A stretch of 36,535 nucleotides of DNA from Candidatus Methylomirabilota bacterium. GTDB lineage: Bacteria > Methylomirabilota > Methylomirabilia > Rokubacteriales > CSP1-6. Location: positions 1 to 36,535 of the forward strand of contig JBKPRI010000394.1 in NCBI GenBank assembly GCA_046734515.1. The letters are read 5' to 3'. This document shows, piece by piece, positions 1-36,535 of the stretch (within the stretch, counting starts at the first letter, position 1; the number at the start of each line of letters is the position of its first letter). The notes beneath the pieces were generated by a model. That model did no database searches. It saw only the letters and a list, made by a program, of their open reading frames with translations, and was not told the DNA's origin. A program made the translations under genes and the position numbers.

Positions 1-2
1 TT

Positions 3-413
3 GCATGGACCGTGATGGGCCAGGGCACACGCCTGGCCTGTGCACGCGATCCATGGGCGGCTATGCTCGCGGCCTCCGGAACGCCGGCGTACCGCGATGG
101 TGGAGGCCGCGTACTGGCGCGGGGCCCATTGGCCGGCAGGCTCGTCGTCTACGGGCCCGGCGTCGCCGGCGACGGCTGGCGGGTGATCCGCCTCGGCGGA
201 ACACTGCCGGTCGTTCGCGCGACGCTCCACGAGGCAGCCGCCGCCAGCCGACGTGATCTCTGGATCACGACGTGCCTGGCGGTGCTGCAGCGTGAATGGG
301 GGACGGTGTGCGGCCGTGCGGGCGGCAACGCGACAGAGTACCGGGACACCGCCGGACGTCTCATGGCGGAGGGGCCGTTCGCGGGCAGCCTCGTCACTGT
401 CGAGTCGCGGTAA
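3..413 (+). CDS. Hypothetical protein, possibly 5'-partial, with two copies of an internal motif
   Basis: The frame is open from the window edge to TAA at 411-413. YRDGGGRVLARGPLAGRLV and YRDTAGRLMAEGPFAGSLV recur 83 codons apart, which supports real coding. Confidence 0.55.
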   Translation, partial: AWTVMGQGTRLACARDPWAAMLAASGTPAYRDGGGRVLARGPLAGRLVVYGPGVAGDGWRVIRLGGTLPVVRATLHEAAAASRRDLWITTCLAVLQREWGTVCGRAGGNATEYRDTAGRLMAEGPFAGSLVTVESR

Positions 414-508
414 GATCGGGGGCAACTGCAGGACGCAAGGGCCTGCGCTCACTCCAGAGTTCTGTCGGACTTCCGGGCCGACGTCAGACGAGTGAATGGA
501 GGAGCCTC

Positions 509-1039
509 ATGGTCGAGGACCGCGCGGAAGTCCCGCTGCTCATCGCCTTCGTGGATCTCACCCGCTTCTTTTTGCAGAGCCAGCGCGTCACCGACACCGA
601 GCTCGCCGACACGCTCGACGCCTTCTACGAGTGCGTGTCGGCGCGGATCGACAAGTCGGGCGGGCGCGTGGTGAAGTTCCTCGGTGACGCGGCGCTGGTG
701 GTGTTCCCCGAGGACGCGGTGGATCGCGGCGTGGAGGCGCTGCTGGAGACGAAGGACGCCGTGGACGATCTCATGGAGAGCCGCCGCTGGGACTGCCGGC
801 TCACGGTGAAGGCCCACTTCGGCACCACCGTGGCGGGACCGTTCGGCGGCGCAGGGGTCAAGCGCTTCGACGTCATCGGCAAGGCCGTGAACACGACGGC
901 CACGCTCGAGGGCAGCGGCGTCACGCTCTCGGTCTCGGCGTTCCGCAAGCTGGGGCCGGAGCTGCGGCGGCGTTTTCGCAAGCACACGCCGCCCATCACC
1001 TACATCCGACTCGAGGACCCGCGGCGCGTCCGCGGGTGA
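509..1039 (+). CDS. Stand-alone class III adenylate/guanylate cyclase domain protein (176 aa)
   Basis: Motifs FVDLTRF, VKFLGDA and FDVIGKAVN..LE are present. The start is ATG 509, with GGAGGAG RBS at 498-504. Confidence 0.85.
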   Translation: MVEDRAEVPLLIAFVDLTRFFLQSQRVTDTELADTLDAFYECVSARIDKSGGRVVKFLGDAALVVFPEDAVDRGVEALLETKDAVDDLMESRRWDCRLTVKAHFGTTVAGPFGGAGVKRFDVIGKAVNTTATLEGSGVTLSVSAFRKLGPELRRRFRKHTPPITYIRLEDPRRVRG

Positions 1040-1045
1040 GCGCGC

Positions 1046-2221
1046 ATGCCGGTGCGACACCGCGCTATCGCCCACGTGGACATGGATGCGTTCTATGCGT
1101 CCGTGGAGCAGCGCGACAACCCGGAGCTGCGCGGGCTGCCGGTCATCGTGGGCGCCGATCCCCGGGGGCGCGGTGTCGTCTCGGCGTGCTCGTACGAGGC
1201 GCGTGTCTACGGCGTGCACTCCGCCATGCCGATCTCGCGCGCCTACCGTCTCTGCCCGCACGGCGTCTACCTGCCGGTGGACATGGACAAGTACGCGCGC
1301 GTCTCGGCCGAGATCATGGCGATCCTCGGCGAGTTCTCGCCGCTGGTGGAGCCCGTGTCGGTGGACGAGGCCTTCATCGATCTCACCGGCACCAGCACCC
1401 TGTGGGGGCCGCCCCCGGACGCGGTGCTCGCCATCAAGACGCGCATCAAGCGCGAGACCGGGCTCACGGCCTCCGCCGGGCTGGCGGCCAACAAGTTCAT
1501 CGCGAAGGTCGCCTCCGATCTGCGCAAGCCCGACGGGCTCGTGGTCGTCGAGCCCGGGCGCGAGGCCGAGTTCCTGGCGCCGCTGCCGATCGAGCGGCTG
1601 TGGGGCGTGGGCAAGGCCACGGCGAAGGAGCTGCAGACGCTGGGCGTGGCGACCATCGGCCAGCTGCAGCGCATCGCGCCGCGCGCGCTCGTTGCCCGGC
1701 TGGGCCCGCACGGGCCTGACCTGCTCGACCTGGCCTTTGGCCGCGACGAGCGGGCGGTCGAGCCGTTCTCGGCGCCGAAATCGATGGGGGCGGAGACGAC
1801 GTTCGAGCGTGACTGTCGCGAGCCGGCGCGCCTGGAGGAGACGCTGCGCTACCAGGCCGAGCGGGTTGCGCGCGAGCTGCGCGCGGAAGGTCTGGCCGCG
1901 TGCCGGGTGACGCTCAAGCTTCGATGGGCGGACTTCCGCACGCTGACGCGCAGCCAGACGGGCGACCCCACGCAGGATGGACTCGAGATCTACCGGCGCG
2001 CGGCGGCGCTACTGGCGCGGGAAAGGCTGGTGCAGGCCGTCCGTTTGATCGGACTGTCCGCCTCGACCTTCCGTCCTCAGGCGAGCGGACAGCTGCCACT
2101 GCTCGATCCCGCCGCCGTCCGGCGGGAGCAGCTCGCGCGCGCCGTCGACCGCATCACCGGCCGCTTCGGCCGGTCCGCGATCCTGCCGGCACGCTTGCTA
2201 GGCCGCGACGATCCGGAGTGA
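1046..2221 (+). CDS. dinB: DNA polymerase IV (Y family)
   Basis: HVDMDAFYASVE, SYEAR.YGV.SAM, SVDEAF and AKVASD..KPDG motifs, a little-finger domain, and a QLPLL clamp-binding-like motif near the C terminus. Confidence 0.96.
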   Translation: MPVRHRAIAHVDMDAFYASVEQRDNPELRGLPVIVGADPRGRGVVSACSYEARVYGVHSAMPISRAYRLCPHGVYLPVDMDKYARVSAEIMAILGEFSPLVEPVSVDEAFIDLTGTSTLWGPPPDAVLAIKTRIKRETGLTASAGLAANKFIAKVASDLRKPDGLVVVEPGREAEFLAPLPIERLWGVGKATAKELQTLGVATIGQLQRIAPRALVARLGPHGPDLLDLAFGRDERAVEPFSAPKSMGAETTFERDCREPARLEETLRYQAERVARELRAEGLAACRVTLKLRWADFRTLTRSQTGDPTQDGLEIYRRAAALLARERLVQAVRLIGLSASTFRPQASGQLPLLDPAAVRREQLARAVDRITGRFGRSAILPARLLGRDDPE

Positions 2222-2240
2222 ACGACCGCCACCGCTGGGG

Positions 2241-2259
2241 CTGTCAGTAAATATGACAG
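2241..2259. promoter_or_regulatory. Palindromic activator/enhancer-like site CTGTCA-N7-TGACAG
   Basis: Perfect 6-bp inverted repeat with an AT-rich spacer, about 60 bp upstream of a sigma54-type promoter. Confidence 0.5.
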
Positions 2260-2320
2260 TTCGGGCTGTGGTTTCCGGGGCGAGCTCGCTAACCCATCGT
2301 TCGTATTGGTCATTCCATTC

Positions 2321-2335
2321 TGGCCCGCCATTTGC
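2321..2335 (+). promoter_or_regulatory. sigma54 (RpoN) -24/-12 promoter
   Basis: TGGCCCG-CCAT-TTGC has one mismatch to TGGCACG-N4-TTGC, with correct GG/GC spacing. It lies 31 bp before ATG 2367. Confidence 0.7.
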
Positions 2336-2366
2336 GCTATAGGGCGCGATTTCTCTGCGAGGGACT

Positions 2367-5300
2367 ATGGCCAAAATTTGCCGGTTTGACCTCGTCGCGC
2401 TGTCACGTGCAACGGTGTTATGTCTGCTGACCGGACTCTTCCTCGCGCCGGCGGCCAGCGCCGACGTGCCGGTCCTCACGAGCTTCACTCCAGCCGCGGG
2501 TCCTGTCGGCACGACAGTCACGCTCAACGGGCGCGGATTTCTGGGTGCAACCGACGTGGTGTTCCAGGACGGCGTGCGGGCCACGCCCGCGACGGTGACA
2601 GCGACCTCTCTGCGTGTCGTCGTGCCAGCCGGCGCGGTAACGGGGAGTCTGGCCGTCGTGACCCCTGATGGACGGGGGACGTCGACCAGCGCGTTTCGCG
2701 TAGCACCCATGATCCTCGGCTTCTCGCCGACCACGGGCATCCTGGGCGCTCAGATCACGCTGAGCGGTTTCAATCTGGCGAATGCCGGCCCCCCGCCCGT
2801 CGTGCAGGTCGGCGCGGCTACGGCAGTCCTGACGGACGTCACCCCCACGTCGATCACGTTGACGATCCCGCCCACCGCGACGACTGGGCGGCTCACCGTG
2901 AAGACGTCGGACGGCGTCGCAACGACGGTCGCCAGCTTGACGGTCATCCGGCCGCCGACGGTGACGAGCTTTTCTCCGGCATCCGGAACGGTCGGACAGG
3001 TCGTCACCATCACGGGGACCGGCCTGAGCGGAGTGGCGGAGCTGCAGTTCGAGGGCGCACGCGCCGCCGTGCTCGCGCCGGCGTCGGCGACGTCGCTGCG
3101 GGTGACGGTGCCGGCCGGAGCGATGACGGGCCGTTTGTCGGTGACCAACACGGGCGGCAGTGGTCAGAGCGCGCAGCTGTTCCGTGTCGCGCCGAAGATT
3201 CTCGGCTTCACTCCGACCACCGGTATCCTGGGCACGCAGGTCACCCTGAGCGGCTTCAATCTGGCGAATGCCGGTCCGCCGCCCGTCGTGCAGGTGGGCG
3301 CGGTTCCCGCGGTCGTGACGGACGCCACCCCGACGTCGGTCACGCTGACGATTCCGCCGGCCGCGATGACCGGCCGACTCACCGTGAAGACTTCGGACGG
3401 GGTCGCGACGACGGATGCCAGCTTGACGGTGATCCGGCCGCCGACGGTGACGAGCTTCTCTCCGGCATCCGCAACGGTTGGACAGGTCGTCACCGTCACG
3501 GGGACCGGCCTCGGCGGAGTAGCGGAGGTGCGGTTCGAAGGCGCGAGCGCCCCGGTCCTGGCGCCCGCATCGCCGACGTCGCTGCGGGTCACAGTCCCGG
3601 CCGGAGCGACGACGGGCCGCCTGTCGGTGACGAACACGGGCGGCAGCGGTCAGAGCGCTCAGGTGCTTCGTGTCGCGCCGAAGATCCTCGACTTCGCTCC
3701 GGTCACCGGCATCCTCGGCACTCGGGTCACGCTGACCGGCTTCAACCTGGCGAATGCCGGCCCGCCGCCCGTGGTGCAGGTGGGGACCGTCTCGGCGGTT
3801 GTGACGGACGTCACCCCGACCTCGGTCACCATGACCATTCCGCCCGCCGCGACGACCGGACGGCTCACCGTGAGAACGTCGGACGGGGTCGCGACCACGG
3901 TCGCCAGCCTGACAGTGATCCGGCCGCCGACGGTGACCGCGCTCTCGCCGGCGTCCGGCACAGTCGGACAGGTCGTCACCCTCACCGGGACCGGTCTGAG
4001 TGGAGTGTCGGAAGTGCAGTTCGAGGGCGCGCGCGCCGCGGTCCTGGCCCCCGCGACCGCGACGTCGCTCCGGGTCACGGTGCCGGCCGGCGCGGTGACC
4101 GGTCGCCTGTCGGTGACCAACACGGGCGGCAGTGGTCTGAGCGCCTCGGTCTTCCGCCTCCTGCCGAAGATCACCGGACTCACGCCGACCGCGGCCCTCG
4201 TGAACGACCGCGTGACGGTGACGGGATTCAATCTCACGGAGAGCGCCGTGCCGACGGTCCGGGTGGGAGCGGTCGGTGCCACCGTCGTGACCGCCGCCCC
4301 CACGTCGGTCACGTTCACGGTGCCGGCTGCGGCGATCACGGGGCGTATCACGGTGATGACGACGGCTGCCGCGCTGAGTCCCACGGAGCTCATCGTGATC
4401 CGGCCGCCCACCGTCGCGTCGTTCTCGCCTGCCGCAGGTCCCGTCGGGACCACGGTCACCGTGAGCGGGACCAATCTCGGGACCGCGACCGGGGTGACGT
4501 TCAACGGCGGCGGCGTCGCCGCGGTCACCATCGTCTCGCCGACATCACTGCGCGTCGTGGTCCCGCCGGGCGCGACGACGGGTCGTATCGGCGTCATCAA
4601 CCCGGCCGGAAGCGCGCAGAGCGTCGGTGTGTTCCGCGCCGCGCCACGCATCACCCTCCTCTCGCCCGGCGCGGCCGTACCGGGCGAGGCCGTGACGATC
4701 ACGGGCTTCAATCTCACCGCGGGGGCTGCCCTGCCGACGGTGCGGGTCGGGTCCGTGGCCGCCGTCGTGAGCGGGGCGACGCCGACGTCGGCCACGCTGA
4801 TCGTGCCGGCCACGGCGACGACCAACCGCGTCTCCGTCACGACCGTCGATGGGACCGGCAGCAGCGACGCCGCGCTCACCGTGCTGGCGCGGACGGTGCC
4901 CCGCCCCGCCGCCATGCAGCCGCCGGCCGCCGCCGTCGGTGCGACGATCGTGGTGACGGGGAGTGGATTGTCCCTGAGCAACCGCGTCGTGTTCACCGGC
5001 GGCATCGCCGCCATTCCTACCGCGGTGACCGCCACGTCGCTGAGCGTGGTCGTCCCGAACGGCGCCGCCACGGGGCCGCTGACGGTCACGAATCCCGTGG
5101 GCACCGGGACGAGCGCCGCGACGCTGAGGATCCTGCCGGCGATCACCACCGTGACGCCGCGCGCGGGTGTCGTCGGGGCGACGATCACCGTGTCCGGAAC
5201 GAGTCTCAAGGTCGGCTCCAACGCTCCGCAGGTGAGCCTGGGCGGGCTGCCGGTCGCAGTCGAGACGTCCTCACCCGCCGCGGTGACGATCCGGATCCCG

Positions 5301-6608
5301 GAGGGCGCCGCGAGCGGACGGATTCAGCTGACCACCGCGGACGGCACGGCGACGAGCGCGGACACCGTGCTCGTCACCCCGCGAGCCGTCGTCGAGGCCG
5401 CGCTCCGCAAGACGACCACGCGGAGGACAGGGACCACGCTCGATCGCGTCGTCGAGGTGCGATTCCCCTCCCTCGTGGGGGACTTTCACTCCGTCACCGT
5501 CACGGATGGCGTCCTCTTGCAGGACGCACCGCTGGTCCTCGGAGGTCAGCTGGTGAGCGGCGGTCGAGTGACCGACGACTTCCGTCTGCGCCGGGTCTTG
5601 ACCGACACCGAGGAGTATCCGGCCGCCGACCGGCAGTTCACGATCGTCGCCACGCCGGCGGCCGGCGGCGATCCGATCGTGATGCACACGACACCCCAGA
5701 CGCTCGGGAGTCTCGACGAGGTGACGATTTTCGACGTCCTTAGTGCCCGCGTCACGGCTGAGCCCAGGATCCTCACCTTCTTGGAGTCGCAATCCTCGGT
5801 CGTGGGATCCACCGGCGAAGCGGCGGGTACTATCGTCGAGGTGTTCGGATGCCTCGGTCAGGACTGCTCGTTCACTAGCCTCGGCACCGCCCTCATGAGC
5901 CCACCATTTTGGGCATTCACCCTGCCGTCGGCAGTCCACCCCGGCGACCGTATCAGCGCGCGCGCCACAGCCCCCGGCAAGATCACCAGTCGTCTGACGT
6001 CATCGTTCATCGTTACGGGTCCCGGGCAGCTCGTCGCGCCGCGCATCGTCGAGCCGGTCTCGTCGAACACCACGGACCTGCTGGGGTCAGGCTCGGAAGG
6101 CAGCACGGTCGAAGTGTTTGCCGAAGGGCCGGTCGTGACATCCCTTGGCTCAGCGACAGTCGTGGCAGGCGCCTGGCAGATCCAGCTGGCCGAGGGCCTC
6201 GGCTCGGGACAGCGACTCTTCGCCATCGCGCGCCAGCCGGGCTTTGCTGACTCCCCGCCGAGCGAGGTCGTAGTCGTCGCCGAGCCCGCCGACACCGGGG
6301 TCTTCGCGTTCTCCGTCGTCGAGCAGGTGCCGCTGGTGATCGCCTGGGACATGAGAGGGCTCACCGCTCCGCTCGCGAGCCTTCGGCTGTCGATCATCGT
6401 CGCGAATGCCGAGCAGACGCTGGCCTGTTCCGAAACCGACGTGTTCAACGCCGATGTGGTGCCGCCGGGGACGGCGAGTGTCACCGTATTCGTCCCGTCC
6501 ACCTGCACGGGGCCCAGTGGGCCGCAGCCCGCTGTGCGGGGCGAAGTCTGCGTCGGAACCATCGACGACCGCGCCCAGCACAGCGAGCACTGCCTGGTTC
6601 TCGATTAG
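2367..6608 (+). CDS. Large secreted/surface protein with about 12 IPT/TIG domains and C-terminal Ig-like domains (1413 aa)
   Basis: Signal-peptide-like N terminus (...LFLAPAASA|DVP) and repeated P.(I/V)TSFSP..G.VG..VT(I/L)TG.(G/N)L ... VTVPAGA.TG.(L/I).VT units. GAGGGA RBS. Confidence 0.9.
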   Translation: MAKICRFDLVALSRATVLCLLTGLFLAPAASADVPVLTSFTPAAGPVGTTVTLNGRGFLGATDVVFQDGVRATPATVTATSLRVVVPAGAVTGSLAVVTPDGRGTSTSAFRVAPMILGFSPTTGILGAQITLSGFNLANAGPPPVVQVGAATAVLTDVTPTSITLTIPPTATTGRLTVKTSDGVATTVASLTVIRPPTVTSFSPASGTVGQVVTITGTGLSGVAELQFEGARAAVLAPASATSLRVTVPAGAMTGRLSVTNTGGSGQSAQLFRVAPKILGFTPTTGILGTQVTLSGFNLANAGPPPVVQVGAVPAVVTDATPTSVTLTIPPAAMTGRLTVKTSDGVATTDASLTVIRPPTVTSFSPASATVGQVVTVTGTGLGGVAEVRFEGASAPVLAPASPTSLRVTVPAGATTGRLSVTNTGGSGQSAQVLRVAPKILDFAPVTGILGTRVTLTGFNLANAGPPPVVQVGTVSAVVTDVTPTSVTMTIPPAATTGRLTVRTSDGVATTVASLTVIRPPTVTALSPASGTVGQVVTLTGTGLSGVSEVQFEGARAAVLAPATATSLRVTVPAGAVTGRLSVTNTGGSGLSASVFRLLPKITGLTPTAALVNDRVTVTGFNLTESAVPTVRVGAVGATVVTAAPTSVTFTVPAAAITGRITVMTTAAALSPTELIVIRPPTVASFSPAAGPVGTTVTVSGTNLGTATGVTFNGGGVAAVTIVSPTSLRVVVPPGATTGRIGVINPAGSAQSVGVFRAAPRITLLSPGAAVPGEAVTITGFNLTAGAALPTVRVGSVAAVVSGATPTSATLIVPATATTNRVSVTTVDGTGSSDAALTVLARTVPRPAAMQPPAAAVGATIVVTGSGLSLSNRVVFTGGIAAIPTAVTATSLSVVVPNGAATGPLTVTNPVGTGTSAATLRILPAITTVTPRAGVVGATITVSGTSLKVGSNAPQVSLGGLPVAVETSSPAAVTIRIPEGAASGRIQLTTADGTATSADTVLVTPRAVVEAALRKTTTRRTGTTLDRVVEVRFPSLVGDFHSVTVTDGVLLQDAPLVLGGQLVSGGRVTDDFRLRRVLTDTEEYPAADRQFTIVATPAAGGDPIVMHTTPQTLGSLDEVTIFDVLSARVTAEPRILTFLESQSSVVGSTGEAAGTIVEVFGCLGQDCSFTSLGTALMSPPFWAFTLPSAVHPGDRISARATAPGKITSRLTSSFIVTGPGQLVAPRIVEPVSSNTTDLLGSGSEGSTVEVFAEGPVVTSLGSATVVAGAWQIQLAEGLGSGQRLFAIARQPGFADSPPSEVVVVAEPADTGVFAFSVVEQVPLVIAWDMRGLTAPLASLRLSIIVANAEQTLACSETDVFNADVVPPGTASVTVFVPSTCTGPSGPQPAVRGEVCVGTIDDRAQHSEHCLVLD
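2703..4160 (+). repeat. Three near-identical 486-bp (162-aa, two-IPT) tandem coding repeats, followed by more diverged copies to about 5380
   Basis: Units start at 2703, 3189, 3675 and 4161 (exact 486-bp period), then 4641 and 5133. Confidence 0.9.
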
Positions 6609-6611
6609 TTA

Positions 6612-7043
6612 CTAGGGACCAAGCGGGTTGCACTTTCCGCCGTCGCCCGGCTGGTTGCACACGTCACTGTTGATCGCCTGGTTGACGAGCGCGGCCCAGT
6701 CGTCGGGGAAGCCCGCCGGAATCGTCGTCGTGCACTTCGCGCCCATCGCGGTTGCGGCAGGACCCGCCAGCAGGTAGCCCTGGCATGCCGCGTTGTCGGC
6801 GGCGGCCTTCACCGCGGCGACGTAGCCGGCATGCGTGCCGTAACGCTCCTCGAGCGACGGCCGCGTATCGCGGGCCGCCAGACGCTGCGCCTTGGTCTTG
6901 AAGAACGGAACCATGCCGCCGACGTAGTTGCAAACCTGGCCGGCGTGGCACGGCCGCCCGTCGTAGAACGGATGACCGGGCCCGGCGGTGATGTTCCAGC
7001 CAAGGTAGGTCGCGAGCGGGGCGTCGCGCTGCACGGTCGGCAT
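6612..7043 (-). pseudogene. 3' remnant of an alpha/beta-hydrolase-domain gene
   Basis: PLATYLGWN ... PFFKTKAQRLAARDTRPSLEERYGTHAGYVAAV resembles the C terminus of a family of much longer alpha/beta hydrolase-domain proteins (recognised from memory). The N-terminal part is absent and directly abuts the LysR remnant. Confidence 0.7.
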
Positions 7044-7560
7044 CTGGCCAGCGGCCGCCGCGGCCTCGTGACGATCGCGCGCTGCCCTCGGTGGCCTCCA
7101 CGCTGCTGCCCGACAGCATCGCCGAATTCACCGCGCGGCATCCCGGCGTCACCGTCCGCGTGCGCGACGGCGTCGCCGAGCGGGTGACGAGCCTGGTGAA
7201 GAGCGGCGAGGCGGACTTCGGGATCGGCAGCCCTGCCCGGAGCGATCCCGAGCTGCGCGTGTCCGCGCTGATGCACGATCCCCTCGGCGTGGCCTTTCGC
7301 CCCGGCCATCCGCTGGAGCGGCGCAAGCACGTGCGCCCGCGCGACCTCGTCGGCTGCCCGCTGATCCTGCTCGACGGCGACCACAGCGTGCGCGTGCTCA
7401 TCGAGCGCGTCTTCGAGTCCCTCGGCGAGCCGCTCACCGCTCACACCGGCCTACGAGGCCAGCTATGTGCCGACCGCGCTGGGCTTGGCCAAGGCCGGCC
7501 TCGGCGTCGCGGTCATCGCCTACACGGCCGATGCGGCGGCCACACAGGCCGCGGGCCCTC
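7041..7560 (+). pseudogene. LysR-type regulator remnant (substrate-binding domain only, two frameshifts)
   Basis: Reads HLASGRRGLVTIA /-1/ LPSVASTLLPDSIAEFTARHPGVTVRV...GEADFGI...EPL /+7/ TPAYEASYVPTALGLAKAGLGVAVI. There is no HTH. The end coordinate is approximate. Confidence 0.85.
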
Positions 7561-7605
7561 GCGGCGGTGGTCCATGCGAGCTGGGGCAACGACGTCCCGG
7601 TATGA

Positions 7606-7634
7606 TTGCGGCGGCCGGCCGCGTCGGCTACACT
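7606..7634 (+). promoter_or_regulatory. sigma70-type promoter of the ferritin-like/carboxylase operon
   Basis: TTGCGG (7606-7611), 17-bp spacer, TACACT (7629-7634). Confidence 0.6.
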
Positions 7635-7636
7635 CC

Positions 7637-7654
7637 ACTGAACGGTTGTTCAGT
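7637..7654. promoter_or_regulatory. Operator-like palindrome ACTGAAC-GGTT-GTTCAGT
   Basis: Perfect 7-bp inverted repeat immediately downstream of the -10 box, covering the expected +1. Confidence 0.65.
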
Positions 7655-7669
7655 CTCCGGGGGGCTCTC

Positions 7670-8425
7670 ATGGATCGACCGATCGCCTACGACAAGCTCG
7701 CGCGCGAGGACCGCTTCGTGCGGATGCGCACGCGGGATGTGGCCAACGCCAAGATCGAGCAGGGGATGCCGCCGTTTCCCGACCTCTCCAGCGACGCGTC
7801 CATGCGCGATCGCATCCACGGCATCCTCGTCGGCGAGATGCAGGCCATGGAAGGCGCGGGGCGCTCCGTCTACGACTTCCCGGACGCGCCGTGGGAGTTC
7901 ACGATGGACATGGCGCGCCAGGTCTGGGACGAGTCGCGCCACGTCGAAACGTACCTCGGGCTCCTCGATCACCTGGGCGGCTACGTGGGAGAGTTCCCAG
8001 AGACCACGCTGCTCTGGCGCTGTGCGTGCGCCGAGGACGCCGCGGCCCGGGTGGCCGGCGTGAACCGCGGCCTCGAGGGCCTGGCCTGCGACGTCTTCAA
8101 CCAGCTCATCCACATCGCCAGGAAGATCGGTGATCCCGTGCTCGAGCGCTCGGTCGACTACGTGCTGGCCGACGAGATCACGCACGTGCGCATGGGCTCG
8201 CGCTGGCTCAACGAGCTGACGCGCAACGATCCCGAGCGCCGCAAGCGGGCGATCGACTTCCAGGATTCGATCGACGAGCGCTTCAATCTGGGCGGCACGC
8301 GGCAGGACGGGCATCACGAGGTGGTGCCCATCTCGATCGCCAAGGACGCGCGCCGCCTGGCCGGCTTCACCGACGAGGAGATCGAGCGGCTCGTCAAGAG
8401 CACGCAGCGGTCCCAGGTGTACTAG
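7670..8425 (+). CDS. Ferritin-like diiron protein (DUF455-like, 251 aa)
   Basis: The four-helix-bundle ligand pattern E (GEMQAME), DESRH, E (GLEGLA), DEITH is present. The start is ATG 7670. The 444-aa ORF from 7091 is an artefact of the upstream LysR remnant. Confidence 0.85.
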   Translation: MDRPIAYDKLAREDRFVRMRTRDVANAKIEQGMPPFPDLSSDASMRDRIHGILVGEMQAMEGAGRSVYDFPDAPWEFTMDMARQVWDESRHVETYLGLLDHLGGYVGEFPETTLLWRCACAEDAAARVAGVNRGLEGLACDVFNQLIHIARKIGDPVLERSVDYVLADEITHVRMGSRWLNELTRNDPERRKRAIDFQDSIDERFNLGGTRQDGHHEVVPISIAKDARRLAGFTDEEIERLVKSTQRSQVY

Positions 8426-8437
8426 GGGCGTCCCAGG

Positions 8438-9409
8438 CTGGCCGCACATCCGCTCGAAGGGCACTTCAGCGTCGACGTCGCCGCGCGGCGTCTCCGCCAC
8501 TACCGCTACGTCGAGGAGCGCACCATGCGCATCCTCGGCGGCTGGATCGCGCTCACCCCGGAAGTCGACGTCAAGCTCCTCTTCGGCCGCCACGTGTGGG
8601 ACTGCGCCCAGCACGCCGACCTCTGGGGCCGGCGCCTTCCCGAGCTGCGCGCGAAGGCGCAGGAATCCGAGCCGGCGAACCCGGAGGTCGTGGCCGTCTT
8701 CGACCTGATCGAGACGGCCGAGGCGCCGGGGCAGACGGTCGAGCGCGTCACCGCCATCTACCGCGTGATGAAGCCGCACCTGGCCACCGTGTACGAGCGC
8801 CATCTTGCCGTCGCCAACCCCGTGTACGAGCCGCCCACCCGCCGCATCCTCCTGCGCTGTCTCGACGAGGAGCGGCGGCACGCCGCCGCCGGCGCGCTCG
8901 TGCTCGGGCGGCTCATCGCCCGCACGCCCGCCCTGGGCGAGCGCGCCCGGCAGTGGGAGCGCCGGGTGCTCGAGGCTCTGGCGGGTGCGCGTGGGATCAC
9001 CGGCGACGTTGAGCCGCCGCTGGTCGTCGATCCCCCCACGCCGGCCGATCCTCTGGCCGTCGCGCAGGACCTCGTGGCGCCGCCGCGGCCGCCCGAGGTG
9101 GAAGCCGCGCTCGGTGATCTCGCGCGACCGCTCGCGGCTCACCGGGCGGCGATCGCGCGCGGCGATCTGGGCGCCGTGCGCGCCGAGCTCAGCGCCGACG
9201 CCGCGCCCGACGCCGTCGGGGAGTACGCCCGGCTGATGCCGCCGTTCGACAGCGTGGACGTCGTCGGTGTGGCGCGCATCGGCCGCCAGCGCATGGTGAA
9301 GCTGGCGCTCGCCGGCCCGCGCGGCCGTCAGGTCTTGCAGGAGCGCTGGATGCCGGCCGACGGGGGCTGGCGCGTCGTGACCGTCGAGGTCACCGACCGC
9401 ACGTCCTGA
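8438..9409 (+). CDS. Second ferritin-like protein (degenerate ligand set) with a C-terminal NTF2/SnoaL-like extension; start uncertain (CTG 8438 or ATG 8525)
   Basis: Helical segments YVEERTM, WDCAQHAD and LDEERRH, then a Pro-rich linker and a ~100-aa domain ending GGWRVVTVE. Coding-like sequence continues upstream of ATG 8525. The stop overlaps the next start (TGATG). Confidence 0.7.
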   Translation: MAAHPLEGHFSVDVAARRLRHYRYVEERTMRILGGWIALTPEVDVKLLFGRHVWDCAQHADLWGRRLPELRAKAQESEPANPEVVAVFDLIETAEAPGQTVERVTAIYRVMKPHLATVYERHLAVANPVYEPPTRRILLRCLDEERRHAAAGALVLGRLIARTPALGERARQWERRVLEALAGARGITGDVEPPLVVDPPTPADPLAVAQDLVAPPRPPEVEAALGDLARPLAAHRAAIARGDLGAVRAELSADAAPDAVGEYARLMPPFDSVDVVGVARIGRQRMVKLALAGPRGRQVLQERWMPADGGWRVVTVEVTDRTS

Positions 9410-10749
9410 TGCGCCGCGTCCTGGTCGCCAACCGCGGCGAGATCGCTCGCCGTATCTTCCGGGCGTGCCGCACGGCTGGTCTCGCCACGGTCGCCGTGTA
9501 CTCCGAGGCCGACAAGGACGCGCCCCACGTCCGCGACGCCGACCAGGCGATCATGCTCGGCCCGCCGCCCGCGCGCGAGAGCTATCTCGACGTGGAGCGC
9601 CTCATTCACGCCGCGCGGCGCAGCGACGCCGACGCCGTGCACCCGGGCTATGGCTTCCTCTCCGAGAACTGGCGGTTCGCCGAGGCGGTCACGCGCGCAG
9701 GGCTGACGTTCATCGGCCCCCCCGCCGAGGCCGTGCGCGCCATGGGCGACAAGACCGAGGCGCGGCGGCTGATGGCCGCGGCCGGCGTGCCGACGATGCC
9801 CGGCAGTCCGGGGCCCATCTCGGACGCCGCCGAGGCTGAGGCGCTTGGCGCGCGCGTCGGGTTTCCGCTGGTCATCAAGGCGGCGGGTGGCGGCGGCGGC
9901 ATCGGCATGGTGCGCGTGGACAAGGCGGCGGACCTTGCCAGCGCGTTCGCCGCGGCCACGCGGCGCGCGCAGTCGGCCTTCGCCAATCCCACCGTCTACG
10001 TCGAGCGCTATCTCGAGCGTCCACGGCACGTCGAGGTCCAGGTGTTCGCCGACCGCCACGGCGCCGTCGTGCACCTGCACGAGCGCGAGTGCTCCATTCA
10101 GCGCCGCCACCAGAAGCTGATCGAGGAGTCGCCGGCGCCCACCCTGCCGGCGGCGACCAAGCGCGGGCTCACCGAGGCCGCCGTGGCCGGCGCGCGCGCG
10201 ATCGGCTACGTGAACGCCGGCACGATGGAGTTCCTCGTCGACGCTGCGGGCGGCTTCTATTTTCTCGAGATGAATACGCGCATCCAGGTCGAGCATCCCG
10301 TGACGGAAGAGGTGACCGGACTGGACCTCGTCCTGGAGCAGCTGCGGGTGGCGGCGGGCGAGCGGCTGTCGTGGCGCCAGGAGGATATCGGCCAGCGCGG
10401 CGCCGCCATCGAGGTTCGCGTGTACGCCGAGGACCCTGACAAGAACTTCCTGCCCTCGCCGGGCACGATCACGCGGCTGGAGCTCCCGGCGGGCGAGGGG
10501 ATTCGCGTGGAGTCGGGCGTGGAGTCCGGCAGCGTGGTCTCCGTCCACTACGACCCGCTGCTCTTCAAGCTGATCGCGCGCGGTGCCGACCGCGAGGAGG
10601 CGCTTGCCCGCATGCGCACCGCGCTCGCGGCGACGGTGGTCGAGGGCGTGAAGTCCACCGTGCCGTTCCTCCGCAAAGCCCTCGAGCATCCCGACGTTCG
10701 CCGTGGCGCGCTCCACACTCAGATGGTGGACCAGGGCGCCTTCCGCTAA
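9409..10749 (+). CDS. accC: Biotin carboxylase subunit of an acyl-CoA carboxylase
   Basis: VLVANRGEIA, HPGYGFLSEN, GGGGIGM, ERECSIQRRHQKLIEESP, FLEMNTRIQVEHPVTE. Confidence 0.93.
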   Translation: MRRVLVANRGEIARRIFRACRTAGLATVAVYSEADKDAPHVRDADQAIMLGPPPARESYLDVERLIHAARRSDADAVHPGYGFLSENWRFAEAVTRAGLTFIGPPAEAVRAMGDKTEARRLMAAAGVPTMPGSPGPISDAAEAEALGARVGFPLVIKAAGGGGGIGMVRVDKAADLASAFAAATRRAQSAFANPTVYVERYLERPRHVEVQVFADRHGAVVHLHERECSIQRRHQKLIEESPAPTLPAATKRGLTEAAVAGARAIGYVNAGTMEFLVDAAGGFYFLEMNTRIQVEHPVTEEVTGLDLVLEQLRVAAGERLSWRQEDIGQRGAAIEVRVYAEDPDKNFLPSPGTITRLELPAGEGIRVESGVESGSVVSVHYDPLLFKLIARGADREEALARMRTALAATVVEGVKSTVPFLRKALEHPDVRRGALHTQMVDQGAFR

Positions 10750-10779
10750 ACTCCGAATTTACAAAAGGAGCCCCTGTCC

Positions 10780-10995
10780 ATGCCGGAGGAGATCAAGGCT
10801 CACATCACGGGCGTCGTCTTTCAGATTCCCACCAAGCAGGGTGACAAGGTGGGCGCGGGCGACCCCGTCATCGTGCTGGAGTCGATGAAGATGGAGATTC
10901 CCGTCGAGGCGCCGCGCGCGGGCGTCGTGCGGGAGATCAAGGTGCAGGAGGGGCAGACGGTGCAGGAGGGCGACACCGTCGCCGTCCTGGAGTAG
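10780..10995 (+). CDS. Stand-alone biotin carboxyl carrier protein (71 aa)
   Basis: ESMKME biotinylation motif and AGGAG RBS. Confidence 0.93.
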   Translation: MPEEIKAHITGVVFQIPTKQGDKVGAGDPVIVLESMKMEIPVEAPRAGVVREIKVQEGQTVQEGDTVAVLE

Positions 10996-11006
10996 GGAGA
11001 GCAACC

Positions 11007-11516
11007 ATGAGCGCCTCGATGCTGCGCGATCTCTACGAATACCATCGCTGGGCCAACCGCCGGCTCTTCGACGTGGCCGCGGCACTCGGCGAGGAGGCCT
11101 GCGCCAAGGACCTCGGCAAGCACTTCAGCGTGCCGAACCTGACGCGCATGTTCGCCCACATCTACGGCGCCGATCTGAACTGGCTCAAGCGCTTCAAGGG
11201 CTCCTCGCCGACGGAATCGCCCTTCTTCGAGATCGCCACGATGGCCGAGGTGCGCCGCCAGTGGGACCCGCTCGAGGCCGAGCAGAAGGCGTTCGTCGAG
11301 GGGCTGAGCGAGGCGGACGTCGCCCGCGAGATTCATTACAAGACCTCGCGGGGCGAGGCGTTCCACGTCGCGCTCGGTGTGCTGCTCCAGCACGTGGCCA
11401 ATCACGCGACGCACCACCGCAGCGAGATCGCCACCATGCTCACGCTCCTGAGCGGCTCGCCGCCCGACACCGGGATCAACACCTGGATCCTGCACCGCAC
11501 CGGCCAAGCGCGCTGA
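11007..11516 (+). CDS. DinB/YfiT-superfamily metalloprotein (not Pol IV)
   Basis: Y..WAN.R N terminus and the His triad AH ... NHATHHRSE. Confidence 0.88.
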   Translation: MSASMLRDLYEYHRWANRRLFDVAAALGEEACAKDLGKHFSVPNLTRMFAHIYGADLNWLKRFKGSSPTESPFFEIATMAEVRRQWDPLEAEQKAFVEGLSEADVAREIHYKTSRGEAFHVALGVLLQHVANHATHHRSEIATMLTLLSGSPPDTGINTWILHRTGQAR

Positions 11517-11520
11517 TCGC

Positions 11521-13074
11521 ATGCCGATGAAGGACCACGCCGACGACCTCGCCCGGCGGCGGGCGAAGGCGCGGCAGATGGGCGGCGAGGACGCGGTGGC
11601 GCGGCAGCACGCCGCCGGCAAGCTGACCGCGCGCGAGCGCGTCGACCGGCTCTTCGACAAGGACACCTTCACCGAGATCGGCGTGCACGCCACACACGCC
11701 GGGATCGCGCCCGATCTGGCCGGCCGCGACACGCCGGCCGACGGCGTCATCACGGGCTTCGGCAAGATCGACGGGCGGATGGCCTCCGTGATCGCCTACG
11801 ACTTCACGGTCATGGCCGGTTCGATGGGCCGCAACGCCGAGACGAAGTGCAACCGCGCGCGCGAGATCGCCTACACCAAGCGCGTGCCGATGATCTGGCT
11901 GATCGACTCCGCCGGCGCGCGCATCCAGGAGGCGATCGGCTCGCGCTGGTTCGCCGGCTCCGGTGTGCTCTTCCGCGAGGAGTCGGTCTTTTCGGGTGTC
12001 GTCCCGCAGGTCGCCGCGATGATGGGCCCCGGCGCCGCCGGCACCGCGTACATCCCCGCGCTCGCCGACTTCGTGCCGATGGTGAAGGGGACCAGCAACA
12101 TGGCGCTCGGCGGCCCGCCGCTGGTGAAGGCGGTCGTCGGCGAGGACATCACCGCCGAGGAGCTCGGCGGCTCGAAGGTCCACACCGAAATCTCCGGCGT
12201 GGCCGACCTCGAGGTGGACGACGACGAGCACTGCCTGCGCGTGATCAAGGAATACCTGGCGTACTTCCCGTCGCACAACCAGGAGCCGCCGCCGGTGATC
12301 GCCTGCGACGACCCGGTGGACCGCCGCGACGAGGAGTTGTTGACGATCCTTCCCGACAGTCCGCGCCGCGCCTACGACGTGAAGAAGGTCATTCGCGCTC
12401 TGGTGGACCACGGCCGGATGCTGGAGATCAAGCCGGGCTGGGCGAAGAACATCGTGACAGCGCTGGCGCGGCTCAACGGCCACCCCGTCGGCGTCATCGC
12501 CAACCAGCCGATGGTGCTGGGCGGCGCGCTCGATCTCGACAGCGCCGACAAGGCCGCGCGCTTCATCATGCTGTGCGACGCCTTCAACATCCCGCTGGTC
12601 TTCCTGCAGGACGTCCCCGGCTTCATGGTGGGGAGCAAGGTCGAGCGTGCCGGCATCATCCGCCATGGCGCCAAGATGCTCTACGCCGTCAGCGAGGCCA
12701 CCGTCCCCAAGCTGACCGTGGTCATGCGCAAGGCGTACGGCGCCGGCTACTTCGTCATGTGCGGCCGCGCCTACGAGCCCGACCTGATCGTCGCCTGGCC
12801 GACGGCGGAGATCAGCGTGATGGGCCCCGAGGGCGGCACCAACATCGTCTACCGCAAGGAGATCGCCGCTGCCGCGAACCCGGATGAAGAACGTGCCCGC
12901 CGGGTGGAGGACTTCCGCAAGCTGATCTCTCCTTATATCGCCGCCGGCGCCGCCCTCATCGACGACGTCATCGACCCGCGGGACACTCGCCCGACCTTGA
13001 TCCGCGCGCTGGAGATGGCCAAGAGCAAGCGCGTGGACCGCCCCTGGCGCAAGCACGGCGTGATGCCGGTCTAG
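11521..13074 (+). CDS. Acyl-CoA carboxylase carboxyltransferase (beta) subunit, PccB-like
   Basis: GKLTARER, DFTVMAGS, DSAGARIQE, DVPGFMVG, RKAYGAG, IDDVIDPRDTR, RKHGVMPV. Confidence 0.93.
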   Translation: MPMKDHADDLARRRAKARQMGGEDAVARQHAAGKLTARERVDRLFDKDTFTEIGVHATHAGIAPDLAGRDTPADGVITGFGKIDGRMASVIAYDFTVMAGSMGRNAETKCNRAREIAYTKRVPMIWLIDSAGARIQEAIGSRWFAGSGVLFREESVFSGVVPQVAAMMGPGAAGTAYIPALADFVPMVKGTSNMALGGPPLVKAVVGEDITAEELGGSKVHTEISGVADLEVDDDEHCLRVIKEYLAYFPSHNQEPPPVIACDDPVDRRDEELLTILPDSPRRAYDVKKVIRALVDHGRMLEIKPGWAKNIVTALARLNGHPVGVIANQPMVLGGALDLDSADKAARFIMLCDAFNIPLVFLQDVPGFMVGSKVERAGIIRHGAKMLYAVSEATVPKLTVVMRKAYGAGYFVMCGRAYEPDLIVAWPTAEISVMGPEGGTNIVYRKEIAAAANPDEERARRVEDFRKLISPYIAAGAALIDDVIDPRDTRPTLIRALEMAKSKRVDRPWRKHGVMPV

Positions 13075-13082
13075 CTCGGCCC

Positions 13083-14315
13083 ATGCGTCTGGCGGTCGGC
13101 AACGTCGCCGACCAGTTCTTCGTCACGGACGTCTTCCGTGAGCCCAGCTATCGACGGCTGTGGGCCTCCGGCCTCTGCCTGAGCATTGCGCGCTGGATGG
13201 ACCTGGTGACGCTCGGCTGGCTGTCCTTCCAGCTCACGGGCTCGCCGTTCATGGTCGGGCTGGCGGCGTTCGCGCGCGCCGCGCCCATGATGTTCGTGGG
13301 GCCGTTCACCGGTATCGTCGCCGACCGTGTGCCGCGTGCCCGCGTGCTGCTGATCTCGCAGACCGCCGGGCTGATCACGGCGCTCGCGCTCGCCGCCATC
13401 TTCGCCTCCGGCCGCGGCGGGTACTGGTCGCTCGTGGGGCTGGAAGTCGTGTTCGGCCTCGTCTGGGCGCTCGATTTTCCCTCGCGGCGGACGGCGCTCT
13501 ACGCGGTGCTGGGAGCCTCGCGGGTGGCGCAGGCGGTCTCGCTCGAAACGGTGTCCATGCAGATCGCCAAGATGCTGGGGCCGCTGGCCGCCGGGCTCTG
13601 CCTGGCGCGGGTGGGGCCGGAGGCATCGTTCGCGAGCATGGCGCTGCTCTACGCGGTCGGGCTCATGGCCTCCAGCCGGCTCGGCGCGCGGCTCGGAGGA
13701 CCGTCGGCGGCGACCGCCTCGCTGGCTGCCACCATGCGGGCGGGACTCCACGCGGCGTGGACGACGCCCACGGTGCGCGCGGTGCTGCTGGTGACGATCG
13801 CGATGAACACGCTCTTCTTCCCCTACCAGCACATGCTGCCGGTCTTCGCGCGCGAGATTCTCCTGGTGGGGCCGGTCGGCCTCGGCGTCCTGGTGGCCGC
13901 CGACGGCTGCGGGGCACTGCTGGGGGCGCTCTACATCGCCTCGCGGCGCGGGCAGATCGGCCATCGCACGCTGTTCGGAAGCGCGGTGATGGTGGCGCCG
14001 CTGCTGCTGGTGGCGCTGTCGGGCTCGCGGCGGATCGGTCTCTGCGTCGCCCTGCTGGTGGTGATGGGCGCGGCGGAGTCGGGATTCGCGGCGATGCAGA
14101 GCACGCTGGTGCTCCTCTCCGCGCCCGAGCGATTGCGCGGGGGTGTCATGGGCATCCTGTCGGCGTGCATCGGCACCCAGCCGCTGGGCACGCTGGCCAT
14201 CGGACTGCTGGCCGCGAGTGCGGGCGTGCCCGCGGCCTTCACCGTGAACGCGCTCGCCGCGCTGGTCGTGATCGTTCCCCTGGCTCTGCCGCTGGTGCGT
14301 GGCCGGCCGGATTGA
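13083..14315 (+). CDS. MFS transporter
   Basis: About 12 hydrophobic segments and motif A-like GIVADRVPRAR. Confidence 0.9.
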   Translation: MRLAVGNVADQFFVTDVFREPSYRRLWASGLCLSIARWMDLVTLGWLSFQLTGSPFMVGLAAFARAAPMMFVGPFTGIVADRVPRARVLLISQTAGLITALALAAIFASGRGGYWSLVGLEVVFGLVWALDFPSRRTALYAVLGASRVAQAVSLETVSMQIAKMLGPLAAGLCLARVGPEASFASMALLYAVGLMASSRLGARLGGPSAATASLAATMRAGLHAAWTTPTVRAVLLVTIAMNTLFFPYQHMLPVFAREILLVGPVGLGVLVAADGCGALLGALYIASRRGQIGHRTLFGSAVMVAPLLLVALSGSRRIGLCVALLVVMGAAESGFAAMQSTLVLLSAPERLRGGVMGILSACIGTQPLGTLAIGLLAASAGVPAAFTVNALAALVVIVPLALPLVRGRPD

Positions 14316-14317
14316 AT

Positions 14318-14326
14318 TGGCATAAT
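14318..14326 (+). promoter_or_regulatory. Extended -10 promoter (TGGCATAAT), probably for a leaderless mRNA
   Basis: TGn-CATAAT ends 6 bp before ATG 14333 and no SD sequence is present. Confidence 0.5.
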
Positions 14327-14332
14327 CGCGCC

Positions 14333-15250
14333 ATGCGCCCGAGCTGGCAGGCGCGCTGCTGCACCGTCGTCATCCGGGTGCTGATGCGCCGGGTCCGATG
14401 GGGCGGGGACGCCGAAAAGCTCGCCCGCCGCACGCGCCGGCTCTTCGGCGCGCCCAACCCGTTGCAGTGGCTTCGCGCTCGCGGTGTGCGCATCGAGCCG
14501 GTGCAGGGAGACGTCCGCGGTGAGTGGGTGACGGCCGCCGGCGCCGACCGCGGCGTCATCCTCTATATGCATGGGGGCGGCTACGTCGCCGGCTCGCCCG
14601 CCACCCACCGGCCGATCACCGCAGCCCTGGGGCGGCTGACCGGACGCCGCGTGTTCAGCCTGGACTACCGGCTCGCGCCGGAACATCGCTTTCCCGCCGC
14701 GCTCGATGATGCGCTCGCCGCCTACCGCTGGCTGCTCGGGCAGGGGATCGCGCCGTCCAGGCTGGCGCTGGCCGGGGACTCGGCGGGAGGCGGCCTGGTG
14801 CTGGCCCTGTCGCTGCGTGCTCGCGATGAAGGTCTGCCGCAGGCGGCGTGCGGCATCTGCCTCTCACCGTGGACGGATCTCGCCGGCTCGGGCGACTCGC
14901 TGACGCGGAACAACGGTGTCGGCGCGATGTTCCGGCCCGAGAACATGGCCGAGTTCGCCCAGGTCTACCTCGGTCCCGTGACGCCCAAGGAGCCGTACGC
15001 CTCGCCGCTCTACGGCGACCTGCGCGGGCTTCCACCGCTGCTCTTCCAGGTCGGATCGGAGGAGCTGCTCCTGGACGACTCCTGCCGCGTCCACGAGGCG
15101 GTGCGGGGCGCGGGCGGGCGCTCGACGCTCCAGGTCACCTGCGGGGTCTTCCACGTCTGGCAGATGCTGGACGGCTTCCTGCCCGAGGCGCGAGAGGCCC
15201 TGCTCCGCGTGGCGGACTTTCTCGAAAAGACGAAGGGCCCGGCTGGTTAG
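14333..15250 (+). CDS. Alpha/beta hydrolase, HSL-family esterase (305 aa)
   Basis: HGGGY, DYRLAPEH.FP, GDSAGG nucleophile elbow, C-terminal FHVW. Confidence 0.92.
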   Translation: MRPSWQARCCTVVIRVLMRRVRWGGDAEKLARRTRRLFGAPNPLQWLRARGVRIEPVQGDVRGEWVTAAGADRGVILYMHGGGYVAGSPATHRPITAALGRLTGRRVFSLDYRLAPEHRFPAALDDALAAYRWLLGQGIAPSRLALAGDSAGGGLVLALSLRARDEGLPQAACGICLSPWTDLAGSGDSLTRNNGVGAMFRPENMAEFAQVYLGPVTPKEPYASPLYGDLRGLPPLLFQVGSEELLLDDSCRVHEAVRGAGGRSTLQVTCGVFHVWQMLDGFLPEAREALLRVADFLEKTKGPAG

Positions 15251-15261
15251 AGCCGGGCCCT
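15234..15261 (-). terminator. Intrinsic terminator of the sigma-factor gene (possibly bidirectional)
   Basis: AGGGCCCGGCT-GGTTAG-AGCCGGGCCCT forms a perfect 11-bp stem, followed by TCGTCTTTT on the minus strand, between convergent genes. Confidence 0.75.
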
Positions 15262-15285
15262 ATGTAAACCGCGGCGCGGGGCGTC

Positions 15286-16785
<1,500 letters not shown>

Positions 16786-16984
16786 CGTGTCACCGAGCGC
16801 CTTGTCTTTGCCTCTTAGGATGGAGCGAATCCCCGATTCGTTTCATCGAAGGGCATCAAGAAACAAGCCAACGGCCTGCGTTTTCCTAACCGGTTGTAAG
16901 TCCTACGGGGTCCCTGGAAATGGGCGCAAAAGCAGAACGCGCGGGTAGGAAAACCGGTTCACTATTATCAGCCTAAGTTTCTCC

Positions 16985-16993
16985 TGTTATGAT
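16985..16993 (+). promoter_or_regulatory. Extended -10 promoter for the malic enzyme cluster
   Basis: TGTTATGAT in the AT-rich divergent intergenic region. Confidence 0.5.
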
Positions 16994-17031
16994 GTCCGGG
17001 CCCTGGAGGCGAGCATTACAATCGGTACCGG

Positions 17032-18477
17032 ATGTCAATGTCCGCGGTAACCCCGAGCGCCTCGTACAGCCTGACGGTTCGCCTTTCTATCACTAATCGC
17101 CCCGGTATGCTTGGCCGAGTGGCGATGGCCATCGGCGAGGCCGGCGGCGACATCGGCGCGGTCGACCTGGTGGAGTCCACGCGCGACCGTATCGTGCGCG
17201 ATATCACGATCAACGCGCGCGACAGCGACCACGGCCAGCGCGTGGTCGCGCAGCTCAAGAAGACCTCGGGCGTGCGCGTGGTCAACATCTCCGACCGCAC
17301 GTTCCTCATGCACCTGGGCGGCAAGATCGAGGTGCAGAGCAAGGTGCCCATCCGGAACCGTGACGACCTTTCCATGGCCTACACGCCGGGCGTGGCCCGC
17401 GTATGTCTGGCCATTCGCGAGGACCGTCAGCGGGTGTTCGCGCTCACGATGAAGCACAACACGGTGGCCGTGGTCACCGACGGGACCGCCGTGCTGGGCC
17501 TGGGCGACATCGGGCCCGAGGCCGCTCTTCCGGTCATGGAAGGCAAGGCGATGCTCTTCAAGCAGTTCGCCGGCGTGGACGCCATGCCGATCTGCCTGGC
17601 CACGAAGGACGTCGACAAGATCGTGGAGACGGTCAAGTACCTGGCCCCGGGCTTCGGCGGCATCAACCTGGAGGACATCGCGGCCCCGCGCTGCTTCGAG
17701 GTGGAGGAGCGCCTGCGCAAGGACCTCGACATCCCGGTCTTCCACGACGACCAGCACGGCACCGCGGTGGTGGTGCTGGCCGCCCTTCTCAACGCGCTGC
17801 GGATCGTGAAAAAATCACTCCGCTTGCTGAAGGTGGTGGTGACCGGGGTCGGCGCCGCGGGCACCGCGACGATCAAGATTCTTCAATCGAGCGGCGTGAA
17901 GGACATCATCGGGGTGGACGAGCACGGCACGATCTACCGCGGGCGTCGCGAGGGCCTGGATTTCATGAAGCGCTGGGTGGCGAGCACGACCAACCCGCGG
18001 CAGGTGAAGGGGGGCCTCGCCGAGGCGATGCACAAGGCCGACGTGTTCATCGGCCTGTCGGTCCCCGGCATCCTCTCGGTGAAGGACGTCCGGCGCATGG
18101 CGCGCGATCCGATCGTGTTCGCGATGGCCAACCCGGTGCCCGAGATCCAGCCCGAGGACGCCGGCAAGCACGTCCGCGTGATGGCCACGGGCCGCTCGGA
18201 CTACCCGAACCAGATCAACAACGTGCTCTGCTTCCCCGGCTTCTTCCGCGGCCTGCTCGACAGCCGCGCGCGCACCGTGAACGACGAGATGAAGCTGGCC
18301 GCCGCCCGGGCGCTGGCCGCGTGCGTGGCCCGCAGCGAGCTCGGCGAGGAGTACATCATCCCGAGCGTCTTCAACAAGGCGGTGGCGCCGGCGGTGGCCG
18401 AGGGGGTGGCGCGTGCCGCCTGGGAGACGGGCGCGGCGCGCAAGCGGCGGCACTTCGACGTCAGCCATCTGTCGTGA
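17032..18477 (+). CDS. NAD(P)-dependent malic enzyme with N-terminal ACT domain
   Basis: ACT-like ITNRPGMLGRV, then YTPGVA, DGTAVLGLGDIG, MEGKA, NLEDI, FHDDQHGTA, GRSDYPNQINN. Confidence 0.93.
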   Translation: MSMSAVTPSASYSLTVRLSITNRPGMLGRVAMAIGEAGGDIGAVDLVESTRDRIVRDITINARDSDHGQRVVAQLKKTSGVRVVNISDRTFLMHLGGKIEVQSKVPIRNRDDLSMAYTPGVARVCLAIREDRQRVFALTMKHNTVAVVTDGTAVLGLGDIGPEAALPVMEGKAMLFKQFAGVDAMPICLATKDVDKIVETVKYLAPGFGGINLEDIAAPRCFEVEERLRKDLDIPVFHDDQHGTAVVVLAALLNALRIVKKSLRLLKVVVTGVGAAGTATIKILQSSGVKDIIGVDEHGTIYRGRREGLDFMKRWVASTTNPRQVKGGLAEAMHKADVFIGLSVPGILSVKDVRRMARDPIVFAMANPVPEIQPEDAGKHVRVMATGRSDYPNQINNVLCFPGFFRGLLDSRARTVNDEMKLAAARALAACVARSELGEEYIIPSVFNKAVAPAVAEGVARAAWETGAARKRRHFDVSHLS

Positions 18478-18478
18478 C

Positions 18479-19198
18479 ATGCCGGTGAAGTGGTCGGTCG
18501 TCATCCCGGCCTTCAACGAGGCTGAACGACTGCCGCCGTATCTGGAGGAGATCCTGGGCTTCTTCGAGGGCCGCGGCGAGCCCTTCGAGGTCATCGTGGT
18601 CAACGACGCCTCCTCCGACGCCACCGGCGACATGCTCGCCGCGGTGACGCGCCGGAACGCCGCCCTGCGCGTGATCACCCACACGCACAATCATGGCAAG
18701 GGCGGCGCGGTGCAGGCGGGGATGCTCGCGGCCACCGGCGAGTTCCGCCTGTTCACCGACGCCGACGGCGCCACGCCGATCGCCGAGCTCAAGCGCCTGG
18801 AGCCGGCCTTCGCGGCCGGCGCCGACGTGGTCATCGGCTCGCGCGCCCTGCACGACCCCGCGGTGGCGGTGCGGCTGCGACCGCACCGCGCGCTGGCGGG
18901 GCGCGTCTTCAACCGGCTGGTGACCCTCGTCGGCGTGCGGGGCATCGCGGACACGCAGTGCGGCTTCAAGGCCTTCACCGCGGCGGCCACCCGGCGGCTC
19001 TTCGGCGCGCTGGAGACGCAGGGCTTCGGCTTCGACGTGGAGCTGCTGCTGCGTGCCCAGGCCGCGGGCTATCGCATCGTCGAGGTCGCGGTGAACTGGC
19101 AGGACCAGGCCGGCAGCAAGGTCGGCGTGCTGACCACCGGGCCCCGCATGCTCGGTCAGGTGCTGCGTGCCCGCTGGCGCGTGGGGCACGGGCGATGA
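18479..19198 (+). CDS. GT2 polyprenyl-phosphate glycosyltransferase (Dol-P-Glc/Man synthase-like)
   Basis: SVVIPAFNE, NDASSDAT, NHGKGGAV, DADG, DTQCGFK, FDVE. Confidence 0.92.
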   Translation: MPVKWSVVIPAFNEAERLPPYLEEILGFFEGRGEPFEVIVVNDASSDATGDMLAAVTRRNAALRVITHTHNHGKGGAVQAGMLAATGEFRLFTDADGATPIAELKRLEPAFAAGADVVIGSRALHDPAVAVRLRPHRALAGRVFNRLVTLVGVRGIADTQCGFKAFTAAATRRLFGALETQGFGFDVELLLRAQAAGYRIVEVAVNWQDQAGSKVGVLTTGPRMLGQVLRARWRVGHGR

Positions 19199-20349
19199 GT
19201 CTCGCGAAGCGGCTGGCCGAGATCCAGCCGTTCCTGGCCGTCGAGGTGGCCGAGCGCGCCCAGGCCATGGAGCGCGAGGGCGTCGACGTCGTCCACCTGG
19301 AGTACGGTGAGCCGGACTTCGCGCCGCCCGCCGTCGTGCAGGAGGCGCTCGCCCGCGCCATCGCCGACGGGCAGATGCGCTACACGCACAGCCTCGGCAT
19401 CCTGCCCCTGCGCGAGGCCATCGCCGACCACTACCGGGCGACGTACGGCGTCAAGGTCTCGCCCGACCAGATCCTCGTCACGCCGGGAACGTCCCCGGCG
19501 ATGCTGCTGCTGTTCGGCGCGCTGCTCGATCCGGGCGACGAGGTCGTCCTGAGCGATCCCTATTACGCGTGCTACCCGAATTTCATCAAGTACGCCGACG
19601 GCGTGCCGGTGACCGTGGACACGACGGAGGAGGACGCCTTCCAGTACCGTCCCGAGGACATCGCGTCGCGGCTGAGCGCTCGCACGCGGGCGATCCTCGT
19701 GAACTCGCCGGCGAACCCCACCGGCGCCGTGCTGTCGCCCGAGCGCATGAAGGCCATCGCCGCGCTGGCCGAGCAGGGGCCCTTCATCGTGTCCGACGAG
19801 ATCTACCATGGCCTCACCGCCGGCGGCCGTGACCGCACGGTACTCGAGTACACCGACCGGGCGTTCGTGCTCAACGGCTTCTCGAAGGCGTTCGCGATGA
19901 CGGGCTGGCGGCTGGGCTGGATGGTGGCGCCGCCGAGCCACGTGCGCGCGCTCCAGCGCCTGTATGGCAATTTCTTCATCTCCACCAACGAGTTCGTGCA
20001 GTGGGCCGGCGTGGCGGCCCTGCGCGAGGCCGGCGAGGCCACCGTGCGCTTCCGCGAGATCTTCGCCGCGCGCCGCCGTTTGATGGTCGACGGCCTGCGC
20101 GCGATCGGCCTCGGCGTGGGCGTCGAGCCGAGCGGCGCCTTCTACGTGCTGGCCAACGCGCGCCACTTTTCCGGCGACTCGCTGCGTTTCGCCTACGAGA
20201 TCCTCGAGGGCTGCCAGGTGGCAGTCACGCCGGGCGTGGCGTTCGGACGCAATGCCGAGGGCTACCTGCGCTTCTCGTATGCCGCGTCGGTCGAGCGCAT
20301 CCAGGAAGGCCTCCGGCGCCTCGGTGCGTTTCTGGCCACGCGCCGGTGA
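19195..20349 (+). CDS. PLP-dependent aminotransferase class I/II
   Basis: GEPDF, NSPANPTG, SDEIY, GFSKAFAMTGWRLG. ATGA overlap with the GT2 gene. Confidence 0.93.
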   Translation: MSLAKRLAEIQPFLAVEVAERAQAMEREGVDVVHLEYGEPDFAPPAVVQEALARAIADGQMRYTHSLGILPLREAIADHYRATYGVKVSPDQILVTPGTSPAMLLLFGALLDPGDEVVLSDPYYACYPNFIKYADGVPVTVDTTEEDAFQYRPEDIASRLSARTRAILVNSPANPTGAVLSPERMKAIAALAEQGPFIVSDEIYHGLTAGGRDRTVLEYTDRAFVLNGFSKAFAMTGWRLGWMVAPPSHVRALQRLYGNFFISTNEFVQWAGVAALREAGEATVRFREIFAARRRLMVDGLRAIGLGVGVEPSGAFYVLANARHFSGDSLRFAYEILEGCQVAVTPGVAFGRNAEGYLRFSYAASVERIQEGLRRLGAFLATRR

Positions 20350-20768
20350 GCGCCGAGGCCTGTCCCGCCTGCACGGGCGAGTGGCCGCCGCGTGCGCTGC
20401 GCATCGTGGAGCTCGCCACCAGCGTCGCGTATCTCGGCGACGACCAGTTCTTTCCCGGCTGGTGCGTGCTGGTGCTCCGCCGCCACGCGACCGAGCTCTG
20501 GCAGCTCGCCCCCGCGGAGCGCGGAGCGCTGATGGACGAGGTGACGCGCGTGGCCCAGGCGCTGGCCGTCGCCTTCGACGCCGTCAAGATGAACTACGAG
20601 CTCCTCGGAAATCAGATCGGTCACATCCACTGGCACCTGGTGCCGCGCCGGGCCGACGACCCGGCGCCGCGGATGCCGGCGTGGACGGTCGAGCATGCGC
20701 CGCGCCGGCTCACCACCGCCGAGACCGCCGAGCGGATCGCCCGGATCCGCGCGCAGCTCGGCGTGTGA
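20346..20768 (+). CDS. HIT family protein
   Basis: N-terminal CPAC and HIHWHLVPR. GTGA overlap with the previous gene. Confidence 0.88.
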   Translation: MSAEACPACTGEWPPRALRIVELATSVAYLGDDQFFPGWCVLVLRRHATELWQLAPAERGALMDEVTRVAQALAVAFDAVKMNYELLGNQIGHIHWHLVPRRADDPAPRMPAWTVEHAPRRLTTAETAERIARIRAQLGV

Positions 20769-20796
20769 GGGCGGGCGCGGACATGGGCGGCATCGC

Positions 20797-22977
20797 GTGA
20801 AGCGCGAGCTGGGTCTGGTGGCGCTCGGGTGGGTCGCCCTGGCGCTGGTGGCGTCGGTGTGGCTGGCGATCGATCGCCGGCCCCCCGAGTGGGATCACGC
20901 CAACCATCTCGAGCGCGCGATCCTGTGCACGCGCGACATCCGGGCCGGCGACGTCCGCGCGATCCTCGAGCGCTCGTCCTTCTATCCGCCGCTGGCGATC
21001 TGCACGGCGGGCGCGTTCGGTCTCGTACTGCCGCCGGATGCCGCCGCCACGGCGACGCTGCTGCTCTTCCTGGCGGTCGGCGTGCTGGCCGTGTACCTGC
21101 TCGGCCGCGCGGTGGCCGGCGGGAGCACCGGCGTGGCGGCAGCGCTGCTGTTCGGCGGCGCGCCGTTCGTCGTGTACTCGACACTGCTCTTTCAGCTCGA
21201 CCTGCCGCTGGCCGCGATGGTCGCGCTCGCCCTCGTGGTCCTGCTGGCGAGCGACGACTTCAGGCGCGTGGGACCGTCGCTCGGGGCCGGCGTGGTGTGC
21301 GGCCTGGGCATGCTGACCAAGCCGACGTTCGCGCTCTACGTGCTGCCCGTGGCGCTGCTCCTGCTCGTTCGCGGCCGCCGCCGCGCGCTCGTCGGCGCCG
21401 GGCTCGCCGCGCTGGTGGCGGCGGCGTTGAGCCTGCCGTGGTTCGGCCCGCGCCTGTTCGGGCTCGGCGCCCAGGTCGACGCGCGCGCCTTCGCGCAGGC
21501 GGCCGAGGCCGGGCATCCCGACCCGTTCACGCTCATGGGGCTCACGTTCTACGTGCGGTGGCTCGGCTATCAGCTCGGCCTCGTCACCGCGGTGCTCGCG
21601 CTCGCCGGCATCGTCGTGGCCGCCATCCGTCGCCAGTGGTTCCTGCTCGTCGCCGCGCTGGCGCCGTTCGTCGTCCTCGAGGTGATCCGCAACAAGAACC
21701 TGCGCTACTCGCTGCCCGTGCTCGGCGCGCTCGCCGTGCTGGCCGCGCTCTCGCTCGACACGCTGCCCGCGCGCGTGCGCCGCGTGGCGGCGGTCGCCCT
21801 CATCGGGCTCGGCGTGGTGCAGGTGAGCACGATCACGGCCGGGATGCCGCCCAACACGCTGCTGCCGTGGCTCAAGACGTGGTGGCTGCCGACGGCGGTC
21901 GTCTCGCGCGCCGACTGGCGCCACCACGAGATCCTGGCGCTGATCGAGCGCGACCGGCGCGCGGCGCAGGCGATTTCTATCAAGGGGGACCCTAGCAGGG
22001 TCCCCCTCTTCCCCTCCACCGTCAGCGTGGTTCCGAACTTCGCCGTGTTCTCGGTCAGCAACTTCCGTTACTACGCGCTGCGCGACGGCTACGACATCCA
22101 GTTCGTGCGCGCCTGGGACGATCCGCCGCTGGGCATCGACTACATGATCCTCAAGACCGGCGACGTCGGGCCGTCCTGGACGGCCGAGAAGTCGCGCCGT
22201 GTGGCCGAGCGGCTCGCGAACGACCCCCATCTGGCTCGCGTCTTCCCGGTGATCGGCGAGTTCCCGCTGCCCGACGGCTCGGTCGCCAGCGTGCGCGCGC
22301 GGCGCATCCCGGCGCTGACCGACGTGGCGCCGGAGGTGGTGGCGGCGGCGGTCGAGGGCGGGCTGCGCCGGAGGCTGGCGGACGTGGCGCGGGACGTCGA
22401 GGGGCTCGACGTCCGTCTGACCTACGACGAAAGCATCCTGGCCGGGCGCGTCGCGCGGGCCGACATCCGCGCGGCGTCCGCCACTCTCGGTGAGTTCGCG
22501 CGGCCCGGCACGTCATCGCTCCGCGTGCACGACCTGCGCCTCGTGCTCGACGGTCTGCTGGTGAATCCATGGAGCGCACGGGAGGGCGGCCGCTTCGACC
22601 CGCTCGACCTCGGCAAGCTGCGGCTGGACTCCGCCACCGTGCGCATCGCCGATCTGCAGACGTTCGTGGCCGGACTCAAGCGCTTCCACCGCTCGACAGT
22701 GAAAGCCGATGGCGACGCGCTGGCGGTGGCGGTGCGCCAGAGCGGTCCCGACGTCACCGCGCGGGTGCGCCTGACCGCCGCGACCGACCGGCCCTTCGCC
22801 GTGCGCGCCGAGCGCGTGCGCGTGGGCGGCGTGCCGGTGCCCGCGCTGCTCGTGAACTGGGTGATCCGGAACTTCGACCCCACGCCCAAGATCGCCAGCC
22901 GCGTGCCGTTCCCGGTGGAGATCGGGCGCGTCAGCGTGCGCGACGAGGCGCTGCGCATCTCGGAAGGGAGCCGCTAG
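20797..22977 (+). CDS. ArnT/PMT-like (GT-C) membrane glycosyltransferase with a large C-terminal soluble (LmeA-like) region
   Basis: Multiple TM helices, DRRPPEWD loop, YPPL, GLGMLTKP, RY.LP, and a beta-rich C-terminal region of about 200 aa. The GTG 20797 start is inferred. Confidence 0.8.
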   Translation: MKRELGLVALGWVALALVASVWLAIDRRPPEWDHANHLERAILCTRDIRAGDVRAILERSSFYPPLAICTAGAFGLVLPPDAAATATLLLFLAVGVLAVYLLGRAVAGGSTGVAAALLFGGAPFVVYSTLLFQLDLPLAAMVALALVVLLASDDFRRVGPSLGAGVVCGLGMLTKPTFALYVLPVALLLLVRGRRRALVGAGLAALVAAALSLPWFGPRLFGLGAQVDARAFAQAAEAGHPDPFTLMGLTFYVRWLGYQLGLVTAVLALAGIVVAAIRRQWFLLVAALAPFVVLEVIRNKNLRYSLPVLGALAVLAALSLDTLPARVRRVAAVALIGLGVVQVSTITAGMPPNTLLPWLKTWWLPTAVVSRADWRHHEILALIERDRRAAQAISIKGDPSRVPLFPSTVSVVPNFAVFSVSNFRYYALRDGYDIQFVRAWDDPPLGIDYMILKTGDVGPSWTAEKSRRVAERLANDPHLARVFPVIGEFPLPDGSVASVRARRIPALTDVAPEVVAAAVEGGLRRRLADVARDVEGLDVRLTYDESILAGRVARADIRAASATLGEFARPGTSSLRVHDLRLVLDGLLVNPWSAREGGRFDPLDLGKLRLDSATVRIADLQTFVAGLKRFHRSTVKADGDALAVAVRQSGPDVTARVRLTAATDRPFAVRAERVRVGGVPVPALLVNWVIRNFDPTPKIASRVPFPVEIGRVSVRDEALRISEGSR
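21973..22017 (-). repeat. Palindromic REP-like element, intragenic copy
   Basis: AGGGGGACCCT-AGC-AGGGTCCCCCT forms a perfect stem (21983-22007). Its reverse complement aligns with 33853-33887. Confidence 0.7.
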
Positions 22978-22979
22978 TC

Positions 22980-23636
22980 ATGCCGCGCGAGACCACCGCC
23001 GCCAAGCAGGCGCGCGCCCGCAAGATCCTGGACGGATTGCAGCAGGCGTATCCCGACGCCAGGATCGCGCTCGACTTCAAGACGCCGCTGCAGCTGCTGA
23101 TCGCCACGATCCTGTCCGCGCAGTGCACCGACGAGCGCGTGAACATGGTGACGCCCGGTCTCTTCAAGACCTATCCGAGCGCGCAGGCGCTGGCCCGGGC
23201 CAAGCCGGCCAAGCTCGAGAAGGAGATCCGCTCCACCGGCTTCTTCCGGGCCAAGACGCGCTCGCTGCTGGGCATGGCCCAGGCCCTCGTCGAGCGGCAC
23301 GGAGGCGAGGTGCCCCGGGACCGGGACGCGCTGGTCGAGCTGCCCGGGGTGGGGCTGAAGACGGCCAACGTGGTGCTGGGCAACGCCTTTGGCGTGGATG
23401 CCCTCGCGGTCGACACCCACGTCTTTCGGGTTTCCCAGCGCCTCGCCCTGGCCAAGTCCGAGGATGCCACCGAGATCCACGACCAGCTCGTGCAGATCCT
23501 GCCGAAGGGCCGCCTCACCCAGGGTACGCACCTGCTGATCATCCACGGCCGGCGCACGTGCGTGGCACGCAAGCCCGCGTGCCCCGTGTGCGCGGTTCGC
23601 GCGCTCTGCCCATGGCCGGACAAGACGCGGGCCTGA
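22980..23636 (+). CDS. nth: Endonuclease III
   Basis: ILSAQCTD, LPGVGLKTANV (HhH), VDTH, and a C-x6-C-x2-C-x5-C cluster motif. Confidence 0.96.
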   Translation: MPRETTAAKQARARKILDGLQQAYPDARIALDFKTPLQLLIATILSAQCTDERVNMVTPGLFKTYPSAQALARAKPAKLEKEIRSTGFFRAKTRSLLGMAQALVERHGGEVPRDRDALVELPGVGLKTANVVLGNAFGVDALAVDTHVFRVSQRLALAKSEDATEIHDQLVQILPKGRLTQGTHLLIIHGRRTCVARKPACPVCAVRALCPWPDKTRA

Positions 23637-23649
23637 CGCGGCGCGCGCC

Positions 23650-23678
23650 TTGACAGCGCAAGAGTTGTGGCCTAGAGT
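23650..23678 (+). promoter_or_regulatory. sigma70 promoter of rplM
   Basis: TTGACA (23650-23655), 17-bp spacer, TAGAGT (23673-23678). Confidence 0.8.
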
Positions 23679-23748
23679 AGTGCGTTGCAAATTTCCCATC
23701 CGCTACGCCCACTTACAGTGCGCGCGGGTCTGAAGAGACGGAGATAGC

Positions 23749-24198
23749 ATGGCGACGCCGGTGCCGAAGGAGAGCGAGATCGAGCGCAAGTGGTTCATCG
23801 TGGACGCCGAGGGGCAGGTGCTCGGCCGTCTGGCGACGCGCGTCGCCTCGATCCTGAGAGGCAAGCACAAGAGCACGTTCACGCCGCACCTGGACACCGG
23901 CGATCACGTGATCGTGGTCAACGCCGAGAAGATCCACGTCACCGGGCGTAAGCGCACGGACAAGATGTATCGCTGGCACTCCGGCTACATCGGCGGGCTG
24001 CGCGAGGTGTCCTTCGAGAAGATGATCAAGTCGCACCCCGACCGTGTGATCGAGTGGGCCGTGCAGGGCATGCTGCCGAAGAACCGGCTGGGGCGCGCGA
24101 TGGCGAAGAAGCTCAAGGTCTACCGGGGCAAGGCCCATCCGCACGAGGCGCAGCAGCCTCAGGCGCTGCCGGCGGCCCGCGGCGGGGAGGGACGATAG
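23749..24198 (+). CDS. rplM: 50S ribosomal protein L13
   Basis: [36 protein letters not shown]. Confidence 0.98.
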
Positions 24199-24597
24199 AT
24201 GGCGGCGGTGCTCGACAGGTTCTACGGCACCGGACGGCGCAAGACGTCGGTGGCCCGCGTGTGGATCCGGCCCGGCTCGGGGCGGATCGTCATCAACAAG
24301 CGGCAGTTCGAGGACTACTTCCCGCGCGAGACGCTGCGCATGATCATCGCGCAGCCGTTCGAGGTGACGAGCACCGTGGGACAGTTCGACATCCTGTGCA
24401 CCGTCGGCGGCGGCGGACCGACGGGCCAGGCCGGTGCCGTGCGCCACGGCCTCGCCCGCGCGCTGGCGCGCTTCGACGAGAAGCTCCGGTCCCCGCTCAA
24501 GAAGGCGGGGCTGCTCACGCGCGACCCGCGCATGCGCGAGCGCAAGAAGTATGGCCAGCCGGGCGCGCGGCAGAAGTTCCAGTACTCCAAGCGCTGA
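24199..24597 (+). CDS. rpsI: 30S ribosomal protein S9
   Basis: [40 protein letters not shown]. Confidence 0.98.
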
Positions 24598-24601
24598 CGC
24601 G

Positions 24602-25666
24602 GTGAGCTCCATCGACCGCGTTCGCGTCGCCGTCGCCGGCGCCAGCGGGTACATGGGCGCCGAGCTGCTGCGCCTGCTGCTCGTCCATCCGCGCGTCACC
24701 CTCACCGGCGTGACGTCCGAGCGGCTGGCCGGCGAGCCGCTGGCCCGCGTCTATCCGCACCTGCGCGGGCTGACCGAGCTGGCGTTCCACGACCTCGATC
24801 CCGCGTGGCTCGCCGAGGCGGCCGACGTCGTCTTCCTGGCGCTTCCGCACATGGAGTCGCAGCGGGCGGTGCCCGTGCTCCGCGCGGCCGGCCGCAAGGT
24901 GATCGACCTCTCGGCGGATTACCGGCTGCGTGACGCCGAGGACTACGTCACCTGGTACAAGGCGCCGCACATCGATCCGGCCGGGCTCGCGGAAGCGGTG
25001 TACGGCCTGCCGGAGCTGCACCGCAAGGCGATCGCCGGTGCGTCGCTGGTGGCGTCACCCGGCTGCTATCCCGTGGGCGCGATCCTCGCGACGGCACCGC
25101 TGGTGAAGAACGGTCTGGCGCGGCTCGACGGCATCGTGGTGGACGGCAAGTCCGGCGTCACCGGCGCCGGCGCGCAGGGGCGCAAGGTCGACCCGATGTA
25201 CCTCTTCACCGAGGCCAACGAGAACGTGCAGGCTTACGGCCTGGCCTCGCACCGGCACACGGCCGAGATGGACCAGGAGCTCTCGGGGCTGGCCGGCAGC
25301 CCGGTGAAGGTGAGCTTCACGCCGCATCTCGTGCCGCTCAATCGCGGCCTCTTCACGACGGCCTCGGTGCCGCTGGCCACCACGCTGACGACGGCGGACG
25401 CCCTGCGCGTCTATCGCGAGTTCTACGCGGGCGAGACGTTCGTGCGGGTGTGCGGCGAGGGCGAGCGCCCGGCCACGCGGCAGGTGGTGGGCTCGAACTA
25501 CTGCGACGTGGCCGTGGCCGTCGACGCGCGCACGAACCGTGCGGTGTGCGTCTCGGCCATCGACAACCTCGGCAAGGGAGGTTCCGCCAACGGCGTGCAG
25601 TGCCTGAACATCCTCTTCGGCTGGCACGAGCGGACCGGGCTCGACGCCGCGCCGGTGTACCCCTGA
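24602..25666 (+). CDS. argC: N-acetyl-gamma-glutamyl-phosphate reductase
   Basis: GASGYMG, FLALPH, DLSADYR, PGCYP, SGVTGAG, IDNLGKG. Confidence 0.96.
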   Translation: MSSIDRVRVAVAGASGYMGAELLRLLLVHPRVTLTGVTSERLAGEPLARVYPHLRGLTELAFHDLDPAWLAEAADVVFLALPHMESQRAVPVLRAAGRKVIDLSADYRLRDAEDYVTWYKAPHIDPAGLAEAVYGLPELHRKAIAGASLVASPGCYPVGAILATAPLVKNGLARLDGIVVDGKSGVTGAGAQGRKVDPMYLFTEANENVQAYGLASHRHTAEMDQELSGLAGSPVKVSFTPHLVPLNRGLFTTASVPLATTLTTADALRVYREFYAGETFVRVCGEGERPATRQVVGSNYCDVAVAVDARTNRAVCVSAIDNLGKGGSANGVQCLNILFGWHERTGLDAAPVYP

Positions 25667-25671
25667 GCCGG

Positions 25672-26886
25672 GTGCCCGAGATCGAGTGGCTCGAGGGCGG
25701 CATCACCGCCGTGCCCGGCTTCCTGGCGGGCGGTGTCACCGCCGGCATCAAGCCCTCCGGCAAGAAGGATCTCGCGCTGATCCACTCGCCGACGCCCGCA
25801 CGCTCGGCGGCCGTGTTCACGTCCAACCAGGTCAAGGGTGCCCCGGTGCTGGTCTCGATGGAGCACGCGCGCAGCGGCGCCGCCCAGGCCATCGTGGCCT
25901 CCAGTGGCTGCGCCAACGTGTGCACCGGCGAGCGCGGGGTGAAGGACGCCCGTGAGATGACCAAGGCCGTCGCGGACCTGCTGCGCATCCCGCAGAACCA
26001 CGTGCTGATCGCGGCCACGGGCGTGATCGGCGTGCCGCTGCCGATGGACAAGATTCGCACGGCCATCCCGAAGCTGGTGAAGTCGCTCTCCCCGCAAGGC
26101 GGGCGCGCCGCGGCCGAGGCCATCATGACGACGGACACGCGGCCCAAGGAGGCGGCGCTTCGCGTCGAGGTCAACGGCCGCGTGGTGACGCTCGGCGGCA
26201 TCGCCAAGGGCGTGGCCATGCTGGAGCCCCACCTGGCCACGATGTTCTGCTTCGTGGCCACCGACGCCGCCGTCGCGCGCGGCGCCCTCGGCGGCGTCCT
26301 GCGCCGCGCCGTCGACCGGTCCTTCAACCGGGTCACGGTGGACTCCGACACCTCGACCAGCGACACCGTGGCGATCCTGGCCAACGGCCTGGCCGAGAAC
26401 CGGCCGGTCGAGGCGGGCGGGCGGGGGCAGAGCCAGTTCACGGCCGCGCTGGAAGCCCTGACGATCAAGCTGGCCAAGATGCTGGTGGCCGACGGCGAGG
26501 GCGCCACCAAGCTCGTCATGGTGACCGTGCGTGGGGCTTCCAGCCGGCGTGACGCCCTGGTAGCGGCCCGCAGCGTGGCCAACTCGCCGCTCATCAAGTG
26601 CGCCTTCAACGGCGCCGACCCCAACTGGGGGCGGATCATGATGGCGCTGGGCAAGTCGGCGGCCCGGATCGACCAGGACAAGGTGGGCATCGCCTTCGGC
26701 GACGAGCCGCTGGTGGAGCACGGCGCGCTCAGAGAAGGCGTGCGCCTGGAGCGCATCCGCGAGATCATGGGAGGCAGTGAGTACGAGCTCACGATCGACC
26801 TCGGGCTGGGACGCGGCGAGGACCGGGTCTGGATGAGCGATCTGAGCGAAGAGTACGTTCGGCTCAACGGCAAGTACACGACGTAG
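25672..26886 (+). CDS. argJ: Ornithine acetyltransferase / glutamate N-acetyltransferase
   Basis: IMTTDT, AKG..M..P.LATM, DTSTSDT, DGEGATK, DPNWGRI, terminal YTT. Confidence 0.95.
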   Translation: MPEIEWLEGGITAVPGFLAGGVTAGIKPSGKKDLALIHSPTPARSAAVFTSNQVKGAPVLVSMEHARSGAAQAIVASSGCANVCTGERGVKDAREMTKAVADLLRIPQNHVLIAATGVIGVPLPMDKIRTAIPKLVKSLSPQGGRAAAEAIMTTDTRPKEAALRVEVNGRVVTLGGIAKGVAMLEPHLATMFCFVATDAAVARGALGGVLRRAVDRSFNRVTVDSDTSTSDTVAILANGLAENRPVEAGGRGQSQFTAALEALTIKLAKMLVADGEGATKLVMVTVRGASSRRDALVAARSVANSPLIKCAFNGADPNWGRIMMALGKSAARIDQDKVGIAFGDEPLVEHGALREGVRLERIREIMGGSEYELTIDLGLGRGEDRVWMSDLSEEYVRLNGKYTT

Positions 26887-26893
26887 TTCACAT

Positions 26894-26958
26894 CACACAC
26901 GCCGCGCACTTTCGGTGGGAATGCCCGGCATTCCTCAGCGCGGCGGAGGCCAACCGAA
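26894..26958 (+). ncRNA. rpsB (S2) autoregulatory leader, t44-like
   Basis: ACACACG ... TTCGGTG ... CGGAGGC.AACCGAA layout, outer stem GCCGCGC/GCGCGGC, inner stem GGAATGC/GCATTCC, and pseudoknot pairing TTCGGT/ACCGAA beside the RBS. Confidence 0.75.
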
Positions 26959-26967
26959 GGAGGGTCC

Positions 26968-27734
<767 letters not shown>

Positions 27735-27735
<1 letters not shown>

Positions 27736-28340
27736 TGGCCGCTGACGCCAAGACCGTCATGGAGCTGCGCGAGCGCACCGGGGCCGGCGTGATGGACTGC
27801 AAGGCGGCGCTGACGGCCGCCAACGGCAACCTCGACGAGGCCGTGGAGTTCCTGCGCAAGAAGGGCCTGGCCGACGCCAAGAAGCGCGAGGGCCGCGAGG
27901 CCAAGGACGGCGTCGTCTATGCCTATATCCACTCCGGCTCGAAGCTGGGCGCGCTGGTCGAGGTGAACTGCGAGACCGACTTCGTCGCCAAGACCGACGC
28001 CTTCCAGGACCTGGTCAAGGACCTCGCCATGCAGGTGGCGGCGGCCAACCCCACGTACGTGGCGCGCGAGGAAGTGCCGGGCGAGGTGCTCGAGAAGGAG
28101 CGCGACATCTACCGCTCGCAGATGGCCGACCAGAAGAAGCCGGCGCAGGTCATCGACAAGATCGTCGAGGGCAAGCTCGAGAAGTTCTTCACCGAGCAGT
28201 GCCTGCTGGAGCAGCCGTTCATCAAGGACGCCACCGGCAAGACGAAGGTCAAGGACCTCGTGGACAAGGTGAACGCGGCCACCAAGGAGAAGATCGGCAT
28301 CCGGCGGTTCGCGCGCTTCCAGGTCGGCGGAGGCGGGTAG
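27735..28340 (+). CDS. tsf: Elongation factor Ts (short form, 201 aa)
   Basis: [23 protein letters not shown]. Confidence 0.97.
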
Positions 28341-28342
28341 TC

Positions 28343-29080
28343 GTGGCGGCGGATGCCGCGAGCCAGCCGGCGTACCGCCGCATAGTCCTGAAGCTCTCGG
28401 GGGAGGCCCTCGCCGGGAGCCAGGGCTACGGGGTCGATCCCGCCGTGCTGGTGCGGATCGGCGCCGAGGTGCGCGAGGTGATCGACCTCGGCGTGCAGGT
28501 GGCGATCGTCATCGGCGGCGGCAACATCTTTCGCGGGCTGGCGGCCAGCGCCGGCGGCATGGATCGCTCCACCGCCGACTACATGGGCATGCTGGCCACC
28601 GTCATCAATGCGCTGGCCCTGCAGGACGCGCTCGAGAAGGTCGGCTGTCAAACGCGCGTGCTCTCGGCGATCGAGATGCGCGCGGTGGCCGAGCCCTACA
28701 TCCGGCGGCGGGCCATCCGCCACCTGGAAAAGGGACGCGTGGTGATCTTCGCCGCGGGCACCGGGAATCCCTTCTTCACGACGGATACTGCCGGCGCGCT
28801 GCGGGCGGTGGAGATCGGCGCCGACGCGATCATGAAGGCGACCAAGGTGGACGGCATCTACTCGGCCGATCCCGTGCGCGACAAGAACGCCGTGCGGCTG
28901 CCGAAGGTCACCTACATCGAGGTGCTGAACCGGCGCCTGGAGGTCATGGACACCACCGCCATCTCGCTCTGCATGGACAACAAGCTGCCGATCGTCGTCT
29001 TCGACCTCAACCGCTCCGGCAACATCAAGCGCATCGTGTGTGGCGAACCGGTGGGCTCGGTGGTCGCGTCCTCCACGTGA
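28343..29080 (+). CDS. pyrH: UMP kinase
   Basis: [35 protein letters not shown]. Confidence 0.97.
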
Positions 29081-29088
29081 GCACAAAC

Positions 29089-29116
29089 GCGAGGGTGCCT
29101 CTGCCCCTTGAAGAAA
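29089..29116 (+). repeat. Partial/decayed copy of the palindromic element
   Basis: GCGAGGGTGCC is identical to 33874-33884. CCCCTTGAAGAAA resembles the CCCCTTGATAGAAA tail of the intragenic copy read on the minus strand. Confidence 0.45.
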
Positions 29117-29126
29117 GGATCTGCTG

Positions 29127-29681
29127 ATGCAGGACGTGGTGAAAGACGTGGAAGTGCGTATGAACGCCGCGATCGACTCGCTCGGCCGTGAGTTCGCCAC
29201 CGTGCGCACCGGTCGCGCCTCGACCGGGCTGCTCGACGCCATTCGCGTGGACTACTACGGCACGCCGACGCCGATCGCCCAGATGGCGTCCGTCTCCACG
29301 CCGGATGCGCGAACCGTGGTCATCCAGCCGTGGGAGGCCGGGCAGATTGGCGCCATCGAGAAGGCCATCCAGAAGTCCGATCTCGGGCTGACGCCCGTGA
29401 ACGACGGCAAGCTCATCCGCCTGACCATGCCCACGCCGACCGAGGAGCGCCGCAAGCAGCTCGTGAAGACCGTGGCGAAGATGGCCGAGGACGCCCGGGT
29501 GGCCGTGCGCAACGTGCGCCGCGAGGCGAACGACAAGCTCAAGGTCGCCGCCAAGAAGATGAAGGCCTCGGAGGACGAGGAGCGGCGCGCGCACGACCAG
29601 GTCCAGAAGACGACCGACAAGTTCGTGGCCCGGGTGGACGAGCTGCTGAAGAAGAAGGAGCAGGAGATCCTCTCATTCTGA
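29127..29681 (+). CDS. frr: Ribosome recycling factor
   Basis: RTGRAS, VDYYG, P.PTEERRK, RNVRR. Confidence 0.97.
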   Translation: MQDVVKDVEVRMNAAIDSLGREFATVRTGRASTGLLDAIRVDYYGTPTPIAQMASVSTPDARTVVIQPWEAGQIGAIEKAIQKSDLGLTPVNDGKLIRLTMPTPTEERRKQLVKTVAKMAEDARVAVRNVRREANDKLKVAAKKMKASEDEERRAHDQVQKTTDKFVARVDELLKKKEQEILSF

Positions 29682-29740
29682 GACGCGCGGCGCCGGCGGC
29701 TCCGGCTCTCGACGGCCTGGGCGAGCAGGAGCTGCTCGCC

Positions 29741-30451
29741 ATGGTCCGCTCGCAGCCCGTGCCGGCCCACGTCGCGGTCATCATGGACGGCAACGGCCGC
29801 TGGGCGACGCGCAAGGGGCTGCCGCGGGTGGCCGGCCACCGTGAGGGCGTGAAGGCGGCGCGGGCGCTGGTGCGCGCGGCCGACGCCATGGGCCTGCGGT
29901 TTCTCACGCTCTACGCGTTCTCGACGGAGAACTGGAACCGCCCGGAGGATGAAGTCACGACGCTGATGCGGCTGCTCGAGGAGTCCATCTACCGCGAGCT
30001 GCCCGAGCTGATGGAGCGCAACGTGCGGCTGCGCGTGATCGGCCGTACCAGCGGCGTGCCGCTGCCCGTGCGCCGTGGGATCGACCACGTCGTGCAGGAG
30101 ACGCGCGCCAACTCCGGGCTGACGCTGCTGATGGCGTTCAACTACGGCGGCCGCGACGAGCTGCTCGACGCCTTCCGCGCGCTGGCGCGGCGCGTGCGCG
30201 CCGGCGAGCTGGCGCCCGACGACATCGCCGAGAAGCACGTGAGCAGCGCCCTCTACACGGACGGCATTCCCGATCCGGACCTGCTCATCCGGACCAGCGG
30301 CGAGATGCGGATCTCGAACTTCCTGCTGTGGCAGATCGCCTACACCGAGCTGTGGATGACGACGACGCTGTGGCCGGACTTCGGCGCGGCCGATCTCTAT
30401 CGCGCCGTGGCGGACTTCCAGCAGCGCACGCGCCGATTTGGTGGGGTGTGA
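29741..30451 (+). CDS. uppS: Undecaprenyl diphosphate synthase (true start may lie up to about 65 nt upstream)
   Basis: HVAVIMDGNGRWA, YAFSTENW.R, NYGGR, RTSGE.RISNFLLWQ, RRFGG. Confidence 0.95.
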   Translation: MVRSQPVPAHVAVIMDGNGRWATRKGLPRVAGHREGVKAARALVRAADAMGLRFLTLYAFSTENWNRPEDEVTTLMRLLEESIYRELPELMERNVRLRVIGRTSGVPLPVRRGIDHVVQETRANSGLTLLMAFNYGGRDELLDAFRALARRVRAGELAPDDIAEKHVSSALYTDGIPDPDLLIRTSGEMRISNFLLWQIAYTELWMTTTLWPDFGAADLYRAVADFQQRTRRFGGV

Positions 30452-30509
30452 CGTGGCCATCGCTGCGGCTGTCGTGTGGCCCGCCGGCCTGGACCAGCGC
30501 GAGCCGGCC

Positions 30510-31316
30510 ATGCTGAAGCGGGTGCTCAGCGCGCTGGTCCTGCTGCCGATCTTCATTCTGATCGTGATCAAGGCGCCGGCGTCTCTCTTCAACCTCGTCG
30601 TCGTGCTCTTCAGCGCGCGGGCGCTGTGGGAGCTGACGCGGATGCTGGAGGGTGCGGGCCGCCCCGTGCAGCGCACCCTCGGCGTGCTGGCCGGCGTGGC
30701 GGTGACGGCGTCGTTCGGCGCCTCGCGCATGGCCGATCCGTTCCTACTGCCTGCCCTGGTGTTAACGGTGGCTGTCGGGCTCATCTTCGCGGTGCCGATC
30801 TTCCGGGGGACCCCGGCCATCGAGCCGGCCGCCAACACGATGCTGGCGGTGATGTACGTCGGCTGGCTGCTGGGCTACGGCATCCTGCTCCACCACACCT
30901 CGCCGCGCGGGGACGAGCTGATTCTCTTCGTGGTGGGCGTCACGTGGGTCGGCGAGACCGCCGCCTACGCCGTGGGCTCGACGCTGGGGCGCCATCCGCT
31001 GGCGCCGGTCGTCAGTCCCAAGAAAACGGTGGAAGGCGCCGTGGCCCAGGTCGTCGCGTCGCTGGCCACGGCGGCCGCGCTCGGCGCCTGGCTGCTGCCG
31101 GCGTGCGGCACGGCCGTGATGCTGGGCGCGGGCGCGCTGCTCGGCGTGGTCGGTCAGATCGGCGACCTCGCGGAGTCGGTGATCAAGCGCACGGTGGGGC
31201 TCAAGGACACCGGGGCGCTGATCCCGGGCCACGGTGGCGTGCTCGACCGCATCGACAGCCTGCTCTTCAATCTGCCGGCGTTCTACTACGTCGCCCGGCT
31301 GACGGGGTGCGCATGA
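30510..31316 (+). CDS. cdsA: Phosphatidate cytidylyltransferase (alternative start GTG 30453)
   Basis: SPKKTVEG, GDLAES.IKR, KD.G.LIPGHGGVLDRIDS. Confidence 0.95.
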   Translation: MLKRVLSALVLLPIFILIVIKAPASLFNLVVVLFSARALWELTRMLEGAGRPVQRTLGVLAGVAVTASFGASRMADPFLLPALVLTVAVGLIFAVPIFRGTPAIEPAANTMLAVMYVGWLLGYGILLHHTSPRGDELILFVVGVTWVGETAAYAVGSTLGRHPLAPVVSPKKTVEGAVAQVVASLATAAALGAWLLPACGTAVMLGAGALLGVVGQIGDLAESVIKRTVGLKDTGALIPGHGGVLDRIDSLLFNLPAFYYVARLTGCA

Positions 31317-32482
31317 AGCGCGTGACCATTCTGGGCGCGACCGGGTCCATCGGGTTGCGTACGCTCGAGATCGTCTCGAGCTTTTCCGACGAGTTCGCCG
31401 TGGCGGGCCTGGCCGCCCGCGGCTCCAACGTGGAGCGCGTGGCCGACATCTGCCGCAAGTACAACCCCAAGGCCGTGGCGCTGCTCGACGCGGCCGCCGT
31501 GGACCAGCTCGCGCGCCTGCTGCCGGCGCCGCGGCCCGAACTGCTGGTGGGCGCCGAGGGCATGGTCGCGGTGGCGCGCGACGTCGACGCCGACGTGGTG
31601 GTATCGGCCCTGGTCGGCGGCGCCGGGCTCTTGCCGACGATGGCCGCCATCGAGGCCGGGCGCACGATGGCGCTGGCCAACAAGGAAACGCTGGTGATGG
31701 CCGGCAGTCTCATGACCGCGGCCGCCAAGCGCCGCGGCGTGCCGCTGCTGCCGGTGGACTCCGAGCACAGCGCCGTCTTCCAGTGCCTGGTCGGGCACAA
31801 CCGCGGCGACGTCCACCGCATCCTGCTGACGGCCTCCGGCGGGCCGTTCCGCGAGTGGCCGCGCGACAAGTTCGCGGCGATCACCGTGGAGGACGCCCTC
31901 AAGCACCCGACGTGGAAGATGGGGGCCAAGATCACCATCGACTCCGCCACGCTGATGAACAAGGGGCTGGAGATCATCGAGGCGCGCTGGCTCTTCGACA
32001 TGCCGTCCGACAAGGTGCAGGTGATCGTGCACCCGCAGTCGGTCGTGCACTCGATGGTCGAGTACGTCGACGGCTCCGTGATCGCGCAGCTCGGCGTGCC
32101 CGACATGGGCATCCCGATCCTCTACGCGCTGACCTATCCGGAGCGGCGGCCGACGCCCGCCGCGCGCCTGGATCTCACGCGGACCGGCGCGCTCACGTTC
32201 TTCGAGCCGGACCCCGCGAAGTTCCCGTGCCTGCGCCTGGCCCGCACCGCGCTCGAGGTGGGCGGGACGGCGCCGGTCATCCTCAACGCCGCCAACGAGG
32301 TAACGGTCGCGGCCTTCCTCGATCGCCGCCTGCCGTTCAACGATATCCCCGCGCTCATCGAGCGTGCGCTCGACCGCCTGGAGCAAGGCCCGCTGACGTC
32401 CATCGAGCAGTGTGTGGGCGTGGACGCCGAGGCTCGCCGGCGCGTCCAGGAGTGGGTCGATGCGCGTGCCGGAGGTGCCTGA
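31313..32482 (+). CDS. dxr: 1-deoxy-D-xylulose 5-phosphate reductoisomerase
   Basis: LGATGSIG, LANKE, PVDSEH, TASGGPF, HPTWKMG.KITIDSAT.MNKGLE. Confidence 0.97.
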   Translation: MKRVTILGATGSIGLRTLEIVSSFSDEFAVAGLAARGSNVERVADICRKYNPKAVALLDAAAVDQLARLLPAPRPELLVGAEGMVAVARDVDADVVVSALVGGAGLLPTMAAIEAGRTMALANKETLVMAGSLMTAAAKRRGVPLLPVDSEHSAVFQCLVGHNRGDVHRILLTASGGPFREWPRDKFAAITVEDALKHPTWKMGAKITIDSATLMNKGLEIIEARWLFDMPSDKVQVIVHPQSVVHSMVEYVDGSVIAQLGVPDMGIPILYALTYPERRPTPAARLDLTRTGALTFFEPDPAKFPCLRLARTALEVGGTAPVILNAANEVTVAAFLDRRLPFNDIPALIERALDRLEQGPLTSIEQCVGVDAEARRRVQEWVDARAGGA

Positions 32483-32485
32483 GCA

Positions 32486-33850
32486 GTGACCACCGTGGTC
32501 TCGTTCGTCATCGTCATCGGCATCCTGATCCTGATCCACGAGCTGGGGCATTTCTTCGTCGCCCGCTGGACCGGCGTCGGCGTGGAGCGCTTCTCCATCG
32601 GCTTCGGTCCCGTGCTGCTGCGCTGGCGCGGCAAGGAGACGGAGTACGCGCTCTCGGCCATTCCCATGGGCGGCTACGTCAAGATGATGGGCGAGGAGAG
32701 CCCGCTCGAGGGCGGCGCCCAGCCCGACTACGATCCCGCCAAGGCCTTCGCGCTCAAGCCGCTGTGGGCCCGCTTCCTCATCGTCTTCGCCGGCCCCGGC
32801 ATGAACCTCGTGCTGGCGGCGGTGATCTTCGCCGTGGTTCTCGCGACGCTCGGCCGGCCGGTGTGGCCGCCCGTCGTCGGCCGCGTCACCGAGGGCAGCC
32901 CGGCCGCCGCCGCCGGCCTGCGCACCGGCGATGCGGTGACGGCCGTCAACGGCCGTCCCATCAAGTACTGGGAAGACCTCGATCGTGCGGTTTCGAAGTC
33001 GAACGGCCGTCCCCTCGAGCTGCGCGTGAAGCAGGGGGACCGCGAGCAGACCGCGACGGTGACGCCGCACAAGCGGACCACCACCGACCCCATCTTCCGC
33101 GAGGCGCGCGAGGCGTGGGACATCGGGGCCGGTCCCCAGCTCATCCCGCAGATCAGCTCGGCCAGCGCGGGTTCGCCGGCCGAGAAGGCGGGGCTCAAGG
33201 CCGGCGACGTCGTGTTGAACGTGGCCGGCCAGCCCGTCTACACGCCCGAGGATCTCGTGGAGGCCATCCGCTCGCGGCCGGGCCAGTCGTTCCCGATGAC
33301 CATCGAGCGCGACGGCAAGACGCTGACCGTCAACGTCACGCCCGAGCCGGTGAAGGAGAAGGCGCCGGACGGGCAGGAGCGCGAGGTGGGCCGGATCCAG
33401 GCCGGTATCGCCACCAAGGCCGTCAGCTTCGAGCCGTACAACCCGGCGGCGGCGCTCGGTCACGGCGTGACGAAGACGTGGGACATGACGGTCCTGACGA
33501 TCAAGGGCCTCTGGAAGCTCGTCTCGCGGCAGATCGACTCGTCCAACATCGGCGGGCCGATCCAGATTGCCACCGAGGCCGGCCGCCAGGCCAAGGACGG
33601 CATGGCCTCGCTGGCGCTGTTCACGGCCATCATCAGCGTGAACCTGGCCGTGCTGAACCTGCTGCCGGTGCCGATGCTGGACGGCGGCCACCTGTTTTTC
33701 TTCGTCATCGAGGCGATCCTCGGGCGACCATTGTCGCTGCAGAAGCGTGAGGCCGCCCAGCGCGTGGGCTTCGTGCTGCTGATGCTCCTGATGGTCTACG
33801 CGCTCTACAACGACCTCGTGCGCATCGACGCCTTCAAATTTTTCAGGTAA
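32486..33850 (+). CDS. rseP: RIP metalloprotease RseP with two PDZ domains
   Basis: HELGH, GGYVKM, two GSPA..AGL..GD PDZ starts, NLLPVPMLDGGH. Confidence 0.95.
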   Translation: MTTVVSFVIVIGILILIHELGHFFVARWTGVGVERFSIGFGPVLLRWRGKETEYALSAIPMGGYVKMMGEESPLEGGAQPDYDPAKAFALKPLWARFLIVFAGPGMNLVLAAVIFAVVLATLGRPVWPPVVGRVTEGSPAAAAGLRTGDAVTAVNGRPIKYWEDLDRAVSKSNGRPLELRVKQGDREQTATVTPHKRTTTDPIFREAREAWDIGAGPQLIPQISSASAGSPAEKAGLKAGDVVLNVAGQPVYTPEDLVEAIRSRPGQSFPMTIERDGKTLTVNVTPEPVKEKAPDGQEREVGRIQAGIATKAVSFEPYNPAAALGHGVTKTWDMTVLTIKGLWKLVSRQIDSSNIGGPIQIATEAGRQAKDGMASLALFTAIISVNLAVLNLLPVPMLDGGHLFFFVIEAILGRPLSLQKREAAQRVGFVLLMLLMVYALYNDLVRIDAFKFFR

Positions 33851-33852
33851 CA

Positions 33853-33887
33853 GGAGGGGAGGAGGGGAACCCTGCGAGGGTGCCCCT
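33853..33887 (+). repeat. Palindromic REP-like element, intergenic copy
   Basis: GGAGGGGAGG followed by AGGGGAACCCT-GCG-AGGGTGCCCCT. It fills most of the rseP-ispG gap. Confidence 0.7.
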
Positions 33888-33896
33888 ACCAAAAAG

Positions 33897-34994
33897 ATGA
33901 TTAACCGGCGCAAGAGCAGGCAGCTGCAGGTCGGCAACGTCAAGGTGGGCGGCGGGGCGCCGATCACCGTGCAGTCCATGACGAAGACCGACACGCGCGA
34001 CGTCCAGGCGACCCTCCTGGAGATCTGGTCGCTGGAGGCCGCCGGCTGCGACATCGTGCGCTGCGCGGTCCCGGTGCGCGAGGCGGCCGAGAAGCTCGGC
34101 GAGATCAAGCGCCAGATCCGCATCCCGCTGGTGGCCGACATCCACTTCAACTACAAGCTGGCGCTCATCGCGCTCGAGCAGGGCGTGGACGGCCTGCGGC
34201 TGAACCCCGGCAATATCGGCGGCAAGAAGTTCGTGATGGAGGTCGTCACGCTGGCCAAGGATCGCAAGATCCCCATCCGCATCGGCGTCAACGCGGGGTC
34301 CCTGGAGAAGGATCTGCTCGACAAGTACGGCGGGCCGACCTCCCAGGGCATGGTCGAGTCCGCGCTGCGGCACATTCACATCCTGGAGGAATGCAACTAC
34401 CCCGAGATGAAGGTGTCGCTGAAGGCCTCCGATCCGCTGATGATGATCGAGGCCTATCGCGCGCTGGCCGAGCAGGTGGACTACCCGCTGCACCTGGGCG
34501 TGACGGAGGCCGGCACGCCCGGCGTCGGCACCATCAAGTCCGCGGTCGGCCTCGGCGCGCTGCTGAGCGAAGGCATCGGCGACACCATCCGCGTGTCGCT
34601 GTCGGCCGATCCCACCGAGGAAGTGCGCGTGGGCATCGACATCCTGAAATCGCTCGGCCTGCGCAAGGGCGGTCTCACGTTCGTGTCCTGCCCGTCCTGC
34701 GGCCGCGCCGACGTGGATCTCGTCAAGCTGGCCCGCCAGGTCGAGGACGAGTTCAAGACGCTCAACGAGGAGATCCACATCGCGGTGATGGGCTGCGAGG
34801 TCAACGGCCCCGGCGAGGCGCGCGCCGCCGACATCGGGGTGGCGGGCGGGCGAGGGATCGGGCTCATCTTCAAGAACGGTGAAGTCATCCGGAAGGTCCC
34901 CGAGAAGGAGATCGTCTCGGCCATGCGCGAGGAAGTCGACAAGTACCTGGCCGAGCGGAAGGCCGCGAAGGAAGCGGCAGGAGCGAGTGCCTGA
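33897..34994 (+). CDS. ispG: HMBPP synthase (GcpE)
   Basis: VQSMT, ADIHF, R.NPGN, RIGVNAGSL, HLGVTEAG, GDTIRVSL, CPSC ... GC..NGPGE. Confidence 0.97.
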   Translation: MINRRKSRQLQVGNVKVGGGAPITVQSMTKTDTRDVQATLLEIWSLEAAGCDIVRCAVPVREAAEKLGEIKRQIRIPLVADIHFNYKLALIALEQGVDGLRLNPGNIGGKKFVMEVVTLAKDRKIPIRIGVNAGSLEKDLLDKYGGPTSQGMVESALRHIHILEECNYPEMKVSLKASDPLMMIEAYRALAEQVDYPLHLGVTEAGTPGVGTIKSAVGLGALLSEGIGDTIRVSLSADPTEEVRVGIDILKSLGLRKGGLTFVSCPSCGRADVDLVKLARQVEDEFKTLNEEIHIAVMGCEVNGPGEARAADIGVAGGRGIGLIFKNGEVIRKVPEKEIVSAMREEVDKYLAERKAAKEAAGASA

Positions 34995-35326
34995 TGGGCC
35001 AGTACGAGTGCCACGTGTTCGTCTGCACGACCGGCGACGATTGCCCCAAGGGCGGTGACGTCGAGGGCTTCGTGAAGTACCTGCGCGGCGAGGTGGCCAA
35101 GGCCGGCCGCCACCAGGACGTGCGCGTCAACAAGGCCGGCTGCTTCTCGCAGTGCGGGCACGGGCCCATGATCGTCGTCTACCCGGAGAACGTCTGGTAC
35201 GGCGGCGTGCAGCAGTCCGACCTGCAGGAGATCGTGCAGTCCCACATCCTGGGCGGCAAGCCGGTCGAGCGCCTGCGCTACGCGCCGGGCGTCAAGGGCG
35301 CCAACAAGAAGAAAGACGCGCACTAG
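34994..35326 (+). CDS. Thioredoxin-like [2Fe-2S] ferredoxin
   Basis: HVFVC-x5-C ... GCFSQC..GP.IVVYPENVWY. Confidence 0.9.
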   Translation: MGQYECHVFVCTTGDDCPKGGDVEGFVKYLRGEVAKAGRHQDVRVNKAGCFSQCGHGPMIVVYPENVWYGGVQQSDLQEIVQSHILGGKPVERLRYAPGVKGANKKKDAH

Positions 35327-36535
35327 ATGCGGCTCGCGAAGTCGCTCGTCCCCACGCTTCGCGAGGAGCCTGCCGACGCCGAGGCGCTGTCCCACAAGCT
35401 GATGCTCCGTGCGGGGCTGGTCCGCCAGCTGGCCGCCGGCATCTACGTCTACCTGCCCATCGGCCACCGCGTGCACGAGAAGGTCTGCGACATCATCCGC
35501 GAGGAGATGAACGCGATCGGCGGGCAGGAGATCACGATGCCCGTGCTGCAGCCAGCCGAGCTCTGGCAGAAGTCCGGCCGGTGGGACGGGATCCCGGAGA
35601 TGTTCAAGCTCCAGGATCGCTGGGGCCGCGACATGGTGCTGGGCATGACCCACGAGGAGGTCATCGCCTGGATGGCCGCCCGAGAGATCCGCTCGTACCG
35701 TGACCTGCCGCAGATCTGGTACCAGATCCAGACGAAGGAGCGCGACGAGGCGCGTCCGCGCTCGGGCGTGCTGCGCACGCGCGAGTTCGTCATGAAGGAC
35801 TCCTACACGCTCGATCCCGACGTGGCCGCGCTCGACCGCTCCTACGCACTGCACGCGCAGGCCTATCACAGGATCTTCAAGCGCTGCGGGCTGCGCTACT
35901 ACGTGGCGGAGTCCGACCCCGGCATGATGGGCGGCCTCGGCTCCGAGGAGTTCCAGGCGCCGTGCGCGGCGGGCGAGGACGAGATCGCGCTGTGCGCCGG
36001 CTGCGGCTACGCGGCCAACGCGGAGATCGCCCGCGGCGTGCCGGCCGCGCCGGCCTTCCCGGGCGGTGCGCGCGAAGAGGTCGCCACGCCGAACGTCAAG
36101 ACGATCGCCGAGGTCAGCGCGTTCCTGAAGATCGATCCGCGCACGACGATCAAGTCGCTCCTCTACGTCGGCAAGCGCACCGGTCCCGTGCTGGCGCTGC
36201 TGCGCGGCGATCACGCGCTGCACGAGCGCAAGCTGGCCCGCGCGCTGGAGGGCGACGAGATTCGCCCGGCGCACGCCGAGGAGATGCGCCAGCACCTGGG
36301 CGCCGTGGCCGGCTCGGTGGGGCCGCTGGACGTGCGGGTGCCGATCCTCGCCGACGAGGCGCTGCGTGAGGGCACCTACGTGGTGGGCGCCAACCGCGAG
36401 GGCCATCACGTGCGCGGCGTCAGCCCGGGGCGCGACTTCCAGGCGCGCTTCGTCGATCTGCACACCGTCGCCGCCGGCGAGGCGTGCCCGAAGTGCGGCA
36501 AGCCCCTGGCGGTCGAGAAGGTGATCGAGGTCGGC
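35327..36535 (+). CDS. proS: Proline--tRNA ligase (3'-partial, with editing insertion)
   Basis: My translation from ATG 35327 gives MRLAKSLVPTLREEPADAEALSHKLMLRAG ... THEE ... SYRDLP ... RDEARPRSGVLRTREFVMKDSY ... IEVG, running off the window end. Confidence 0.96.
   Translation, partial: MRLAKSLVPTLREEPADAEALSHKLMLRAGLVRQLAAGIYVYLPIGHRVHEKVCDIIREEMNAIGGQEITMPVLQPAELWQKSGRWDGIPEMFKLQDRWGRDMVLGMTHEEVIAWMAAREIRSYRDLPQIWYQIQTKERDEARPRSGVLRTREFVMKDSYTLDPDVAALDRSYALHAQAYHRIFKRCGLRYYVAESDPGMMGGLGSEEFQAPCAAGEDEIALCAGCGYAANAEIARGVPAAPAFPGGAREEVATPNVKTIAEVSAFLKIDPRTTIKSLLYVGKRTGPVLALLRGDHALHERKLARALEGDEIRPAHAEEMRQHLGAVAGSVGPLDVRVPILADEALREGTYVVGANREGHHVRGVSPGRDFQARFVDLHTVAAGEACPKCGKPLAVEKVIEVG

Follow-up and report, generated by a model that had tools for sequence, protein, structure and literature searches.

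Operon, promoter, and operator

The window, that is, the whole stretch of DNA analyzed here (36,535 nucleotides), derives from an uncultured soil bacterium of the Rokubacteria. It holds an operon of seven co-oriented genes at 7670–14315 on the + strand, preceded by a promoter and an operator.

7606–7634, + strand: promoter, with −35 TTGCGG (7606–7611), a 17-nt spacer, and −10 TACACT (7629–7634), as read from the sequence
7637–7654, no strand: operator, perfect inverted repeat ACTGAAC-GGTT-GTTCAGT directly after the −10 box
7670–8425, + strand: Fer1, 251 residues, ferritin-like protein of the DUF455 family with all diiron ligands in place (PF04305, 94.4 bits, cutoff 34.3)
8438 (CTG)–9409, + strand: Fer2, diverged DUF455-like in residues 1–190, with an NTF2-like domain at about 205–322
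9409–10749, + strand: BC, biotin carboxylase (PF00289, PF02786, PF02785; NF006367, 607 bits, cutoff 597)
10780–10995, + strand: BCCP, 71 residues with an SMKM biotinylation motif (PF00364; NF004547, 85.6 bits, cutoff 75)
11007–11516, + strand: DinB-fold protein (PF05163, 65.8 bits)
11521–13074, + strand: CT, carboxyltransferase of PccB type, acetyl-/propionyl-CoA class (PF01039, 567 bits)
13083–14315, + strand: MFS transporter of the EntS/MFS_3 type (PF05977, 114.7 bits), last gene of the tight block

The intergenic gaps are 12, −1, 30, 11, 4, and 8 nt in gene order, and the Fer2 stop overlaps the BC start in TGATG at 9407–9411, where the sequence-only reading had placed it. That reading had also described a promoter and operator ahead of seven tightly packed co-oriented genes, which was confirmed, as no gap exceeds 30 nt and both control elements are conserved. 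A simple sigma-70 consensus scan of 7400–15400 called no promoter, so the promoter call depends on conservation: the arrangement TTGCC-N17-TA(C/G)ACT followed by the palindrome is repeated upstream of Fer1 in relatives. The synteny of the operon is kept in two families of the order. In addition, three RNA libraries contain nearly identical contigs that cover the operon and span the Fer1/Fer2, BCCP/DinB, DinB/CT, and CT/MFS junctions, a weak indication since contigs do not prove transcription. By comparison, the operon is real and unites an unstudied, putative two-protein iron enzyme with a biotin-dependent carboxylase; that it is repressor controlled, we infer from the operator.

The core of the operator, TGAAC-N4-GTTCA, lies at 7639–7652. 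Of 54 Rokubacteria loci, 39 have this palindrome upstream of Fer1, 33 as exact copies, 5 differing at one position, and 1 at two. A TetR gene carries it in its promoter in all 30 genomes of family f1 examined for it, where 22 copies are exact, 6 have a single mismatch, and 2 have two mismatches. The TetR regulator scores 205.6 bits on the NCBIfam FadR model NF053878 (cutoff 200), and its best solved relatives are the FadR proteins of Bacillus subtilis and Bacillus halodurans (1vi0, 3whb, and 5gp9; E 1e-41 to 1e-37). Its orthologue in the window's own genome, on contig C144, is 87% identical and carries a box with one mismatch. The own genome holds three exact palindrome sites against 0.74 expected, and five other genomes hold 11, with none for a reversed control pattern; the exact sites in the latter belong to the Fer operon, to a pair of PimC/PimD-like acyl-CoA dehydrogenase genes, and to an operon of the TetR gene and an enoyl-CoA hydratase. 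The regulator was found in 43 of 46 f1 genomes and in none of 14 f2 genomes, and all six f2-type loci are without the palindrome, with the hexamer TAGAAT immediately ahead of the ATG. Twelve loci have a leaderless-type promoter and no operator; FadR control is therefore not universal. Repressor control, as first proposed for this operon, is supported by the conserved operator together with this candidate cognate regulator, which is most likely a Bacillus-type FadR of the TetR family, judging by its relatives.

The palindrome could instead be an SOS box bound by LexA, making the operon damage inducible. Its core GAAC-N4-GTTC resembles Gram-positive LexA boxes, a DinB-fold gene lies within the operon, and a Y-family polymerase gene lies upstream (1046–2218 in the window, and directly upstream at one related locus). 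However, the three lexA promoters that were inspected all lack TGAAC-N4-GTTCA even with one mismatch allowed, and two of them bear another palindrome, TCAAC-N4-GTTGA. Moreover, the remaining motif sites are all at fatty-acid genes and the FadR-type gene, which leaves the SOS reading hardly credible.

The Fer1–Fer2 pair

The CTG at 8438, which the sequence-only reading had proposed as the start of Fer2, is supported by comparison with relatives. The 28 residues N-terminal to ATG 8525 are conserved, and GTG, ATG, or TTG stands at the position of the CTG in the 58 relatives listed; Binatia homologues start with ATG there. In the window's genus, CTG comes after the TAG stop of Fer1: six relatives have it in frame right behind the stop, and the window itself has four in-frame codons in between.

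Fer1 is 76 to 96% identical throughout the order. Its ligands E56/E61, E88, H91, E136, E169, and H172 are invariant among 15 diverse homologues, which bears out the full E/ExxH/E/ExxH set first noticed in the sequence, and they are ringed by the conserved residues R83, W86, R90, and R133. Fer2 matched neither Pfam nor NCBIfam, but a profile comparison shows homology to Fer1 (E 1.5e-9), and on this basis Fer2 is a diverged DUF455 paralogue. The partly degenerate ligand set described for it was borne out as well: H59, E145, and H148 are retained, whereas two of the six ligand positions are replaced, with C56 and the invariant K112 occupying the places of Fer1 E88 and E136.

No close relative of Fer1 or Fer2 is solved or characterized, and our literature search found no paper on the function of DUF455. 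The AF2 models have pLDDT values of 88 (Fer1) and 91 (Fer2). The top structural match of Fer1 is aldehyde-deformylating oxygenase (ADO; Z 17.3, RMSD 3.0 Å over 191 aligned residues), with R2lox, the sMMO hydroxylase, and MiaE also among the best, helical-bundle matches of this kind being of limited weight. The fold of Fer2 matches CADD, PaaC, and NTF2-like proteins (E about 0.007).

The two proteins are predicted to bind each other. Complex prediction gave an ipSAE of 0.91 in three runs, against 0.00 for the best of three controls; in calibration, 116 of 157 solved complexes reached this mark, compared with 2 of 215 mismatched pairs, figures that apply only roughly because the prediction was built on our own alignments. 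The runs share at least 97% of contacts, with partner pLDDT of at least 90. Furthermore, Fer1–Fer2 adjacency is maintained in three phyla, and natural fusions in other bacteria join a Fer2-like half at the N terminus to a DUF455 half at the C terminus (hhalign probability 99.8, E 1.9e-27). It is thus very probable that Fer1 and Fer2 associate as a heteromer in which one subunit is catalytic and the other degenerate, like PaaA/PaaC, with Fer1 the probable catalytic subunit. In the model, Fer1 would supply the complete metal site, Fer2 being short of two ligands, and the NTF2-like domain of Fer2 would dock onto the Fer1 N terminus.

Rather than an enzyme, the pair might be a ferritin- or rubrerythrin-like protein for iron handling or protection, coexpressed with lipid catabolism. 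The ferritin fold would suit such a role, Dps-like proteins and bacterioferritins are among the structural matches (Z 14–15), and the operon contains no reductase or ferredoxin gene, which also counts against an oxygenase. However, the best structural matches are substrate-oxidizing enzymes, and the predicted heterodimer, in which one site is degenerate and one subunit carries an NTF2-like domain, recalls PaaA/PaaC-type enzymes. The Arg and Trp residues conserved around the ligands and the enzyme-like placement of distant DUF455 members, in gene clusters for sugar catabolism, RiPPs, and lipids, likewise speak against a nonenzymatic role, which we regard as very improbable.

The carboxylase genes and their possible link to the pair

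The carboxylase, described as complete in the sequence-only reading, is indeed complete in the window. Its CT is placed in the PccB class by its best solved relatives, 1vrg, 7w5u, 1x0u, and 1on3 (490–516 bits), compared with 304 bits for the beta subunit of methylcrotonyl-CoA carboxylase. Canonical accA and accD are located elsewhere in the genome, so the operon does not encode the housekeeping ACC. The DinB-fold protein has no sequence relative among solved structures, and the MFS transporter follows the operon in only four of the relatives.

Among Rokubacteria loci, BCCP is present at 47 of 47, BC at 44 of 48, the DinB-fold gene at 34 of 44, and the PccB-type CT at 16 of 41. Judged by gene content, conservation of the operon does not extend to the complete carboxylase. 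Five genomes with CT-less loci were searched, and none has a CT orthologue anywhere; their best CT match is 45 to 48% identical, compared with 72 to 91% for orthologues. Within Rokubacteriales, the carboxylase genes adjoin the iron pair, as the sequence-only reading required of its proposal; outside, in Binatia and Tectomicrobia, they do not, which by the standard of that reading counts against it. All 24 Binatia-type loci and the single Tectomicrobia locus have the pair (orthologues 53–70% identical), and the 8 kb around it contain no carboxylase gene.

These counts bear on the earlier proposal that the diiron enzyme and the carboxylase work successively on one acyl-CoA in an undescribed catabolic or building-block route. 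Translational coupling of Fer2 to BC through TGATG, the Fer1-Fer2-BC-BCCP order kept across the order, and the placement of the whole block behind a single regulated promoter are in its favor. However, the subunit that defines the acyl-CoA substrate is missing at 25 of 41 loci. The heteromeric part of the proposal stands as a prediction, whereas we consider a joint pathway unlikely because CT is so often missing and the pair occurs without a carboxylase in Binatia and Tectomicrobia.

A still less likely alternative makes the iron pair itself the partner of BC and BCCP, either by delivery of carboxybiotin to the Fer1/Fer2 dimetal site or with the prosthetic group of the carrier as substrate. 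BCCP is the sole carboxylase part that is never lost, and an "orphan" BC-BCCP stays beside Fer1-Fer2 where the operon-type CT is gone. The invariant K112 of Fer2 would also fit, as some carboxyl-transfer domains have carbamylated lysines that bridge metals. Delivery of carboxybiotin would mean a biotin-dependent enzyme of a new structural class. Against this, the Binatia and Tectomicrobia orthologues have no BCCP nearby, BC was lost in four lineages, and every genome tested has paralogous CTs that could act in trans.

The best explanation, to which we give about an even chance, is an operon within the Rokubacterial FadR regulon for fatty-acid (acyl-CoA) degradation; in it, a heterodimeric diiron enzyme and a carboxylase would be co-regulated, with no obligatory coupling of the two modules. 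The FadR-type repressor from contig C144 would bind TGAAC-N4-GTTCA abutting the −10 box and, by analogy with the FadR proteins already characterized, let go of the DNA as acyl-CoA builds up. Fer1/Fer2, from the uncharacterized DUF455 family, would be a soluble diiron oxygenase or oxidase with a ferritin-like fold, most likely hydroxylating or desaturating a fatty-acyl substrate. The second module, a putative split three-subunit PccB-type acyl-CoA carboxylase (BC, the short BCCP, and CT), would most likely take a short acyl-CoA (propionyl- or acetyl-CoA) from beta-oxidation, and the operon would further provide the DinB-fold protein and an exporter. However, mere co-regulation does not account for the retention of BCCP despite the losses of CT and BC, a pattern suggesting that the iron pair and the carrier are tied more directly.

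Comparison with known systems

PaaA/PaaC, the core of phenylacetyl-CoA epoxidase, and BoxB-type acyl-CoA epoxidases share the soluble ferritin-like diiron fold with Fer1/Fer2, and PaaA/PaaC likewise combine a catalytic subunit with a homologous ligand-deficient one; chains A and C of 3pvr are among the structural matches of both Fer1 and Fer2. Phenylacetyl-CoA epoxidase serves CoA-thioester catabolism under a repressor, as the operon may do. However, neither Fer1 nor Fer2 matches Pfam PF05138 at E 0.01 or better, and the operon has no PaaB-, PaaD-, or PaaE-like genes, with an NTF2-like module, fused or separate, instead.

The nearest structural neighbors of Fer1, cyanobacterial ADO and the R2-like ligand-binding oxidases (R2lox, Z 15.4), are like it small diiron or Mn/Fe proteins, and their solved structures contain fatty-acyl ligands according to the entry titles. 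They are only 14 to 17% identical to Fer1, and R2lox is reached by sequence only at E 0.13. ADO works as a monomer, whereas an obligate partner subunit is predicted for Fer1.

Split acetyl-/propionyl-CoA carboxylases whose beta subunit is of the PccB type resemble the window in that BC, a short BCCP, and a CT of roughly 517 residues are separate proteins. In the window, however, these genes stand behind a diiron gene pair with a DinB-fold gene inserted, and most relatives do without the CT.

The regulator resembles Bacillus-type FadR (YsiA) in exceeding the NCBIfam cutoff, in a site in its own promoter that suggests autoregulation, and in putative sites at acyl-CoA dehydrogenase and enoyl-CoA hydratase genes. 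The half-site TGAAC is similar to TGAAT of B. halodurans FadR and TTRNAC of Thermus FadR, as given in excerpts of PMC5397183 and PMC5597230, respectively, whereas the operator as a whole has a sequence and spacing of its own. Those excerpts report no diiron enzyme and carboxylase within a FadR regulon; the FadR-type fatty-acid regulon described here appears to include an uncharacterized DUF455 iron pair together with a carboxylase.

Operon layout and chromosomal setting

The source MAG of the window (genome G000) measures 4.6 Mb and is 82% complete, and the window has a G+C content of about 70%. Seven genes are arranged head to tail on the plus strand, beginning with those of two ferritin-like proteins (Fer1 and Fer2) and ending with that of an MFS transporter, and the successive intergenic gaps are 12, -1, 30, 11, 4, and 8 nt. 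The TGATG overlap that the sequence-only reading had placed between the end of Fer2 and the start of the biotin carboxylase gene (BC) was borne out when the sequence was read.

Table. Features of the operon and its surroundings
1046-2218, Y-family DNA polymerase (polymerase IV) gene
2367-6608, IPT/TIG repeat protein of 1413 aa with 12 repeats, separating the polymerase IV gene from the Fer operon
7670-8425, plus strand, Fer1, DUF455 protein of 251 aa
8438-9409, plus strand, Fer2, ferritin-like protein, putative CTG start
9409-10749, plus strand, BC, biotin carboxylase (PF00289, PF02786, PF02785)
10780-10995, plus strand, BCCP, 71-aa biotin carrier (PF00364, SMKM motif)
11007-11516, plus strand, DinB-fold protein
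11521-13074, plus strand, CT, carboxyltransferase (PF01039, 567 bits)
13083-14315, plus strand, EntS/MFS_3-type transporter
14333-15250, hormone-sensitive-lipase type esterase, next after the transporter, CATAAT hexamer 6 nt before its ATG
15234-15261, hairpin between the esterase gene and a convergent sigma-70 gene

Ribosomal protein genes, argJ, tsf, ispG, and proS follow downstream, giving the operon a housekeeping setting. Two Rokubacteria families, f1 and f2, carry it. In an f2 relative, the polymerase gene lies directly 5' of Fer1 and the sigma gene directly 3' of BCCP; because these flanks are the same, the operon is an old resident of its chromosomal site rather than an island, and the IPT/TIG gene looks like an insertion. 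Two gene remnants lie within 6612-7600, just upstream of the promoter, an Abhydrolase_10 C-terminal fragment on the minus strand (6612-7043) and a LysR substrate-binding-domain fragment devoid of its DNA-binding domain (7091-7432), the frame of which stays open into Fer1.

Near-identical short contigs covering the operon were present in three metatranscriptome libraries from three studies, some with 0-1 differences per ~220 nt. Some of these contigs bridge the Fer1/Fer2, BCCP/DinB, DinB/CT, and CT/MFS junctions, although contigs of this kind prove neither transcription nor a single transcript. The Fer2/BC junction at 9409 is uninformative, being bridged by none of the RNA-library records listed and by one run of unknown kind.

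Fer1 and Fer2 as a predicted heteromeric pair

Fer1 belongs to the DUF455 family, scoring 94.4 bits on PF04305 (cut-off 34.3) over profile positions 49-247 of 247. Its length is constant at 251 aa among homologues, its identity across the order is 76-96%, and it is 81-94% identical to proteins named Candidatus Rokubacteria or Methylomirabilota by their sources. Aligning 15 diverse homologues shows that the ligands E56/E61, E88, H91, E136, E169, and H172 never vary, nor do R83, W86, R90, and R133. The AF2 model (pLDDT 88) is helical, has ferritin-like structural matches, and contains the E/ExxH/E/ExxH four-helix core. The closest structure is cyanobacterial aldehyde-deformylating oxygenase (Z 17.3, rmsd 3.0 Å, 191 residues), followed by R2-like oxidases, methane monooxygenase hydroxylase, and MiaE (Z 14.7-15.4); since helical bundles score high generally, these matches indicate a fold class and not a function.

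Fer2 matched nothing in the Pfam (E ≤0.01, PF04305 included), NCBIfam, and PDB sequence searches or in Foldseek at E ≤0.001. It is distantly related to Fer1 by profile–profile comparison alone (hhalign, probability 96, E 1.5e-9). Aligned to Fer1, it retains H59, E145, and H148, while C56 stands at the position of Fer1 E88 and an invariant K112 at that of E136. The Fer2 model (pLDDT 91) comprises a helical domain of residues 1-190 and an NTF2-like domain at about 205-322. This NTF2-like module is encoded by a separate small gene in f2 Rokubacteria and Tectomicrobia and by two copies in Binatia. Besides the main operon, some Rokubacteria have an additional cluster in which two or three DUF455 paralogues stand in tandem (34-39% identity to Fer1), as in relatives G165 (contig C12:73713-77539), G086 (C279:44512-45853), and G068 (C29:26928-28306). 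An ESM Atlas search returned DUF455 clusters only.

The start of Fer2 is unusual. Fer1 and Fer2 share one frame with a single TAG between them (8423-8440), and no in-frame ATG, GTG, or TTG was read between the Fer1 stop and ATG 8525, yet the 28 residues preceding ATG 8525 are conserved. At the position of CTG 8438, 58 relatives have GTG, ATG, or TTG, and Binatia Fer2 homologues have ATG. Within the genus of the window, six relatives have an in-frame CTG directly after the Fer1 TAG and no canonical start codon; the window itself has four in-frame codons between the two. Nucleotide changes downstream of the CTG in this genus preserve the protein sequence, which points to translation. The junction could be a non-canonical start that has been conserved, or a site of re-initiation or of read-through. 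Fer2 likely begins at the CTG or by re-initiation after termination, both more likely than read-through or a Fer1-Fer2 fusion in this genus because Fer1 homologues are 251 aa throughout and other genera have overlapping or out-of-frame starts.

Complex prediction for Fer1 with Fer2 gave an ipSAE of 0.91 in three runs, compared with 0.00 for the best of three controls, with at least 97% contact agreement among the runs and a partner pLDDT of at least 90. Of 157 solved complexes 116 attain this level, and of 215 mismatched pairs 2 do so, counts that hold only roughly here, custom alignments having been used. The predicted interface sets the NTF2-like domain of Fer2 against the N terminus of Fer1. 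In addition, natural fusions of 400-485 aa in other bacteria join an N-terminal half resembling Fer2 (probability 99.8, E 1.9e-27) to a DUF455 domain behind it, and the two genes are kept together in three phyla. Fer1 and Fer2 therefore very probably form a heteromeric enzyme, and the heterocomplex proposed from sequence gains support at the level of prediction. The contexts of distant fused homologues (~30% identical; 8 metagenome loci annotated among 80 returned) are mixed, including sugar catabolism, a RiPP cluster, and a wax-ester synthase, and offer no common clue.

Operator and candidate FadR-type regulator

Ahead of Fer1, the -10 box is immediately adjoined by a palindrome, TGAAC-N4-GTTCA (7639-7652). 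Exact copies number 3 in the G000 genome against 0.74 expected, and the palindrome precedes Fer1 in 39 of 54 loci (33 exact). Five other genomes hold 1-4 exact sites each, 11 in total, and the reversed control pattern gave 0. The sites lie at the Fer operon, upstream of a PimC/PimD-like acyl-CoA dehydrogenase gene pair, and upstream of a TetR gene that has an enoyl-CoA hydratase gene behind it. The third exact palindrome of G000 is on contig C17, ahead of AAA and VWA genes; no counterpart was seen among the sites of the five other genomes, and it may have arisen by chance. In G000, the FadR-type boxes at C287:3012-3025 and C144:10314-10327 are in divergent intergenic regions, whose far sides are taken up by genes for an M20 peptidase and a luciferase-like monooxygenase; genes of both kinds are found near the Binatia Fer cluster at locus L131 as well.

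The TetR protein appears to be an orthologue of Bacillus FadR/YsiA. Its counterpart in relative G137 passes the NCBIfam FadR model NF053878 (205.6 bits against a cut-off of 200), carries the PF08359 YsiA-like C-terminal domain, and has the FadR proteins 1vi0 and 3whb (both E 1e-41) and 5gp9 as its best solved relatives; the G000 copy (C144:9697-10281, minus strand) is 87% identical and has a one-mismatch box in its promoter. Each of the 30 genomes read has the palindrome in the regulator's own promoter, exactly in 22, with one mismatch in 6, and with two in 2; the count is 29 of 29 when one unpublished genome is left out. The regulator was found in 43 of 46 f1 genomes and in 0 of 14 f2 genomes, the f2 loci being the ones that lack the operator, a match that counts as one evolutionary contrast and not as a statistic. 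Similar half-sites are described in two reports, as the Thermus FadR operator consensus TTRNACYNRGTNYAA (PMC5597230) and as the TGAAT and ATTCA of a pseudo-palindromic B. halodurans FadR operator (PMC5397183). The conserved operator and this candidate regulator support the earlier proposal of a repressor-controlled operon. In Binatia, a TetR gene upstream of Fer2 is likewise conserved; no match to a YsiA-type domain was found in its product, and FadR identity was not confirmed.

A LexA/SOS box was considered for the palindrome and rejected, as TGAAC-N4-GTTCA occurs in none of the three lexA promoters read. Two of these three, from G000 (contig C407, locus L258, ~40 nt before lexA) and G137 (L257), contain the palindrome TCAAC-N4-GTTGA, which is probably the LexA box of the group and differs from the FadR-type operator by one base per half-site.

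Among the 15 palindrome-free Fer1 loci, 12 show a promoter of the leaderless type, with a TATAAT-like hexamer placed 5-11 nt ahead of the ATG. Such hexamers stand before the ATG at 14321-14335 of the window and at loci L062, L077, L084, and L096-L103. This placement suggests leaderless transcripts for the esterase gene of the window and for the Fer operon in the 12 operator-free relatives.

Carboxylase genes and a proposed role

The complete biotin-dependent acyl-CoA carboxylase claimed at first sight was recovered in full by profile matches, with three BC domains, a BCCP bearing SMKM, and a crotonase-type carboxyltransferase, the parts expected of a PccB-type enzyme. CT scores 490-516 bits against solved chains of the acetyl-/propionyl-CoA class (1vrg, 7w5u, 1x0u, and 1on3), compared with 304 bits against 3u9r (MCC) and 258 bits against 5ikl (GCC); by bit scores to solved chains only, it groups with the acetyl-/propionyl-CoA enzymes, the methylcrotonyl- and geranyl-CoA carboxylases being much more distant. 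We rejected the housekeeping acetyl-CoA carboxylase as its identity: canonical accA lies above cut-off in 5 of 5 genomes, and accD-type matches and further BC, BCCP, and CT paralogues are present. With these genes elsewhere, the operon would encode an accessory acyl-CoA carboxylase. The G000 genome also has a single open frame of ~1599 aa with BC, BCCP, and CT domains (C52:7095-10421, minus strand), which resembles a fusion of the long-chain acyl-CoA carboxylase kind.

Fer1 was found in 116 of 125 f1 genomes, a count that includes a few weak paralogue matches, and in 13 of 16 f2 genomes; the other ten families of the phylum gave a match in 2 of 59 genomes, both weak. A one-genome-per-species scan returned 602 relatives; the analysis used the best 80, so this sample leans to close relatives. 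It contained 55 loci of Rokubacteria type, a few of them labelled as other taxa in their records (80-84% identity, same gene order). Where enough downstream sequence was available, Fer2 was present at 50 of 50 such loci, BC at 44 of 48, BCCP at 47 of 47, DinB at 34 of 44, and CT at 16 of 41. A second, overlapping sample of 20 long contigs, hand-picked from >100 places and spread over genera, gave the same picture (BCCP 20/20, BC 16/20, and CT 6/20 with a 50% coverage filter). When the operon lacks CT, no orthologue was found elsewhere in 5 of 5 genomes (at least 93% complete), where the best CT is 45-48% identical, a paralogue level compared with 72-91% for operon orthologues. Similarly, the 4 genomes checked for an operon lacking BC all failed to yield a BC orthologue (best 51-56% identical). 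BC, BCCP, and CT are absent from the fetched flanks of all 24 Binatia-type loci and of the one Tectomicrobia locus; the Binatia order is TetR, Fer2, two NTF2-like genes, two Fer1 copies, and then a PEP carboxykinase gene. The proposed tie of the iron pair to carboxylase genes thus stands for BC and BCCP in Rokubacteria, but it is loose for CT and was not seen at the Binatia-type and Tectomicrobia loci outside the phylum.

The best-supported interpretation is a FadR-repressed operon of a fatty-acid degradation regulon that encodes a heterodimeric DUF455 diiron oxygenase and an accessory PccB-type acyl-CoA carboxylase. The FadR-type regulator would repress the operon as part of this regulon, the DUF455 heterodimer would act as a diiron oxygenase, probably on a fatty-acyl substrate, and the accessory carboxylase would be the second product. 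However, BCCP is unbroken despite repeated loss of CT and occasional loss of BC, so co-regulation alone is insufficient and the iron pair may be tied directly to the carrier. Fer1/Fer2 and the NTF2-like module would then work with BC and the 71-aa BCCP in a biotin-dependent reaction at the ferritin-like dimetal site. We consider this improbable, but it would account for the persistence of the carrier in the face of the loss of an ordinary CT from most lineages. The iron pair would then join the crotonase-type and TIM-barrel-type carboxyltransferases as a structurally new class of acceptor component.

Our search of literature outside subscription-only papers found none on DUF455 function and none on a ferritin-like protein paired with biotin carboxylase. 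DUF455 is mentioned solely within a fold-assignment survey (PMC4520260), and a DUF455 protein is named solely in a proteomic response to lanthanum (PMC9988556). DUF455 is a widespread ferritin-like family, and the locus gives testable handles on its function. The first is a predicted obligate two-subunit architecture, supported by the natural fusions. Another is the putative place of the pair in a FadR regulon responsive to acyl-CoA, by which the search for a substrate can be confined to fatty-acyl compounds. A further handle is the order-wide, unexplained tie of the DUF455 pair to biotin carboxylase and a mini biotin carrier. Should this tie be direct, the biotin-dependent enzyme would be of a new kind; otherwise, the locus would still define a putative new heteromeric diiron oxygenase in the lipid metabolism of an abundant uncultured soil phylum.

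Among known systems, the phenylacetyl-CoA epoxidase PaaA/PaaC invites comparison. Neither Fer1 nor Fer2 matches the PaaA/PaaC family PF05138, a label that two distant Fer2 homologues bear in precomputed annotation. The accessory genes PaaB, PaaD, and PaaE are all missing from the operon, where BC, BCCP, DinB, CT, and MFS genes accompany the pair. In PaaA/PaaC, a catalytic ferritin-like subunit pairs with a degenerate one, and a heterodimer of this kind is predicted for Fer1/Fer2.
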